Both the position numbers and the translations under genes were made by a program. This document shows positions 1 to 64,000 of a stretch of DNA of 64,000 nucleotides, one piece after another; position 1 is the first letter of the stretch, and each line of letters opens with the position of its first letter. The notes beneath the pieces were generated by a model that was given only the letters and a program-made list of their open reading frames with translations, was not told where the DNA came from and ran no database searches. This DNA comes from Promethearchaeota archaeon (lineage in GTDB: Archaea; Asgardarchaeota; Hermodarchaeia; Hermodarchaeales; Hermodarchaeaceae): assembly GCA_048938385.1 (NCBI GenBank), contig JBHLMG010000001.1, forward strand, positions 160,001 through 224,000, read 5' to 3'.

Positions 1-369
1 CCTCCCCTCGTGAAGCAATACCAACCTACCGTGATTCTCGTGTCTGCTGGATTTGATGCCCACTTTCGAGATTACAACACAGATCTTCAGTTCACCACGA
101 CGGGTTACCTCAAAGCTGCACAACTTGTTATGGAAATTGCCCAAAAACACTGTGATGGAAGGGTAGTCATGTTCTTAGAAGGAGGATACGATCTTCGGGC
201 CCTCGCCGAGTCGATTTTCAACACTCTCACGGTTATGAGCGGTCATGGAAAACCCGTCCTTGAAAAGGCGCCTTATGAGGATCCCCGCATAGAGAAATAT
301 GTCACCATGCTTCTGACCGAAACCAAGAAAATTCTCAGATCATGGTGGACTATAAACCTCTCACCCTGA
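1..369 (+). CDS. Histone deacetylase family protein (C-terminal part, truncated by window start)
   Basis: VSAGFDAH and LEGGY motifs of the HDAC/AcuC family. Confidence 0.9.
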   Translation, partial: PPLVKQYQPTVILVSAGFDAHFRDYNTDLQFTTTGYLKAAQLVMEIAQKHCDGRVVMFLEGGYDLRALAESIFNTLTVMSGHGKPVLEKAPYEDPRIEKYVTMLLTETKKILRSWWTINLSP

Positions 370-382
370 ATCAAAAAGCGAA

Positions 383-515
383 TGGTGGGCCGGCCGCGAT
401 TTGAACGCGGGATCACCTGTTAAAGGGTTTGTTCGGTTAACAAACCACGCCCCAGGCAGGCATCATACCAATCTAGCCAAAGGCATCTGCCGGGTGGGAT
501 CTAGACCACCGGCCC
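383..515 (-). tRNA. tRNA-Pro(GGG) with two non-canonical BHB introns (D-loop 471-498; anticodon stem 39/40 420-447)
   Basis: GGGCCGG/CCGGCCC-ACCA acceptor, TTCAAAT T-loop; removing two 28-nt inserts gives CCTGC-CTGGGGC-GCAGG anticodon arm. Confidence 0.9.
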
Positions 516-594
516 ACGGGCTGCTCTCATAATTTCACATCCCCTTTTAACTTCTTTTCTTGCAACCCTCTCCCTAAACACCTTTCAGTTCAGT

Positions 595-1596
595 CTAGTC
601 TTGGTGCTTGTCCTCAAGATAGCCTTCCTGATAATACCAGTTAATTGCTCGGGCAATTCCCTCACGCATAGTGATTTGAGGTGACCAATTCAGGAGGCGT
701 TTCGCAGTCTCATTCGAAAACCACCGGTCTTCATCCATAGCTTGGATGGTTTTCACATGCCAGAGAAAAGTGGTTTTCCTTCGGTTTTTGTAAGGGCTTA
801 AAAGACCAATACCCAGTTTTGCTAGGAATGTCGGTATTTTCCGGCGGGGCGGCTTCACTCCCAGCGTTTCGCCAAGGAATTCAAATAATTCATTATAAGT
901 CATCGGGTCATCAACGCAGAGTATTATCGTTTGGTTTACCGGCGCATCCAAATCCACTGCAGCAAGGATGGCACGAACAACATCATCGATATGAACATAC
1001 ATGAGGTGCTTCTCTCCATCTCCGGGGAGTATGGGAATCTCTCTTTTGTTAACAGCTTCGATAGCTTCAAACGCTGTGTAAAGATCTCCTTCACCCATTA
1101 TACCCGTGGAACGGAGAATTACATGCTCAAGACCAGTATCACTCGAAACTTCTCGGACCATCTCTTCAGCACGCATCTTACTTTTTGAATAGTGAAATTG
1201 AGGTCGGAGCTCAGTTTCTTCAGTTCCCGGAGGATTTTTCACAGGACCGATGACCTCTGTCGTAGAAAGGTAAATGAACCGTCTAACCGAAGCTTCAACG
1301 CAAGCATTGAGAAGGTGTTGGGTGCCATCCACATTCACGCGATAAAGTAATTTTTTATCGCGAGGGTAAAAATCAAAATAAGCCGCTAGATGAATCACTA
1401 CTTCTTGCCCTTGAACCGCAGCGTGTAATGTTGGCTCATCGAGCATGTCCCCTTCGAACAAGTGAAGTTCTTTTGGAAGTCCTTCGAGATTACTCGTGGT
1501 ACGAACAAGCGCTGAAACATCGTGACCCGCTGAAATTAAACTCGAAACAAGTTTTCGTCCGACAAACCCCGTAGCACCCGTAACAAGAATTTTCAT
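595..1596 (-). CDS. NAD-dependent epimerase/dehydratase (extended SDR)
   Basis: TGATGFVG, HLAA, YSKSK motifs. Confidence 0.9.
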   Translation of the reverse strand: MKILVTGATGFVGRKLVSSLISAGHDVSALVRTTSNLEGLPKELHLFEGDMLDEPTLHAAVQGQEVVIHLAAYFDFYPRDKKLLYRVNVDGTQHLLNACVEASVRRFIYLSTTEVIGPVKNPPGTEETELRPQFHYSKSKMRAEEMVREVSSDTGLEHVILRSTGIMGEGDLYTAFEAIEAVNKREIPILPGDGEKHLMYVHIDDVVRAILAAVDLDAPVNQTIILCVDDPMTYNELFEFLGETLGVKPPRRKIPTFLAKLGIGLLSPYKNRRKTTFLWHVKTIQAMDEDRWFSNETAKRLLNWSPQITMREGIARAINWYYQEGYLEDKHQD

Positions 1597-1639
1597 CGGT
1601 AATCCTTCCGGTTTTGTCCAAATTCATTTACATTTCAGC

Positions 1640-2203
1640 TTAGACATTCAGCTCTTTCACTGCTAAATCTTCGTAAATCGGTCCCCTTGGCGTTAAAGTG
1701 CTCTTTTTCAACTTTATATGTGTAACCTGGAATTTCCCGAAATCGTAATTCGCATGGTCTTGTACAACTTTCATAAGTTGTTCTCGATTTTCACCACTTT
1801 TCACTCGTGCAATGGTTAGGTGGGGGGAATATCTTCGAGACTCGACGGAAAATCCATTTCTTCTGAGCTGGTTGCCCAAAAATTTCTGATGCTGAACTAA
1901 GTGATCAGCTCCGATGCCACAACCAATCCAAACTACTCGTGGGCGTTGAGGGCGAAACGAACCCAAACCAACAAGTTCTACATCAAAAGGCTCACCCCTT
2001 ATTCCTTGTAGGATTTCTTCGAGCAGAGCGATTCTATCAGAGTCAACATTCCCCAGAAAGTGCAGGGTGAAATGCAGGTTCTCAGGTTCAACGAGTTTTA
2101 ACCTCGCACGGCTAGACGCTAGCTCGCGCTGTTTCTTCTGAATATTTCTCAACACATCAGGGTCATCCACTTCAACTGCGACGAATGCCCGGAGTTCAGG
2201 CAT
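1640..2203 (-). CDS. thpR: RNA 2',3'-cyclic phosphodiesterase (2'-5' RNA ligase family)
   Basis: Two HxT motifs (HFTLHFLG, PHLTIAR), TLTPRGPIY. Confidence 0.92.
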   Translation of the reverse strand: MPELRAFVAVEVDDPDVLRNIQKKQRELASSRARLKLVEPENLHFTLHFLGNVDSDRIALLEEILQGIRGEPFDVELVGLGSFRPQRPRVVWIGCGIGADHLVQHQKFLGNQLRRNGFSVESRRYSPHLTIARVKSGENREQLMKVVQDHANYDFGKFQVTHIKLKKSTLTPRGPIYEDLAVKELNV

Positions 2204-2305
2204 CTCACATCATCTCCTGTATTATCTGCGTAAAGATATGGGATAACTTTATATCATTCTCCTTGCCCAAAACTCAAATGCTCGCTTTTGGGAGGCTCTG
2301 GTTAG

Positions 2306-3424
2306 TTGAAGACAAAGAAATCATCACGCTCACGTAAACCGCTGGCTGAAATTGCTCGAACCCCAAGTGATTCGCTAACCCAACAGATAGTCCCTGCTAA
2401 AGAAGTGGTTTTACGTCCAGCAGGTTATCCTCTTGAAGTTAACAACGCATCAGTAAACCCGCTACTCCGGATACGCGATGAGAAGCTCTTTAGTGCTTAT
2501 GCGGTTGATCAATGGCAGGGTATCAAAGTCAAAGTTGATGATTATCTCTTCGACCAACTACTGCTTCCTGATTTCGCCTTTGAAGTTGTGTCAGTAATTC
2601 CGGATGAAGCCCACATCGTTGCCGATACGCATATCCGTTTAATTGAACCTCCACAAGTTGCACCCAGTAAGGGGAAGGAAATCGGGTTTGATGATGTTAT
2701 TGGACACGACGATGCAAAAGCGAAATGCCTCATTATTCAGAAATACATGGCTGATCCCCTAAGGTTTGCAGATTGGGCTCCACGCCGTGTACTTTTCTAT
2801 GGACCACCAGGAACAGGCAAAACTATGCTAGCTCGTGCGTTGGCTTGGGAAACGCAAATCAAATTCTACTATGTTAAAGCCACTTCACTAATCGGACAAC
2901 ATGTGGGTGCAGGCGCCGATAAAGTCAACAAGCTATTCGAAAACTCCATTCAGAAAAAACCCTGCATTATCTTCATCGACGAAATCGACTCCATCGGCCT
3001 CGATCGTGGATTTCAATCGGTTCGCGGTGATGTCACAGAGGTTGTAAATTCCCTCATCTCCCAATTTGACCTCATTGAAGAACAAGAAGGCGTCGTCGTC
3101 ATCGCAGCAACGAATACTCGCGATTTCTTGGACCCCGCCCTACGAAGCCGCTTTGAAGAAGAAATTAATTTCCCACTTCCTGATTTCGACGAACGGCTTC
3201 AAATCTTGGAAAAATACAGCGCGACTCTACCAATGCCTGTAAAAACTGATTTAGAATCACTAGCACGGCAAACAGAAGGCTATTCGGGTCGTGATCTAAA
3301 AGATCGTGTACTGAAGGGAGCGCTACATCACGCTCTGGCGAAAGGGCTTGGAGCGTTGGACGAATCAACCTTTAAACACATCAAAGTCATCCGAACATCA
3401 AAGGAAAAGGGCTTGTACAAGTAG
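2306..3424 (+). CDS. Archaeal AAA+ ATPase (COG1223-type)
   Basis: WAPRRVLFYGPPGTGKT, IFIDEIDSIGLDR, YAVDQW N-terminal motif. Confidence 0.85.
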   Translation: MKTKKSSRSRKPLAEIARTPSDSLTQQIVPAKEVVLRPAGYPLEVNNASVNPLLRIRDEKLFSAYAVDQWQGIKVKVDDYLFDQLLLPDFAFEVVSVIPDEAHIVADTHIRLIEPPQVAPSKGKEIGFDDVIGHDDAKAKCLIIQKYMADPLRFADWAPRRVLFYGPPGTGKTMLARALAWETQIKFYYVKATSLIGQHVGAGADKVNKLFENSIQKKPCIIFIDEIDSIGLDRGFQSVRGDVTEVVNSLISQFDLIEEQEGVVVIAATNTRDFLDPALRSRFEEEINFPLPDFDERLQILEKYSATLPMPVKTDLESLARQTEGYSGRDLKDRVLKGALHHALAKGLGALDESTFKHIKVIRTSKEKGLYK

Positions 3425-3438
3425 TTCACCATCGTCTG

Positions 3439-4005
3439 GTGGTTATATTGCATGAAAAGAGTACCACCATCTTTTGTGGGATGCCAGGATCGGGAAAATC
3501 CATCGGAGCCACTGTGGCTCGAGAGTTACAAATTCCTGTTTTTGTAATGGGTGATGTGGTTCGCGAAGAAGTGACACGCCAAAAACTTCCGCATTCACCC
3601 CAAACGCTTGGTAGAATGATGCTCAAATTACGAGAAGAGTATGGACCAGCGGTGATAGCTCTAAGATGTATTGAAAAAATACTCCAAGAGCCAAGCCCTT
3701 GTGTGGTTGTAGATGGTGCAAGGAGTGAAGCAGAAATCAACGCTTTTAAAAAGATGTTAACTCCGGTCAAGGTTATAGCTGTTCACGCTTCTCCCCAAAT
3801 CCGGTTTGAACGGCTGCGAAAACGAGGTCGTGCAGACGATGCAATTACAAGAGAGCAATTCCTCGAAAGAGATGCTCGAGAACTCGATGTAGGATTAGGG
3901 CGTGTTATCGCACAAGCCGATGTTATGCTCATAAACGAAGGCGACTTGGACGCACTACAAGCACAAGTAAGACAAATTCTCAAATCTGACTTCGGTCTTG
4001 ACTAG
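3439..4005 (+). CDS. P-loop nucleotide kinase-like protein (UPF0200 / archaeal dephospho-CoA kinase-like)
   Basis: GMPGSGKS, MGDVVREE, VVDGARS, RDARELDVG. Confidence 0.8.
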   Translation: MVILHEKSTTIFCGMPGSGKSIGATVARELQIPVFVMGDVVREEVTRQKLPHSPQTLGRMMLKLREEYGPAVIALRCIEKILQEPSPCVVVDGARSEAEINAFKKMLTPVKVIAVHASPQIRFERLRKRGRADDAITREQFLERDARELDVGLGRVIAQADVMLINEGDLDALQAQVRQILKSDFGLD

Positions 4006-4462
4006 CCAACTGGGGGAACAAGTAATAATCTCAGTTAATTTGTGGGCGAAGGTAAAACCGACAGAAGACATCGAAAAAGTCAAGCAAGCCTTTCTAAACC
4101 TCTGCCCTCCAGCAACTATCAAAGTTATTCAAAATAGCCACCAGGGCACGGTACTCGAAGGTCATGCAACCGGTGTTGAATCCATTTCTCAACTAGCGAA
4201 AAAATTTCGTGAACAACGAATCCTTCAGGCAGTTCGAAATCAGTTACTAGCAGCAGTGCAAGAAAACTCAATCATGTTTGGTATGCAACGCCAAGCCGCG
4301 TTCGCAAATCGCTTTCATCTCTGTGATTTAGACGATTACTCTGCGATGGGACCAATCCATGTGAAAATATCCGCTGACCACATAAGGGATGTCATTGACT
4401 ATATCAGTCCCCCAACAATGAAAGGAAAACCTCAATTCCAGAAAGGGCTTAAACTCGAATGA
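3998..4462 (+). CDS. UPF0201/DUF54 RNA-binding protein
   Basis: PTEDIEKV, REQRIL, RQAAF, MGPI motifs; typical partner of UPF0200. Confidence 0.8.
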   Translation: MTSQLGEQVIISVNLWAKVKPTEDIEKVKQAFLNLCPPATIKVIQNSHQGTVLEGHATGVESISQLAKKFREQRILQAVRNQLLAAVQENSIMFGMQRQAAFANRFHLCDLDDYSAMGPIHVKISADHIRDVIDYISPPTMKGKPQFQKGLKLE

Positions 4463-4508
4463 GCACACCTTCGATTTGGCTCTTTCTCAACCATAAACTG
4501 TTAGTGAG

Positions 4509-5414
4509 TTATTTACTAAATTGGTGTACTTCTAAATCCTTGGGAGCAAAGGTTCGAGGGAACACGCTTTGTGCTTCCTGAAGATGCAATTCAGGTGAAG
4601 CATATCGTGGACTAATGTGGACTAGAGCAAGCTGTTTTGCTTGAAGTTGAAGGGCAATTTGCGCTGCTTGTAGAGCGGTTGAGTGCAGAAATTCTGTGGC
4701 CCTCTCTTTATGCATCTCTATAAAGGTCGCATCATGAATCAGCAAATCAACCTTGTTAACAGACGAGGCTAACTTCGAATTTGGCGCTGTATCGCCTGTA
4801 TACACAACGATGAGACCTTTCCGAGAGGGTCCCACGACTTCCTTCGGAGTTACCCGTCTCCCCTCGGGAGTGATCACTGCTCGACCTTGTTGTAGGTCTT
4901 TACGAAGTGTCCCTGGTGGTACGCCTAAGTGGTTAGCTTTAGTCGGATAGAACCTTCCTGGAGTGTCAGCCATACGAAGAATGAAGGAAAGCGCAGGAAC
5001 GCTGTGTACGGCTGGGAGACATTCTACCGTATATTCTTCTTGTTCAGTGATTATACCGTTTCCAACTTCTCGAACTGTCAATTTAAATTCAATTTGTGCT
5101 TGGGTCAGCTCAAGAGAGTTCTCAATGAATTTGCTGATACCGGTTGGACCGAAAACAGACAGGGGCTTAGCTCGTTTTTGCATAGCCATTGTCGATACCA
5201 ACCCGGGAAGCCCTAGGACATGGTCGCCATGAAGGTGTGAAATGAAGATTTGAGTAATTCGCTGTGGACTTAACTTAGCTCGTTGTAGTTGAAGTTGGGT
5301 GCCTTCTCCGCAATCAAAAAGTAGAATTCTCCTTTTCAGATAGATAGCCACAGCTGGGAGTGTTCGTTCTAGTGAAGGAATTCCTCCACCTACGCCAAGG
5401 AAATAAACTTTCAT
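4509..5414 (-). CDS. rnz: Ribonuclease Z
   Basis: FDCGEGTQ, SHLHGDH, GVPPG exosite, YTGDT, HISPRY. Confidence 0.95.
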   Translation of the reverse strand: MKVYFLGVGGGIPSLERTLPAVAIYLKRRILLFDCGEGTQLQLQRAKLSPQRITQIFISHLHGDHVLGLPGLVSTMAMQKRAKPLSVFGPTGISKFIENSLELTQAQIEFKLTVREVGNGIITEQEEYTVECLPAVHSVPALSFILRMADTPGRFYPTKANHLGVPPGTLRKDLQQGRAVITPEGRRVTPKEVVGPSRKGLIVVYTGDTAPNSKLASSVNKVDLLIHDATFIEMHKERATEFLHSTALQAAQIALQLQAKQLALVHISPRYASPELHLQEAQSVFPRTFAPKDLEVHQFSK

Positions 5415-5418
5415 GGTC

Positions 5419-6477
5419 TTACTTCCGCTGCAATACTATGATGAAGCGTTTTAGACTTCGATGAATTCGCATCGAGTGCGTTTCCCTAATTCGAAATGCG
5501 TCTGAAGGTATAATTTCTTCTGTGAAATACTTGAAAGGCAACGCCACGCACAGGTACTTATTTGGTTTCAACACATCTGCAAGCGAGGTAAGGCTTGATT
5601 GAACGAGGCTCACAACCTTTGATCCCTTCGTCGAACTAGACCGTCCATAAGGCGGATCCGTTGCAATAGCGTCGACGAATCGATCTCTCAAGGGAGGGGC
5701 TCGGGCATCACCTAGCATTCCGTTAAATGTGAAATGGTAATGCTGCATATTTTGACCACAACCTGTAAGAATAGCTGGATCAATGTCTAGCCCAATAGGA
5801 ACACACCCTATATCTGCGGCTTCTAGCAGCAATCCTCCTGTCCCACAGAAGGGATCAAGAAATCGGCTTCCTGATGTAGCGTGGCTTAAATTTACCATCA
5901 CCCGAGCAATTTTCGGGTTGATTGCACTTGGAACGAAAAAGGGTCGAAGGGGGCTCCGTCGTTGAAATAATCCTACTCGATCGCGAAACGCTAGATGTGG
6001 ACCGAAATAAAAGCGGTCCCCCAAAATCACTCCCATGAAGAGAATGTCCGGGCTAGTGAGGTCAACTTTGACTTTTCCATTCAGAGCTTGCCAAATCGCT
6101 GAACCTATTACACTTTGAAGGGCATCAACATCAATTGGAGTTGATTCGCGTTCTACTCTCGTCACCTTAACACCGAAACGCGCACCGGGATGTAGCCATT
6201 GCGAAAAATCGACATCCTTCAGCGAACGAAGAATCTCCGATTCCTCTGTTGTTGACTCCATCACTACTATGCTAGCTTGGTTTACCAATCCGGCGCGTTC
6301 AACTGCGATTTTCGCTCCTCCTGGATCAACCTTTAGTAGCGCGCAGGGCTGTCTGTGCCACATAAATGTGAACGAAAAACCTTCGGACTCTAAAATTGCA
6401 GAAAGTTCAGCTTGAGGCAGAGTATCATGTTCCCCTGACAATATGAACAAACATGAATAAAGGGCCGTTTGCGTCAA
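5419..6477 (-). CDS. trm11: tRNA (guanine10-N2)-methyltransferase Trm11/TrmG10 (THUMP + MTase)
   Basis: DPFCGTGG, TDPPYGR, RIHRSL. Confidence 0.85.
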   Translation of the reverse strand: MTQTALYSCLFILSGEHDTLPQAELSAILESEGFSFTFMWHRQPCALLKVDPGGAKIAVERAGLVNQASIVVMESTTEESEILRSLKDVDFSQWLHPGARFGVKVTRVERESTPIDVDALQSVIGSAIWQALNGKVKVDLTSPDILFMGVILGDRFYFGPHLAFRDRVGLFQRRSPLRPFFVPSAINPKIARVMVNLSHATSGSRFLDPFCGTGGLLLEAADIGCVPIGLDIDPAILTGCGQNMQHYHFTFNGMLGDARAPPLRDRFVDAIATDPPYGRSSSTKGSKVVSLVQSSLTSLADVLKPNKYLCVALPFKYFTEEIIPSDAFRIRETHSMRIHRSLKRFIIVLQRK

Positions 6478-6932
6478 AGGTCCCCCTCCAGGTTCTTCAC
6501 CATAACAAACCCGTCTTCTCCCTCATAGAACCTATTTAGACGGCTTTTCACTTGGAAACCAAAACTTCGATACAACTGTTGAGCTGCTTGATTTGAAACT
6601 CTTACAACTAGAAGCGCTTCCTGACACCCTTTCTCTTCGAACGCTCTGAAAATCCGCATCATTAACTGTCGTCCTATACTTTGCCTTCGATACGGCTGAG
6701 CTACAGCAATTGAGTCTAAATGCCCTATTCGACGATTATTGGCTTCTTGATGAATAGATGCAATAATGTATCCGACAGTAGTTCCATCTTTACTAGCAAT
6801 AAAAAACAAGTCTGGGAAGAACTGAAAATAGATTTGGAAGGCTGCTTCATTCCAAGGAGCAGGAAAGGAATGAGTTTCGATTTGTAAGATCGCCTCTAAA
6901 TCCTCTTCAGTGGCAGCCCTAATGGTAACCAT
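6474..6932 (-). CDS. rimI: N-terminal acetyltransferase RimI/Ard1 (GNAT)
   Basis: SIAVAQPYRRQSIG, VRVSN..AQQLY..FGF. Confidence 0.85.
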   Translation of the reverse strand: MVTIRAATEEDLEAILQIETHSFPAPWNEAAFQIYFQFFPDLFFIASKDGTTVGYIIASIHQEANNRRIGHLDSIAVAQPYRRQSIGRQLMMRIFRAFEEKGCQEALLVVRVSNQAAQQLYRSFGFQVKSRLNRFYEGEDGFVMVKNLEGDL

Positions 6933-6996
6933 TTGGCTATTCCTTCAAGGCAATACAAATATGAGTGTGTCTATTCGTAGAAGAGGGAGAAACTCC

Positions 6997-8100
6997 GTGA
7001 AAATTGTCACTAAAAAGCTACGCATAGGTCTAGTCGTGGTAGTTCCTGAAGATATGGATGACCTGTGGCACCTTTACAACATCATCCTACCAGGTGACCA
7101 AGTAGCCGCACGGACAGTTCGGCGAGTTCGACGGGATTCAGACGACAGCTCTAGGCCTGACAAGGGCGAACGGCGACCTATGTTCATTCGCCTAACAGTA
7201 GAAGAGGTGGCTTTGCATAAATACTCGAATCGCTTACGGGTTAAAGGGCGTATTTTAGAAGGTCCAGAAGACTTCGTCTCTACTGGAACCTATCACACCA
7301 TCAATGTAGAACCAGGAGTAAAGGTGGAAATTACAAAAGAATCTTGGCCGCGCCCTTTACTCCGTCGAATCGAAGATGCAACCAAAAGGAGGGGACAGCG
7401 GCTCATCGTTATCGCAGTTGAAGAGGATCAAGCCTCGATCGGCATCATAGATGATTCAGGTGTTGATGTCCGTGTGGAAGTTCATGGCACTGCCCGGGGG
7501 AAATATGGCAAATATATCCAATCTGCTGATGCATTTAGCCAAATGTTCGCCAGCATCGCGACCCAACTTCGGGAATTACTGACTTCCTTAACAGAGGTTC
7601 TTCATATCGTAATTGTAGGACCAGGTTCTACAAAAGAAAAACTCAGTGATTATCTTCAAAACCATGTTCCTGCGAGTAAAGGTCGAGTTGTTTTGGAACA
7701 TACAAGTACCGGCACAGTTGGGGGGATTTACGAAGCTCTTAATCGGGGAATAATTGAACGCCTTGCGGGAGAAATCCGACTAAATCGCGAAATACAACTC
7801 ATAGACGAAGTTCTACAGCATTTAGGTAAAGGCACGGGAAAAACCGCTTATGGGTGGCAAGAAATCCGTCGAGCTGTTCAATTTGGTGCTATTGAAACAC
7901 TCCTAATCCTTGATAAACTCTTCAGGGAGGCTCCTCCAGAACAACGCCGCGAGCTCGAATCAATCATGAGACAAGTTGAAGATCAAGCAGGGACAATTGA
8001 ACTGTTTAGCGCTGAACATCACGCCGGAAAACAGCTTCAAGGCTTGGGAGGACTAGCAGCGCTCCTCCGGTTTTCCCTGCCTTTTACTAAAGAGGATTAA
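6997..8100 (+). CDS. pelA: mRNA surveillance protein Pelota
   Basis: DDLWHLYNII, RLRVKG, YHTINV, LGGLAALLRF; GTG start inferred at 6997. Confidence 0.95.
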   Translation: MKIVTKKLRIGLVVVVPEDMDDLWHLYNIILPGDQVAARTVRRVRRDSDDSSRPDKGERRPMFIRLTVEEVALHKYSNRLRVKGRILEGPEDFVSTGTYHTINVEPGVKVEITKESWPRPLLRRIEDATKRRGQRLIVIAVEEDQASIGIIDDSGVDVRVEVHGTARGKYGKYIQSADAFSQMFASIATQLRELLTSLTEVLHIVIVGPGSTKEKLSDYLQNHVPASKGRVVLEHTSTGTVGGIYEALNRGIIERLAGEIRLNREIQLIDEVLQHLGKGTGKTAYGWQEIRRAVQFGAIETLLILDKLFREAPPEQRRELESIMRQVEDQAGTIELFSAEHHAGKQLQGLGGLAALLRFSLPFTKED

Positions 8101-9181
8101 AAGATACTTGAAACCGGCTTGCAATTGGGTATTCTTCTGCAACTCCCACTTGAAATCCTTGGGCTTTCAATCTGCTAGCTAGCTGATAAACCAAAGCAAT
8201 CGAGGTTTCAATTTGACCACGACTCTCATTAATCCAAAAGTCTTCCTTCGAAAGGTTAGGACCTTTCAGTAACATCGCAAGAGTCTCTGCCATAGACATC
8301 CCTGGAGGGGGTTTGATTATCCCTTTAACAATCAACCCTTCCTCAGTTATCTCTTCAAAGGATTTGGCTACTTTTTTCGCTCTCCGTCGGAAACGGTTAC
8401 GGAGTTGAGTTCCGTCTTTGAGTGTGAGTGGACAATAATGGAGGTTCAAAGAGGTTTCTGCTGCTGCCCACTCTAGCAATTCGAGGGCTTCCTCTTCACT
8501 TCCCTGTACGGAGGCAATAGAGTCCAAATCTAACTGTAAACCGCGTTTTTTTAGCTCATTTGCATTCAATGCGGTATATTCTAACTCATTGAGGTTCACA
8601 AAGTCAATCCCAATAGCTTCTAATTGGCGTAAAAAGTCCTTTAGCTGCTCCCGCATACCAGGAATGACTGGAATTTCGATGCCAAGTTTTGCCCTTCCTT
8701 TAGTGAGTGCTCGAAGCCGAGGAATGTCAGGTCCTAACGAAAAACGATGAAGCCTTAGCTCGTCAAGCCCGGCATTTAGTAATTTCTCAACAATATCAAG
8801 TGGAACCGGTTCTAGACCCGTATATAGGTGGATATGGAACTGCGAACCAAATTCTTCTTTAAAGAGACGGATGAACTGTAGAGTCCTCTCTACTTCATGG
8901 AGTGGCTCGCCACCTGTGATTCCCATACCTGTGGCTTCTATCATGTGGGCTTCTGCGATGGCTTGCTCAGGTTGCTCAACCACAACCTCATTAGCAAAGA
9001 TCGTGTCTTGGTTTCGACGCATTTCAGAAATAGGGCAGTAGAAACAAGATTTAGCACATTTCCCTGTGATGAACAAAACAAGCTTCGCTCCTTTGATGCA
9101 TTCCCTACATCCTTCAACCAAAATCCCTGTATGGGGGGAATTACCAAGCGATAACCGGATTTTTCGCACCACTTCTATCAC
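8087..9181 (-). CDS. Radical SAM protein (conserved archaeal COG2108-like)
   Basis: CAKSCFYC, ITGGEP, GLDELR, NLNELE. Confidence 0.88.
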   Translation of the reverse strand: MIEVVRKIRLSLGNSPHTGILVEGCRECIKGAKLVLFITGKCAKSCFYCPISEMRRNQDTIFANEVVVEQPEQAIAEAHMIEATGMGITGGEPLHEVERTLQFIRLFKEEFGSQFHIHLYTGLEPVPLDIVEKLLNAGLDELRLHRFSLGPDIPRLRALTKGRAKLGIEIPVIPGMREQLKDFLRQLEAIGIDFVNLNELEYTALNANELKKRGLQLDLDSIASVQGSEEEALELLEWAAAETSLNLHYCPLTLKDGTQLRNRFRRRAKKVAKSFEEITEEGLIVKGIIKPPPGMSMAETLAMLLKGPNLSKEDFWINESRGQIETSIALVYQLASRLKAQGFQVGVAEEYPIASRFQVSFNPL

Positions 9182-9900
9182 CCTTTCTGAACTCGACGAC
9201 GAACCACTGGGTCTCGATCTGAAACATGTTTCAAAACCGCCTCAAAAGTATCCTCAGGGGCCAGTGGTCGTTTGAGGTAAACACCTGTCCTCCCGACCGA
9301 GTCACGACGCATTAACACTTTTACTCGTTCTTCGACGATTTTAAGGCTCACGCCCACCTTCTTCGCGACCAATTCTTCATTACCCACAACGGCAGTCGAA
9401 ATATGGCCGGTCTTGGTTGGCTCTATTAGGATCAGTCGCTTATCTACACCTGGTACGCGCCTTTCTGTTTGCAGCTCTTCTCTTCGAAGGCATCCTCCAA
9501 ACCGATAGAACTCCAGTTCAATTGGCGAGGGACTGGTTAAGGGGAAAGTGACAACGGTATTATTAGGTAAATAGATGTGAGCCTTAATGGCATGGAATGG
9601 TGTAGCGTGTACTAATTCACGGTGAATAATCTGACGACCTGCTTGATTCAACGCAAATTCCACTGTAAATGAAGGAATCACCCGCGGAATATACACATCG
9701 ATGTCACTACTCTCAGACACATCACCACGACACAGACTCCCATGAACTAAAGTCTCGGCTCCACTTGGTTCTAACACCGTCATCAGGGCAATCGCTCGTT
9801 GACGAAGGCTGGCAAGTAAGACCCAATGGCTATCACTGTAAATGACTTCTTGGCTTCCAGTGTCTCGACGCACGGGCTTTTTTCGCGGCATGAACTTCAA
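9178..9900 (-). CDS. Pol-beta-type nucleotidyltransferase (COG2413-like)
   Basis: HGSLCRGDVSESSDID, RVPGVDKRL, GRTGVY. Confidence 0.85.
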   Translation of the reverse strand: MKFMPRKKPVRRDTGSQEVIYSDSHWVLLASLRQRAIALMTVLEPSGAETLVHGSLCRGDVSESSDIDVYIPRVIPSFTVEFALNQAGRQIIHRELVHATPFHAIKAHIYLPNNTVVTFPLTSPSPIELEFYRFGGCLRREELQTERRVPGVDKRLILIEPTKTGHISTAVVGNEELVAKKVGVSLKIVEERVKVLMRRDSVGRTGVYLKRPLAPEDTFEAVLKHVSDRDPVVRRRVQKG

Positions 9901-9919
9901 TCCAACAGAAAATGCTGTT

Positions 9920-10240
9920 CTACTTACCTACAGTGGCAGCTATCCACTCAAGATAGGCTCCGTATCCGTCTTGTATTGGGGCGCTAATAATTTCCGGTAC
10001 TTCGTAACTGTGGAGGGATAATACCCGCTCTCTAAGAGACGCAAATCGATCCTGCTGAGTTTTAATAATCAACAGGCTTTCCTTGTCTTCAATTATTTCT
10101 CCTTTCCATCGGTAGATGGATTTTTGCTGAACCATTCCAACGCAAGCAGCGAGCGCTTCCTCAACTAGTGTTCGTGCAATTAATTTTGCCTCTTTTTCAT
10201 TACCTACTGTTACAAACGCAATGATGAAACCTGAAGGCAT
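9920..10240 (-). CDS. cutA: Divalent-cation tolerance protein CutA
   Basis: LAACV, SIYRWKG, HSYEVPEI, YLEW. Confidence 0.92.
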   Translation of the reverse strand: MPSGFIIAFVTVGNEKEAKLIARTLVEEALAACVGMVQQKSIYRWKGEIIEDKESLLIIKTQQDRFASLRERVLSLHSYEVPEIISAPIQDGYGAYLEWIAATVGK

Positions 10241-10357
10241 CTCTTCACACCCACCAAGAGGGGCTCCAACCGGATTAATTAAAAGCTTCGCTCTCATCGG
10301 TGCAGCACACATTTATACCGAATGTATAATGTGGAAAAACCCTGAGGCGTATATTGA

Positions 10358-11548
10358 ATGCTTCAACTCGAATTCCTTCTTCCTTGGCTTCCTTGGATCT
10401 TAATCCTATTAGTTTGGGTAATTATTCTCAGTCTCGCCTCAATGTTTAACCTTGAGAAGTATCGTCTTGAAGTTGGTCCATTCATGCTCTTTTGGAGAAC
10501 CGAACGATTCAATAACCTCTTAGATCGAATTGGCCGATGGAACCCCCGGGCCTGGCGATATATCTGGTCTGGATTTATTGGATTTGCCTTCTTCTTCTCG
10601 CTCTATGGCTTTTATTTTCTTTTCCTAAATGTTTGGGAGTTTGTCAAAGGACTGCTGGGTATACCCGGTGGAACCCCTGGTGCTGTTGCTCCACTGATCC
10701 CTGGCGTCACAATGCCCTACCAGACCTTTCTCATGATTCTCATCCCACTGATTGTAGCAATTCTATTTCACGAACTCGCTCATGGCATTGCAGCACGAGC
10801 TGACGATATCCCTGTGAAGAGCTCAGGAATTTTTGCGTTCCTTATCTTCTTTGGGGCTTTTGTTGAACCAGACGAGGAATATGTGAAGATCAAAACAACT
10901 CACCGCCAACGAGCACGGCTATACGCATCAGGCTCTGGCGTCAACATCGCCGTAGCCCTTGCTGCTATCGCTTTAATGACCCTAATGATCATCCCTGCCC
11001 CAAGCGGCGTACTCATTCAGAATGTAGTTCCTGGAAGTGCAGCTGATGGGGCGTTAGCTCCAGGAATGGTAATCACGGGAATGAATGGAACTGCTGTTCA
11101 AACTTCGGAAGATCTCGGGCTCTTCATGGACAACACCGAGCCTGGGGATTTAGTGGTTTTCACTGTCAACGGCGATTCAATACCCATAGTCGTTGGGACT
11201 AACCCCTCTAACGCATCGCAAGCCTACATAGGAATCTATCTGAGTACTTATTTTCCACTTCACTTCCCCTTTAGCTTGCTTGGTCCTATTGGAGGAATTG
11301 AGTTTCAGCGTGGCTTGTTGTGGTTTATCATGATCACTTTCAGTCTTGGAGTTATCAACTTGTTACCAATTCCACCTCTAGATGGTGACAGGCTGTGGAA
11401 AGAACTCATTGATGTAACCATCTCCTTAGAACGGAAAAGTGGTCGCGCATTGTTATGGGGGCTCCGAATAGCAGCATTAGGCACCTTGATTGCTAACATC
11501 GTCTTTACAATCATGAATCCCGCTTTGTTGCTCATGTTCTTTGGTTAA
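10358..11548 (+). CDS. Site-2 protease (M50) with PDZ domain
   Basis: HELAH, GAFVEP, NLLPIPPLDG; transmembrane segments. Confidence 0.92.
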   Translation: MLQLEFLLPWLPWILILLVWVIILSLASMFNLEKYRLEVGPFMLFWRTERFNNLLDRIGRWNPRAWRYIWSGFIGFAFFFSLYGFYFLFLNVWEFVKGLLGIPGGTPGAVAPLIPGVTMPYQTFLMILIPLIVAILFHELAHGIAARADDIPVKSSGIFAFLIFFGAFVEPDEEYVKIKTTHRQRARLYASGSGVNIAVALAAIALMTLMIIPAPSGVLIQNVVPGSAADGALAPGMVITGMNGTAVQTSEDLGLFMDNTEPGDLVVFTVNGDSIPIVVGTNPSNASQAYIGIYLSTYFPLHFPFSLLGPIGGIEFQRGLLWFIMITFSLGVINLLPIPPLDGDRLWKELIDVTISLERKSGRALLWGLRIAALGTLIANIVFTIMNPALLLMFFG

Positions 11549-11593
11549 TCCATGGAAATTTATGTGAGCAAGTACTTGCCATTAAGGACATAA

Positions 11594-12535
11594 ATGACAG
11601 ACAAGTGTTACATGTGCAACGGCACTACCATTTTCTTTCGCCCCTACTCAGGAGAAGCTTTGTGTGAGAAGTGCTTCAAGGAATCCCTCATCACCTCAGT
11701 TCGTGCAGCCGTTTCCAAGTTTACAATGCTGCATCATACAGACCGAATTGCTGTGGCCTACTCAGGCGGCAAGGATAGTCTAGTCCTGCTTTCTACACTC
11801 ATAGACATTCAACGCCGCTTTCCCCATTCAGAAGTCATCGCAGTTACTCTCTTGGAAGGAAGTCAACACGATCAACAACGATTGAAAACTCAAACTGAAG
11901 TTACTCACCATCTAAAAGTTGAACATGTGACATCTACCTACCAGGAACTGTTTTCCCTAACCCTTGAAGACATTGTGGAACGCGCAAATATCTTACAGTC
12001 ACCCTTATCCGCGTGTGCATATTGTGGAACGCTCCGCAGACAAGGTTTGAACATACTAGCACGAAAGATTAACGCAGATAAACTAGCCCTAGGACACAAC
12101 CTCGATGATGAAGTACAATCCATGTTGATGAACCTGATTCGCGGCGACATTCAACGCCTCAGCCGAATCACTCCATTTCTTAAAGGAGTTCCTGGATGGC
12201 TTGTGCCTCGGATTAAACCTCTTTACCATCTTCTCGAAGACGAGATAGCCCTCTACGCCCAACTGCTTAAACTCCCCATTTACCATCCCCCATGTCCCTA
12301 CAAAGAAACATCAATGCGTTCAGAAATTCGTGAATGGCTCAATTCATTTGAAGCGCGACATCCTGGATCAAAATACAATCTCTACGCGACATTCTCAAAA
12401 ATCATTCAGGCTCTGGATTCGGGTGAAAAACCTCCATTTCAAAAATGTCGAACCTGTGGCGAAATCACATCACAAGAGATTTGTGCTGTGTGTTTACATC
12501 GAAAAAACCTCACAGAAGATTTTAGAAAAAGGTAA
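11594..12535 (+). CDS. tRNA 2-thiolation protein NcsA/TtuA (PP-loop ATPase)
   Basis: SGGKDS, CAYC, GHNLDDE, terminal Zn-finger CxxC pairs. Confidence 0.88.
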   Translation: MTDKCYMCNGTTIFFRPYSGEALCEKCFKESLITSVRAAVSKFTMLHHTDRIAVAYSGGKDSLVLLSTLIDIQRRFPHSEVIAVTLLEGSQHDQQRLKTQTEVTHHLKVEHVTSTYQELFSLTLEDIVERANILQSPLSACAYCGTLRRQGLNILARKINADKLALGHNLDDEVQSMLMNLIRGDIQRLSRITPFLKGVPGWLVPRIKPLYHLLEDEIALYAQLLKLPIYHPPCPYKETSMRSEIREWLNSFEARHPGSKYNLYATFSKIIQALDSGEKPPFQKCRTCGEITSQEICAVCLHRKNLTEDFRKR

Positions 12536-12541
12536 AAAGGC

Positions 12542-12887
12542 GGACGGGAGCCCCGACGGTTGACAACCCTTCCTGACGCCGTGCTCACAGCCAGGTCTCG
12601 GACCCGGATCTCAGAAGCATCTACAGTACAGGCTTACGCTGCTCCCTCCCGGGTCTCGCTGGGTTCACCTGTTTAAGGCGATTCAGCCCTTCCTACGAAA
12701 AGCCTACCGCCACCAGCGATCCTCTGAGGCGGATCGTCACAGCCACGAACAGCGAGTCGTACACCAGGTCAGAAAGCCTAACATCGGCATTCAGCCTGCC
12801 TTATAGAGCATTTGCAGAACAGGGGAGCCTTAGCCAGCCCGTAGCGGTGCTGCGGGGCTTCTAGCCCCCCGCCTAGGCTCACCGTCC
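12542..12887 (-). ncRNA. ffs: Archaeal SRP (7S) RNA, with extra hairpin in Alu helix 3
   Basis: Terminal helix GGACGG..GAGCC/GGCTC.CCGTCC; helix 8 motif GACCCGGGAGGGAGCAG; GGGGGG..TCCCCTG helix 3. Confidence 0.9.
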
Positions 12888-12913
12888 AACCTGCTTCCAC
12901 AACCTGGCGCTAT

Positions 12914-13414
12914 TTAACCATTTCTTTGTACACGATTTACTCGCCACACTTGAAATATGAACACAGGAAGAGCTAGAATAAAACAGACCCCACAAAACAG
13001 AAGCACCGTAGATGAAGAAGCAAGATAAAGGAAAGGATTACCCAACAACGGCCAAAAGGGTTGCATTTCTGGATAGAGGAAGGCATCTAAGATTACATGG
13101 GAGTAGGTTCCAAGCAAGGTCGCCAAAGTGAGTTTTGCCCGGGTAGTCGGTTGAGGAAGACGAAATATCTTCATGAGGTCTCCTAATATTCCTCGAAATG
13201 GGAAGAGAAGGAGGGAACCTAAGAGTGCAGCAATCGTCGCTCCAGCGAATGTGTGAAAAAATGTATGCCGCACGGGTAACCCGAGAAGGAGGAACACCAG
13301 CGGCTCAACATCAACGATAACGCTGCCGAGCAAGAATGCAGGGATATACAACAAGGGAAAAACCAGTAACCCGACTAGTAGGCTTGGACCAAAGTGAAAA
13401 GGAGTGAATGGCAA
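12914..13414 (-). CDS. Membrane metal-dependent hydrolase-like protein (DUF4184/YdjM-like)
   Basis: MPFTPFH start (TTG), DVEP, HTFFHT, SHVILD, MQPFWP..GNP. Confidence 0.75.
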   Translation of the reverse strand: MPFTPFHFGPSLLVGLLVFPLLYIPAFLLGSVIVDVEPLVFLLLGLPVRHTFFHTFAGATIAALLGSLLLFPFRGILGDLMKIFRLPQPTTRAKLTLATLLGTYSHVILDAFLYPEMQPFWPLLGNPFLYLASSSTVLLFCGVCFILALPVFIFQVWRVNRVQRNG

Positions 13415-13455
13415 AATGAAAGTCCCCTGCGTTGTTGTAGAGTTCAAATGAAATT

Positions 13456-13541
13456 TGGCGCCGGGGACGGGATTCGAACCCGTGAGTCCAATGGACACAG
13501 ACTTAGCAGGCCTGCTCCCTACCAGGCTAGGATACCCCGGC
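13456..13541 (-). tRNA. tRNA-Ser(GCT), no intron
   Basis: Cloverleaf with long variable arm, CT-GCT-AA loop, encoded CCA. Confidence 0.95.
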
Positions 13542-13581
13542 AAAGGTTTGTTGCTGGTACAAATCGCGGGCTTTTATAAGT

Positions 13582-13992
13582 TTATGTTCTTGGTTTTGGT
13601 AAAATCGCGCGAAAGCCGTAGTCCTTTATGGCTAGAGTGAATGCCAAGAAAAGGATTCCAATAATTGCATCAATTACTCCGAATACCAGTAGGAGCACTG
13701 GCAGGCTCCAAATGATGATATAGTAGAGTAGAATAACGAAGAACAGTAGACGCAGAATGCTATTCACAACCGGTATTACTAGTAATTGATCTAGATTACG
13801 GGAAGCTACCACGAGAGCTAAACCAAAGGCGAAAAGAAACGCGCCACATATCTGTAATAGCGCCGCAGAAAGAGGGCTAATAGGATAAGCCAAAAGAATC
13901 GAAACGAATGGTGAAGCGAATAGAAAAAGCGCTGCTAACATGAGATCATAGATGCCTGCCAATAACACAAGATAGGCAAACCATTTCTTCAT
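13582..13992 (-). CDS. Hypothetical membrane protein (about 4 TM helices)
   Basis: Hydrophobic ORF; ATG start (MKKWF) inferred. Confidence 0.65.
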   Translation of the reverse strand: MKKWFAYLVLLAGIYDLMLAALFLFASPFVSILLAYPISPLSAALLQICGAFLFAFGLALVVASRNLDQLLVIPVVNSILRLLFFVILLYYIIIWSLPVLLLVFGVIDAIIGILFLAFTLAIKDYGFRAILPKPRT

Positions 13993-14065
13993 CGAGCCGT
14001 CACCAAAGGACAAGTTCCTGCTCCTTATCCGCACGGGGTATAAAATAATCTACAGCTCGTTTCAT

Positions 14066-14174
14066 TGGTGGGCCGAGGGGGACTCGAACCCCCGACCATC
14101 GCGGTGTAAGCGCGATATCATAGCCTTCTAGTCTGCAAGGATGTATTCCTTCGAGATAACTAGACTATCGGCCC
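14066..14174 (-). tRNA. tRNA-Val(TAC) with 32-nt D-loop BHB intron (14126-14157)
   Basis: CT-TAC-AC loop; BHB CTAG-TTA..CTAG-AAG. Confidence 0.93.
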
Positions 14175-14245
14175 AACTAGTAAATTGTAATTTCGAGCCG
14201 TCCTAAAAAAGTCTCCCTAAAACTAAGTATAAGTCGAAGTATGGC

Positions 14246-14755
14246 CTAATTAGGCTTAACATCCTCATCTAGAATGGCTATTTGTTTTTTTAACATTTCA
14301 ATAATCTGTGTGTTATCGACATGAACCAGTTTATTACTACAAATGGGACATTTGAAGGCATTCGCCATCGCTTCTTCGAAAGTATGCCTTGGGCAACCAT
14401 CGTGATTGCAATGATAAAAGGTGTTTTCAGTCTCATAATCGAAGCGCTGTCTTAGGCGTTCTAACACTTTTACTTTCTTTTCATAGAGAAGATCGTGAAT
14501 GCGCTCAGGTTCTAATTTCCAATAATAGACAAACCATCCGGTATCCTTATTGCGCGTACGGCGATAGGACGCTAAATGAAGGTCATAGAGTTTATAGAGA
14601 ATTTTTCGAACGACATTGAGACGCATTCCCGTCCCATCTCGAATTTCTTCATCTGTCGTTTCTTCATCCTCTTTTAACTGTGTAACTACTTCATACGCGT
14701 CTTCACCGGCAAATTCAATGACAACTTGCTTGAGTAGCATCTCGCGTCTGGACAT
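14246..14755 (-). CDS. tfe: Transcription factor E alpha
   Basis: TDEEI, VRKILYKL, GWFVYYW, FKCPIC. Confidence 0.93.
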   Translation of the reverse strand: MSRREMLLKQVVIEFAGEDAYEVVTQLKEDEETTDEEIRDGTGMRLNVVRKILYKLYDLHLASYRRTRNKDTGWFVYYWKLEPERIHDLLYEKKVKVLERLRQRFDYETENTFYHCNHDGCPRHTFEEAMANAFKCPICSNKLVHVDNTQIIEMLKKQIAILDEDVKPN

Positions 14756-14842
14756 AGATTAACCTATAATTTACATTTCGAAGGAATAAAGACCTTTTTG
14801 TTTAGCAAGTAACGCGTTATCGGCAAAAAGCCGACAAAAAGG

Positions 14843-15421
14843 CTAATCAGATTCCTTCACTTGTTTTCCATGACTAGAAGGCACAATTTCAATTCGAGCG
14901 TCAGAGTATTTGTGGTGAAGGGCACTTCCCTGAAAGAGACGATCTAAGAAAATTGATAGCGCGGCTACTTCACTATGGGGTTGATGTCCCACAGCTACAT
15001 TATAATTTGCAGCCTTGTACATCTCTGCAGGAACTTTGGGACCACCCACTGCAATGAGCTTTTGGCGAGAAGAGCCCCGAATCTCTCCGATTACATCATC
15101 CACATGAAATCCATACATAGTAAGGTGTATCACTTCTCCCCCCTCCTCTTTCCAAGTCTTAATAGAATGTCGCCAATTAACCCCTGTCATCACCCGAAAG
15201 GCTTGATTCCCCCACTGGGAATTGACTTCGTGAATCTTAGAAGCGATTTTTTCGTCTTTGATGCCTGAAATCCAAAATTCGTCTGCGCCAAAGGCTCGCG
15301 CTGTCAACCCTACATGCGTCGTCAGTCGTTTGTCGCGTTCTGGGCGATGATTAATTTTGAGTACCACAATACGCCATTTGGAGTGGTTCATGTACACATA
15401 TCGCTCTCCTAGTTTTAACAC
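14843..15421 (-). CDS. trm56: tRNA (cytidine56-2'-O)-methyltransferase
   Basis: HRPERDKRLTTHVGLTARAFGA, HLTMYG, QPHSEVAAL; exact start uncertain. Confidence 0.93.
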   Translation of the reverse strand: MLKLGERYVYMNHSKWRIVVLKINHRPERDKRLTTHVGLTARAFGADEFWISGIKDEKIASKIHEVNSQWGNQAFRVMTGVNWRHSIKTWKEEGGEVIHLTMYGFHVDDVIGEIRGSSRQKLIAVGGPKVPAEMYKAANYNVAVGHQPHSEVAALSIFLDRLFQGSALHHKYSDARIEIVPSSHGKQVKESD

Positions 15422-15438
15422 CTTTAACTAGGTGGGAA

Positions 15439-15939
15439 TTATGAGGGGGGCTTTTTTCGTCTAATTTCAACTACATCTCCCAAAGTCGTGCTGCTTTGAG
15501 ATGTAACGGGGGAAAGATCAAGGGATTCAGCTTCTTCGAGAAGAGTTAGCTTGAACAACCTTTCTAGTTTGCGAGCTAGGCTGATTGTAGGGGTAAGCTT
15601 ACCACTTTCCAACTTTGCGATGATGGAAGTTCTTTCATGAAGCTTCCCTGCAACATCTTTCTGTGACATTCCTTGTTGTTCACGCGCTTTCCGAATCAAT
15701 TGAGAAAAGTTGTCTACTGCCACGAGTTCACGGCTTTGTGGTCGGGGACGATGAGACGGGCGTAGGGCTGAGGTTGGACGAGTTTTAAGGACGGTAGATG
15801 GGGGTCCTACAGCAGGTTTCGGTCTATGTACCGGTTCACCCAATTCTGCGCATCGATTACACGCAAAAAGCTCAGCTCCCTCAAGGGAGATCTCTCTAGT
15901 CGAACGACACTCGCGTCCACAAATTTCGCAGGTTGGCAT
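15439..15939 (-). CDS. mbf1: Multiprotein bridging factor aMBF1
   Basis: N-terminal CEICG/CNRC Zn ribbon, HTH, TLGDV C-terminus. Confidence 0.92.
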   Translation of the reverse strand: MPTCEICGRECRSTREISLEGAELFACNRCAELGEPVHRPKPAVGPPSTVLKTRPTSALRPSHRPRPQSRELVAVDNFSQLIRKAREQQGMSQKDVAGKLHERTSIIAKLESGKLTPTISLARKLERLFKLTLLEEAESLDLSPVTSQSSTTLGDVVEIRRKKPPS

Positions 15940-16079
15940 GTTTTATTTTCGCCACCAATTTACTTTTTCCCGCCATTATCTATAAGTTGTTATCCTTTTA
16001 ACGGAGCTAAAGCTAACTTTCATTGGTGCAAGTAACTAATAAAAAAACCTTTTAGCGTGTGTAACTCAGAGAACATGCA

Positions 16080-17285
16080 ATGACCGATTCAACTGATATC
16101 CGTAAGAAGTCGGTCTCTTCAGAAGATTACATTACCTTAGCTGAACGGACCTACCAATTGGAACAACGAGTTCGTGAACTTGAAATAGAACGAGAGCAAA
16201 TCGTAGCTGAACGAACGCGTCTTGAAAATGAAGTTCGGATACTACAAGCGGAACTTAATAAATTACGACAGCCCCCCTTGGTATCTGCCACCGTCGTCGA
16301 TGTCCTTGATGACGGACGCGTTATCGTAAAAAGTTCCACTGGTCCGCAATTTGTCGTTAATTATCCTGAATCAATTATTGGGAACAAACTGGAATCTGGT
16401 GCAAAAGTTGCGCTAAACCAACGCACCCTCGCTGTCGTTGATATTTTACCCATTTCAATCGATCCCTTCGTTCAAGCCATGAATGTTGAAGAAAGCCCTA
16501 ATGTCACTTATGATGACATTGGGGGGTTGGAAGATCAAATTGCTGAAATTCGAGAAACAGTAGAGCTTCCCCTCCTTCACCCTGAATTATTCGAAAAAGT
16601 CGGAATTGAACCGCCTAAAGGAGTTCTCCTCTCTGGCCCCCCTGGCACCGGAAAAACACTTCTCGCTCGTGCAGTTGCACATGAAACGAAAGCCACATTC
16701 ATTCGCGTTATCGGTTCCGAATTGGTCCAAAAATTCATCGGAGAAGGGGCACGCATCGTGCGAGAAATCTTTTACATGGCACGCAAACGCGCACCCAGCA
16801 TCGTCTTCATTGATGAACTCGACGCTGTAGCCAGTCGACGACTGGACATCGCTACCAGTGGAGACCGCGAGGTACAACGAACTCTTATGCAGCTTCTTAG
16901 CATGCTCGATGGTTTTGACCCGCGTGGCGATGTACGAATCCTTGCAGCAACTAATCGTCCTGATATCCTTGACGGGGCTCTTACACGACCAGGACGATTC
17001 GATCGAATTATTGAGTTTCCATTTCCTGACAAGGAGGCAAGAATACAGATTCTTCATATCCACATGCGTAACATGAATGTCGATTCGGATGTCGATGTTG
17101 GCTTACTAGCTACAAAAACACCTGGGGCATCAGGAGCAGATCTCAAAGCAATTTGCACAGAAGCAGGGATGTTTGCCATCAGGGAGCTCCGTGATGTGGT
17201 GAGACAAGCTGATTTCACCAAGGGGATTAAGAAAGTCTTAGGCAGTCTCATTGATAGGGGAGATGTAACAGACATTTATGGCTAG
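16080..17285 (+). CDS. pan: Proteasome-activating nucleotidase
   Basis: Coiled coil + OB fold, GPPGTGKT, C-terminal HbYX (IYG). Confidence 0.95.
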   Translation: MTDSTDIRKKSVSSEDYITLAERTYQLEQRVRELEIEREQIVAERTRLENEVRILQAELNKLRQPPLVSATVVDVLDDGRVIVKSSTGPQFVVNYPESIIGNKLESGAKVALNQRTLAVVDILPISIDPFVQAMNVEESPNVTYDDIGGLEDQIAEIRETVELPLLHPELFEKVGIEPPKGVLLSGPPGTGKTLLARAVAHETKATFIRVIGSELVQKFIGEGARIVREIFYMARKRAPSIVFIDELDAVASRRLDIATSGDREVQRTLMQLLSMLDGFDPRGDVRILAATNRPDILDGALTRPGRFDRIIEFPFPDKEARIQILHIHMRNMNVDSDVDVGLLATKTPGASGADLKAICTEAGMFAIRELRDVVRQADFTKGIKKVLGSLIDRGDVTDIYG

Positions 17286-17291
17286 GGAAAA

Positions 17292-17810
17292 GTGAGGCGA
17301 TTCAAAACGCAAATGGCAGATCTTTTACACAGAGCAAGGGCTATCGCTAATTACCAATTTAATTCACCCATAGGTCACCTACTATTCCCTGCCGAATGTA
17401 CGGTTGAGGTGTCGAAGAAAACTGGAAATCTTCGTCGAATTCTCTCCGGTCCTGTTGTTTTAGCAACAATTCGTGCATACGATGGGCGTATCGTGCTTAC
17501 CTTCGCGGGGGCTCAACGGCTCCATCAGCTCTGTCCATTCCCCCAGCATCGAGTGGTTGTGGATTCGGATGTTGCCGCTTTTATTAAGGAAGGTCGTACT
17601 GTGTTTGCCAAACATGTGAAAGAAGTGGATTCTCAGCTTCGCGCAGGGGATGAAGTACTCGTTGTGGACGAAAAGGATGCCCTTTTAGCGGTGGGCAAAG
17701 CTCATTTAAGTCCACGGGAAATGCTTGAAATTTCAAGGGGTGTTGCTGTGAAAACACGCCATTCGAAAGGATCACAGAAAACACAGCAACAAGAAACCGC
17801 TCTATCCTAA
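17292..17810 (+). CDS. PUA domain protein (archaeosine TGT C-terminal-like)
   Basis: ANYQF, GRTVFAKHV, RAGDEVLVV, GVAVKTR. Confidence 0.82.
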   Translation: MRRFKTQMADLLHRARAIANYQFNSPIGHLLFPAECTVEVSKKTGNLRRILSGPVVLATIRAYDGRIVLTFAGAQRLHQLCPFPQHRVVVDSDVAAFIKEGRTVFAKHVKEVDSQLRAGDEVLVVDEKDALLAVGKAHLSPREMLEISRGVAVKTRHSKGSQKTQQQETALS

Positions 17811-17901
17811 GAATGTCCCTTACACGAAAGAAACTTTATACGAGCTTTTTCACTCAATCCTAAGTATCCTTGAGTCTTATCGCTCCTTTGAGGGATATGT
17901 T

Positions 17902-18288
17902 TTGGTAAAGGTAAAGAAAGTCAAATCCAAAAAACGAGCAATGGAACGGCAGATGCGTCGTATGGGTGTAGATGTTAAGCAATTAGATGATGTTACTGAA
18001 GTGATCATCCGGTTTCCGGATCGGGAACTCGTCCTCTTAGAACCTCAAGTCGTTACGATGCAATCCCAAGAGGAAAATGTCTATCAAATAATTGGACAAC
18101 AAGAGGAAAGGAGTCTCACCGTTTCTACAGAGGCTGCAACCCCTGCAGTTACCGTTCAGACTTTTTCCGAAGAGGATGTTCAGCTGGTTGCAAGTCAAGC
18201 GAATGTTTCAGAAGATGAGGCGCGAGAAGCTTTACGAAACGCAGAAGGAAACCTTGCCAAGGCAATAATAGCGTTAACAGAAAGTTAA
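17902..18288 (+). CDS. nac: Nascent polypeptide-associated complex protein
   Basis: QMRRMG, EEDVQLV..QANVS, GNLAKAI UBA domain. Confidence 0.92.
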   Translation: MVKVKKVKSKKRAMERQMRRMGVDVKQLDDVTEVIIRFPDRELVLLEPQVVTMQSQEENVYQIIGQQEERSLTVSTEAATPAVTVQTFSEEDVQLVASQANVSEDEAREALRNAEGNLAKAIIALTES

Positions 18289-18292
18289 TCAA

Positions 18293-18943
18293 TTATTGAT
18301 TTGCCTTGCGTTCTAACATAGCCTTAACGCGTTTCATTCGAAAGAGATCCTCTCGTTCTTGCTCTTCAAGCATTAATTCAATATAACGAATCGTATTGTT
18401 AATCCTTGGAAGGACTATGTAATTTAGAGCGTTTACACGCCGTTTGGTTTTTTCGATTTCTGCGGCTAATCGCTTGACCGTCGCTTCAATCTCGGCTAGT
18501 CTGACAACCTTATCCAAAGCTAAGCGTGAGCTTTGAGCAGCTTTGTCAATCGCAGCGGAAGTCCCTGCAAGGCTATAATGAATGGAAACCTCTTCCTCTC
18601 GCGTAACTCGAAAGATAGGTACTGAAACCCCCATCATGTTCCGGGTTTCAACATCAAAATCCAGTGGGCTCTTGGCTCCTAAGGAGAGTTCTTCGAGCTT
18701 GGCACCACCTTCGACGAGTTTTGCTTCCATGATTGCTGTAAAGGCATTGGCAAGAGTTGTTTCCATTTCTTCCCTGTACTTCCTGGCTTCCGAGAGGATA
18801 GCAAAAAATTCTCGAACTAGGGCGTCTTGCTTCTCTCTAAGTAGTTCATATCCTCGTGCGGCTAATTCTCGGCGTTCTTTCAGTGCTATTAGTTCCATGC
18901 GTGTTGGCCGAATTCCTGCGATGATGCCTGCTGATTCAGACAT
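18293..18943 (-). CDS. atpD: A/V-type ATP synthase subunit D (isolated)
   Basis: PTRMEL, EIEKTKRRVNAL, EEQERED. Confidence 0.95.
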   Translation of the reverse strand: MSESAGIIAGIRPTRMELIALKERRELAARGYELLREKQDALVREFFAILSEARKYREEMETTLANAFTAIMEAKLVEGGAKLEELSLGAKSPLDFDVETRNMMGVSVPIFRVTREEEVSIHYSLAGTSAAIDKAAQSSRLALDKVVRLAEIEATVKRLAAEIEKTKRRVNALNYIVLPRINNTIRYIELMLEEQEREDLFRMKRVKAMLERKANQ

Positions 18944-18948
18944 GGTGA

Positions 18949-19239
18949 TCACCCTTGTAGCTGAGCGTACACCCAAATTACCCAGATTAGAATTGCACCA
19001 ACTACAATTAACCATTCAACAAACAGTTTCTTAGCTCTCTCAGGATTTTCTGCCATAAGCCCGGCTATCCCAAAGCACAAACCACACACGAGCAATAAGG
19101 GGATAAAAATAATAGATGATGTAAGGTTCCAGTCTAAGTTGAAGGCTAAATCCGTAACTGGAATAATGGCTGCTACTATCAGAAAGAGAATACCCAGGAT
19201 TCGAAGGATTGGAATTAGCTTCGTATTTGGTTCGGCCAC
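18949..19239 (-). CDS. Small hypothetical membrane protein
   Basis: 96-aa ORF with 3 hydrophobic segments, 5 nt upstream of atpD. Confidence 0.65.
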   Translation of the reverse strand: MAEPNTKLIPILRILGILFLIVAAIIPVTDLAFNLDWNLTSSIIFIPLLLVCGLCFGIAGLMAENPERAKKLFVEWLIVVGAILIWVIWVYAQLQG

Positions 19240-19328
19240 ATATACACGCTCGAAGAGATGATAGGGTCGAGGCGAAACTGAGGTTGCTCAATATTTAAGC
19301 CTTGCTCCCTTTACAAAAGGGCTTCTTG

Positions 19329-20652
19329 TTATCCTAGCTCGTCAAATGTGTGAATTCGTAGTTTCACAGGTTTTTTGACGATATTGCCAATGCGTACACC
19401 AATGATTAGTCCGACTCCTCGCTCTTCTGCAATATCGATGAGTCGTTGGGTGACAACGCCATCTAACAGAAGCGTACTAGCCTTCTTTAGATTCTGAAAT
19501 TCGTTGGCAATTTCGCCAACATGCGTTTCTTTTATCGGTTTGAATTTCTCGTCGAGAATTACTGCCGTCATGGTTTGTTGAATTTTTCGGGCTTGCTCTA
19601 AGACTGAGTCAGGGATTCCTAAATCCCGAGGTTTTGGTACCGTGGAGGGCACTTTAGCTCGAGAGCTCCTTGCGGTGCTTCGCTTCGTGTCTCTTGTCGT
19701 GCTTCGGCGTACTGTTTTTACTTTCTGCGTTGTTGTGCGACTACGCCGTTTGGTTTTAACGGCTACCTTTGGTGGAGCACTTTTCCGTTTTATTTTCCCA
19801 AGGACTTCTTCAGCAGAAACTCTATTTCGAAGTGCTTTGGTCACTTCCTTATGAGTAAGCTCTTCAACTTCTCTTCCTGTCGGCGCTCTGGCCACATAAT
19901 CCACTTTTGTAACTTGAGCGAGTTCTTTTAGAATCAGATCTCCACCGCGGTCGCCATCAAGAAAAGCAGTAACAGTTTTACCTTTAGAAAGGTCGACGAT
20001 GAACTTCGGAATTGAGGTTCCTTCAACAGCTATTGCGTTCTTGACGCCAGATCGAAGTAGGGCTAATACATCTGCACGCCCTTCAACGATGATTATCGAA
20101 TCTGAGGATTCAACTTCCGGACCCGCTGGTAGTGCTTCTTTGCCTAGTTTGATGATATCAGCGGTTCGCGATTCTTTCTGAACGGTATCGGTCATTTCCT
20201 GTGAATCAGGTGAAACTTCACCTTCCCAATCGCGTAACAGGTGCACTGCTCGATCGATGATTCGGCGGCGTTTTGCTTCACGGACATCTTCGAGCTTTTC
20301 AAGAGTGATTTTTGCTGCACATGGACCTACACGGTCGACAGTCTCCATAGCAGCAGCGAGTATCGCAGTTTCAGTACGATCAAGGCTACAAGGAATAGTA
20401 ATTGTTCCTTGGGATTTACCGCCTTCAGATTTTAATTCAACTTTTATGCGACCGATGCGTCCCGATTGCTGTAGTTCTCTTAGGTCCAAATCTTCGCCGA
20501 TTGCCCCTTCACATCGGTGATATGAAGTGTAGGCCCTCTGTTTGACCAAAGAGTGCGCCTACAACATCGGGTTTTTCAACAACTCCATCTATTTCGATTT
20601 TTCCACGAATACAATACTTAGTAGTACCAGTGCTTTCTGCATTTGCTCCCAT
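19329..20652 (-). CDS. dnaG: Archaeal DnaG (Toprim, exosome-associated), two exons: 20652-20529 and 20500-19329, 431 aa after splicing
   Basis: Exon 1 [41 protein letters not shown] (GGTGA SD upstream); exon 2 [23 protein letters not shown]; frames joined by removing a 28-nt BHB insert. Confidence 0.92.
20501..20528 (-). other. Candidate BHB (tRNA-type) intron in dnaG mRNA
   Basis: GCCT-ACA-CTTCATATC-ACC-GATGTGAAG-GGGC-AAT: 4-bp helix, two 3-nt bulges, 9-bp stem. Confidence 0.85.
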
Positions 20653-20800
20653 AATAGTCACCGAGTAAGAGTGATTTGTGATGATGTTTGTAAGCGGCGC
20701 ATAATGCTCGATTGCGCCAGGGGGTTCATTTACATGATTGTGTAATTGTGATTAGGTAATACGGTAATCATGAGGCAACTAGTTCCTCGAATAGACCGCA

Positions 20801-21220
20801 TTAAAACTTTGTGCCTTTCGAAGAATTATCAAATTGTTTGAGTCCTTCAATCACTCGAACATGCCAACAAAAAGCTCGACGTAACTGGTTTCGTTCATCC
20901 TGCAACAGGGTGACTCCTCTGCCCTGTAGTTGGGTGGATAGTTGGCGTGCTAGTTGTTCTCCACGGCGATCAAAATCGAAAAGAATCAATAAGGCTTCAC
21001 ATGAGGCTAGCTCATCAGCTAAACTCACAATACTATGACTCGCTAATAGGTGAATTGGACCTGTTAAGCCAAGTCCCCGAAGCGCTGTGATATCTTTAAC
21101 ACCTTCAACGACGACGGCTATTCCTTGGTTTGAGATTTTGCGCAAAAGGTCAATACCTTTTGTAAACTGGTCTTCTAACTGATCTTGACGAGATTGAGTG
21201 GTTTTTTTGCGCGTCTTCAT
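20801..21220 (-). CDS. Small Toprim domain protein (UPF0292-like)
   Basis: VVVEGVKD..AL..LG, LFDFDRRG. Confidence 0.85.
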   Translation of the reverse strand: MKTRKKTTQSRQDQLEDQFTKGIDLLRKISNQGIAVVVEGVKDITALRGLGLTGPIHLLASHSIVSLADELASCEALLILFDFDRRGEQLARQLSTQLQGRGVTLLQDERNQLRRAFCWHVRVIEGLKQFDNSSKGTKF

Positions 21221-21341
21221 GTGGGCGCTGCACCTTATCTAACCTTACATTTAGTCCTAGCATTTTAAATTCCTCTCATTAGGCACACCCCTGTATCGGT
21301 GTCTTTTTATAGAACACAAAACAAGCCGAGGACAAAACGAA

Positions 21342-22448
21342 GTGTTGCCTGTGGAGAGCCTTCCCCCTGATATCGAAATAGCCACCAAGCATGCTCAGGA
21401 AATACTGACACTTGAGGACCTCGTCACAGTATTTTCCCGAAAGGAAAAACCTCGTGGCTATGTCGGCGTTGAACCAAGTGGACTCTTCCATATTGGTTGG
21501 GTCGTCTGGGTACAGAAACTAAACCAACTTGTCGACCTTGGGGTACGAATGGAAATATTACTGGCAACTTGGCACGCACAGATTAATGACAAGTTAGGTG
21601 GAAACATCGAACGAATTCGCCAATGTGCGGAATACCTTCGTCATTGTTTCACTGCCCTGAACATCGATCTTCGGAAGGTACATGTAATTACAGCTGAGGA
21701 TTTGATGCGAAGACTGGAGTATTGGGAACGGGTTCTCCGCGTTGCAAAAAGCTTAACATTAGCACGAGTTCGTCGCTCTACGGATATCATGGGACGATCT
21801 GAGGAAGAGGCTTCCTTAGATTTTTCAAAACTCATCTACCCTTGCTTGCAAGTTACTGACATTATTGACCAAAAGTACGAGATCTGCCTTTCAGGGATGG
21901 ATCAACGCCGAGCACATGTTCTAGCGCGCGAAGTAGCCGATAAGATGAAATTGGACTGGAAACCCGTTGGCATTCATGTGCCTCTTTTGCCCGGTCTAAG
22001 CGGCGATTCACGAATGGATGTGGCCACCGATTTTTCTCCCCAAGACTTAGCCATTGCTTCGAAAATGTCAAAATCAAAACCTGGAGATGCTATTCTCATA
22101 CACGACGCACCACGCGAGATTATGAAAAAAATCCGCAACGCCTACTGCCCTGCTGAAACAGTTGAAGGGAACCCAATACTCAGTTATATCCGGCACTTAC
22201 TCTTCACTCGGGATGGATTCACGCTCCATATCGAACGAGCTGAGAAATACGGTGGATCATTGAGCGTGACGAGCGCTGATGAACTTGACGCCCTGTATGC
22301 TAAGGGCGCGGTGCATCCTCTCGATTTGAAACAAGCTGCCGCCCAAGCATTAACTGAATTTCTCCAACCAGTACGAAAATACTTTGAAGAAAACACTGAC
22401 GCTGCAAAGTGTCGGCAAGCTATCTCTGAGTATCAAATTACCCGATAA
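21342..22448 (+). CDS. tyrS: Tyrosine--tRNA ligase
   Basis: YVGVEPSGLFHIG, GMDQRRAH, KMSKS, HPLDLK. Confidence 0.95.
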   Translation: MLPVESLPPDIEIATKHAQEILTLEDLVTVFSRKEKPRGYVGVEPSGLFHIGWVVWVQKLNQLVDLGVRMEILLATWHAQINDKLGGNIERIRQCAEYLRHCFTALNIDLRKVHVITAEDLMRRLEYWERVLRVAKSLTLARVRRSTDIMGRSEEEASLDFSKLIYPCLQVTDIIDQKYEICLSGMDQRRAHVLAREVADKMKLDWKPVGIHVPLLPGLSGDSRMDVATDFSPQDLAIASKMSKSKPGDAILIHDAPREIMKKIRNAYCPAETVEGNPILSYIRHLLFTRDGFTLHIERAEKYGGSLSVTSADELDALYAKGAVHPLDLKQAAAQALTEFLQPVRKYFEENTDAAKCRQAISEYQITR

Positions 22449-22460
22449 CCTCGCCAACTT

Positions 22461-23321
22461 CTAATTCACTTGGACATCGAGAACGAAATGCGTTAACTTG
22501 GGGTTGTAAGTCTTAATTGCACGGGTCTGTAGAAGTTCTACATGCCTGCTCATTGAATGGGCGATATCCTGTAACATTGAAAAAACTTCAAAACCTCTAT
22601 CTTGTTTTGAACTGATCTCATGGATGTGCAAGATACCAGTAGGAGACACACACGAAAGTCCCTGTTTGAGGTAGCGAGTAGTGCCTTGAATCAATCCCAT
22701 TAATACACGGTTCGCTTGTCCTTGCGCAATTTTTGGTGCTAACTGGCTGGTATCACCAAAATGAGGCTTAACAAAATCGGTTACTTTGTTTGCATCAATG
22801 TTCATGCAAAGATAACGATATGCGTCTGGATTCCATTCTATCGCATGAATTATCTTTGGTCGTGCATGAACCGCTATGGGTAAGGCAAATTGCCCTATCC
22901 CTGCAAACATATCCACTACGAATTCCCCTGCTCCAAGTTTACTCATCCGAAGCCGTTCCGCCTTATTTCCAACAGAGAACATGACTTTCATCGGGTCTAG
23001 ATGAAAAACCACCTTATTCTCTCTAAATACCGTATTCGTATTTTCAGAACCAGCAATTAGTTCCAGGGCGGGTCGGCGGTAGGGACCTGATATCGCATCA
23101 GTCCTTTTCAAAACTGATTGAATTCTTGAGTCGTACTTTAACACTGCTTGTCCAATTTGGCTTTGGAAACTGACAATGGAAGGGTGCAACCAGAGAATTG
23201 CGACTGTTCCAAGCCTTCTCAATCGCCGAGGTAGTAACCTCGGGTCAATTTGCTTTTGCAACTCCTCCTGAAGGAACTGATGAAATGGTAAACGTTTAGG
23301 ATTTGTGATAGTCGTCACCTG
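22461..23321 (-). CDS. Trm5/Tyw2(Taw2)-family SAM-dependent tRNA modification enzyme
   Basis: KVMFSVGNKAER, VVDMFAGIGQF, EWNP; start uncertain (near 23321). Confidence 0.82.
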   Translation of the reverse strand, partial: QVTTITNPKRLPFHQFLQEELQKQIDPRLLPRRLRRLGTVAILWLHPSIVSFQSQIGQAVLKYDSRIQSVLKRTDAISGPYRRPALELIAGSENTNTVFRENKVVFHLDPMKVMFSVGNKAERLRMSKLGAGEFVVDMFAGIGQFALPIAVHARPKIIHAIEWNPDAYRYLCMNIDANKVTDFVKPHFGDTSQLAPKIAQGQANRVLMGLIQGTTRYLKQGLSCVSPTGILHIHEISSKQDRGFEVFSMLQDIAHSMSRHVELLQTRAIKTYNPKLTHFVLDVQVN

Positions 23322-23344
23322 AACGGAACCAATGGAAGAGAAAG

Positions 23345-23575
23345 GGTGGGGTCGTGCATGCTCTGCAGATCGATACACTAACGCCCCATCATCATTGGTA
23401 GGCGTAACGCCGTTGTTCCTCCGACAGGTCCTCTCTTAATATGTCGAGCGATGTGAACATTACACGACCCAGCGCTGAAGTGTGGACATCGTGGGTTGCC
23501 CCCACAATCACTTCTTGACGACTCGTCATAGATCAAGCAGGAGCCTGTCACATGCCGCGTAGCCTTCAACGCTGC
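23345..23575 (-). ncRNA. Unassigned structured RNA domains downstream of H/ACA hairpin
   Basis: Two adjacent 10-bp long-range helices (23573-64/23480-71; 23470-61/23358-49), several hairpins, K-loop-like AATGATGA. Confidence 0.65.
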
Positions 23576-23580
23576 TCAAG

Positions 23581-23644
23581 TGTGCCTGTTATTTTGCACG
23601 AATCTTCATAAGACGGGTCTTCAGATTCGTCCTCGATCACAGCC
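23581..23644 (-). ncRNA. Box H/ACA guide hairpin (predicted target: 23S rRNA U equivalent to E. coli 2496)
   Basis: K-turn CTGA/TATGA in upper stem, pocket ATCGAGG/GCAAA, ACA box 14 nt below pocket; TATA-like TTTTAAGA upstream. Confidence 0.8.
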
Positions 23645-23699
23645 ATTATCCTTTCATTGCAAAACTCAAATCAGCAATGGTGGTTCTTAAAACCTTCCA

Positions 23700-24194
23700 C
23701 TACGGGCTAGTTACTTCGTGATAGGTGACCCGTCCATCCCGGTCAATTAATCCTGCTCGAATTCGGGTTGACGATATTGAAATATGGTCCTCTGCCATTA
23801 CCATAGTCAATACAGCGATATGGAGGAGTGGAAGTCCCTTATCTTTTCGAATTTCGTTGATTTCCTTTGCGACGGGACAAGTTTCTTCACTCACTACAAT
23901 GAGTTGAAGTTCTGGCATAATGATGGCAGGTCCGTGTGGATCATATAAGGGTTGAATGGTGTATCGTCCCTTGTAGCTTTCAGAATCGAGCCATCGTTTG
24001 AGTTCAGATTCTCGTTCCTCGTAACTGGCTATTTTTTCCCAGTCCGGTTTGTGTTTAATCATTTCTTGGGTTGTTAAACCAATAAGCACTCTTTTTCCCA
24101 ATTCAAACGCTCGACGGAGGAGTGTTTTGTGTCCTTTATGTAGTTGGTCAAAAGTGCCTCCGATGGCGACCCAATTGTAGTGCTTTTTGGACAC
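23700..24194 (-). CDS. coaD: Phosphopantetheine adenylyltransferase (archaeal/eukaryotic type)
   Basis: GGTFDQLHKGH, IVVSEET, ISSTRIRAG. Confidence 0.92.
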   Translation of the reverse strand: MSKKHYNWVAIGGTFDQLHKGHKTLLRRAFELGKRVLIGLTTQEMIKHKPDWEKIASYEERESELKRWLDSESYKGRYTIQPLYDPHGPAIIMPELQLIVVSEETCPVAKEINEIRKDKGLPLLHIAVLTMVMAEDHISISSTRIRAGLIDRDGRVTYHEVTSP

Positions 24195-24273
24195 GACGCA
24201 GTCCTCATGCCATGCTCTAATCTTCTGTTGAAAAAGCTTTACCACGAGCCAAGTAAGAGCGAATATTCGCGGT

Positions 24274-25380
24274 TTAGGCTATGCCGATAGTATTTCCGAT
24301 GCCTGCGACAATGAGGGTATCGCCTTTTTCCGAATTTTTTAAGATTCCATCTTTGAGTTTTTCAATGACCTTTGGAACGGCATCTACTAGAGCTTTTTTC
24401 ATGGGACTTAGCGCGTCTTCAATTGATTCCTTGATGACGATGGCGTCAAGAGGTATGTTGTGTTTCACACCAGAGTCTTCCATCTCGAATTTCTCCGGTC
24501 CGGGGTCTCCAATCGCTGCACCGACTCCGATAATCACATGACCTGTATCTTCGCCTTCAAGTTTCAAACCTGCGTCCACAGTGATAATGCGAGCGATTTG
24601 ACCCTTATTTCGTTCAACGATTTTTCTAATTCCTATTCCTGGTTCTCCAACATGTCCGCCATGCCCTTTAGCGCGTACAAACCATAACGTGCGACCCTCA
24701 AAATTACCAGAAAACGCTATTGTGTGCTTGGCGATCTCCTCTGGGTCACCGGCTTGAATTTCCCGGGCAAAGTGAGCGATTGCTAAAGGCCCCATCCCAT
24801 CACCAATGGGTTTTCCTTCTGAAAATGCTCGCACCGCTTCAAAATACGCCTTAGCCAACTGAATAATTTCAGGTAACTGCATCTGCAATTGAATTACATA
24901 ATAGATGCTCTTAGTTTTCTTTCCGAGAAGCAAGAAGTGCCGAACAACGCGATAAACATAATGCAACGCCATGGCTCCTGATAACACATTTTGTGCATTC
25001 GCTGCTTGCACCGGGGTTGCGCTAGGAGCAATACGATTCACATGCGCCTCATATCGGTTTTCTCGCACATCAAGAAGGTGCTTGATTCGCTGTAGTACTC
25101 CGGCTGGATCTACATTCACCGGTTCGATTAAGAAGAATTCTAAGAAGTCATCAAGAGTTGATTTTACATCTTCCTCTTTGACTTTCAAGTCCTTTAACGC
25201 CCGATGTGCAATCTGTTTACCCTGTTTTGCTAAAACTTCTATTTGGCGTAATCCGGATTCTACTTGTTTTGTCCAAATATAGGTCTGTAGGCGTTGCCCG
25301 TACAGATAGATGAACATGAACATGACAATGAAAATTAAGTTGACAATCCAATTGAATTCGGAACCTGGAATTTGCAACAT
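24274..25380 (-). CDS. DUF1512 family protein
   Basis: PIGDGMGP, DAGLKLEGE, AGIGNTIG. Confidence 0.82.
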   Translation of the reverse strand: MLQIPGSEFNWIVNLIFIVMFMFIYLYGQRLQTYIWTKQVESGLRQIEVLAKQGKQIAHRALKDLKVKEEDVKSTLDDFLEFFLIEPVNVDPAGVLQRIKHLLDVRENRYEAHVNRIAPSATPVQAANAQNVLSGAMALHYVYRVVRHFLLLGKKTKSIYYVIQLQMQLPEIIQLAKAYFEAVRAFSEGKPIGDGMGPLAIAHFAREIQAGDPEEIAKHTIAFSGNFEGRTLWFVRAKGHGGHVGEPGIGIRKIVERNKGQIARIITVDAGLKLEGEDTGHVIIGVGAAIGDPGPEKFEMEDSGVKHNIPLDAIVIKESIEDALSPMKKALVDAVPKVIEKLKDGILKNSEKGDTLIVAGIGNTIGIA

Positions 25381-25485
25381 CTTGCGTCACTAATAATATG
25401 GTACTGCCGGAACGGAACAAGTATGGAATAAAAACCTTTGCGTATGGTTAATCCCGCTCACGCATAGAAGACAAGGAAAAAGAAG

Positions 25486-25603
25486 TGGCGCAGTTCACAC
25501 TTTTCCCGACACCTCTCGGACATCAGTACTCAGGGCGACGAAGCCGGCTTAACTTCCGGGATCTGACGAGACCGGGTGTGACCCAGCTTCTATGACCGCG
25601 CCA
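25486..25603 (-). rRNA. rrf: 5S rRNA (stand-alone)
   Basis: GGCGCGG..CATAG, CCCGG..CCCGGAAGTTAAGCC, AGTACTG, GGGAA, terminal helix. Confidence 0.95.
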
Positions 25604-25659
25604 ACCAGCAGGATTCGTCCCCGGTATAAAAGTGTTGTGAAATCTTAGATGCCAAAAAA

Positions 25660-25736
25660 TGGTGGGCCGGCCGAGATTCGAACTCGGGACCACGAGGTCC
25701 CAAACCTCGCATCATACCGAACTAGACTACCGGCCC
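25660..25736 (-). tRNA. tRNA-Pro(TGG), no intron
   Basis: CGAGG-TTTGGGA-CCTCG anticodon arm, CCA. Confidence 0.95.
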
Positions 25737-25800
25737 AGACTCTGCTAGTGGTAACAGATGGAGTTGAAAAACCTTTGTCCAATTTAGCTGTTCCGATACG

Positions 25801-26448
25801 CTATGCCGTTCCCACTCCTTCGATCAGGAACCTGATGTAATAGTAGGGCTTTCCGTTCGTATAGTTAACTTTGGGAGGGGATGATACGATGCCAAAATGG
25901 GTCTTCAACAGGTGCACGAGTTCTTTCAGAAAACCTCTGTCCCGCTGCTTCAATTGCACTCGATTCTTCGACACTGAACCATCAGTATGTATTAAACCAC
26001 GCATATAATGCTGGAAGAGCGATGCGTTTTCCGCAATCAACGAGGGAACCCTCAAACGATCTTTCTTCCCAGATTGAAATCCTAGTTGAATAAAAAAGAA
26101 ATACACTGCCGCACAATTGATGTTAATGGCGTAGCAGTTCTTCTTTCGTTTATCTCTTTGAATACGAGGTTGATAGCGAAAGAGCTCTCTAATTAGAACT
26201 GGTAACTGCTCAATGTAGTCTTTGCGCCCCACAACATTTACTCGATAATAGTAACCCCCTCCCTTCCGTTTACACTTGTTTAGGTTACCATCACCCGCAA
26301 CAACGCCAGCGAAGTATGCAACTTTTTCGTTAATTTTTGGAATTTTTATCCGAGTTTTTTTGGTGCAGATAAAGCCATCTTCAATTTTATGCCATACACC
26401 AGCCTCATGCAAAATCTGCGAAATTGCATACACATCAACGCCATTCAT
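25801..26448 (-). CDS. Free-standing two-motif LAGLIDADG endonuclease-like protein
   Basis: YFAGVVAGDG and YMRGLIHTDG motifs. Confidence 0.85.
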   Translation of the reverse strand: MNGVDVYAISQILHEAGVWHKIEDGFICTKKTRIKIPKINEKVAYFAGVVAGDGNLNKCKRKGGGYYYRVNVVGRKDYIEQLPVLIRELFRYQPRIQRDKRKKNCYAININCAAVYFFFIQLGFQSGKKDRLRVPSLIAENASLFQHYMRGLIHTDGSVSKNRVQLKQRDRGFLKELVHLLKTHFGIVSSPPKVNYTNGKPYYYIRFLIEGVGTA

Positions 26449-26494
26449 TCTAAAGATGATTCCACTAAGAACTCTAAAAACTCATTAACAGAAT

Positions 26495-26569
26495 TGGAGC
26501 CTCCGCCGGGACTTGAACCCGGGACTGGTGGCTTACAAGGCCACTGCCCTACCGCTAGGCCACGGAGGC
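26495..26569 (-). tRNA. tRNA-Thr(TGT), no intron
   Basis: GTGGC-CTTGTAA-GCCAC arm, CCA. Confidence 0.95.
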
Positions 26570-26661
26570 TCGTTTGAGGTTACACAAGCACATCTGATTA
26601 ATGATTCGGAATGAATCGGTGCATCGTGGGTTGCTAACGGGAATTGCACAAAAATGTTTTT

Positions 26662-26711
26662 CTGGCTAGGGTGGCTGCTGGTCGTGGCTTCAAGTCCCGC
26701 CTGAGGCTCCA
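26662..26711 (+). pseudogene. Degenerate tRNA-Thr(GGT) fragment
   Basis: GGTCGTGGCTTCAAGTCCCGCCTGAGGCTCCA resembles the 3' end of the tRNA at 29318-29395 (last 17 nt identical); CTGGCTAG D-loop remnant. Confidence 0.75.
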
Positions 26712-26796
26712 TTTCACTTGTAGCTGTTCATCGTAAGGACGGGTTGGGGTGGATTTGGGTGTGGTTCAAGGTGGTGGGATCGTACGCTTTCAGGTC

Positions 26797-27318
26797 TCAT
26801 GGGGGTGGGGGTGCAAGTGCACCTTCGTGAATGCACAGGTGGGTGGGGTTCGCGGGGGGTGATTGGAGGGCGTTCCGTAAGAAGGTGGGGTAGAGGGGGC
26901 ATGTTTCGAGTGTGGTAACGGGATACCACTTGAAGATGAGGGTGTGCCCGTTTTCTTCGCCGAGGAATGTGTCCTGTTCGTAAAGCGGTGAGTGTTGGGG
27001 GAATTGGAACAGGTAGTAGAACCCAATCTCATGAGAGGGTGTTAGGAATATCGGGTGGGTTGGGCCGGATCCTTCTTCATGCTGGAAGAAGTTTTCTACA
27101 ACCCAGAGGAGCCGTTCAATCTGGACGGGGGTCTCAGTCTCCTCGAGCATCTCGCGTTTCAAAGCCTGCTCTGTAGTTTCCAGATGTCGTACCCGCCCTC
27201 CAGGGAGCGCCCAGAAGTCCCATCCTTCCACCTGGTGGAGTAACACGCGATGATCCTGAAAAACCACACCGGCGGTGCGTAACATGAACCGCCCCGTTCC
27301 AACTGGAAAGAAAAGCAT
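26797..27318 (-). CDS. NUDIX hydrolase
   Basis: WALPGGRV..LETTEQALKREMLEET Nudix box. Confidence 0.9.
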   Translation of the reverse strand: MLFFPVGTGRFMLRTAGVVFQDHRVLLHQVEGWDFWALPGGRVRHLETTEQALKREMLEETETPVQIERLLWVVENFFQHEEGSGPTHPIFLTPSHEIGFYYLFQFPQHSPLYEQDTFLGEENGHTLIFKWYPVTTLETCPLYPTFLRNALQSPPANPTHLCIHEGALAPPPP

Positions 27319-27438
27319 GGCGTCTAAGAACCGCTGTCATCTCATATTTCTTTTACCATTAACCGGGTATGGGAATAACCCTATGCGTTCAAACTTGGGA
27401 AATTGGCAAGGAAGTTGGTCAAGAAATCGGGAAAAAGG

Positions 27439-27546
27439 TGCGGGGGCCGGGCTTCGAACCCGGGAACTCCTACGAGACAGGATCTTAAGTCCTGCGCCTT
27501 TGACCAAGCTTGGCTTTGAGGTCTCCATTAATGGAGAAACCCCCGC
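27439..27546 (-). tRNA. tRNA-Leu(TAA) with 23-nt BHB intron at position 8/9 (27516-27538)
   Basis: CAGGA-CTTAAGA-TCCTG, long variable arm; BHB GGGG-GTT-TCTCCA..TGGAGA-CCTC-AAA. Confidence 0.88.
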
Positions 27547-27689
27547 CGCTCAGTCATTGCGGGCGCTACCCTTGGACACGCCCCCGCACAGTTGATGGCG
27601 TGACAAAGTTATTTCGGTGCTTAAAATTGCTTCGCGTTGGTGGCGCATACCGAAAATTAGCGCTATATTGGTGTGGTGAGAATAACGCA

Positions 27690-29100
27690 TGAACTACTCC
27701 TGAATAATTCCAGGAGTTCCCATCGAGTCCACTCCCCGAGGAATGTGGGGGAGGGCTGTGTGTCGATGCAAGCCATGCAAGAACGCTTGCAGTGGCTCCC
27801 TGTTCACAGGGGATTGCTGCAATAGGAACCGCACCATGATGTTGACTGCCGCGTTTTTATCTCGATCCAATGTGGTTCCACAATTGCATTGAATAACGCG
27901 CTCGGATAATAACCGATCATTGATTTGACCGCAGACACAACAGGTCTTCGTAGTATACGATTCGTCAATTCTTGCCACTCTCTTCCCTACTTTTTCAGCT
28001 TTGTAGGTCAAGAATTCGGCGAACCTACCTAACGCTCCTGTATTATATACTGAATAATTCAAGGTCCGCGCAGCTTGAGCTCTTAGGGAATTACCCTTCA
28101 GCTGTTGCTTCCGAGCCATGGTTTTGACCTTGAGGGCACCTAAGACAAGTGTATTGGCCTGTGTATTTTCGACAACATTTTTTGACACTTTGTGTTGATA
28201 ATCGCGTAGCTGGTTGGCTAGCTTCTGTTGCATTTTTTGGAGTTTTTTGCGATAGAAGTGCCACCTGTGACTGCCTTTTTTGCAATGGTCGCGCCGGGAT
28301 TGCACCTCCTGGATTTTCTTTCTCCAGTACAGGTCGGGACGACGGTTCTGAATCTGGATAAATTTTCCATGCATGTTGACCGCGGTGACTAAATTCGTAA
28401 TGCCCAGGTCAATGGCTTGGTATAGCATATTATCCACAAATGGAGAAACCTTCGCAGAACGCACAATTGCCACAAACCACCTATGACGCGCATCCTGAAA
28501 GATTTCTACTTGCTTAACCTCTCCTTCAAGTCGTGACAGCCAAGGCAAATTAAAAAGTAGTGCCACTCCCGAAGGATGCTTGTGAGAAAATTGTATAGTC
28601 TTTCTCTCGGTATCGATGCTAAATCCTGATTGATTGTAGCACAGTGTCGTGAAGAAATTCTTACCTTTGAACCTGGGCGGTCGTGCTTGCTTGTCACCTG
28701 TTTTCCATCGGGCAAAGAAAGACTTGTAGTCAGCATCCAACTTCCGAAGTGTCATTTGGAGAACCTTCGAATAGACCCAGAAATATTCAGGAAATTGGCG
28801 TTTGAGGGCAGGTAGGTTGTTCTGTTGTGTTGTGTAGGTGATATAGTTTCGCTCTGTCTCCGGTTTCGTGCGATTTGATTCCCAGTTTTGACGGCGTTCG
28901 TTCAGGGCGAAGTTGTAGAGGAGCCGACATTTCTCAGACAAGATCCATAATATCTGCTCTTGTTTTGGTGTGGGTTTTATGCAAATTTTATGTGTCAGCA
29001 TCTTGTGGCTCATGCTACAGATATGGTGCGCGTTCGGATTTTTCAGTCTAGAGGGAGGGGGACTGATAACTATCTGGTCAATTCTTCCCGGGAATGCTAA
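27690..29100 (-). mobile_element. IS200/IS605-family tnpB-only (IS1341-like) element
   Basis: tnpB plus right-end hairpin CTCCTG-GAATTATT-CAGGAG-TAG-TTCA; no tnpA; left end not resolved. Confidence 0.7.
27694..29013 (-). CDS. tnpB: RNA-guided endonuclease TnpB
   Basis: HTH_OrfB N-terminus, PPRFK, AIDLG, YTTKTCCVCG Zn finger, DRDKNAAVNI. Confidence 0.93.
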   Translation of the reverse strand: MSHKMLTHKICIKPTPKQEQILWILSEKCRLLYNFALNERRQNWESNRTKPETERNYITYTTQQNNLPALKRQFPEYFWVYSKVLQMTLRKLDADYKSFFARWKTGDKQARPPRFKGKNFFTTLCYNQSGFSIDTERKTIQFSHKHPSGVALLFNLPWLSRLEGEVKQVEIFQDARHRWFVAIVRSAKVSPFVDNMLYQAIDLGITNLVTAVNMHGKFIQIQNRRPDLYWRKKIQEVQSRRDHCKKGSHRWHFYRKKLQKMQQKLANQLRDYQHKVSKNVVENTQANTLVLGALKVKTMARKQQLKGNSLRAQAARTLNYSVYNTGALGRFAEFLTYKAEKVGKRVARIDESYTTKTCCVCGQINDRLLSERVIQCNCGTTLDRDKNAAVNIMVRFLLQQSPVNREPLQAFLHGLHRHTALPHIPRGVDSMGTPGIIQE

Positions 29101-29152
29101 AACAGAGATTTTCTGCAAAATAGTTAAAAGGTACGAGCTGGGGTTAAGTGCT

Positions 29153-29304
29153 GCCGAGGTAGCTTAGCCTGGTTGAGCGCCAGACTCATAGGGCACTGCC
29201 CCAGGGTCAAGATTTGATGATTGCTGGCGCACCGGAGACATCTGGAGGTCGCGGGTTCGAACCGATGTCCTCGGGACTTCGCGGAACGCCCGCCCTCGGC
29301 ACCA
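29153..29304 (+). tRNA. tRNA-Met(CAT), elongator type, with introns at 37/38 (29191-29239) and 59/60 (29262-29287)
   Basis: GCCGAGG acceptor, CT-CAT-A; T-loop BHB TTCG-AAC..CGGA-ACG. Confidence 0.9.
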
Positions 29305-29317
29305 ATTGAAGAGTTGA

Positions 29318-29395
29318 GCCTCAGTGGCATAGCCTGGCTAGCGCACCGCCTTGGTAAGGCGGGGGTCGCGGGTTCGAATCCCGCCTGAGGCTCCA
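29318..29395 (+). tRNA. tRNA-Thr(GGT), no intron
   Basis: CCGCC-TTGGTAA-GGCGG arm, CCA. Confidence 0.95.
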
Positions 29396-29489
29396 CAATT
29401 TTTGTGTTTTCAAGGGAAGATGTGAGATTTTTAAAGAGAAAGCGAATGAATCCCTATGCTGGCAACTGTAATGCGAGGTGAATTTCGCC

Positions 29490-30176
29490 ATGACGGTGGA
29501 TGAAGAAAAACGCTTAGCGGCAGAAGCTGCGATCAATCATGTGTCTGATGGGATGTGTTTAGGTGTTGGTACAGGTTCGACGGTGGAAGTGTTCATTGAG
29601 TTACTAGTTGAGAAAATTGCGGCAGAAAACATCACCATCACAGCAGTTCCCACCTCGTGTGCCACTCAACTACGGTTACATGATGTTGGAATCACCACCA
29701 TTCCTTTGGGGTGCGTCACGAGTTTACCTTGCGCTGTGGATGGTGCTGACGAAGTAGATTCCACCATGGCCCTCATTAAAGGGGGAGGAGCTGCGCTTCT
29801 TCGAGAAAAAATCTTAGCTGAAGCAGCTCAGCAATTGGTCATCATTGTTGACAGTGGTAAATTAGTTAAACGATTAGGGGCTCGAACACCCATTCCGGTA
29901 GAGGTTCTTCCTGAAGCTCTCGCACTGACCATGGATCGAATTCAACAACTCGGTGGTTCACCCATGCTACGACAAGCCAAACGAAAAGCAGGTCCTATCA
30001 TCACCGATAACGGAAATTTCATCCTAGATGTAACATTTCCCAAAATCACCAATATCGCAGCCTTAGATACAAAACTCAACGCGATTCCTGGAGTTATTGA
30101 AAACGGGCTTTTTCCAGATCAAGCTGATGTTGTGTATGTTGGTCAAAAGAAGACTGTGAAAATCTTACAACGATAA
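29490..30176 (+). CDS. rpiA: Ribose-5-phosphate isomerase A
   Basis: GTGSTV, DGADEVD, IKGGGAALLREKI, TDNGNFILD. Confidence 0.96.
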   Translation: MTVDEEKRLAAEAAINHVSDGMCLGVGTGSTVEVFIELLVEKIAAENITITAVPTSCATQLRLHDVGITTIPLGCVTSLPCAVDGADEVDSTMALIKGGGAALLREKILAEAAQQLVIIVDSGKLVKRLGARTPIPVEVLPEALALTMDRIQQLGGSPMLRQAKRKAGPIITDNGNFILDVTFPKITNIAALDTKLNAIPGVIENGLFPDQADVVYVGQKKTVKILQR

Positions 30177-30223
30177 AACACAACATCCATAAAGTACTAG
30201 CTCTTCTTCGCTAGCCAATACGA

Positions 30224-30346
30224 GGGCCCGTGGCCAAGTCGGATAGGATGAAAATCTCCGCAGAAGGCGCCGGCCTCCTAAGCCGGTAATCCCGGGTTCG
30301 AAAGCGTCCATCCTGATTGGCGTCGAGATTCCCGGCGGGCCCGCCA
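30224..30346 (+). tRNA. tRNA-Arg(CCT) with D-arm intron (~30246-30264) and 59/60 intron (30303-30329)
   Basis: CCGGC-CTCCTAA-GCCGG; T-loop BHB TTCG-AAA..CGAG-ATT. Confidence 0.9.
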
Positions 30347-30367
30347 TTTTCTTAATGATGTTGAGTT

Positions 30368-30964
30368 TCAGCTTCCGGCTACAATATCTGCAGGCGCGAC
30401 TAGATAGTAGGTGGGTTCACCTTGACGGTCTAACACTGCAAGCATCAATTTCTTGCGATTGCGTTTTGCCTGTTTGGTGAAAACATCAAGTTCTGTTACT
30501 TTGAGAGGAGAACCTTCCGAAATAGTACAGACGAAATACTTAGCTGTTGCTTCATTAAGTTTGGCACCACGAGGATAAACCCGAAATAACAACCCTTTCC
30601 CATACCCAGTACGGACAACATAGCCCCTACTCCGTAAATCGCTGTACACAAGAAAGCGTGTCCATAGCCCCAATTGCTTCTCTGCGAGTCGTTCAAGGAG
30701 AACCGAAAATTCCAGCGTGTTCTTCTTTAAATCCTTCACCGAGATACGTTGCCGTCTCAGTAGCAATAATGCCTCTTCGGGTTCAAGGATAAGCGTTTGC
30801 GAGTCTTTCAAAGTTCCGTAATACCCGGCTTCAAACAATAGTTTCGCATGTTGCCCTGTGATTACCACGCGACCACGGGTTAGCTTTGCTTGAATGGGTT
30901 CATCGGGGAGTTGAGATCGTTCATCGCTGGGCGTATCATCCTCAATGGTTTTTTCCTTGGTCAT
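30368..30964 (-). CDS. endA: tRNA splicing endonuclease subunit (probably structural beta subunit)
   Basis: LEPEEAL, VYSDLRSRGYVV, FRVYPRG, RKKLMLAV..G.PTYY; catalytic His position is Thr. Confidence 0.88.
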   Translation of the reverse strand: MTKEKTIEDDTPSDERSQLPDEPIQAKLTRGRVVITGQHAKLLFEAGYYGTLKDSQTLILEPEEALLLLRRQRISVKDLKKNTLEFSVLLERLAEKQLGLWTRFLVYSDLRSRGYVVRTGYGKGLLFRVYPRGAKLNEATAKYFVCTISEGSPLKVTELDVFTKQAKRNRKKLMLAVLDRQGEPTYYLVAPADIVAGS

Positions 30965-31030
30965 CCTTGAACACCATCTCAAGCGAAAAGAGGCGAAGCT
31001 ATATAACCTCTTCCCGTCACCCCCAATTTA

Positions 31031-31519
31031 ATGAAATCCTGGCAACAACGACTCGAAGCAGTTTTTTTTAAATCTAATAAAACTGCCATTATCGGCATCG
31101 GTAATGACCTTAAAGCAGACGATGGCGTTGGACCCTACATCATCGACAAACTTCAAACTCAAGTCCCACCACACATCGAACTTATCAACGCCAGCACAGT
31201 TCCCGAGAATTTCATTAACCACCTTATTGAAACTACCCCTTCTCTGATCCTCCTAATCGATGCCGCATTAATGAACTCCAAACCCGGAACTATTCGTCTC
31301 ATCGACAAATCCAACATTGGAGGCGTGGCATTCTCAACCCATCAACTCCCCCTCACCTTCTTCATCGAATACATCGAAAACAACATCAAGACGACCATTC
31401 TCATCCTTGGAATTCAACCTCTCACCGACGAGTTTACCCTCCCCCTCTCTCAACCCGTCCAAACCGCCGCTCAACAAATTATCAAAACCCTAACCCAGCT
31501 TTTCCAACAAAGCGTTTGA
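31031..31519 (+). CDS. hycI: Hydrogenase maturation protease (HycI-like)
   Basis: GIGNDLKADDGVG, TVPENF, IDAA, STHQLPL, GIQP. Confidence 0.88.
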   Translation: MKSWQQRLEAVFFKSNKTAIIGIGNDLKADDGVGPYIIDKLQTQVPPHIELINASTVPENFINHLIETTPSLILLIDAALMNSKPGTIRLIDKSNIGGVAFSTHQLPLTFFIEYIENNIKTTILILGIQPLTDEFTLPLSQPVQTAAQQIIKTLTQLFQQSV

Positions 31520-31562
31520 AAACTCTTATAAGCAATTCAGTAAAACCTACTTCTTCGCTAAT

Positions 31563-31695
31563 CCCGGCGTAGCTCAACCTGGTAGAGCGTCTGGCTGTAG
31601 GTTAACACCGCACCCTGAGCCATCTTGGCAATGATTCGGTGCCAACCAACGCAGATACCAGATGGTTCCTGGTTCAAATCCGGGCGCCGGGACCA
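31563..31695 (+). tRNA. tRNA-Tyr(GTA) with 56-nt canonical intron (31601-31656)
   Basis: C1:G72, CT-GTA-G, CTGT/GCAG helix. Confidence 0.93.
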
Positions 31696-31746
31696 AATCA
31701 CAGAGTAACCTTTATATCACTCCTGACCTTGCAAAACTGAGGCTGC

Positions 31747-31854
31747 GCCCGTTTAGTGTAGCCAGGTCTATCATCTGGGACTGTCAATGGTCTATACTCG
31801 ATATAGGCCAATGGATCTCCTAGGACTCGGGTTCAAATCCCGGAACGGGCGCCA
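31747..31854 (+). tRNA. tRNA-Asp(GTC) with 30-nt canonical intron (31787-31816)
   Basis: CT-GTC-A; BHB CTGT-CAA..ATGG-ATC. Confidence 0.93.
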
Positions 31855-31924
31855 TTTCTTCTCTTCGTCGGTCTTTTGCGCGATTTTGAGGTTTAAGCCT
31901 AGGACATCTGGCGGTTTAATCGAA

Positions 31925-32189
31925 AGCTTAAAAAGGCGTTTGTACATTGTCGCCGTAGTTCCGCAGACGGTCTGCTTCGCTGGAGCGACGGCTGGTTTGG
32001 CGCCGCATGTTTCTGCCTAGGCAAAATTACGGATGAGACAGTATTCCCGCTCTACAACGCTTGACAAAAAGGGATCAATCGTCTTCTCATGCGGGCTAAG
32101 GCTCGATGGGCTCATCGAAGGCATAGAACCGTTTTGTTGGAGTAGAATTGCCATCCTGCATTGAGCAGATTAGCCTTAGAGGGTCGAGT
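31925..32189 (+). promoter_or_regulatory. TATA-like box and long structured leader/ncRNA upstream of rpo2
   Basis: CTTAAAAA at ~31927; helices CCGTAGTT/AATTACGG, CTAAGGCT/AGCCTTAG, TCGATG/CATCGA. Confidence 0.55.
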
Positions 32190-35100
32190 ATGGTACTATC
32201 ATCAGAAGACCGTTGGTCCGTAATGAAGTCCTTCTTCAGTTCAAAGGGATTAGTCAGGCAACACCTTGACTCGTATAATGACTTTGTAGAACGCCGCATC
32301 AAACAGATTGTAAGCGATGTTGGTAAAATTGAGCCTGACATTGAAAATTACTACGTTCGGCTTGGACGAATAGAAATTCAAAACCCCTCAGTCCGTGAAG
32401 CCGACGGATCTGTGCGTAACATCACTCCCTCTGAAGCACGGATTCGAAACCTCACATATTCTTCTCCCATTTATCTAGAAATGACCCCAGTCTATCAGGA
32501 CAAGAAAACGGGAATGGAATATGATGAGGAAACAACCAGCGTCTACGTTGGCCGACTCCCGATTATGCTAAAATCCGCCTTTTGTCGGCTTTCTGCTATG
32601 ACACCTGAAGAGCTAGTCGAAGTGGGTGAGGATCCAAATGATCCTGGCGGTTATTTCATTATCAATGGTTCTGAAAGAGTATTAGTAACTCAGGAAGACC
32701 TTGCACCCAACCGCATACTAATTGAAGAAGCGACAAGTAGTAGCGCCTGTACTCACATGGCAAAGGTCTTTTCAACGGCTCGCGGATTCCGTGCTCCAGT
32801 AACCATGGAACGACGGACGGATCATACCTATCGGGTGTCCTTTCCCTCGGTTCCTGGTAAAATCCCCTTAGTTGTTTTATTACGGGCATTAGGGCTAGTC
32901 ACAGACCGCGAAGTAGTTTCCGCTATCACCGATGATCCCGTGTTAGCCCAAGAACTAATTCCCAGCTTTCATGCAACTGAGGCGCTCGTAGTTCCTAAGG
33001 ATGCAAAGGCGACGCGTGAAAATGCCTTAGACTACATAGGAAAACGCGTTGCAGTTGGGCAAACGAAGGATTACCGGCTCAGACGCGCAGAACAGGTACT
33101 CAACCGATATTTGCTCCCGCATATAGGAACGGATTCCGGGGCAGCCCTTGCTAAGGCACACTATGTAGGGCAAATGACTCAACGGCTTTTAGAGTTAAGC
33201 GTAGACCGACGCGAGCAAGACGACAAAGATCACTACGCCAATAAGCGATTAAAACTCGCTGGGGATCTACTTACAAGTCTCTTCCGTGTGGCTTTCCATA
33301 ACCTCACACGTGACATTAAATACCAACTCGAACGCACCGCTACACGAGGACGCAAACCCAATATCAAAACCGCTGTTCGCGCAGATGTCATCACAGAACG
33401 CTTGCGCCACGCCCTCGCCACAGGGAACTGGGTTGGGGGCAAAGCCGGTGTAAGCCAGCTCCTCGACCGCGTCAACTACATGTCTTCCATCAGCCACCTC
33501 CGACGAGTCGTTTCTCCCCTCAGCCGTAGCCAGCCACACTTCGAAGCCCGCGACCTCCACCCCACTCATTTTGGAAAGATCTGTCCCAACGAAACACCTG
33601 AAGGTCCGAATTGCGGGCTTGTGAAAAACCTTGCCTTAATGTCTCACATCTCCGTTGGTTCTGATGAAGCTGAAGTTGAGGAAGCGCTAATCTCGCTCAA
33701 AGTCCAACCTATCGATGCAAAATCGAAGGAGGAGAAAAAGAACTCGTATATTTACCTAAATGGGCGATTTGTAGGGACTCATTCACAACCAGAACTCCTG
33801 GTCACTCGTCTGCGTGATCGTCGACAACGTAATGAGCTGAATGATCAGGTCAACCTTGCATTTTACGCAGACACCAACGAGGTTCAAATCAACTCAGATG
33901 CAGGTCGAGTACGTAGACCATTAATTATTGTAAAGGAAGGCGTACCACTCCTCGAAAAACAGCATGTTGAACGGGTTAAAAGTCGAGAATTAACTTGGGA
34001 AGACTTGGTGAAGGCGGGAATCATCGAGTATCTGGATGCCGAAGAAGAAGAAAACTCTCTCATCGCAATGCAGGTAGAGGAAATAACTCCAGAACACACT
34101 CATTTAGAAATTGTTCCTGAAACTATATTGGGGATTTGCGCAAGTTTAGTTCCGTTTGCTGAACACAATCAATCACCACGTAATACCTATGAAGCTGGAA
34201 TGGCAAAACAGGCATTGGGCTTATACTCAGCGAATTTTTCCTTGCGTGTTGATACACGAAGTCATCTACTCCACTATGTCCAAAGTCCTATAGTCACTAC
34301 ACGACCAATGGAAGTTATCGGGTACATGCGAAGGCCGGCAGGACAAAACTTCATCGTTGCCATTCACTCCTTCCAAGGATATAATATCGAAGATGCACTA
34401 GTCATCAATAAAGCCTCCATCGAACGAGGAATTGCCCGTTCCTCCTTCTTCCGTTGTTATGACGCAGAAGAACGAAAATATCCTGGTGGACAGGAAGACA
34501 AATTCGAAATTCCAAGCCGAGAGGTGCGAGGATACCGAGCCTCAGAAGCGTACCGGTTACTCAGCGAAGATGGGATCATTGAACCGGAATTCCAAGTAGG
34601 CGGCGATGAAATTCTCATTGGACGAACAAGTCCTCCCCGATTCCTTGAAGAATATACAGAACTAGAGGTTCCCGGTCCCAAACGGCGTGAAACCTCCGTG
34701 AGCTTACGACATGGAGAAGAAGGAACTATCGATAAAGTTCTCATTTCCGAAACTATTGACGGCAACCGGCTCGTGAAGGTGAAGGTTCGTGATGAACGCA
34801 TCCCTGAACTTGGAGATAAATTTGCTAGTCGACATGGACAAAAAGGCGTTATTGGGCTTCTAGCTCCTCAGGAAGACATGCCTTTCACTGAAAGTGGAAT
34901 TGTACCGGATCTAGTCGTGAATGCCCATGCATTTCCTAGCCGAATGACCCTCGGTCAAATCCTCGAATCTATGGCCGGGAAAATTGGATGCCTTCAAGGG
35001 AAATCCATTGATGCGACTCCTTTCTCCGGAAGGAAACTTGAAGAAATGATTCGTGACCTACATGAACTAGGCTTCAAATATAGCGGTCGAGAAACCATGT

Positions 35101-35552
35101 ATAATGGGGTTACAGGTCACAAATATGATGTTGATTTGTTTGTTGGCGTTGTCTATTACCAAAAACTCCACCACCTCGTGGCAGACAAAATGCATGCCCG
35201 CGCCCGTGGACCTGTGCAGATTCTTACTCGACAACCCACAGAGGGTCGGGCTCGAGAAGGTGGATTACGCTTTGGCGAAATGGAACGCGACTGTCTTATT
35301 GGTCATGGCGCTGCCCTTCTATTACGCGAACGACTTCTAGAAGAGTCAGACAAATACACAGCTATGGTTTGCGAAGAATGTGGCATGCTTGCAGAATATG
35401 ATCGTACGAGGGACCGATACCGCTGTCGAGTGTGTTCTCCGAAAACAACTACCATCAGCAAAGTAGAGATGTCATATGCATTCAAACTCGTTCTACAGGA
35501 ACTCATCTCACTCGGTATTTGGCCCCGATTGAAATTATCCGATCGAACATAA
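32190..35552 (+). CDS. rpo2: RNA polymerase subunit Rpo2 (B, unsplit)
   Basis: ETPEGPNCGL, GDKFASRHGQKG, GGLRFGEMERD. Confidence 0.98.
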   Translation: MVLSSEDRWSVMKSFFSSKGLVRQHLDSYNDFVERRIKQIVSDVGKIEPDIENYYVRLGRIEIQNPSVREADGSVRNITPSEARIRNLTYSSPIYLEMTPVYQDKKTGMEYDEETTSVYVGRLPIMLKSAFCRLSAMTPEELVEVGEDPNDPGGYFIINGSERVLVTQEDLAPNRILIEEATSSSACTHMAKVFSTARGFRAPVTMERRTDHTYRVSFPSVPGKIPLVVLLRALGLVTDREVVSAITDDPVLAQELIPSFHATEALVVPKDAKATRENALDYIGKRVAVGQTKDYRLRRAEQVLNRYLLPHIGTDSGAALAKAHYVGQMTQRLLELSVDRREQDDKDHYANKRLKLAGDLLTSLFRVAFHNLTRDIKYQLERTATRGRKPNIKTAVRADVITERLRHALATGNWVGGKAGVSQLLDRVNYMSSISHLRRVVSPLSRSQPHFEARDLHPTHFGKICPNETPEGPNCGLVKNLALMSHISVGSDEAEVEEALISLKVQPIDAKSKEEKKNSYIYLNGRFVGTHSQPELLVTRLRDRRQRNELNDQVNLAFYADTNEVQINSDAGRVRRPLIIVKEGVPLLEKQHVERVKSRELTWEDLVKAGIIEYLDAEEEENSLIAMQVEEITPEHTHLEIVPETILGICASLVPFAEHNQSPRNTYEAGMAKQALGLYSANFSLRVDTRSHLLHYVQSPIVTTRPMEVIGYMRRPAGQNFIVAIHSFQGYNIEDALVINKASIERGIARSSFFRCYDAEERKYPGGQEDKFEIPSREVRGYRASEAYRLLSEDGIIEPEFQVGGDEILIGRTSPPRFLEEYTELEVPGPKRRETSVSLRHGEEGTIDKVLISETIDGNRLVKVKVRDERIPELGDKFASRHGQKGVIGLLAPQEDMPFTESGIVPDLVVNAHAFPSRMTLGQILESMAGKIGCLQGKSIDATPFSGRKLEEMIRDLHELGFKYSGRETMYNGVTGHKYDVDLFVGVVYYQKLHHLVADKMHARARGPVQILTRQPTEGRAREGGLRFGEMERDCLIGHGAALLLRERLLEESDKYTAMVCEECGMLAEYDRTRDRYRCRVCSPKTTTISKVEMSYAFKLVLQELISLGIWPRLKLSDRT

Positions 35553-35588
35553 ACCCCTTGGAAGGAGGCAATAACAATATCAAACCCA

Positions 35589-38225
35589 ATGAAAAAGGTT
35601 GGAAGTATTTGGTTTGGACTTCTCTCACCTGATATCATAAGAAAAATGAGTGTCACGCAAGTCATCACCGCTGACACCTATGACGAAGATGGACTCCCCA
35701 TCTCATCAGGATTAATGGACCCTAAACTTGGAACTATTGAACCAGGTCAACGCTGTAAATCTTGTGGAAACAGGGTCGGAGAATGCCCAGGACACTTTGG
35801 ACATATCGAACTTGCTCGTCCAGTAGTCCATGTGAGCTTCGATAAATTAATTAAGAAATTCCTTAAGGCCATTTGTCGACGCTGTGCCCGTCTAAAAGTA
35901 AAACCAGACTCTTTGGAGAAATACAAAGAAAAGATGGATGCCTATTTCGAAAAATTCGGTCATATAGACCAAATACTCGCAGATGAAGTGCTTAAAGAGG
36001 CTGGGAAGGCCACAACTTGCCCTCATTGTGAAGCTGAGCAATTCAAGATCAAGTTTGAGAAGCCTACTACTTTTTATGAAGAAAAAATGGAAGGCAGCGT
36101 TCGTCTTACTCCCACTGATGTACGCGATCGCTTAGAACGAATCACATCTGACGACTGTTTTCTTATGGGCATCGACACTCGAGTCACCCGTCCTGAATGG
36201 ATGATTCTCACAGTACAACCTGTCCCTCCTGTAGCCGTGCGACCATCAATTACCTTGGAATCAGGTGTAAAATCTGAAGATGATCTAACCCACAAACTCG
36301 TTGATGTAATCAGAATCAATCAACGGCTGCGCGAAAATATCGAAGCAGGTGCACCTCAACTTATAGTTGAAGACCTCTGGGAACTCCTCCAATACCATGT
36401 TACAACATATTTCAACAACGAAGTCTCCGGAATTCCGCCCGCCCGGCATCGCTCGGGACGCGCTCTTCGCACTCTCGCACAACGTTTGAAGGGTAAAGAA
36501 GGACGGTTCCGCAGCAACCTCTCTGGCAAACGCGTTGACTTCTCAGCACGCACGGTCATCTCCCCCGATCCCAATCTCTCAATTAACGAAGTAGGAGTTC
36601 CATTCGAAATAGCCAAAACCCTCACTGTCCCTGAACGAGTCACCGAATGGAACATCGAAGATATGCGCGAATTAGTTCTTCAAGGACCTCAAGGCTACCC
36701 TGGCTGTAATTATGTAGTTCGTCCCGATGGAAAACGAATTGATCTTCGGTATGTCAAAGATCGAAAGACGAACGCAGACGGACTCGCTCCCGGATACATC
36801 ATTGAGCGACATCTATATTCAGGAGACATCGTTCTATTCAACCGACAACCTTCACTACATCGCATGTCAATTATGGCTCACGAAGTCAAAGTCATGCCAT
36901 ACCGCACATTCCGGCTTCACCTTGTGGTCTGCCCTCCCTACAACGCTGACTTCGACGGGGACGAGATGAATTTACATGTCCCCCAAAGCGAAGAAGCTCG
37001 AGCTGAAGCACGAATACTTATGTTAGTTCAAGAACAGATCCTTAGCCCACGGTATGGCGGTCCAATTATTGGTGGCATTCAAGACTATATTTCCTCAGCA
37101 TTCCTTCTCACACGAAAGAGCTCCTTCTTTAATAAACGCCAAACCTGTCAACTTCTAGCCTCAGCAGGATACCGAAAAGACCTACCTCCTCCGGCAGTCA
37201 AGCGACCTGAACCTATGTGGACAGGTAAACAAATCTTCAGTATGTTGCTTCCCAGGGGCTTGAATCTTTCTCTAAAATCTCGGGTTTGTCAAAAATGCGA
37301 TGTATGTCAAAAAGAAAAGTGCCCCCATGATGCCTTTGTAGTTATTCGAGACGGAAACCTGCTCACAGGAGTTATTGATAAAAAAGCCATCGGTGCTGCT
37401 CAACCCGAGAGCGTTCTCCACCGAATTGCCAAAGATTACGGTAATGCTGAAGCACGCCATTTCCTTGATAGCATTTGTCCTCTTTTAGTGGTTCTTATTA
37501 CCAACATGGGCTTTAGTATGGGAATTGACGATGTTATTCTCACACCTACAGCAATTCGGCAGATTGAACAAATCCTCTCTGATGCTGAAGAAGAAGGTAA
37601 TCAGCTCGTCCAAATTTATGAAGCGAATCAGCTACAACGACTACCAGGGCGTTCAATAGAAGAAACTTTCGAAATGAAGATGATTGAAATTCTCGCCCGT
37701 GCCCGGGACAAAGCGGGGGAAGCTGCAAGCCAACAACTTGGTTTTGATAAACACGCAGTAATCATGACTGGCACAGGTGCAAAGGGTAATCCTCTAAACC
37801 TTGCACAAATGGCTGCCAGCGTCGGACAACAAGCAGTCCGAGGACAGCGTATCTCGAGAGGGTATCGACTACGAACCCTTCCCCACTTTATTAAGGGCGA
37901 CCTATCACCTCAGGCACGAGGATTTGTAGTTTCAAGCTATCGAAAGGGATTGAATCCCATTGAGTTTTTCTTCCACGCCATGGGTGGTAGAGAAGGATTA
38001 GTCGACACTGCCGTTCGAACCAGTACGAGTGGGTACATGCAACGGCGATTGATCAACGCCTTACAAGATGTGAAGGTCGAATACGATGGCACTGTACGAA
38101 ATTCCAATGGAGAAATTATTCAGTTCAAATACGGTGAAGACGGAGTTGATCCTGCCCGCAGTGACCATGGTAAAGCTGTCAACTTGGATGTACTAATTGA
38201 ACGAGTGCTCAGCAAGGTGGACTAA
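35589..38225 (+). CDS. rpo1N: RNA polymerase subunit Rpo1N (A')
   Basis: CPGHFGH, YNADFDGDEM. Confidence 0.98.
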   Translation: MKKVGSIWFGLLSPDIIRKMSVTQVITADTYDEDGLPISSGLMDPKLGTIEPGQRCKSCGNRVGECPGHFGHIELARPVVHVSFDKLIKKFLKAICRRCARLKVKPDSLEKYKEKMDAYFEKFGHIDQILADEVLKEAGKATTCPHCEAEQFKIKFEKPTTFYEEKMEGSVRLTPTDVRDRLERITSDDCFLMGIDTRVTRPEWMILTVQPVPPVAVRPSITLESGVKSEDDLTHKLVDVIRINQRLRENIEAGAPQLIVEDLWELLQYHVTTYFNNEVSGIPPARHRSGRALRTLAQRLKGKEGRFRSNLSGKRVDFSARTVISPDPNLSINEVGVPFEIAKTLTVPERVTEWNIEDMRELVLQGPQGYPGCNYVVRPDGKRIDLRYVKDRKTNADGLAPGYIIERHLYSGDIVLFNRQPSLHRMSIMAHEVKVMPYRTFRLHLVVCPPYNADFDGDEMNLHVPQSEEARAEARILMLVQEQILSPRYGGPIIGGIQDYISSAFLLTRKSSFFNKRQTCQLLASAGYRKDLPPPAVKRPEPMWTGKQIFSMLLPRGLNLSLKSRVCQKCDVCQKEKCPHDAFVVIRDGNLLTGVIDKKAIGAAQPESVLHRIAKDYGNAEARHFLDSICPLLVVLITNMGFSMGIDDVILTPTAIRQIEQILSDAEEEGNQLVQIYEANQLQRLPGRSIEETFEMKMIEILARARDKAGEAASQQLGFDKHAVIMTGTGAKGNPLNLAQMAASVGQQAVRGQRISRGYRLRTLPHFIKGDLSPQARGFVVSSYRKGLNPIEFFFHAMGGREGLVDTAVRTSTSGYMQRRLINALQDVKVEYDGTVRNSNGEIIQFKYGEDGVDPARSDHGKAVNLDVLIERVLSKVD

Positions 38226-39434
<1,209 letters not shown>

Positions 39435-39605
39435 AACACTAACGACGCCTTTACTGCTCTATAGGTGTGTGCAGAGAACTTAAAAAGGATGGTCAGAATG
39501 CAACGCCTTACCCCCTCTCCGATGCCCTTATATGGAACGATGTTCTGCAAGCTTCGTTGCACACGGTATCGTGAATGACAAACACGAAAAAAGAGTGAAT
39601 TTTTC

Positions 39606-39914
39606 ATGGATGCTGAAACCGCAATCCGATTGGCTGTGAAATCAGGAAAAACCATCTTTGGTGCTCAACGGACCCTACATACGCTTCGAACGAGTTCTCC
39701 ACGAGTCGTAATTCTCGCTGCAAACGCTCCCTCTGCAATCAGAGAAGAAATAAATACACTTGCTAAAGCAAATGAAGTGCCGATTCACAACTACCGAAGC
39801 AATAGCTGGGATCTCGGGCAAGTTTGTGGGCGACCACACATGGTAGCAGCTATGGTCGTCCTAGATCCTGGAGATGCTGATATTGCTGCCTTAATAGGGG
39901 CTGGCAAGAAGTGA
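39606..39914 (+). CDS. rpl30e: Ribosomal protein eL30
   Basis: VKSGK..FG, LGQVCGRPH, DPGDADI. Confidence 0.93.
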   Translation: MDAETAIRLAVKSGKTIFGAQRTLHTLRTSSPRVVILAANAPSAIREEINTLAKANEVPIHNYRSNSWDLGQVCGRPHMVAAMVVLDPGDADIAALIGAGKK

Positions 39915-40375
39915 CCTCATCAGATATCAAACTTAACATAGAAGAAATTAAACTGATGGCCCTCTTCGGTGACATTACAGGAGCAGAAGTCAAAGACTGC
40001 GTCGTCGACCAAGATGGAGAACGAATAATCTTTGTTGTGGGTCTAGGCCATCTTGGCCTCGCTATCGGACGACGAGGAGCAACCATCAAGCGGGCACGAA
40101 CCATCTTAAAAAGGGACATAGACGTCGTGGAAGAGGCGGCTTCCCCTGAGGGATTTGTTCGCAATGCCTTAGCACCAGCTAGGATAACCAATGTTGATGT
40201 TCAAGAACAATCCAAAGGCCGTAGAGTCGCCGTCGTCACGGTCAGTACTGAAAATCGTGGTCGTGTCATTGGCCGAAATGGCCGGAATATCGAGCGGGCA
40301 CGCCTTTTAGCAAAACGCCATCACGGTATTGACTCAATCATTATCACAGACTCTTCTGCTGAAGCCACCTCCTAA
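39911..40375 (+). CDS. nusA: Archaeal NusA
   Basis: DCVVD, AIGRRG, IGRNGRNI KH motifs. Confidence 0.93.
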   Translation: MTSSDIKLNIEEIKLMALFGDITGAEVKDCVVDQDGERIIFVVGLGHLGLAIGRRGATIKRARTILKRDIDVVEEAASPEGFVRNALAPARITNVDVQEQSKGRRVAVVTVSTENRGRVIGRNGRNIERARLLAKRHHGIDSIIITDSSAEATS

Positions 40376-40456
40376 TATGAACTCAGCCGATAGATGGGAA
40401 GAGTTTTAAGTGAATTCGCGGAATCGCAGCACCCGACATTAAGAGGTAAAAACAGA

Positions 40457-40900
40457 TTGCCTGGATCAAAATCGCCCTCTGGAGAATTTGCTGGCCGTTC
40501 ACTGAAGAAGAAACGCAAGAAGCTCCGCTGGAAGGATCGATACTACAAACGACAAATGCTTCGCTTAGATGTCAAAGCAGACCCACTTGAAGGAAGCCCA
40601 CAGGCTCGCGCAATTGTGCTTGAAAAAGTAGGCATCGAATCCAAACAGCCAAACTCTGCCATTCGAAAATGTGTTCGGGTACAACTAATCCGTAATGGTC
40701 GACAAATCACAGCGTTCCTTCCCGGTGATGGAGCGCTAACTTTTGTCGATGAACACGATGAAGTTATTGTTGAAGGCATTGGAGGTTCTCGTGGACGATC
40801 AATGGGTGACCTTCCGGGAGTTCGGTGGAAGGTCGTAAAATGCAACGGGGCCTCACTTGAAGCAATGATAATTGGAAAAGTTGAGAAGCCACAACGATAA
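40457..40900 (+). CDS. rps12: Ribosomal protein uS12
   Basis: [19 protein letters not shown]; TTG start after GAGGT. Confidence 0.97.
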
Positions 40901-40922
40901 CCTGTCGAGGTGTCAAACGATT

Positions 40923-41561
40923 ATGTCTACTGAAACTCCTCCTAAACAATCTCCCTCTCCTAATATCAAAATTTTTGGACGCTGGAGTGCTAAAGATATT
41001 GAAATTAGTGATCCAGGACTCGCACAATACCTTAGTCTAAGTCCAGTTATTGTCCCCCACACTTTTGGGCGTCATGAACACCGCCGGTTCGGGAAGAAGA
41101 ATGTCCCCATTGTTGAACGGTTCATCAACCGATTAATGACACCTGGTTGGGCTCGTCGACGAAGCCAAGGAGCCCGCCAAGCAGGTCTTATCACAGGTAA
41201 GAAATCCACAGCTATTCGTATCGTTCGGTCCGCGTTTGAAATCATCCATCTGCGATCAGGTCAAAACCCGATTCAAGTACTCATTGATGCCATTATCAAT
41301 GCCGCACCTCGCGAAGAAACCACGCGCATCTCTTATGGAGGAATTAGCTATCACACTGCCTGTGATGTTGCCCCCCTCCGACGCATCGACCTCGCTCTTA
41401 GGTTCATCTCCGAAAGTATCTGGCGTCGCAGTTTTAGCACCATCGAATCCGTGGAAGAAATTGTCGCTGACGAACTAATCGCCGCCGCGACTCGCGATGC
41501 TCGAAGCAACGCCGTACGACGGCGCGAAGAGAAAGAACGCATGGCGCTCTCCGCTCGATAA
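40923..41561 (+). CDS. rps7: Ribosomal protein uS7
   Basis: PHTFGRH, NAAPREE, DVAPLRRID. Confidence 0.97.
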   Translation: MSTETPPKQSPSPNIKIFGRWSAKDIEISDPGLAQYLSLSPVIVPHTFGRHEHRRFGKKNVPIVERFINRLMTPGWARRRSQGARQAGLITGKKSTAIRIVRSAFEIIHLRSGQNPIQVLIDAIINAAPREETTRISYGGISYHTACDVAPLRRIDLALRFISESIWRRSFSTIESVEEIVADELIAAATRDARSNAVRRREEKERMALSAR

Positions 41562-41716
41562 CCTCCATGTCTTCGTTCCTTCTCCATATTAACGATTCAA
41601 CTAGTAATAACCTGAGATGCTCTGTGAAACGATAACGCCAAAAGAGTTTTATATTTCGCACTGAAACTCCCTGAACCTGTTAATGCCAGCTTAACAAAGA
41701 GTGAGCTGAACAGACA

Positions 41717-43018
41717 ATGTCAGATAAGAAACCACACATCAACCTCATCATCATTGGACATGTAGATCACGGCAAGTCCACCCTGATGGGGCACATGCTA
41801 TACAAGACTGGAGCACTGTCAAAACAAGAAATGGCAAAGCTCGAAAAGTTGGCAGAAGAGATGGATCGTGGATCCTTCAAATTTGCTTATGTGATGGATC
41901 GCCTCAAAGAGGAACGAGAACGCGGACTGACCATAGACTTAGCGTTCCGTCCATTTCAGACTCAAAAAAACTACTTCACAATTATTGACGCACCGGGTCA
42001 TGCTGACTTCATTAAGAACATGATCACTGGAGCTAGTCAAGCTGATGCTGCTATTCTAGTGGTGTCGGCGCGTAAGGGTGAGTTTGAAGCTGGCGTGGGT
42101 GCTGGTGGTCAGACGCGCGAGCACGCATTCCTTGCAAAGACTCTGGGCATTGATCAAGTCGTCGTTGCCATCAATAAGATGGATGATTCGACTCCGCCAT
42201 GGTCTGAAGAACGCTATAACGAGATCAAAGCCGAGGTTTCTGAACTTTTGAAAGGTGCACAGTTTGACGTCAGCAAAGTCCAGTTCGTACCTATCTCAGG
42301 ATGGACTGGTGACACCCTAAACGAAGCTAGTACGAACATGGGTTGGTACAAAGGCCCAACTCTCCTAGACGCCATTGACCAATTCATCCTACCACCCAAG
42401 CCCATCGAAGATCCACTTCGCGTACCAATTCAGGATGTGTACACCATCACCGGAATTGGCACGGTCCCAGTGGGGCGTATTGAAACAGGAGTACTAAAAG
42501 TCGGGGACAAGGTCATCTTCATGCCACCTAACAAACAAGGAGAAATAAAGACCATTGAAATGCACCACGAACGCATGGACAAAGCAGAACCTGGTGATAA
42601 CATTGGATTTAATGTTCGAGGCATCGGTAAAGGCGAAATCCGCCGTGGCGATGTCATGGGGCATGTCAATAAACCACCACGGGTTGTCCAAGAATTCGTC
42701 GGGCAAATCATTGTCCTCTTTCACCCTCGGGCTATTGCCGCAGGTTACACACCCGTTCTTCACGCGCACACCGCACAAGTGGCAGCAACCATTACCGAAA
42801 TCAAGTCAAAGCTTGATCCCCGAACCGGTGAAGTTGTCCAAGAAAATCCTGACTTCATCAAGCAGGGAGACTCAGCTATTGTGAAACTTCGACCAGTTCA
42901 ACCACTGTGTCTTGAAACCTATGCTCAAATGAAACAGTTAGGGCGTTTTGCTATCCGCGACAGTGGACGGACAGTAGCGGTCGGAGTTGTCAGAGAGGTC
43001 ACCGAAGAGAGGAAGTAA
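41717..43018 (+). CDS. tuf: Elongation factor 1-alpha
   Basis: [25 protein letters not shown]. Confidence 0.98.
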
Positions 43019-43062
43019 TGATAACAGGAACCTGTTATCATCCCCCTCTTTCTTTTTTTCTC
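43018..43062 (+). terminator. Hairpin plus pyrimidine/U-tract terminator after EF-1A
   Basis: ATGATAACAGG-AA-CCTGTTATCAT followed by CTTTTCTTTTTTT. Confidence 0.7.
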
Positions 43063-43155
43063 ATTAACTGAGTCATTGTTATGGAAAAAGAGTTAAAAGG
43101 CACCAAACTATGGGATTGATTCCCAACTTCGAAAAGAACACTGAGTGTAGTACTT

Positions 43156-43464
43156 ATGGTTCAAAAAGCACGGATTCGACTCTCAAGTACCGACATCCCC
43201 AAACTAAACGAGGTTTGCACCCAAGTCCAATCTATCGTATCGCGAACTGGAGTTCACATGTCGGGTCCAATACCGCTCCCAACAAAAACCCTCAAAGTCC
43301 ACACAAGAAAATCACCTTGTGGTGAAGGCACTCCAACTTGGGATCATTGGCAAATGCGAATCCACAAACGGCTCATCGATTTAGAAGCTGATGAACGAAC
43401 CATGCGACAGATAATGCGAATTCGAGTGCCAGACGAAGTTTTTATTGAGATTACGCTTAAGTGA
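43156..43464 (+). CDS. rps10: Ribosomal protein uS10
   Basis: [23 protein letters not shown]. Confidence 0.97.
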
Positions 43465-43573
43465 GAAGCTCAACTGTCGCCGGGACACCAACTCTCACGC
43501 CATTTCTTTTTAAAAATCATCACTATTCTTCAAGAGTAATGCTATTTAGTAATGTATTAGCAACGATTCCATT

Positions 43574-44089
43574 ATGTCTGCCGAGAATCCACGCACAACC
43601 TTGTGTATCGTCCTTTTTGCAAGCCTTTTAGTTTACACTATGATTGCAATGCTACTTCTTCCTCTTATCACGCCACTCATTATAACTCGAGAAGATGCTA
43701 TGACCGCTATTTTCCAAAGCAGCTTGATGTATTTTTTCCTTTTCTTGGTATTTTTACTCCCATCAAGTTTTGTGTATTGGCGCCATCGAATTGATGTAAA
43801 GGTTCTTGGACCAGAACCTGCTGCTGTGGAGCCAGGTGATGAAATTACTCTAACTGTGGCTGTAGGTTTACCCGGCGATACCTCACCCAAAGGTGCTGTG
43901 CTTGAGGCCTTTCTAGGAGAACTCATCATCGCTACCCAGAAGGTTGAGAGGAGTCCTGTATATCTTTCTTTGCAAGTACCAGAAATAACTCCTGGCTACC
44001 ATAAGGTCATCGTCCGAGTAAGTCAAGAAGGTTATTTCAGCGCTTCTAACGCTTATGAGCTTCTCATCGCTCCTGGCGAGATCATTTAG
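43574..44089 (+). CDS. Hypothetical protein (2 TM helices + Ig-like C-terminal domain)
   Basis: Hydrophobic N-terminal half, beta-rich C-terminal half. Confidence 0.6.
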   Translation: MSAENPRTTLCIVLFASLLVYTMIAMLLLPLITPLIITREDAMTAIFQSSLMYFFLFLVFLLPSSFVYWRHRIDVKVLGPEPAAVEPGDEITLTVAVGLPGDTSPKGAVLEAFLGELIIATQKVERSPVYLSLQVPEITPGYHKVIVRVSQEGYFSASNAYELLIAPGEII

Positions 44090-44090
44090 C

Positions 44091-44978
44091 TCACAGGTGT
44101 GCTTGCTCTAATAGACGAAAAATCGTCAACCCAATCAAGACGGCTTCCTCGACGCGCACTGTAGCGACACCTTGGGCTGAAAGAAAATTCACTTGATAAC
44201 TCGTGATCGCAATCAGGTCAAGTCCCTCTCGGCTCAAAATCGCATCTAATCCTTCCTTATGACTACCAAATAGCAACAGCAAGTGTCCCACTTTCTGCCA
44301 GGTTTGGCGAAGCAAAGGGGCATAGTTGTTTACCAAATTTCCTTTTCGCGTTGTAGCCACGATAAATTTGTAAGCGGAAGTCTTTTGCAAGAAGTCACCT
44401 AAAAGCGATGGCACTTGCTGTACTTTGTATCCCCAATAAACATGGGATTGGGTAAATGAGTATGGTTGAGCAACTAAATCACCAGAACGGCTTCGATGGA
44501 CTTGAACCGTGATGCGGGCTGGAAGGCGTTCAGAGCGAATATTTTGAAGAGGAAGAGGAACTTCCACTCCTATATCAACCACTGGCTGGCCCCCTTGTTG
44601 AAAGGCATATCCTTCACGGATTTCTCCCTGCTTAAGTTTCTGTATCCGCTTTTCTACGGGGTGATGAGGAGTCCGTAGAGGTGGGAGAAGTCCAACATAT
44701 TGCAACTCAGGGAGTTTTTTGAAAAGGTGCTTTCTGAGGTATTGAGGCGTTTCCATATACTCAAGCACTTGTGTGATGAGTTGGTTATTCCTTCTTTGTC
44801 GTTGAGTTTCCTCATCAAGATATACCAGAATTTCATCTACCTGAAAGATTGAAGCTGCTCGTGCGATTCGCCCAATATGTTGAGTCTTTTGCGCCTTATT
44901 CGGATAGATGTCAATGAAGGAAGATGGAACCGCAATAGAAAGGCGCAAAGGATTAGATTCGGAATTTGTCGATAACAT
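44091..44978 (-). CDS. SPOUT RNA methyltransferase (C9orf114/MJ0421-like)
   Basis: YMETPQYLRK, GLLPPLRTPHH, YWGY, QGVATVRVEEA. Confidence 0.9.
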   Translation of the reverse strand: MLSTNSESNPLRLSIAVPSSFIDIYPNKAQKTQHIGRIARAASIFQVDEILVYLDEETQRQRRNNQLITQVLEYMETPQYLRKHLFKKLPELQYVGLLPPLRTPHHPVEKRIQKLKQGEIREGYAFQQGGQPVVDIGVEVPLPLQNIRSERLPARITVQVHRSRSGDLVAQPYSFTQSHVYWGYKVQQVPSLLGDFLQKTSAYKFIVATTRKGNLVNNYAPLLRQTWQKVGHLLLLFGSHKEGLDAILSREGLDLIAITSYQVNFLSAQGVATVRVEEAVLIGLTIFRLLEQAHL

Positions 44979-44993
44979 TCTTTGAAACCAAAC

Positions 44994-46442
44994 CTAGCCT
45001 TTCACAACTCCCATCGGCACTTGGCTAGCCACCTTTCGTGAAATATCTGCTCCATGAACTGAATCAACGACAATGTGAACATCTTTGTATGCATTCGGTG
45101 CTTCCTCAGCAAGAATTTTCATACCCACAGAGCGAATCACTTTCCCTTTCTGTTCCAGATTGTTTTTGACATCCTTGCCAAAAAAGCGGCGAGTTGCAGC
45201 AGAACGGGACATTGCACGTCCTGCACCGTGACAGGTTGATCCGAAGGTTTCCTTCATCGCCTGTTCAGTACCAACAAGCACATAGGATGCAGTACCCATT
45301 GATCCACCAATCAACACTGGTTGTCCCACTGCTCGGTAAGGTTCTGGAATCATCGGGTGTCCTGGTCCGAATGCTCGAGTCGCACCTTTGCGATGAACGT
45401 AAAGCTTTTTCTTCAAACCATTTAACTCATGAGTTTCGAATTTACAGATGTTGTGTGTTACATCATAGACTAAGTGTAGACCTAGTTTCTCCCAATCCTG
45501 TCCCATCACAGCTTGAAATCCTTCACGAATCCAGTGTGTCATGACTTGTCGGTTGCAAAAAGCAAAGTTTACAGCCGCCTTCATTGCTGCATAGTAGTCC
45601 TGTCCTTCCGGTGATTGCGCTGGCGCGCACACTAATTGTTTATCTGGAAGCCAAATATTGTATTTCTTAACAGCCACGGCCATTCGTTCCAAATAATCTG
45701 TTGCCACCTGGTGACCGAAACCCCGCGACCCACAATGCAACATAATCACAACTTGTCCCTCTTCGAGACCAAAGGCTTTGGCTGTTGATGCATCAAAGAT
45801 CTTGTTGACTTTTTGAACTTCCAGATAATGATTCCCGGCACCCAGCGTCCCCAACTGTGGGCGTCCACGCCTACGCGCCTTTTCAGAAATTCTTGGCGCT
45901 GAAGTGGCTGCTTTATCCATAGAACCGTTTTCTTCGCAATGCGTTAAATCGGCTTCGAGGCCGTAACCATTTTCTACCGCCCACCTTGCCCCGAGCCGAA
46001 GAACCTCATTAAACTGCCCATCGCTCAATCGAATTTTTCCCTTCGAACCCACACCTGCTGGAACACGATTGAAAAGCTCATCCACTAATTCACGGAGTTT
46101 TGGTTTAACATCATCTACGGTGAGATTTGAGCGAATTAAGCGAACACCACAATTAATGTCAAAACCAGTACAACCCGCAGAGATCACTCCCTCTTCCGCG
46201 TCGAAAGATCCAACCGCTCCCATTGGCAACCCATAACCCCAATGGGCGTCAGGCATAGCGAGAACTGGTTCAACAACACCAGGTAGAGTTGCAACATTAG
46301 TCAACTGCTCTACTGCTGCATCTTCGAGCGTCTCAATTATCTCACTCGAACCAATAATCTTTGCTCCCACATTCATTCGGTCTCGGGCTGATTTGTCTAA
46401 CCACCATCGAAACTCATCCTGCCGCTTTAACTTCTCCTTCAT
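44994..46442 (-). CDS. rtcB: tRNA-splicing ligase RtcB
   Basis: MPDAHWGYG, GFDINCG, GAGNHY, HRKGAT, STCHGAGR. Confidence 0.97.
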   Translation of the reverse strand: MKEKLKRQDEFRWWLDKSARDRMNVGAKIIGSSEIIETLEDAAVEQLTNVATLPGVVEPVLAMPDAHWGYGLPMGAVGSFDAEEGVISAGCTGFDINCGVRLIRSNLTVDDVKPKLRELVDELFNRVPAGVGSKGKIRLSDGQFNEVLRLGARWAVENGYGLEADLTHCEENGSMDKAATSAPRISEKARRRGRPQLGTLGAGNHYLEVQKVNKIFDASTAKAFGLEEGQVVIMLHCGSRGFGHQVATDYLERMAVAVKKYNIWLPDKQLVCAPAQSPEGQDYYAAMKAAVNFAFCNRQVMTHWIREGFQAVMGQDWEKLGLHLVYDVTHNICKFETHELNGLKKKLYVHRKGATRAFGPGHPMIPEPYRAVGQPVLIGGSMGTASYVLVGTEQAMKETFGSTCHGAGRAMSRSAATRRFFGKDVKNNLEQKGKVIRSVGMKILAEEAPNAYKDVHIVVDSVHGADISRKVASQVPMGVVKG

Positions 46443-46466
46443 TATAATTTTCACCTTCTAGCCTTT

Positions 46467-46889
46467 TCAGACATCAACTACAACAGTTGCCACATATTGG
46501 TTATTAACCCTTTCAAGAGCAAACCTGTAAAAAGTCACACCTTTTACATGTGTGTGTAATTCCGGCATCTCTTGGCTTCCCATGGCTTTACCTGAAAGCT
46601 GTAACAATTTTTCAGGTGTTTTAACTATCGAATCGATAGCGAAATTGCTGAAAAATACCTCTTCAACTTCAAATTCGATTAATAAATTCGATAACCAGTC
46701 ATAAAGGAGGTGTTCCTCGTCCTTTCCCTGGGCAGTGATTTGGAGGCTAGTTTCGTTTTGCACCTCATCTAGATCATACATTACTCCAAACATCGCCTTG
46801 GCGGCATTAATGAAAACCTCAGCAAGCGTTTGGCCATAGGCACGGAACATTTGATCTGAAGTAATTTCATCAGGATATTCATATTCCAT
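46467..46889 (-). CDS. Archease
   Basis: TSD..F.AYG.TL.E.F.NA, VKGVT, VVVDV; directly upstream of rtcB. Confidence 0.92.
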   Translation of the reverse strand: MEYEYPDEITSDQMFRAYGQTLAEVFINAAKAMFGVMYDLDEVQNETSLQITAQGKDEEHLLYDWLSNLLIEFEVEEVFFSNFAIDSIVKTPEKLLQLSGKAMGSQEMPELHTHVKGVTFYRFALERVNNQYVATVVVDV

Positions 46890-46994
46890 ATATGATCACC
46901 AAGAGCAACGCGGGAGGATGGCGGATCCTCGCCTTTTAATTTTGATGTTTTCCCTGCTTGAAGAATCAATGTCGACATAAAAATCATATTGGAG

Positions 46995-47108
46995 TGGCGC
47001 CGGGTAAGGGATTCGAACCCTTGCGGCTCGGAAGCCACAGGCTGCCTTGGGGTGGTAACAATACCTGACCACTCAAGGCCCGCGCCGTAACCACTTGGCT
47101 AACCCGGC
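46995..47108 (-). tRNA. tRNA-Ser(TGA) with 28-nt canonical intron (47044-47071)
   Basis: CT-TGA-G; BHB CTTG-AGT..CAAG-GCA; long variable arm. Confidence 0.93.
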
Positions 47109-47193
47109 TTCGTTTAGGATAGAACTACGACTTTAAAGAAATAACGGTAGAACTTCAACAAGGCGATTTATCACCACCGAATGATAGGAAACA

Positions 47194-47296
47194 CTTAAAT
47201 GACGCAATCCGCTTCCCAGCAAGTCGCCGAAGGCAACCCCTTAGTGATAGCTACTACTGCCTTGCCGGCGACATTAAATCCCTGGAAGTGGAATCC
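47194..47296 (+). promoter_or_regulatory. TATA-like box and hairpin leader of rpl3 operon
   Basis: CTTAAAT; GTCGCCG/CGGCGAC and AGGCA/TGCCT stems before ATG. Confidence 0.6.
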
Positions 47297-48298
47297 ATGG
47301 GTCACCGAAAACAAAGTGCTCCAAGACATGGTAGTCTTTCTTATCGTCCCCGAAAGCGTGCGCGCCGGGTTAGTGGACGAATTCGCTATTGGCCTCACCA
47401 AGTATCTGAACCTCAGATTCTCGGATTCGCTGGATTCAAAGTCGGTATGACTCATGTGATCCTCATTGATGATAAACCAAATAGCCCATGGTACGGTCGA
47501 GAAGTAAATCGCGCCGTTACCATTATAGATACGCCACCAATGCTGGTTGCTTCCCTCCGTGGATATGGGCAAAATGGCGGTGGGCTACGACCTATTAGCG
47601 AATGCTGGATGGAAAACTTACCTCGTGATATTCGACGAACTATGCCTTGGCCTAAAGAGTATGATGCCAAAGCATCTCTGACAAAATTAAGCAAATCGCT
47701 AAGCGAGATTACTGAACTGCGTGTTCGTCTTTTAACACAACCCAGACAAGCTGGTATAGGGAAGAAAAAACCTGACATCTTAGAGATGGGCGTGTATGGT
47801 GGGTCAATTCAGGAGCAATTTGAATACGCAAAGAATCTGCTAGGGCAGGAGATTCGCGTTCGAGATATCTTTCAACCCGGACAGTATCTCGATGTCGTTT
47901 CAGTCACTAAAGGGAAAGGGTTCCAAGGCGTGATAAAACGGTTTGGTGTGGCAAAATTACCCCACAAATCAAGAAAACGGGTTCGAGCCGTTGGAACGCT
48001 CGGTCCATGGCATCCCAACCGAATTATGTATACTGTTCCCCGACCAGGTCAAATGGGCGTCCATCAGCGTACAGAATATAATAAGCGCCTGATAAAAATC
48101 GGTGAAAAAACCGATGATATACAACCACCTGGCGGCTTTACACATTATGGTACCCCTCAATCCGATTTTCTCCTGCTTGACGGGTCTATTCCTGGTCCTT
48201 CCCGACGGCTAATACAACTACGAATGCCCACTCGTCCTAAACCGATTCCGGATAAACCTCCCGAAATCGTGTATATCAGTACAAGTAGTAAGAAGTAA
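47297..48298 (+). CDS. rpl3: Ribosomal protein uL3
   Basis: APRHGSL..RPRKR, TKGKGFQG, GQMG.HQRTEYNK. Confidence 0.97.
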   Translation: MGHRKQSAPRHGSLSYRPRKRARRVSGRIRYWPHQVSEPQILGFAGFKVGMTHVILIDDKPNSPWYGREVNRAVTIIDTPPMLVASLRGYGQNGGGLRPISECWMENLPRDIRRTMPWPKEYDAKASLTKLSKSLSEITELRVRLLTQPRQAGIGKKKPDILEMGVYGGSIQEQFEYAKNLLGQEIRVRDIFQPGQYLDVVSVTKGKGFQGVIKRFGVAKLPHKSRKRVRAVGTLGPWHPNRIMYTVPRPGQMGVHQRTEYNKRLIKIGEKTDDIQPPGGFTHYGTPQSDFLLLDGSIPGPSRRLIQLRMPTRPKPIPDKPPEIVYISTSSKK

Positions 48299-48308
48299 AG
48301 GAGGATCC

Positions 48309-49103
48309 TTGATGGCATCAGTTAAAATTCTCACATTGGACGGCAAGAAGAAGGGTGCAGTAACTCTTCCTTCGGTATTCGAGACGCCACTACGAAGGGA
48401 TATCATCAAACGCGCCGTTCTTGCGAAGCAATCTGCGGGCTTTCAACCCCACGGTGTTGATCCTAGGGCAGGTAAACGGACATCTGCTGAGTCTTGGGGG
48501 GTAGGACATGGTCGGGCTCGTGTTCCACGCAGAAAGGGCCAAGGGTATCAATCTGCCTCCCATGGTGCTTTTGCTCCTTCGACAGTTGGCGGTCGTCGTA
48601 CTCACCCCCCAGAAGCTACCAAAAATTCTCTTGAAAGGATAAATAGAAATGAACGGCGACTGGCTATTCGCTCTGCCATTGCCGCGACCGCAAACAGTAC
48701 ACTGGTGACAGCTCGTGGGCATACTTTTGAGGTAGACGAACTTCCCATCATCACGGTGGATGAACTTCAAGCCATTCAGTCAACAGAAGAGGCAAAGGAA
48801 GCGTTTGTAAATTTAGGGATATGGAATGATGTTCTCCGAGTGAAAAATGGTCGTAAAATCAGAGGCGGAAATGCTCGTCGTCGAGGTCGGAAGTATCGAA
48901 AACCTGTTGGACCACTCATAGTAATCGTAGAGGATAAGGGCATTCGGAAAGCTGCACGCAATCTTCCTGGCGTCAAGATACGCTATGTATCAAAACTCAA
49001 CGCTGAAGACCTCGCTCCAGGAACGCAACCAGGTAGACTTACTGTGTGGACAAAATCAGCTATAGATGCTCTCGCTACTGGTCTGTTTGGAGGCGGTCAA
49101 TGA
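48309..49103 (+). CDS. rpl4: Ribosomal protein uL4
   Basis: TSAESWGVG, LAPG..PGRLTVWT. Confidence 0.97.
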   Translation: MMASVKILTLDGKKKGAVTLPSVFETPLRRDIIKRAVLAKQSAGFQPHGVDPRAGKRTSAESWGVGHGRARVPRRKGQGYQSASHGAFAPSTVGGRRTHPPEATKNSLERINRNERRLAIRSAIAATANSTLVTARGHTFEVDELPIITVDELQAIQSTEEAKEAFVNLGIWNDVLRVKNGRKIRGGNARRRGRKYRKPVGPLIVIVEDKGIRKAARNLPGVKIRYVSKLNAEDLAPGTQPGRLTVWTKSAIDALATGLFGGGQ

Positions 49104-49363
49104 TGGAACCTTATGATGTTATCATCCGAATGATGATTACTGAGCGTGCCTCAGAAATTGTTGAAAAAGATAACCGGCTAACCTTCATTGTGAATCGAAA
49201 AGCCACAAAGGGGCAAATCCGTGAAGCAATTGAAACGCTTTACGAAGTGAAGGTTCTCAAAGTCAACACTCTCATCACACCTAAAGGCGAAAAGAAAGCC
49301 ATGGTCAAACTTGCTCCCGAGTATAACGCCGCTGATCTAGCTGTGAAACTTGGACTCTTCTAA
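49100..49363 (+). CDS. rpl23: Ribosomal protein uL23
   Basis: ITE, NRLTFIV, KVNTLITPKGEKKA. Confidence 0.96.
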   Translation: MMEPYDVIIRMMITERASEIVEKDNRLTFIVNRKATKGQIREAIETLYEVKVLKVNTLITPKGEKKAMVKLAPEYNAADLAVKLGLF

Positions 49364-49380
49364 TCGGAGGTAAAAACACG

Positions 49381-50109
49381 ATGGGTAAACGAATCTATGT
49401 GCAACGACGGGGTCGCGGAAGTCCGACATTTCGTGCTAACTCTCATCGAAGACGCGGCGCGGTAAAATATCCTCCACTAGCTCTTATGACTAAGATAGGC
49501 TATCTAAACGCCACAATAGATGATCTTCTTCACGATCCTGGGCGAGGCTGTCCAATCGCACACCTTACGCTGGACGATGGATCAACACATCTTGCCTTGG
49601 TGCCTGAAGGTTCCGCGGTCGGAGACCAAATCCGCATTGGACCCAAAGCGGGCATACGCTCAGGACATATTCTTCCTCTTGGAAAAATTCCTGAAGGTAC
49701 CCCTATCTTCAACATCGAAGGTCAACCTGGCGATGGTGGAAAATTCGTTCGGTCCAGTGGAACCTACGCAACAATTGTCACTCATAGACGCGGTAGCACC
49801 ACAATTCGTCTCCCTTCAGGAAAAATGCGAACATTCAACTCAACCGCTCGAGCCACTATTGGCGTGGTCTCCGGTGGAGGACGCCCTGAAAAACCCTTCC
49901 TCAAGGCAGGTAGTAAACACAAACATCGCTACGCAAAGGGACTGACCTATCCTAAGGTTCGTGGTGTGGCCATGAATGCAGCCTCGCATCCACACGGTGG
50001 AGGAAACAAACAACACCCCGGTGGACCAACTTCTGTTAAAAGAACTGCTCCGCCCGGTCAAAAGGTCGGTTTAATCGCTCCAAAACGGACAGGTCGCAAG
50101 AAGCGTTGA
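49381..50109 (+). CDS. rpl2: Ribosomal protein uL2
   Basis: HDPGR, VRGVAMN..HPHGGG, PPGQKVG. Confidence 0.97.
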   Translation: MGKRIYVQRRGRGSPTFRANSHRRRGAVKYPPLALMTKIGYLNATIDDLLHDPGRGCPIAHLTLDDGSTHLALVPEGSAVGDQIRIGPKAGIRSGHILPLGKIPEGTPIFNIEGQPGDGGKFVRSSGTYATIVTHRRGSTTIRLPSGKMRTFNSTARATIGVVSGGGRPEKPFLKAGSKHKHRYAKGLTYPKVRGVAMNAASHPHGGGNKQHPGGPTSVKRTAPPGQKVGLIAPKRTGRKKR

Positions 50110-50149
50110 TCGCTTCATCCTCCCCTGTTCTCAAAGAAAGGGTAAGTTA

Positions 50150-51670
50150 TTATCGCTGCTCTCTAAACATACGCCAAGAAAGGGTCATTGTTCGAGGGTG
50201 TGCAGCTTTAACCTCGTCAAGTCGAGATATCGCTGTATTGCGTGGCGTCTCACGAACGGCTTGAGGGTTACTGTAGGCTTGATCAGAAATTTCCCGCAGG
50301 GCATTGATGAACCGGTCAAGTTCAGCCTTACTGAAGGTTTCAGTAGGTTCAATCATCAAGGCTTCTTCAACGATAGCTGGAAAATAGAAGGTCGGGGCGT
50401 GCACTCCGCGATCGAGGAGGGCTTTTGCGACATCGCGAGCATTAACACCTGTAGCTTCTTCAAGAGGTTTAGCACTAATAACAACTTCATGTTTCCGCCA
50501 AACACCAGGAGCGAAGGGAATATTGTACCCTTTGATGGCTTCAACCTGTTTCATGATGTAATTCGCATTTAGAACAGCATGGTCCGAGACGGCGTTAAGT
50601 CCTTCCTTGCCCATGCGCATGATGTAAGCATAAGCTTTCAGAAGGACTGCTGAGTTTCCCCAATATCCGTGCAATCGCCCAATAGCTTTCGGACGATTAA
50701 CTTCCAATGAGTAACTAGTTCCATCAAAAATAATGATAGGAATCGGCAGATAGGGCGCTAACCGCTTTTTGACACCCACAGGTCCTGCGCCAGGACCGCC
50801 ACCTCCATGTGGCGTAGCAAAAGTTTTGTGGAGGTTAAGATGGATGATGTCAAATCCCATATCGCCTGGACGCACACGACCGAGATTGGCGTTGAGGTTT
50901 GCTCCATCGTAGTAGAGCAACCCCCCTGCTTTATGAATAATCTCTGCAATGGAATCGATATTTTGTTCAAAAAGCCCCAAAGTATTGGGATTTGTAAGCA
51001 TTAGTCCCGCTGTGGTGTCGGAAACTGTCGTTTCAAGTGCGTCGAGGTCAATTTGTCCATTGCTATTAGAGGGAATGACCACCACATCAAATCCCGCCAT
51101 AGCGGCACTAGCAGGATTGGTGCCATGAGCAGAATCAGGAACAATAATTTCTCTGCGTTGTTCCAGTTGACCATGCTCAGCGTGGTAGGCTCGAATAATA
51201 AGAACGCCGGTTAATTCTCCCTGTGCACCCGCGGCGGGTTGTAGGGAAAATTGATCCATACCAGTGATTTCCTTCAACCATTGTTCAAGCTCAAAGAAAA
51301 TGTGCAAAATTCCCTGGAGCGTTGAACAATCTTGGTCGGGGTGTAATTGGGAAAATTGGGGGTTCCTAACGATTTCTTCGTTCATGGGGGGGTTGTACTT
51401 CATTGTACAGCTTCCCAGTGGATATAGTCCTAGATCGATGCAATAATTCATCTGGGATAGTCGAATAAAATGTTGAAGCACTTCGGGTTCCGATAACTCG
51501 GGAAGGAGTGGCGGGTTCAGTCGTTGAAGGCTTTCAGGAATGGTAGACAACGGATCAGGCGCAGCTTTTTGAATGACCTTGCTCACCTTAGGTAAGGAAT
51601 AACCTACAGCTCCTTTTCGCGAGTTTTCAAACACCAAGGCTTCATCCCACTTGGCTTGTCGAAATGTCAT
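50150..51670 (-). CDS. gcvPB: Glycine dehydrogenase subunit 2
   Basis: PLGSCTMKYN, SAHGTNPAS, HKTFATPHGGGGPG. Confidence 0.96.
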   Translation of the reverse strand: MTFRQAKWDEALVFENSRKGAVGYSLPKVSKVIQKAAPDPLSTIPESLQRLNPPLLPELSEPEVLQHFIRLSQMNYCIDLGLYPLGSCTMKYNPPMNEEIVRNPQFSQLHPDQDCSTLQGILHIFFELEQWLKEITGMDQFSLQPAAGAQGELTGVLIIRAYHAEHGQLEQRREIIVPDSAHGTNPASAAMAGFDVVVIPSNSNGQIDLDALETTVSDTTAGLMLTNPNTLGLFEQNIDSIAEIIHKAGGLLYYDGANLNANLGRVRPGDMGFDIIHLNLHKTFATPHGGGGPGAGPVGVKKRLAPYLPIPIIIFDGTSYSLEVNRPKAIGRLHGYWGNSAVLLKAYAYIMRMGKEGLNAVSDHAVLNANYIMKQVEAIKGYNIPFAPGVWRKHEVVISAKPLEEATGVNARDVAKALLDRGVHAPTFYFPAIVEEALMIEPTETFSKAELDRFINALREISDQAYSNPQAVRETPRNTAISRLDEVKAAHPRTMTLSWRMFREQR

Positions 51671-53064
51671 TTTTCTCCCTCCATAGCCCACCTAAAGCCG
51701 TCTACTAGGTGGTCTATTTGCATTTGCGAATGGCTTTCAGTGATACAAACCAATGCTGATTGTCCAAGGCTGGGAAAGCTGACATCGAGAGGAATACCTG
51801 CTAGTATCCGTTTTTGTTGCATCCGTTTCAAGAGGCTTCTAATCGACTTTTCTTTGTCATCAAGCTTGACCACAAATTCCTTGAAATGTGGCGCTTCAAA
51901 AAGAGGTGCTTGAATACCTTTCAAGGCATTTAATTGTTGTTCAGCATAGCTGCGTAGTTGTAAAATCATTTTTCCGAGTTGAGCTAGTCCTCTTGGACCT
52001 AGCAATGATAGGTAGACGGCTGCAGTGATGGCGGATAGGGCTTGGTTTGAACAAATGTTCGAGGTTGCCTTTTCTCTGCGGATGTGTTGCTCTCGAGCTT
52101 GAACAGTCATTACGAACCCACGTTCATCCCCATCCTTTATTGTAGTTAGTCCAATAATCCGACCCGGAAGCTGTCGAAGTAGCTTTCTGTCATCTTGGCT
52201 TGCGAATAATCCCAATAACGGTCCACCGAGATTAATGGAACTGCCTAAAGGTTGCCCTTCACCTATGACGATATCAGCTCCAAACGATCCTGGTGGGCGT
52301 ATCACGCCAAGTGAGATGGGGTCTACACCAACAACTACTAGGGCGCCAGCGTCATGAGCGATCTCTGTTATTACATCAACTTGGTCTTGCAAAAAACCAA
52401 GATAAGATGGATTCTCGAAATACACTCCTGCTGTTTGGTTGTTAACAAGCTTTTTCAATTGCTCAATATTCATCTGACCAGTTCGAGGATCAAACCCAAT
52501 CGTCTTAACAACAATACCTGCAGGTTGGGTGTAGGTATCTAAGACACTACGACGATTCGGTGAAATCGCTGTAGGTACCAAAAAGTCTGTACGGTTAGTC
52601 ACACGCCGGGTCATCAAAGCAGCTTCCCCAAGGGCACTCGCCCAATCGTACATTGAAGCGTTGACGATGGGTAATTCCACTAATTCAGCAATTAGGCTCT
52701 GATACTCAAATAGCGCTTGGAGCATTCCTTGGCTGATTTCCGCCTGGTAAGGAGTATACGCCGTGAGGAACTCGGTCCGGCTGGTAACTGTTTTAACGAC
52801 TTCGGGAATAGTGTGTGGCCACGCTCCCCCTCCGAGAAAACTCACTCCACTTCGTGTATCCCAATTGCGCTCTAACCTCTGAGAAATGGTCTGATGCACT
52901 TCTCTTTCAGATAGCCCTTCAGGGATGTTCAGTTTCTTGGTAAGAAGAAACTTCGACGGTATGTCCTCGAATAGTTCATGAATATTCCTAATACCCAGAG
53001 TAGCAAGCATTTCTGTTTCTTGCTCTCCTACAGTCGGTAGGAATGAATGGCGGATTTCGGGCAC
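51667..53064 (-). CDS. gcvPA: Glycine dehydrogenase subunit 1
   Basis: YTPYQAEISQG, REQHIRREKATSNICSNQ. Confidence 0.96.
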   Translation of the reverse strand: MPEIRHSFLPTVGEQETEMLATLGIRNIHELFEDIPSKFLLTKKLNIPEGLSEREVHQTISQRLERNWDTRSGVSFLGGGAWPHTIPEVVKTVTSRTEFLTAYTPYQAEISQGMLQALFEYQSLIAELVELPIVNASMYDWASALGEAALMTRRVTNRTDFLVPTAISPNRRSVLDTYTQPAGIVVKTIGFDPRTGQMNIEQLKKLVNNQTAGVYFENPSYLGFLQDQVDVITEIAHDAGALVVVGVDPISLGVIRPPGSFGADIVIGEGQPLGSSINLGGPLLGLFASQDDRKLLRQLPGRIIGLTTIKDGDERGFVMTVQAREQHIRREKATSNICSNQALSAITAAVYLSLLGPRGLAQLGKMILQLRSYAEQQLNALKGIQAPLFEAPHFKEFVVKLDDKEKSIRSLLKRMQQKRILAGIPLDVSFPSLGQSALVCITESHSQMQIDHLVDGFRWAMEGEK

Positions 53065-53204
53065 TTTGGCTACCTCACAACTGTTCGGACGCTTTTAAGC
53101 AAAATAACTTTCTACCTGACTACATACTAATGTTACTCAAAAAAGAGTAGCTACTCTTAAATATCAGGAATCGCCAAAGCGACCTCTCCCGAGGAGGTCA
53201 ATCC

Positions 53205-53804
53205 TTGAGTGCGCAGAATAAATTACAACGATTCAACACAAAAACTGTGGCTTATATTGCGTTTATGGCAGCCTTGGGAACTGCCGTGTCTATCTTAACA
53301 ATTAACATGGTGCAACTTGGAGTTACCCAAATCGCCTTAGATCTAAGTCACTTAGGAACTTTTCTCGTCGCTATTCCAGGAGGAGCTATACTTGGCGCCA
53401 TCACAGGATTGATTGCCGGTATTTATCCCGGGATAGCCTTCGGATATATTTGGGGGCAATTAGGAATAGTAGGTCTTTTAGGATTACCTGTAGGGAAAGG
53501 CATGACGGGGTTCACCAGTGGACTTCTCCAACGGTCACTCAAACGCCCTTTCTTATCCGTAACTGTCGGATATGTGCCTGAATGCGTTTTCACAATTTGG
53601 CTCTTCATGTTCATCGTACCTTTCTTTACACCCATTCCCGCCCAATTCGTCCTCACCATCGCCCTAAGTATCGTAACGAAAGCATGGATAGAAATTCTTT
53701 TCATGGGCTTCGTTATGGAAACAGCGTTCCTATCCCGTGGAATCGTAAGTATGCTGCGAACAATCTTCCCTAAGTGGGATTACACACCGCTTACCGAATT
53801 ATAA
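53205..53804 (+). CDS. ECF transporter S-component-like membrane protein
   Basis: IAFMAAL, LDLSH, about 5-6 TM helices. Confidence 0.65.
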   Translation: MSAQNKLQRFNTKTVAYIAFMAALGTAVSILTINMVQLGVTQIALDLSHLGTFLVAIPGGAILGAITGLIAGIYPGIAFGYIWGQLGIVGLLGLPVGKGMTGFTSGLLQRSLKRPFLSVTVGYVPECVFTIWLFMFIVPFFTPIPAQFVLTIALSIVTKAWIEILFMGFVMETAFLSRGIVSMLRTIFPKWDYTPLTEL

Positions 53805-53932
53805 CAAACTGTTGTCTCATCGCATCCTGATATGGCGTAAGATTTTTATTGAAGCGCAAGGATTGCCCGTTCAACACATCCTACACTGAAAACCAACTCT
53901 TGTAACTAACTATAACTAATGGAGGAACATGT

Positions 53933-55600
53933 ATGGCACAAATGCAAGGCATTCCAGTACTCTTGCTTAAGGAAGGCACAGAGAGATCTCGGGGCCGGGA
54001 TGCCCGTGAAAATAACATCATGGCTGTACGCGCCCTTGCCGATTCGGTTCGTACTTCTCTGGGCCCTCGTGGTCAGGATAAAATGCTGGTTGATAGCCTC
54101 GGTGATGTAACCATCACAAATGATGGTGCCACTATCCTCGACGAGATTGAAGTGCAGCATCCTGCTGCAAAAATGCTCGTCCAAGTGGCTAAGGCGCAAG
54201 ATGCAGAAACTGGTGATGGTACGACCTCTGCTGTTGTTCTTTGTGGTGAACTGCTCAAGCAGGCCCAAGGAATCATTGACGCGGGTGTCCATCCAACAGT
54301 CATAATATCTGGTTATCGAAAAGCTGTTGACAGAGCCATCGAAATTCTCGATGGTATGTCGGTTGAATGCACACGCGAAGATCGTGATAAATTATTGAAA
54401 GTGTCTGACACATCTATGTCTAGCAAACTCGTTGCTGAAGCCAAAGACTTTCTCTCACCCATTGCTGTTGATGCAGTGTTACAAATCACTGAAGAGACAG
54501 GGCATGGGCTCGTTGCTGATATTGATCACATCAAAGTAGAGAAGAAAGAAGGCGGTTCGATTCGGGACACTCAATTAGTACGCGGTGTCATTGTTGACAA
54601 AGAAATCGTTCATTCGGAAATGCCACGGCGAATTTCAAAAGCTAAAATGGCACTTGTGAACGCGTCCATGGAAGTTGAAAAAACCGAGATGGATGCAGAA
54701 ATCCGAATCACAGATCCTGAACAAATGAAAGCTTTTCTGGATGAAGAACAGCGAATGCTCAAAAAAATCTCCGATAAGGTGAAAGAAATCGGTGCTAATG
54801 TGGTCTTTTGCCAAAAGGGCATCGATGACAAGGTTCAACATTATCTCGCTAAGGAAGGCATTCTTGCGGTTCGCCGAATCAAGAAGAGCGACATGGAAGC
54901 CCTCGCCCGTGCAACAGGAGGACGCGTAGTCTCTTCCATCGATCACCTCACAGAAGTTGATCTTGGAGCCTGTGAACTCGTTGAAGAGCGTAAGGTCGGT
55001 GATGACAAAATGGTCTTCGTCGAAGGCTGCAAAGATCCTAAAACCGTGAGTGTTCTCATAAGGGGAGGTACAGAACGCGTCGTAGACGAAGCAGAACGAG
55101 CATTTCACGACGCCGTCTCTGTCATTCGTGATGCCGTTGAAGATGGCAAAATTGTTGCTGGTGGTGGCGCTCCAGAAGTCGAGGTGGCGTCGCAGCTCCG
55201 TGAATTTGCCGCTACCCTGAAGGGTCGTGAACAAATCGCAGTGAACAAGTTCGCTGATGGCATAGAAACAATTCCCAAGACTTTAGCCGAAAACGCAGGC
55301 CACGATCCCATTGATGTGCTTGTTGCCCTTCGCTCCGAACATGGAGCTGGGAAAGCGACGATGGGAGTAGACATCCTTTCAGGAAAAGCCAAAGATATGC
55401 TCAAATCCGGCGTTCTTGAACCTCTCCGGGTTAAAACGCATGCAATCCGATCCGCTACAGAAGCAGCATCACTCATCCTAAGAATTGATGATGTAATCGC
55501 TGCTAAACGAAGCGCTGCTCCCGCAGGGGGTCCAGGCGGAATGCCTCCAGGGATGGGTGGCATGGGTGGCATGGGTGGCATGCCTCCTGGCATGATGTAA
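53933..55600 (+). CDS. ths: Thermosome (group II chaperonin) subunit
   Basis: [17 protein letters not shown]-repeat tail. Confidence 0.97.
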
Positions 55601-55602
55601 AC

Positions 55603-55640
55603 ACGCGCCCGCCTATGCGGGTGCGCCTTTCTCCTTTTTT
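55603..55640 (+). terminator. Hairpin plus U-tract terminator after thermosome
   Basis: GCGCCCGC-CTAT-GCGGGTGC followed by CTTTCTCCTTTTTT. Confidence 0.65.
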
Positions 55641-55686
55641 AAAATTCTTTTTTACTCCGGTGTCTAATTGTAAGTAGGTATTCATC

Positions 55687-56163
55687 ATGAAGCAGCAATT
55701 TGCAGTAGAGGTATCTGGTGTTGATTTCGCTGCCGCTCACTTTGTGAGCGAGGGTGGAAAATGCGAGAGCCTTCATGGGCATAACTACCTTGTGAAAGCT
55801 ACAGTGCACGGACAACTAGACGATCAAGGAATGGTCATTGATTTCCGCGTTCTCAAAAAACAACTCCGTCAGTTATGTCAAGATTGGGATCACCGCGTAT
55901 TGTTACCTACCCAATCAAAGATGATCAATGTCGAACGCCAAGCAGATCAATTTCATGTGAAAACACCAACTGGTAACTATTCTATTCCGGCTTCTGATGT
56001 AGTTCTCCTCGATGTCTTAGAAACTACTGCTGAAGAACTTGCACGGGTTCTGTGTCAACAGTTAAGCGAGAAACTAATGATACGCTTTTCGAATGTCACG
56101 CAGGTGAGTGTGACTCTTGCCGAAAGTTCTACATCTCGGGCTCTTGTGTCTATGACATTGTAG
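55687..56163 (+). CDS. queD: 6-carboxytetrahydropterin/6-pyruvoyltetrahydropterin synthase family
   Basis: FAAAH, CESLHGHNY, IDF, WDH, TTAEELA. Confidence 0.82.
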   Translation: MKQQFAVEVSGVDFAAAHFVSEGGKCESLHGHNYLVKATVHGQLDDQGMVIDFRVLKKQLRQLCQDWDHRVLLPTQSKMINVERQADQFHVKTPTGNYSIPASDVVLLDVLETTAEELARVLCQQLSEKLMIRFSNVTQVSVTLAESSTSRALVSMTL

Positions 56164-57409
56164 GCTGCTCTTCGCTTTGTCTACGACGTTGACGAAGATA
56201 GCCAATGATTCCGGAAATGAGTGGAAATAGCAGAGCGAGGGGAACTAAGAACATTAAGGTTCGTTCATGCAAGTAGAGAAATTCGATAGAGTCAACGATG
56301 ATGGGGGGAGCTTGAATTAAGTTAAGAAGTACCACCGGATGGACGCAAAGATAGGCGATGAGGATGACAAACATAAATCGAACTAGCGAAGATCCAATGG
56401 AAAGCCACACCATCCGAGCTACGGACGGCGAGCTTGCTCTCGCTGTTAAAGCCGCTTCAGCGTCAGGATCCTCTCGGAATAGCCGTTGAACGAAGGAATT
56501 CAATCGTCGTACTTCATGCGCGTCCTTGAGCTCAACGAGCCATTCTCGGCGCAATAGTTTGCGTTCAATAACCTGACGCATTAGACGAAATGCGTCTGAG
56601 CCAAGCATTCTTTGGAGCGCTTTGGGCACGGGAACATCTCTACTCCGAATAGGAATTTGAGTTTGGGCGTCTGATTGTAATTGTTGAAGCTGTTTGCGTA
56701 ATTGTTCTTCTCGCAGTGTTGGAGGTTCTAATAGGGCGCTGAAGTAAACTACCTGATACGACGCTTCAAGATAGACAAAACTCATCAGAGCAACTACAAA
56801 AACTGGTGAAAGGAGGAATAGGTTAGCATTAACTGGTAAAGGAAGAGCACTGTAAGGCGCAAGGAAGTAACCAAAAGCTCCGCCTGGTAAATTCAACACA
56901 CTTCCTCCCGCTGCTACGATAGCAATACCGATCATCGATACAAAACAAAGGGTGGCTAGACGGCTACTACTTCGAAGAAAAGAAAAAATTCCAGTGAGCA
57001 ACCCGAGGATGAGTAGAAGCCAAAACCCAAGGAAATACAGACTAACTAAGAGGCTAATTATCGTGTTTTGAACCACTATGGGGTTTAACGGAAGAAATAT
57101 TACTCCAAAGGCTTGAAAAAAGGCTCCGACCGCGTCGAGGTATTCAGGAAAAATTATGATGAAAGGTTGTTGAGTGAAAAAGGATCCTGCCATTGCTCCT
57201 ATTCCGGCAACCACATAAATAAAGAGGCTCACGACGAGGCTGATCCCATTCCGGAGGGCACCTGCAAATTCAACGAGAGCTGTAAAAACACCAGCGCCTC
57301 CGTCTATACGCCATACAACAGGATCAACATTAATCAAAATTAGCGTCGCGAAGACGATGAAAGCGGCAACTGCAATACCTCGAAGGAACCAAAGAATGTA
57401 ACGGCTCAT
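56150..57409 (-). CDS. Multi-pass membrane hypothetical protein of the MoxR cluster
   Basis: Many hydrophobic segments; co-oriented with the DUF58/MoxR genes. Confidence 0.7.
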   Translation of the reverse strand: MSRYILWFLRGIAVAAFIVFATLILINVDPVVWRIDGGAGVFTALVEFAGALRNGISLVVSLFIYVVAGIGAMAGSFFTQQPFIIIFPEYLDAVGAFFQAFGVIFLPLNPIVVQNTIISLLVSLYFLGFWLLLILGLLTGIFSFLRSSSRLATLCFVSMIGIAIVAAGGSVLNLPGGAFGYFLAPYSALPLPVNANLFLLSPVFVVALMSFVYLEASYQVVYFSALLEPPTLREEQLRKQLQQLQSDAQTQIPIRSRDVPVPKALQRMLGSDAFRLMRQVIERKLLRREWLVELKDAHEVRRLNSFVQRLFREDPDAEAALTARASSPSVARMVWLSIGSSLVRFMFVILIAYLCVHPVVLLNLIQAPPIIVDSIEFLYLHERTLMFLVPLALLFPLISGIIGYLRQRRRQSEEQPTMS

Positions 57410-57437
57410 TTAGTAGACATCACCATCTCACCTTTTT

Positions 57438-58763
57438 CTAAATCACTGCGATACTCCGTTTCTTGGCTTTGAGGTATTCACTTAAGAGAGTGGGGAGGAA
57501 ATCGCCTGGTCCCACGGGAATGATCTGAACACCAACACGTCGAAAGCTCTTCGCTAAAGCTGATTGTTCTTCGAGAAGCTTATGGACGATTGCTTCACCG
57601 AGTGCCCGTTCGACGGGTGATAAGTAGATCTCTTCAATTTCGAACCAAGGTCCAAAAGGTGCAACAATGAGGGCATTGTGCTTGTAACCTCGAATCAGCT
57701 TGATTCCTTTCTCAAGGCGCGAACGGTTGGATTCCAAGTCGGTAAGGATGATGAAGAAGCTTTGTTGCCTGACCCGAGGAGCAAGGTATCGTATAGCTTC
57801 CGTTAAATCAAATTCTCCGCCTGCTTCAACTTTAGCTAATTGATCGAGCAATTGATGATAGTGCGAATCACCTAATCCAGGTTTAAGATACGCTTGGTGT
57901 TTGGTTGACCAGGCAAGCAGCCCTACATGGTCTTTTCTTTCCATAGCCATCTTTCCAAGCATTAGCGCTGCTCGAATTGCCGCCTCCAGTTTACTGTATT
58001 CGGGACGCCCAGCAGCCATCGTTGCACCAACATCCAAGATGATGAACATTCGAATGTTGCGTTCGGTTTCGTATTGTCGCATCATCAGTTTCTGTAATCG
58101 GGCTGAAGATTTCCAATCAATTCGCCGATATTCATCTCCTGTTTCGTACCTTCGTATTCCAGTGAAATCCGTGCCCATGCTCATTTGTCGTGTTTTATGT
58201 ATTCCAAACATATGACCAAGTCGGCGTTTCTGTGCAAGGCTCTCCATAATACGAACTTCTTCCACATTGGGATAAATGAGTAAGTCTTCGTAATTTTCCC
58301 CTGACATCTCCTCAAATCGATATTCAAGTCGATCATGGATTTGAAACTTTGTGGGTCCGAAGGTGAATTTTCCGCGTAAGGGTGCTTGTAGGATATAGGA
58401 AAACTTCACTTCTTGGTTAGGGTCAATTCGTGTTTGAATAGCGTTCTTACCTAGTACTAACTGAAACACCTCAGGGTACACATCAAAAATGTGAACAGAG
58501 TCGATTCGGTGGGCTCCTGAGTTTCGTACAGTTAGTTTCACATGAAAGAAGTCGTTTTGGAAGATGTTGCGTTTATCGATTTCTCGAGTTACTTGGAGCG
58601 TTTCGATAGGCATTGTGAGCTGAAAATAAGGAGAACTAGCGACTGATCCAATGATGAGGAAAATGCCCAGTAGCGTTAGGACATAGTTGGTAAAGGCAAA
58701 GCCTGCAACCAGAACGAAGATTCCGATGAGTAGGACGGTTCGGCCACGGTCAGAAAAGACCAA
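57438..58763 (-). CDS. DUF58 domain protein (vWA-like)
   Basis: IRRYETGDEYRRIDWKSSAR, ILTDL. Confidence 0.9.
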   Translation of the reverse strand: MVFSDRGRTVLLIGIFVLVAGFAFTNYVLTLLGIFLIIGSVASSPYFQLTMPIETLQVTREIDKRNIFQNDFFHVKLTVRNSGAHRIDSVHIFDVYPEVFQLVLGKNAIQTRIDPNQEVKFSYILQAPLRGKFTFGPTKFQIHDRLEYRFEEMSGENYEDLLIYPNVEEVRIMESLAQKRRLGHMFGIHKTRQMSMGTDFTGIRRYETGDEYRRIDWKSSARLQKLMMRQYETERNIRMFIILDVGATMAAGRPEYSKLEAAIRAALMLGKMAMERKDHVGLLAWSTKHQAYLKPGLGDSHYHQLLDQLAKVEAGGEFDLTEAIRYLAPRVRQQSFFIILTDLESNRSRLEKGIKLIRGYKHNALIVAPFGPWFEIEEIYLSPVERALGEAIVHKLLEEQSALAKSFRRVGVQIIPVGPGDFLPTLLSEYLKAKKRSIAVI

Positions 58764-58767
58764 AGAA

Positions 58768-59736
58768 TTACGCTCCCGGGGCGCTTATCTGTCGAAGAAT
58801 TCGATCGATTACTGCATGGGAAGAAGTTCCTTCTAATTCTGCTTCGGGTTTGAGTATTATTCGGTGATTCAGGGCGTGATGAACGAGGCTCTTAACATCA
58901 TCAGGTGTTACATAATCCCGCCCACTCAGTGCAGCGTGTACTTTCGCTGTATCTAACAAGACGATGGATGCTCTTGGTGAACCCCCAATTAGAATTTGGG
59001 GATCATTTCGAGTGCGTATTACGATATCACGAATGTACGACATGATGTACGGTTCGACGAAAACGCGTTTTGTCGTTTCTTGCATCTGAATAATTGTTGG
59101 AGGATCAACGACTGGTGATAGTTCCACTTCCTCCGGTTGGTGTTTTCGGCGAAGAATTTCGACCTCTTCAGCATCAGAGGGATAGTCAACATGAAGTTTG
59201 AAGAGAAACCGGTCAATCTGAGCTTCTGGGAGGGGATATGTCCCTTCAAGTTCAATGGGGTTCTGTGTTGCTAAGACCATAAAGGGGTCTGGTAGAGGAA
59301 GTGTGGATCCCTCAATGGTTACCTGCTTTTCTTGCATTGCCTCAAGCAATGCTGATTGTGTTTTGGGAGGAGAGCGATTCACTTCGTCTGCTAACACTAG
59401 GTTCGAAAAGACAGGGCCTTTTCGTAGTCGAAATTCACCCGTATTGGGGTCATAGATATTAGTCCCAACAATGTCTGCTGGTAACATATCTGGCGTGAAT
59501 TGGATACGCTTAAATTCACACCCAATGGCTTGAGCAAAGGCATTAGCCATGTAGGTCTTGGCAATACCCGGAACACCTTCTAAAAGAATGTGTCCTTTAG
59601 CCATCAGGCCAATCAAGAGGTTTTGTAAAACATTGCGTTTTCCAACTATGACCTTGCCTACTTCGTCTAAAATGGTTGTGGCGTGGCTTCGCACTTCTTT
59701 GATGGACAAACCGTCCCTGGATCTTCTCCTACTCAT
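58768..59736 (-). CDS. moxR: MoxR family AAA+ ATPase
   Basis: GVPGIAKT, RIQFTPDMLPAD, ATQNPIELEGTYPLPEAQIDRF. Confidence 0.95.
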   Translation of the reverse strand: MSRRRSRDGLSIKEVRSHATTILDEVGKVIVGKRNVLQNLLIGLMAKGHILLEGVPGIAKTYMANAFAQAIGCEFKRIQFTPDMLPADIVGTNIYDPNTGEFRLRKGPVFSNLVLADEVNRSPPKTQSALLEAMQEKQVTIEGSTLPLPDPFMVLATQNPIELEGTYPLPEAQIDRFLFKLHVDYPSDAEEVEILRRKHQPEEVELSPVVDPPTIIQMQETTKRVFVEPYIMSYIRDIVIRTRNDPQILIGGSPRASIVLLDTAKVHAALSGRDYVTPDDVKSLVHHALNHRIILKPEAELEGTSSHAVIDRILRQISAPGA

Positions 59737-59743
59737 GGTTAAT

Positions 59744-61195
59744 TCATCCTATGTTATCTCGTATTCGTTCTATCTTGAAAAAAAGATCAAGAAATTGTTC
59801 CCGATCAATTCGACGCGATTCACGAAGCGCTTTTTCAATCGCTTCAAAATCCGTTGTTAGTTGCCCAATGTCATCAGGTTGTCGGCTTCGTGATATTGTG
59901 ACTAATAGTCTTGGCACATCAAAAACGCGTAATCCGTGTTTGCGTCGTAAATCACGTTTTAGTTGCCCATAAATCACCGCTAACGCATCGTCGTAGCGTT
60001 GGGTGTTGATGTAATCGTATAAGGTTCGGGTAAACAGGGTTTGACCACGAAGCCGGTAGATCTCCATAGGTTTCTGTTTCTCCGGTTTTCCAAACGGAAT
60101 GTATTTGCGGACCATCCAGATGGCTAAGAGCGGAGCTAAAGGGGCTAAAAGCCAATTGGTCGAGACATAGGTTATTTGACCTAACAATAAACCCACATAA
60201 AGAACGGGTGAGGTTGATGGCCATCCAAGATGGTTGTGGTCAAAAATAATCGAAGTCGCATTTGCTTGTTGAGCGAGATAGGAAAACAGTTGCAGAGCAA
60301 AAGCGCGATTGCTCCCACGGTCAATCATGTTATTGATAAAAATACTTGGGTCGCTTAGAAGCATCAATGTGCCATTTCCTGCACGCATCTCAGCTAGAAG
60401 GGGGAACGGTCCCACTTGGTCGCCGCGAGATTGATTGTAGGCAATTAAGTTAGGATCTCCACCTTGTTGGATTAAGGTAAGAACATCTGCAGCGACGATC
60501 CATGAATTAGTAGAAGAACTGGCTAATGAAGCATTCATTGGTACGCCACTAAGACCAGTCGCATAATTCATGATAACATGATGGGTGCCGGAAAAAATCC
60601 GTCCTCCATCGTTGAAAGTGCTGATGACTGGAAGGAGGGGTTTCCCGTCTTCATTGGAATCAGCATCCAATAGAAGGCCTCGATTGAAGCGAATTGACGA
60701 TATTCTAGTGAATCCCAACATTTCTGCTGGAAAATCTGGTACTATCTGAGCAAGTCCATCGAGAATAGTGTTAGCAGACCCAAAATCGTCGGCAATTAAC
60801 ATGCTTCCCCCCTCACTAAAGAAGGCTACAAGAGCCGAACTATCAATAATGGAGAAGTAATGCGTGGGTCCTAGTACAACAAGGACGCTACGATTGGGAA
60901 TACCGTTTATCACGCTTAATGAGCTAATCAGAGGCCTGACATCATAACCATCCGTCGTTAACGCCTCTGCTAGTTCGGAGCATCCATCTCCAGGTGGGTC
61001 AATGTTGTTGTAGATAGAAAAGGGAAGAGTATCCACACCACCTACACCAGTCACACTTAGAACAATTGGTAACCAAGCTATGGCAAACACGAAGGCAAAC
61101 ACGAAGATCGTTATGAACTTACTTCGTTTTTGAGCCTCAGCCGCCTTCGGTCTGCTCGGTGGTTGATTCGGGGGACTGTTGTTCTTGTGTGACAA
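59744..61195 (-). CDS. DUF4350-type membrane-anchored protein
   Basis: N-terminal TM, FSIYN..GCS, LIADDFG..N, SDPSIFIN.M. Confidence 0.75.
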   Translation of the reverse strand: MSHKNNSPPNQPPSRPKAAEAQKRSKFITIFVFAFVFAIAWLPIVLSVTGVGGVDTLPFSIYNNIDPPGDGCSELAEALTTDGYDVRPLISSLSVINGIPNRSVLVVLGPTHYFSIIDSSALVAFFSEGGSMLIADDFGSANTILDGLAQIVPDFPAEMLGFTRISSIRFNRGLLLDADSNEDGKPLLPVISTFNDGGRIFSGTHHVIMNYATGLSGVPMNASLASSSTNSWIVAADVLTLIQQGGDPNLIAYNQSRGDQVGPFPLLAEMRAGNGTLMLLSDPSIFINNMIDRGSNRAFALQLFSYLAQQANATSIIFDHNHLGWPSTSPVLYVGLLLGQITYVSTNWLLAPLAPLLAIWMVRKYIPFGKPEKQKPMEIYRLRGQTLFTRTLYDYINTQRYDDALAVIYGQLKRDLRRKHGLRVFDVPRLLVTISRSRQPDDIGQLTTDFEAIEKALRESRRIDREQFLDLFFKIERIRDNIG

Positions 61196-64000
61196 ACCGT
61201 AAATTGCCTCCTGTCAGGGAGTTATACATTTTTGCAAAAGCGTTGAGAGCTGATAGAGCGGTGTTGTAGCTGATAGGGTGGTCACTATAGCGGGCCTCTT
61301 CAACGCCTCGAATGAAGACCTCCATGTTTCGCGTATCTAATCGACCATGCGCAACGGCTAGATTACCAAATTCGCGAACCGTAATACTAGGATCACGGAA
61401 CAATCCTAGCTTTGCTTGAAGGATGGTTTCAAACATTCGAAAAGCGTAGATAATGGCATCTCGATATTTCTGTTGGGTCAAGAGTTGGCGAAGCGTTGTT
61501 AGCATAGCTGCAGCGTCAATTGATGGAGCAGTAGTTGTCCTCGGACGGCGTTTCCAATATCGATAGCCTAAGATTACTGCCACGATGACGATGATGCCAA
61601 TAGCAATAGCAATAATCCATTCTAACGGAAAGTTTAGGGGGGGTGGTTGCATAATTTCTTCTGCCTCCACAGTAATGGTTCTAACAGTAGAGTTTAGGGT
61701 AATTATCGTTTCGTGCCGAAGCTCTAAACGGTACTGAGTATCTTGGTTTCCCGAAGGGGCAAAATTTATCGAGAAACTGACATGCCCAGCTGAGTCTGAG
61801 ACGGCTGAGATCCTGGTCGTACCATTCACAAATAGTTGGATATCTCGTAAGATGAGCGCGCGCCCAAAGTTATCAAGGAGCGTTCCATTCACTACGACGG
61901 TTGCATTCCAAGCATAAGGACCCGGTAAAACATCAATTAGTAATGTAGCGTTTGAGAAGACGCTGAGAAGTTGGGAATTGTTACTGAAACCATAGTAGCT
62001 AGTCCTCATATAAGACGCATTTATGGAGACGGTTGAAACAGATCCTGGAATAGAGAAAGGAAGGGTAAACGGTAGAGAGAAAGTGCCACCTGTTTGCGCG
62101 AGAACGGTTCCGACTGGAATAAAAGTAGATAAGTATGAAATACTAACGCCAACGCTTTGTCCCGATAGTCCTACTCCTTGATCATCAATAATCTGACCGG
62201 TTAGTGTCACTGTTTCACCTAACATCGCCTGGGACCTGTCAATAACTAAGTTTTGAATTTGAGTTGTGGAGTTAATCACGAAATAATCAATAGAGCTAAC
62301 TACTTGAAGCGTTCCGGAGACAATGTCGCCAGTCACCTCCATAAGTCCCACGGAAAGAGTTGGTCCGAGTAGGTGGTTCACTGAATAGGAACCGTTTGGT
62401 AAAGTGATGGTTTCGATGACCTGGGTCTGGTTCAGGTAGATACGGACGGTTATGCCTCCTTGTGGATTTCCATCTTGGTCTTCCACCCATCCTGAATATT
62501 GAACAGTTGCACCGCGTTGTGTTATGTCATCCCCATCGTCGTCACTAACAAAGACGATGATGGAGCCTTCTTCATGAACGCGTGCAAGGTTGATTGCTTG
62601 TGAGCCAAAAACATAGAGACTTCCATTCCCCAGAAACTGCGCTTGGAGAGTGACTTGACCAACTTGGGTGGGTGTATAATTGTAAGTGTAGTAGCCGGAG
62701 CTGTCTGTGGTGCTTGATAAGGGGGTGCTGTTCCAAAGAAGTTGAATTGGCTGGTTTGCAATGCCGGTTCCATTTTCGAAGCGTAATTGACCTTGTATAA
62801 TGGTTGGACTATTCAGCCGAATAGAGTTTGGTATGGCTTGTACCGACAACAGTGAGGTTGCAGTGATATTCACATCTTCACTCAGACTGAGGACAGCGTC
62901 GATAACGCTAGGAATTACAAAACCTGCTTGTGCAGCGGTCAATCCTAAGGGAACATGAGAAGCTGGCACTCTGTAATCTATGCTATACCGTCCTTGTGAG
63001 TCAGTAAGAGCTTGAGTGACAACAACTAGGTTAAGGAGTACATTCACTCCAGTATAACCAGTCTCGTATACAGATAATCCTCGCCCGTTCGTTGCGTCTG
63101 TGAGGGTGCCATTAAACCGGACATACATGGTGCGATTCAATTCAAGGGGAGTTGCCGAAAAAGAAAGGCTTGCGGCCCCATGAAGCGCGATCGCTGAATA
63201 TTCGCTTCGGGCACTAAAGGCAACACGAAGCAAATGAAATCCCACGATTGCAGTACCGTTGTACTGAAAAGTAATGCTGGCCTCACCGGTTGCGGTCGTG
63301 GTGTTGCTACCAAGAACCCAATTTTCCGTTTCATCATAAAACCAAAGGGTTTGACCTGCACTGGGAACTCCGTCTTGAGTGAGAGTTGCTCTTATTTGGA
63401 AGGGCACACCTCGGTCAACGATCGGAGGCGTTACTTCAATGGTGAGATTATAGTAGGTACTAATTACATAGGGATCTTGGTCAGGGGGCTTGGGTTCTGG
63501 AGAACTGCGTGTAGATGGGACTGGTGGTGGGCTTCCATCTGTAATGAAACTTGGTAACGGCGTGGGATCAAATTGAAGCCAATATCCTTGGGTTGGACTA
63601 ACAGGAATATAGACTTCTACCCAAAAGTGAATGTGCATTGGATGTAAAATGCGCCGAGTTCCTTGATTTTCGCCAAGAATCGCTCCAACTACAGGTCGTG
63701 CGGCAATTCCTGCTTGTCGGAGGAACATGGCATAGGTAGTAGCAAAGTCCACACCTACGCCTGCTCCTTGAGAGAGAAACCATTCAACATGTTCTTCACT
63801 TGAACTAGGGCGTGCTACGAAGGGGTCGAAGGTGAATGTGGCTTTGAAATAGTTAAGGATCGCGAAGGCTTCTTCGAAGGCGTTATCAGGAACGGTGGTG
63901 AGAATGGTGTTTAATCGTGATTGTACATCAGCGATAGTTGAGGGGCTCATTTGGTTGAGGCCCTGTTGCTGGTACTGGGAAAGTAAGGCGGAGGGTGTGA
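61137..64000 (-). CDS. Large transglutaminase-like, Ig-repeat, membrane-anchored protein with DUF4129-like tail (N-terminus outside window)
   Basis: HFWVEVY, W..FDPT, repeated G.L.D..G.G Ig-like units, TM helix, EEARYS; frame open to window end. Confidence 0.85.
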   Translation of the reverse strand, partial: TPSALLSQYQQQGLNQMSPSTIADVQSRLNTILTTVPDNAFEEAFAILNYFKATFTFDPFVARPSSSEEHVEWFLSQGAGVGVDFATTYAMFLRQAGIAARPVVGAILGENQGTRRILHPMHIHFWVEVYIPVSPTQGYWLQFDPTPLPSFITDGSPPPVPSTRSSPEPKPPDQDPYVISTYYNLTIEVTPPIVDRGVPFQIRATLTQDGVPSAGQTLWFYDETENWVLGSNTTTATGEASITFQYNGTAIVGFHLLRVAFSARSEYSAIALHGAASLSFSATPLELNRTMYVRFNGTLTDATNGRGLSVYETGYTGVNVLLNLVVVTQALTDSQGRYSIDYRVPASHVPLGLTAAQAGFVIPSVIDAVLSLSEDVNITATSLLSVQAIPNSIRLNSPTIIQGQLRFENGTGIANQPIQLLWNSTPLSSTTDSSGYYTYNYTPTQVGQVTLQAQFLGNGSLYVFGSQAINLARVHEEGSIIVFVSDDDGDDITQRGATVQYSGWVEDQDGNPQGGITVRIYLNQTQVIETITLPNGSYSVNHLLGPTLSVGLMEVTGDIVSGTLQVVSSIDYFVINSTTQIQNLVIDRSQAMLGETVTLTGQIIDDQGVGLSGQSVGVSISYLSTFIPVGTVLAQTGGTFSLPFTLPFSIPGSVSTVSINASYMRTSYYGFSNNSQLLSVFSNATLLIDVLPGPYAWNATVVVNGTLLDNFGRALILRDIQLFVNGTTRISAVSDSAGHVSFSINFAPSGNQDTQYRLELRHETIITLNSTVRTITVEAEEIMQPPPLNFPLEWIIAIAIGIIVIVAVILGYRYWKRRPRTTTAPSIDAAAMLTTLRQLLTQQKYRDAIIYAFRMFETILQAKLGLFRDPSITVREFGNLAVAHGRLDTRNMEVFIRGVEEARYSDHPISYNTALSALNAFAKMYNSLTGGNLRFVTQEQQSPESTTEQTEGG

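Follow-up and report, generated by a model that had tools for sequence, protein, structure and literature searches.

A probable bulge-helix-bulge intron of the tRNA type within the dnaG coding sequence of Asgard archaea

A bulge-helix-bulge (BHB) intron in the cbf5 pre-mRNA of Crenarchaeota was reportedly described by Watanabe in 2002 and by Yoshinari in 2006. This intron is short and located in the coding sequence (Yokobori 2009, PMC2738675); it was described as the only coding-sequence case (PMC2738675) and was still counted as such in a study from 2020 (PMC7714728). For HVO_1309 of Haloferax volcanii, both circRNA-seq and cleavage in vitro have confirmed a BHB intron in the 5′ untranslated region (UTR) (PMC7714728). 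With respect to the endonuclease, Asgard EndA has been reported to be an (alpha-beta)2 enzyme with an L1 loop linked to a broad substrate range (Kaneta et al., PMC5829648), and the relaxed HBh′ class of motifs is accepted as a substrate of (alpha-beta)2 enzymes (PMC5829648). A 2026 preprint on Asgard tRNA introns leaves mRNAs unmentioned, and full-text literature searches retrieved nothing on a dnaG intron or on BHB introns in Asgard mRNAs, in line with an earlier reading of the present locus from its sequence only, which knew of no report for dnaG.

The locus described here lies in a window of 64,000 nucleotides, i.e., the whole stretch of DNA that was analyzed, from a metagenome-assembled genome (MAG) of 51 contigs and 90% completeness, whose named relatives are Candidatus Hermodarchaeota, including Hermodarchaeum yapensis (Asgard). 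It encodes DnaG, which we take to be the Toprim primase and exosome subunit of archaea. The two parts of the gene are in different frames, separated by 28 nt (20501 to 20528); these coordinates and frames, first given by the sequence-only reading, were reproduced. Translation of the first part (exon 1) yields MGAN...QTEGL and the first base of a Leu codon, and the remainder of DnaG follows in a different frame, extending from 20498 as far as the stop at 19329. If the insert is retained, the exon 1 frame runs into the residues HFISPM and terminates at a TGA within the insert (20511-20509), resulting in a peptide of 47 aa, as originally noted. Joining position 20529 to 20500 creates the junction CUA C/UC GGC (the slash marks the joint), opens a reading frame of 431 aa, and brings back the family motif FGQTEGLLGED; the earlier claim that cutting by the EndA rule restores EGLLG was thereby borne out. 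Specifically, the NCBIfam profile NF003108 (DnaG) matches exon 1 at profile positions 1-30 (E 1.2e-12) and exon 2 at positions 32-419 (E 9e-138), the single unmatched position being explained by the split codon. Exon 2 by itself scores 460 bits, the family cut-off being 300, and exon 1 contributes the first 30 positions, giving a full-length match. Since the profile match is continuous across both exons, the insert interrupts a single domain at the heart of its most conserved segment. For the DnaG homologues, precomputed Pfam annotations include Toprim domains. Directly upstream of dnaG and on the same strand, the window encodes a small stand-alone Toprim protein (139 aa, PRK04017-like; 20801-21220, minus strand).

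Table 1. Coordinates of the dnaG locus, of predicted elements of its intron, and of splicing-related genes and inserts. Positions refer to the window except for those with the prefix G000, which refer to contigs of the source genome; a slash within a protein motif marks the junction.
Feature	Position	Strand	Basis or remarks
dnaG exon 1	20529..20652	-	ATG at 20652 to C at 20529; 41 codons and first base of split Leu codon
Predicted BHB (HBh′) intron, 28 nt	20501..20528	-	Sequence, fold, conservation in relatives
dnaG exon 2	19329..20500	-	TAA stop at 19331-19329; NF003108 match
Helix H, exon strand GCCU	20531..20534	-	4 bp with GGGC at 20506-20503; paired in 100% of cells, with GC/GU and CG/UG variants
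Bulge 1, ACA	20528..20530	-	Predicted 5′ cut between 20529 and 20528; ACA invariant in all Hermod sequences
Bulge 2, AAU (AUU in some relatives)	20500..20502	-	Predicted 3′ cut between 20501 and 20500
EndA paralogue, 204 aa	30368..30982	-	PF01974, 67 bits; TIGR00324 endA; PRK09300 positions 2-163 of 350
Second EndA paralogue, alpha-like	G000:C23:325049-325303, outside window		Resembles C-terminal repeat of fused enzymes
RtcB RNA ligase	44997..46307	-	PF01139, E 3e-174; NCBIfam RtcB families
Archease, RtcB cofactor, adjoining rtcB	46470..46883	-	PF01951, E 4e-33; NCBIfam PRK00407
cbf5 BHB insert, 41 nt	G000:C4:12651-12691, outside window	+	CUGG-AUA...CCAG-AAA, inside motif I; removal gives GIINLD/KPPGPTSHEV
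EF-2 paralogue insert, 31 nt	G000:C23:40400-40430, outside window	-	GGGG-AAA...CCCC-AAU; removal gives EEQRRG/ITIKSA
Roadblock/LC7 gene insert, 29 nt	G000:C23:131117-131145, outside window	-	CCGU-UGA...GCGG-AAA

The minimum-free-energy (MFE) structure of the 81 nt around the junction (-24.7 kcal/mol, z = -2.1) contains the BHB. Its central helix, GCCU/GGGC, is flanked by the 3-nt bulges ACA and AAU, the bulge being situated 3′ of the helix on both strands; the inner stem h′ comprises 9 bp (20527-20519 with 20515-20507, CUUCAUAUC/GAUGUGAAG) and is capped by the loop ACC. The outer helix h consists of a single G-C pair (20535/20499), which closes bulge 2. Thus, of the structure put forward in the sequence-only reading, the 4-bp helix, the two 3-nt bulges, and the 9-bp stem were recovered in the MFE fold, but, with an outer helix of one base pair, the motif departs from the strict hBHBh′ form and is to be classified as relaxed HBh′. 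A longer outer helix, GGUCAAA/UUUGGACC, was considered and discarded, as its pairing is lost in relatives. Archaeal tRNA introns at position 37/38 have the same placement of the bulges. Cuts after base 2 of each bulge produce exactly the frame-restoring junction, and the excised segment would extend from the third base of bulge 1 through the 9-bp hairpin and the strand GGGC to the second base of bulge 2. The position of the cut in bulge 1 is fixed by the restored frame together with a naturally joined sequence, contig L175, described below. As estimated from a genome scan, loose BHB motifs (4+4 bp) occur in about 2 of 10,000 combinations of position and length; here, a single combination restores FGQTEGLLGED, and that one has 4+9 bp.

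It is the comparative data, rather than the motif alone, that carry the case for an intron. All 17 other Hermodarchaeia genomes possess an insert at the same site, with a length of 28 nt in each of the 14 belonging to the same genus and of 29-31 nt in the three from a sister genus; 11 additional metagenome contigs from several studies have it as well and contribute further compensated variants. Across Hermodarchaeia, the loop is free to vary, whereas the stem and helix H are retained. Among 16 distinct sequences, 96.9% of the pair cells hold standard pairs versus 39-55% if the partners are slid, and three pairs are altered on both sides, e.g., C-G to U-A in genome G007. The alignment of relatives, which had been named as a check on the intron, thus supports it both by presence and by covariation. 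On the DnaG tree, the intron is confined to one clade with a support of 99; it is proposed to have arisen once, in the Hermodarchaeia lineage. Across the Hermod relatives, substitutions at the final base of the intron strand GGG(C/U) mostly coincide with substitutions at the wobble position of the Gly codon that follows, GG(C/U) (window 20499-20506; alignment A1, columns 53 and 60); these two bases are unable to pair, and shared ancestry alone may account for their co-change.

The same data bear on the explanation that the break is an assembly error or marks a pseudogene, which would suit a formally frameshifted gene in a MAG of 51 contigs and 90% completeness. The insert recurs, however, in over 28 assemblies generated independently in different studies, and Logan contigs bridge it as well. 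Nor was an intact second dnaG found beside a decaying copy: exon 2 is the sole dnaG match in the genome, and the intron sequence has no second copy anywhere in it. When 25 Hermod-type sequences were compared, 264 of the 349 differences in exon 1 fell on third codon positions, and its codon changes were synonymous in 220 cases versus 77 non-synonymous ones; exon 1 is accordingly under coding constraint, and both exons are subject to purifying selection. We consider artefact and decay, both of which had been listed as grounds for refutation, to be effectively refuted.

A survey of 90 dnaG loci from 400 Asgard genomes revealed a different BHB insert of 29-43 nt in other families, located 13 nt upstream of the Hermod site after GGN CAA. 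This upstream-site intron was present in two of two genomes of family f3, three of three of f7, one of f26, and 23 of the 30 sampled from f9, the last figure being a biased rate owing to the enrichment of the f9 sample for genomes with split matches. One of the f7 genomes is labeled Jordarchaeales at NCBI, and f9 carries the label Promethearchaeota/Promethearchaeia. Applied to these inserts, the cut rule invariably restores FGQ(T/L)EGLL; it holds in four lineages other than the Hermod one, the insert sequences being unrelated. On its exon strand, the upstream-site central helix consists of the Gly codon and a C, and the wobble base, be it C, A, G, or U, is always paired with an intron base, the observed helix pairs being GGCC/GGCU, GGAC/GUCU or GUUC, GGGC/GCCU, and GGUC/GACC. 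This covariation supports a base-paired helix; it also refutes an origin of the insert as a direct repeat, i.e., by target-site duplication. None of the nine observed lengths of the upstream insert is divisible by three. Mapped onto the DnaG tree, its distribution cannot be explained by fewer than 11 changes, and members without the intron are dispersed within f9. The upstream-site intron is separate and independent from the Hermod intron. Presence and absence occur even between species of one genus (loci L120-L169, f9 and others), and most f9 upstream introns begin with an in-frame AGA UAA. Within the Asgard survey, no dnaG intron was found in the family putatively holding the cultured Lokiarchaeia, and 65 non-Asgard dnaG loci yielded none either.

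These features can be held against translational bypass or programmed frameshifting, in which ribosomes would hop over the 28 nt with the hairpin as signal, as in gene 60 of phage T4. A stable hairpin does follow directly after the would-be take-off region, with a stop codon soon thereafter, and T4 gene 60 likewise has a hairpin after the take-off site and a nearby stop codon. However, matching take-off and landing codons are missing, as CUA precedes the insert and no CUN stands just before UCGGC; the conserved 4-bp exon-intron helix with its two 3-nt bulges is specific to EndA and has no role in hopping; and at the second site this helix covaries with a synonymous codon base. Bypass is therefore a highly improbable explanation.

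Public protein sets reflect the interruption. Among the 56 closest DnaG homologues, 55 are devoid of the N-terminus and start inside or after the break, the annotated exon-2-only proteins comprising 377-411 aa with various internal starts. The sole contiguous homologue, P0053, is encoded on L175, a JGI contig of 1,524 nt from a Hermod-like organism, which is registered as Ga0395754_008471 of sample 3300036486. None of the papers searched mentions this sample, and no metadata are attached to its cluster. L175 reads GAGGGCCUAC followed immediately by UCGGUGAAGAU, which is exactly the predicted junction, and the flanking bases leave no other boundary. With any genome compared it shares only about 70% DNA identity, and no near-identical genomic counterpart was found; its exon 2 is 74% identical to the window. 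At L175:1140-1190, one extra A in a run of A7 shifts the frame of the last ~80 dnaG codons, which could have arisen by slippage of a polymerase or reverse transcriptase, through misassembly, or as a genuine lesion.

A contig of 408 nt from the metatranscriptomic library X15 closely resembles L175 in exon 1. Over 20529-20646 (118 exon 1 bases), both differ from the window at 18 positions, both share a 110-nt upstream extension, and the alignment of the X15 contig ends exactly at 20529; the five X15 differences listed at L175-variant sites all agree with L175, one of them (20605) on the 408-nt contig alone. The match between the two contigs thus rests on mismatch counts, listed variants, and end positions. 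We consider it somewhat more probable than not that L175 represents a spliced mRNA; it could also derive from an intron-less relative, and DNA can occur in RNA libraries. Under either reading, L175 confirms the intron boundaries. As evidence for splicing of dnaG, L175 and X15 are suggestive and fall short of proof. Run X15 additionally contains an unspliced contig of another relative at a depth of 2. Alignment of four sequencing runs to the locus yielded no joint across the insert; for X15 this follows from the fact that an L175-type exon 2, at 74% identity, lies below the alignment threshold of 80%. No read or contig in the runs and contigs searched pairs the unspliced gene with joined RNA of the same organism, no RNA run with the locus itself was found (one has a small share of its words), and the best 120 matches in protein collections include no short Hermod-type fragment across the junction. 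Loose alignment ends at 20534-20540 were discarded as a splice signal, since they represent intron-less dnaG of other archaea. The four-run alignment speaks neither for nor against splicing in the source organism, and of the RNA check across the junction proposed in the sequence-only reading, a joined form matching an X15 contig was obtained, but no joint in the aligned runs.

As public annotations call exon 2 alone, one might suppose a split or truncated gene whose exons are never ligated, giving rise to the 47-aa peptide along with an internally started exon 2 product, or to a truncated DnaG, with the hairpin acting as an element of cleavage or stability as in the HVO_1309 5′ UTR. BHB sites other than coding-sequence introns do exist (PMC7714728), and no spliced RNA was seen from the same organism. 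On the other hand, the annotated starts are not conserved: they are TTG or ATG codons at different positions and in different frames, several relatives have TTA instead of the in-frame TTG, and the peptide tail encoded by the intron varies with the free loop. Moreover, the motif that is broken is the most conserved one of a single domain, L175 provides a joined, contiguous form, and BHB geometry combined with frame restoration in five lineages, with inserts of 28-43 nt, would be superfluous in a gene of this kind. We regard a split gene as quite improbable, though less so than bypass.

The enzymes required for splicing an intron are encoded in the source genome (Table 1). The 204-aa EndA paralogue is like the N-terminal, structural (beta-like) repeat of the fused endonucleases, and, judged by sequence, the two paralogues together resemble what is expected for an (alpha-beta)2 enzyme. 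ARAGORN identified introns in 18 of 31 tRNA genes. Within the window, intron-bearing tRNA genes are indicated by matches of 105-130 nt versus 71-76 nt at 31563-31692 (+), 31747-31851 (+), and 46998-47108 (-), and one long tRNA match is located directly beside the archease-rtcB pair. An archaeal SRP RNA match at 12545-12884 (-) extends over 340 nt versus the 317 positions of the Rfam model.

Three further genes outside the window, cbf5, an EF-2 paralogue, and a roadblock/LC7 gene, harbor inserts with the same BHB geometry and cut rule, whose removal restores conserved motifs; the dnaG intron is thus part of a set. In a genome-wide scan, loose BHB motifs (4+4 bp) were recorded wherever their excision would fuse two open frames of coding character. 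This yielded 180 candidates versus 183 for a slid decoy, i.e., no excess, so the BHB motif alone cannot list mRNA introns. Of the search for BHB motifs at apparent frameshifts that had been envisaged from the sequence, the three restored genes stand, but scanning by motif only remains at decoy level. One candidate of the scan, 31008-31052 upstream of the EndA paralogue, was dismissed as noise because a gene lies there on the opposite strand.

Taken together, the 28 nt at 20528-20501 very probably constitute an archaeal BHB intron in the dnaG coding sequence that is spliced by EndA and RtcB. In the pre-mRNA, the exon sequence GCCU would pair with GGGC of the intron over 4 bp, leaving the bulges ACA and AAU, with the 9-bp hairpin stacked on the inner side. 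The heteromeric (alpha-beta)2 EndA is predicted to cleave this relaxed motif, cutting after the second base of each bulge, whereupon RtcB with archease would join the exons and the intron would probably be circularized; we infer that these two enzymes perform the reaction. The joined mRNA would give the full DnaG of 431 aa and the unspliced mRNA only the peptide of 47 aa. The proposed dependence of DnaG synthesis on the tRNA-splicing machinery is supported by the geometry of the motif, the covariation, the second site, the presence of the enzymes, and the junction of L175.

Among described systems, HVO_1309 shares with dnaG an EndA-type substrate within an mRNA, which for dnaG is predicted; unlike in dnaG, its intron is located in a UTR and leaves the reading frame uninterrupted. 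In XBP1, the intron comprises 26 nt. The likeness to IRE1/RtcB splicing of XBP1 and HAC1 is to be understood as an analogy rather than as membership: the common features would be independence from the spliceosome, a short frame-shifting intron, and an RtcB-type ligase, whereas there the nuclease is IRE1, the motif consists of two stem-loops, and splicing is a regulated stress switch. The parallel with unconventional mRNA splicing drawn in the sequence-only reading hence holds as an analogy only, and the data show no regulation of dnaG splicing. The introns of dnaG, cbf5, the EF-2 paralogue, and the roadblock gene suggest that some Asgard lineages regularly use tRNA-type splicing on mRNAs, which bears on the origin of intron-containing genes and of RtcB-dependent mRNA splicing. 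A more far-reaching proposal, which we regard as speculative and rather unlikely, is that the tRNA-splicing machinery is generally used on mRNAs in several Asgard classes, with the dnaG intron as a gate through which the output of an exosome/primase subunit depends on EndA/RtcB activity; if true, Asgard archaea, as the closest relatives of eukaryotes, would possess a prokaryotic equivalent of the regulated splicing of XBP1 and HAC1.

The resemblance to non-canonical tRNA introns (PMC5829648; PMC3241643) extends to the 4-bp helix, the 3-nt bulges, the inner helix, the weak or absent outer helix, the cuts, and the similar sizes; the difference is that the dnaG substrate is an mRNA without a tRNA body. 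The exon strand of its helix H is composed of codons, and this leads to co-evolution between synonymous sites and bases of the intron. The dnaG intron belongs to the known class of archaeal coding-sequence BHB introns, which for more than 20 years was based on one gene, cbf5, so that dnaG is its second host gene family. What dnaG adds is a setting in the archaea closest to eukaryotes, two independent sites, repeated losses inside one family, and the co-evolution of codons with intron bases. Public annotation presents 55 of 55 close homologues as DnaG truncated at the N-terminus; for such genomes, gene calling requires a BHB-aware step. Like the crenarchaeal cbf5 intron, that of dnaG is short, lies within coding sequence, has a relaxed BHB and a host with heteromeric EndA, and was lost in some lineages; the source genome even carries its own cbf5 intron, at motif I. 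The two cases differ in the host gene, in the phylum, which here is Asgard, in the occurrence of two insertion sites 13 nt apart in different families, and in that splicing of cbf5 has been shown experimentally, whereas that of dnaG is deduced from the comparative evidence.

Follow-up and report, generated by a model that had tools for sequence, protein, structure and literature searches.

The window analysed here, a stretch of 64,000 nucleotides from a Hermodarchaeia (Asgard) archaeon, probably carries on its minus strand, from about 23660 to 23340, a non-coding RNA gene of ~320 nt that would specify a multi-unit box H/ACA guide RNA. Its first unit is a short hairpin that had been noticed in a first-pass annotation made from the sequence alone. 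That observation is confirmed, and the interpretation of the hairpin as an H/ACA guide is supported by every sequence-level feature of an archaeal box H/ACA motif and by the predicted pairing with 23S rRNA. The extent of the RNA proved to be different: instead of the stand-alone 64-nt sRNA that had been proposed, the hairpin opens a longer conserved RNA as its first unit. Comparison of guide and rRNA sequences supports a pocket in unit 1 that is directed at the U equivalent to E. coli position 2496, in the peptidyl-transferase centre (PTC) region of domain V. This site and this kind of guide have been known since 2002-2008, and the Asgard member is the new part; no description of Asgard H/ACA guide RNAs was found in the literature searched, which by itself does not prove that none exists.

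Anatomy and conservation of the first hairpin

Unit 1 extends from 23643 to 23581 on the minus strand, and the lower stem, pocket, upper stem, K-turn and ACA box at 14 nt that had been claimed for it were all found in place. The lower stem consists of 5 bp between GCUGU (23639..23643) and ACAGG (23585..23589); its bottom position is one G.G mismatch in the host genome, and three of its five pairs show two-sided changes among genus-mates. Above it lies an internal loop of 8+8 nt, formed by the 5' pocket strand GAUCGAGG (23631..23638) and the 3' pocket strand GCAAAAUA (23590..23597). The upper stem joins ACGAAUCU (23623..23630) to AGAUUCGU (23598..23605) in 8 bp and is capped by a K-turn (23606..23622), which is composed of GA at 23622-23621, the cap hairpin AGACCCGUCU at 23620-23611, a UAU bulge and a second GA at 23607-23606. 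The ACA box (23583-23581) is situated exactly 14 nt from the upper stem.

It was reported that productive archaeal guides contain ten stacked layers from the pocket-closing pair to the second G.A pair, with the ANA box 14-15 nt from the pocket-closing pair; these rules were drawn from Pyrococcus, Pyrobaculum and crystallised particles (PMC4652768). The geometry of unit 1 fits them, as its GA stem is made up of eight Watson-Crick pairs plus G.A and A.G (10 layers) and its ACA spacing is 14 nt, which also falls within the 14-16 nt 3' of the pocket-closing pair by which the ANA box of a canonical motif was defined here. The canonical guides of Pyrobaculum likewise have a short lower stem, comparable to the 5-bp stem of unit 1 (PMC4652768). 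The features of a canonical archaeal box H/ACA motif that sequence can show were all found, namely a covarying stem-pocket-stem-cap, the K-turn placement, the ANA spacing, two-strand complementarity and the partner proteins.

For the single hairpin sequence, the fold energy showed a modest gain over shuffles (z = -1.95). No Rfam family, including HgcG (RF00064), matched positions 23300-23900 at the gathering thresholds or at E <= 10. Since the single-sequence fold is weak and there is no Rfam match, the case for the hairpin was built on comparison.

The host assembly (2.48 Mb, 51 contigs, 89.8% complete) belongs to the class Hermodarchaeia, and the nearest named relatives of a protein neighbouring the RNA come from 'Candidatus Hermodarchaeum yapensis' and other Hermodarchaeota MAGs. 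The homologous intergenic stretch is present in 13 of 14 genus-mates. In the alignment of the 14 genus-mates, 95.7% of cells pair, vs 31-52% with the partners slid, and the observed covariation score was matched by no shuffle. The lower stem varies among these genomes as GCUGU/ACAGC, GCCAC/GUGGC and GCCAU/AUGGC, and the upper stem also shows covariation. The sister genus has an entirely different upper stem, UCAGGUCU/AGACCUGA, with CGAGG, GCA(A/U)A, the GA/UGA of the K-turn and ACA all kept.

The homology search in related genomes that had been suggested as a check establishes the hairpin as a real conserved structure. A covariance model detected it in 18 of 19 genomes of the whole class, the searches at family, order and class level having given one identical set of 19 genomes. 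When a phylum-wide sample of 151 genomes was searched with a second model, 19 genomes of five other families matched (E 1e-10 to 3e-4); at the threshold applied outside the class (E <= 1e-3), these 19 genomes are a lower bound, so that at least 19 other-family genomes carry the element. One further match (G053, E = 0.002) was rejected as a false positive, and it looks like coding sequence. In the other families the stem sequences are unrelated yet complementary, again with compensated swaps in the upper stem, and the pocket CGAGG/GCAA, the K-turn and ACA are fixed. The strand CGAGG is invariant phylum-wide; GCAA has exceptions only in two sister-genus genomes, both of which read GCAUA. The GA and UGA of the K-turn are invariant in the class and phylum alignments, ACA is present in 33/33 aligned sequences (18 from the class and 15 phylum-wide, 3 being common to both sets), and the spacing from upper stem to ACA is 14-15 nt in every lineage aligned. 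Guide strands that stay fixed while the stems change with compensation are the signature of a guide RNA.

The predicted 23S rRNA target and its known guides

Neither 16S nor 23S rRNA gave a model match anywhere in the host assembly. The exact sequence TTGCTACCTCGAT is absent from the host's own genome, and near matches occur at chance level (37/38 vs control 35/37). Since the host assembly lacks a 23S, the target was read from class-mates, three of which contain the complementary sequence and the U that had been anticipated. The 23S of two genus-mates (G006 and G008) and of one sister-genus genome (G015) reads GGCUUGC-UU-CCUCGAUGUCGG, and the stretch that holds the predicted target U is CUUGCUUCCUCGAU. 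The 3' pocket strand pairs through GCAA with UUGC, immediately 5' of the target U, and the 5' pocket strand through AUCGAGG with CCUCGAU, so that UU is left unpaired in the orientation that an H/ACA guide requires. The first-pass annotation had given the target as (U)UUGC-UA-CCUCGAU. Its pairing with both pocket strands stands, and the wording needs correction for this class, which reads CUUGC-UU-CCUCGAU: the second unpaired base is U and not A, and the fifth base on the 3' guide side faces C.

In a strict two-strand scan of the 16S and 23S loci of G006 (27 kb), this was the only 11-bp site (4+7 bp) that is Watson-Crick throughout. When the annotated rrl gene of E. coli was aligned, the segment CCUCGAUG, which directly follows UU in the class-mate 23S, began at position 2498. 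The target U thus aligns with E. coli position 2496, a C in E. coli, and the position given in the first-pass annotation is correct. Elsewhere in Asgard archaea the 23S reads CUUGC-U(A/U)-CCUCGAU, with UUUGC in G020 and CUUGG in G025. The host genus forms only 4 bp on the 3' guide side, the fifth position being A.C; lineages in which the guide reads GCAAG gain the fifth pair with the target C, and in the two sister-genus genomes with GCAUA the pairing is reduced to 3 + 5 bp. A compensatory change was sought in G025, where the 23S has G for C beside the target U, and no convincing guide was found in that genome.

How such a particle would work can be outlined by analogy with reconstituted Pyrococcus particles. 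L7Ae would bind the K-turn, with Cbf5-Nop10-Gar1 on the ACA box and the lower stem. The pocket strands would then pair with 23S rRNA (GCAA with UUGC, (AU)CGAGG with CCUCG(AU)), and the first U of the unpaired UU, the equivalent of E. coli 2496, would be placed in the active site of Cbf5 and converted to pseudouridine. The particle assembly and the modification itself are inferred, as are the roles of the two further units described below. A quite improbable alternative is that the H/ACA-type RNA has a different substrate, be it a tRNA, an mRNA or another sRNA, or that it serves as a folding chaperone of pre-23S rRNA without modifying it. Archaeal guides with several targets that include tRNAs and crRNAs have been described, such as sR435 of S. 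islandicus (PMC11077068), and the target scan covered rRNA loci. However, the invariant pocket bases coincide exactly with those pairing to the invariant 23S segment, and the 2496-equivalent site is a proven H/ACA target in Pyrococcus, both of which favour modification of 23S rRNA as the function of unit 1.

Pseudouridine at position 2588 of P. abyssi 23S rRNA was seen by CMCT-RT (Muller et al. 2008, PMC2377435), and motif 1 of the P. abyssi RNA Pab40, whose counterparts are Pf7 and Afu-4 (HgcG in Rfam), makes Psi2588 in vitro (PMC2377435). In the published numbering, P. abyssi position 2549 is the counterpart of E. coli 2457, 2672 of 2580 and 2697 of 2605 (PMC2377435), a constant offset of 92 that equates P. 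abyssi 2588 with E. coli 2496. Likewise, yeast Psi2826 corresponds to E. coli 2457 (PMC11077068), and the resulting offset of 369 equates Psi2865 of yeast 25S rRNA, which is guided by snR46 (PMC5699541), with E. coli 2496; the equivalence to yeast Psi2865 that had been proposed is upheld by these published offsets. Unit 1 had thus been read correctly as an archaeal guide whose site is shared with eukaryotes, but the idea itself is not new, as motif 1 of Pab40 already guides Psi2588.

Motif 1 of Pab40/Pf7/Afu-4 (RF00064) resembles unit 1 in several respects: it belongs to the archaeal box H/ACA motifs, contains both an L7Ae-binding element and an ANA box, shares the target at E. coli 2496 and comes first in an RNA that has three motifs. 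According to the published description it has a K-loop and a 9-bp lower stem, whereas unit 1 has a K-turn and a 5-bp lower stem. The yeast snR46, together with the equivalent vertebrate H/ACA snoRNA, has the rRNA position 2496 in common with unit 1, a likeness drawn from the numbering; in contrast to unit 1, snR46 is a eukaryotic two-hairpin H/ACA snoRNA that has an H box and no K-turn and binds Nhp2 instead of L7Ae.

In the archaea most closely related to eukaryotes, the Asgard RNA provides a concrete pair of guide and target, at a site of the PTC region that is also pseudouridine in Pyrococcus and yeast. This supports an early origin of the modification at the 2496 equivalent and of RNA-guided targeting to this site. 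With the covariance models obtained in the analysis, the RNA can be annotated throughout the phylum.

Genus-mates have heavily interrupted rRNA genes (16S and 23S in G006, 23S in G008), and the 16S model spans 3.6 kb in G006. One of the 23S insertions in genus-mates lies at the helix 69-71 junction, and its position differs between two contigs of one assembly.

The longer RNA and its second and third units

For about 230-255 nt past the ACA box of unit 1, the sequence has the properties of a conserved structured RNA: it is better conserved than the flanking genes, and its substitutions ignore codon positions. All Asgard lineages inspected have this extension after the hairpin, and consensus folding of 13 class members revealed compensatory changes in helices throughout. 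It forms two more hairpin domains, each with a K-turn, an ACA box and an enclosing outer helix, which are read as H/ACA units 2 and 3. The possibility that the downstream RNA is RNase P was considered and rejected, as RNase P RNA was located elsewhere in 15/15 genus genomes (14 above the family cut-off, and one fragment, in G010, below it). A TATA-like element TTTTAAGA at 23692-23685 suggests that the transcript starts near 23660.

The 5' leader of the RNA, GCAAUGAAAG (23651..23660), resembles a box C of the (R)UGAUGA type and is found phylum-wide. Just past ACA, at the junction to unit 2, lies CUUGAGC (23574..23580), a box D-like sequence with which the leader could form a K-turn. The box C-like leader motif is AAUGA, and low-GC lineages have the canonical AUGAUG plus CUGA; the D-like box after ACA occurs as CUGA, CUGGA and CUUGA. 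The leader and the bases past ACA can thus form a C/D-type K-turn that would clamp unit 1. A box C/D sRNA is defined by boxes C (RUGAUGA) and D (CUGA) in a terminal K-turn, a C'/D' pair and a guide of 10-12 nt upstream of D/D'; here both a C'/D' pair and a guide segment are lacking, and it is the H/ACA hairpin itself that precedes the D-like box. The composite RNA Pab21/snoR9 of Pyrococcus carries an H/ACA motif and box C/D elements on one transcript (PMC4652768), as unit 1 is flanked by a C/D-like K-turn. Pab21 has a complete C/D guide downstream of its H/ACA motif, whereas the Asgard RNA has a clamp of C-like and D-like boxes only, in which a methylation guide is not evident.

Unit 2 (23472..23572, minus strand) comprises a 9-bp outer helix around an H/ACA-type hairpin with a lower stem and a K-turn-like GA/UGA, and its helices covary. 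Its 3' strand AACCCA (23497-23492), followed by ACA at 23483-23481, is the complement of 23S CUGGGUU at E. coli 2579-2585. The motif AACCC(A)(G) is found 14-15 nt before ACA in nearly all lineages, with AUA in two genomes. Given the complementarity to E. coli 2579-2585, U2586 would sit in the pocket of unit 2; the 5' strand pairs weakly, forming 2-5 bp with CC(G)UC. In P. abyssi numbering, the true target of motif 2 in Pf7 and Afu-4 is expected at position 2678, whose equivalent is pseudouridine in Haloarcula, fly and mouse (PMC2377435).

Unit 3 (23340..23470, minus strand) is enclosed by the outer helix GGGUCGU/ACGACCC and contains a covarying K-turn stem, CCUGUCG/UGAUGGG, and a pyrimidine-rich 3' end. 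In the consensus fold, the outer helix and the hairpin within it take up 23470-23349. In another family the model of unit 1 also matches unit 3 (E = 0.011). Two strands of unit 3, AAGAGAGG (23438-23431) and GUUAGU (23382-23377), are motifs conserved phylum-wide. GAGAGA is complementary to UCUCUU, and GUUAGU to A(G)UAAC; these two 23S segments flank the loop of helix 69 (GAGUAAC-UAUGA-CUCUCUUAAGG), and their pairing leaves five bases unpaired, U1915 and U1917 among them. The helix 69 guides of haloarchaea are likewise non-canonical (PMC4652768). In particular, sR-h45 of Haloferax volcanii, also a multi-hairpin archaeal H/ACA RNA, serves the equivalents of E. coli 1915 and 1917 from a single pocket, and more than two of the target bases stay unpaired there (PMC4652768). 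The unusual pairing predicted for unit 3 thus has a precedent. The differences are that sR-h45 has two hairpins and other domain V sites, and that the 2496 equivalent is not among its known targets.

In the strict two-strand scan of the rRNA loci of G006, no canonical target was found for units 2 and 3, and none of the quality seen for unit 1; on the 5' guide side, their pairing is weak or would require 4-5 target bases to stay unpaired. From the complementarities described above, the predicted targets are E. coli U2586 for unit 2 and U1915/U1917 in the loop of helix 69 for unit 3. The order of these targets is that of the euryarchaeal RNAs, in which motif 1 is directed at the equivalent of 2496, motif 2 of Pf7/Afu-4 has the expected target P. 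abyssi 2678 (E. coli 2586) and motif 3 of Pab40 targets helix 69 (PMC2377435). A three-for-three match in equal order between the Asgard RNA and Pf7/Afu-4/Pab40 is suggestive of common descent, though not proof of it. We therefore put forward, as a tentative proposal that falls somewhat short of probable, that the ~320-nt RNA is the Asgard counterpart, possibly an ortholog, of Pf7/Afu-4/Pab40, with targets at 2496, 2586 and helix 69 in that order and with a previously undescribed clamped architecture. An extra outer helix or C/D-like K-turn surrounds each unit of the Asgard RNA, unlike in Pab40. If the proposal is true, core pseudouridines of the large subunit already had a tripartite guide before Euryarchaeota and Asgard archaea separated, and the eukaryotic guides for these sites (e.g., snR46) descend from pieces of such a tripartite RNA.

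Gene neighbourhood, expression and partner proteins

The RNA occupies a gap on the minus strand between a cytidylyltransferase-like gene (23700-24245) and a gene for a Trm5/TYW2-like methyltransferase (22461-23378), both of which are also on the minus strand. In other lineages the RNA is kept while its neighbours differ: Trm5 and DUF1512 genes are found next to it in some, and aminoacyl-tRNA synthetase, RIO kinase or Roadblock-like genes in others, with some neighbouring genes on the opposite strand. That the neighbours change and the RNA stays indicates an independent RNA gene of ~320 nt. The order DUF1512 gene, RNA, Trm5/TYW2 gene is common to the host class and one other family (G058) and is absent in the remaining lineages.

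The position directly upstream of the methyltransferase gene, on the same strand, in the host class and one other lineage would also suit a cis-acting leader or attenuator of that gene, and the same region contains two open frames on the minus strand, of 63 codons (23378-23569) and 45 codons (23392-23529), that could be taken for small genes. Both possibilities together are considered highly improbable. In other families the RNA stands beside unrelated genes, some of them on the opposite strand, which is not what a leader of the Trm5/TYW2-like gene would show. The substitutions in the open frames are not codon-like, long stretches show no variation at any of the three codon positions, and neither frame has a Pfam match; a protein-coding or mRNA-intron reading of 23378-23569 was ruled out by the substitution pattern and the lack of a family match. 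The two small ORFs are thus probably not genes, and the reading as a guide RNA gene removes both from the annotation as spurious.

Contigs of 193-293 nt that lie on 23359-23644 at 88-92% identity, and that come from relatives of the host, were detected in four wetland metatranscriptome runs, which carry four study codes and possibly belong to one campaign. These contigs end within the RNA region, and three of them cross the ACA box of unit 1, extending to either side of it by more than 31 nt. As assembled sequences they carry no strand, ends or abundance and may derive from DNA carry-over, and the uncovered parts (<23359, >23644) are uninformative about the ends of the transcript. The contigs are supportive, not decisive, evidence for expression of the region.

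These contigs also bear on whether unit 1 might be a free-standing single-hairpin H/ACA sRNA of ~65-80 nt, transcribed alone or cut after ACA, with the downstream 250 nt forming a separate RNA. Many archaeal H/ACA sRNAs are single hairpins that end at ACA (PMC2377435), and ACA at 23583-23581 could be a 3' end. On the other hand, the crossing of ACA by the contigs speaks for continuity. Every lineage examined has the downstream domains right next to the hairpin despite the differing neighbour genes, neither a T-tract nor a promoter-like element lies between them, and a conserved helix links the 5' leader with the bases just past ACA. A free-standing sRNA is therefore regarded as unlikely, and unit 1 is best explained as part of the multi-unit guide RNA.

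The four proteins expected in an archaeal H/ACA particle, Cbf5, Nop10, Gar1 and L7Ae, are all encoded in the host assembly and scored above the curated cut-offs. The cbf5 gene (C4:12543-13540) lies outside the window, and its model matched in two pieces, 5-40 and 40-322, with ~38 nt between them. This split match looks like a bulge-helix-bulge mRNA intron. An intron of this kind is known in the cbf5 of Crenarchaeota.

Several other RNA genes are present in the window, where the intervals 12545-12884, 25485-25603, 31563-31692, 31747-31851 and 46998-47108 hold SRP RNA, a stand-alone 5S rRNA and several tRNA genes. Several of the tRNA genes give Rfam matches of 105-130 nt and are intron-bearing, and ARAGORN detects four of seven tRNAs. 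The window of the guide RNA also contains, on the plus strand, a second gene of the L7Ae family (39612-39887) and a PUA-domain-like match (17550-17762).
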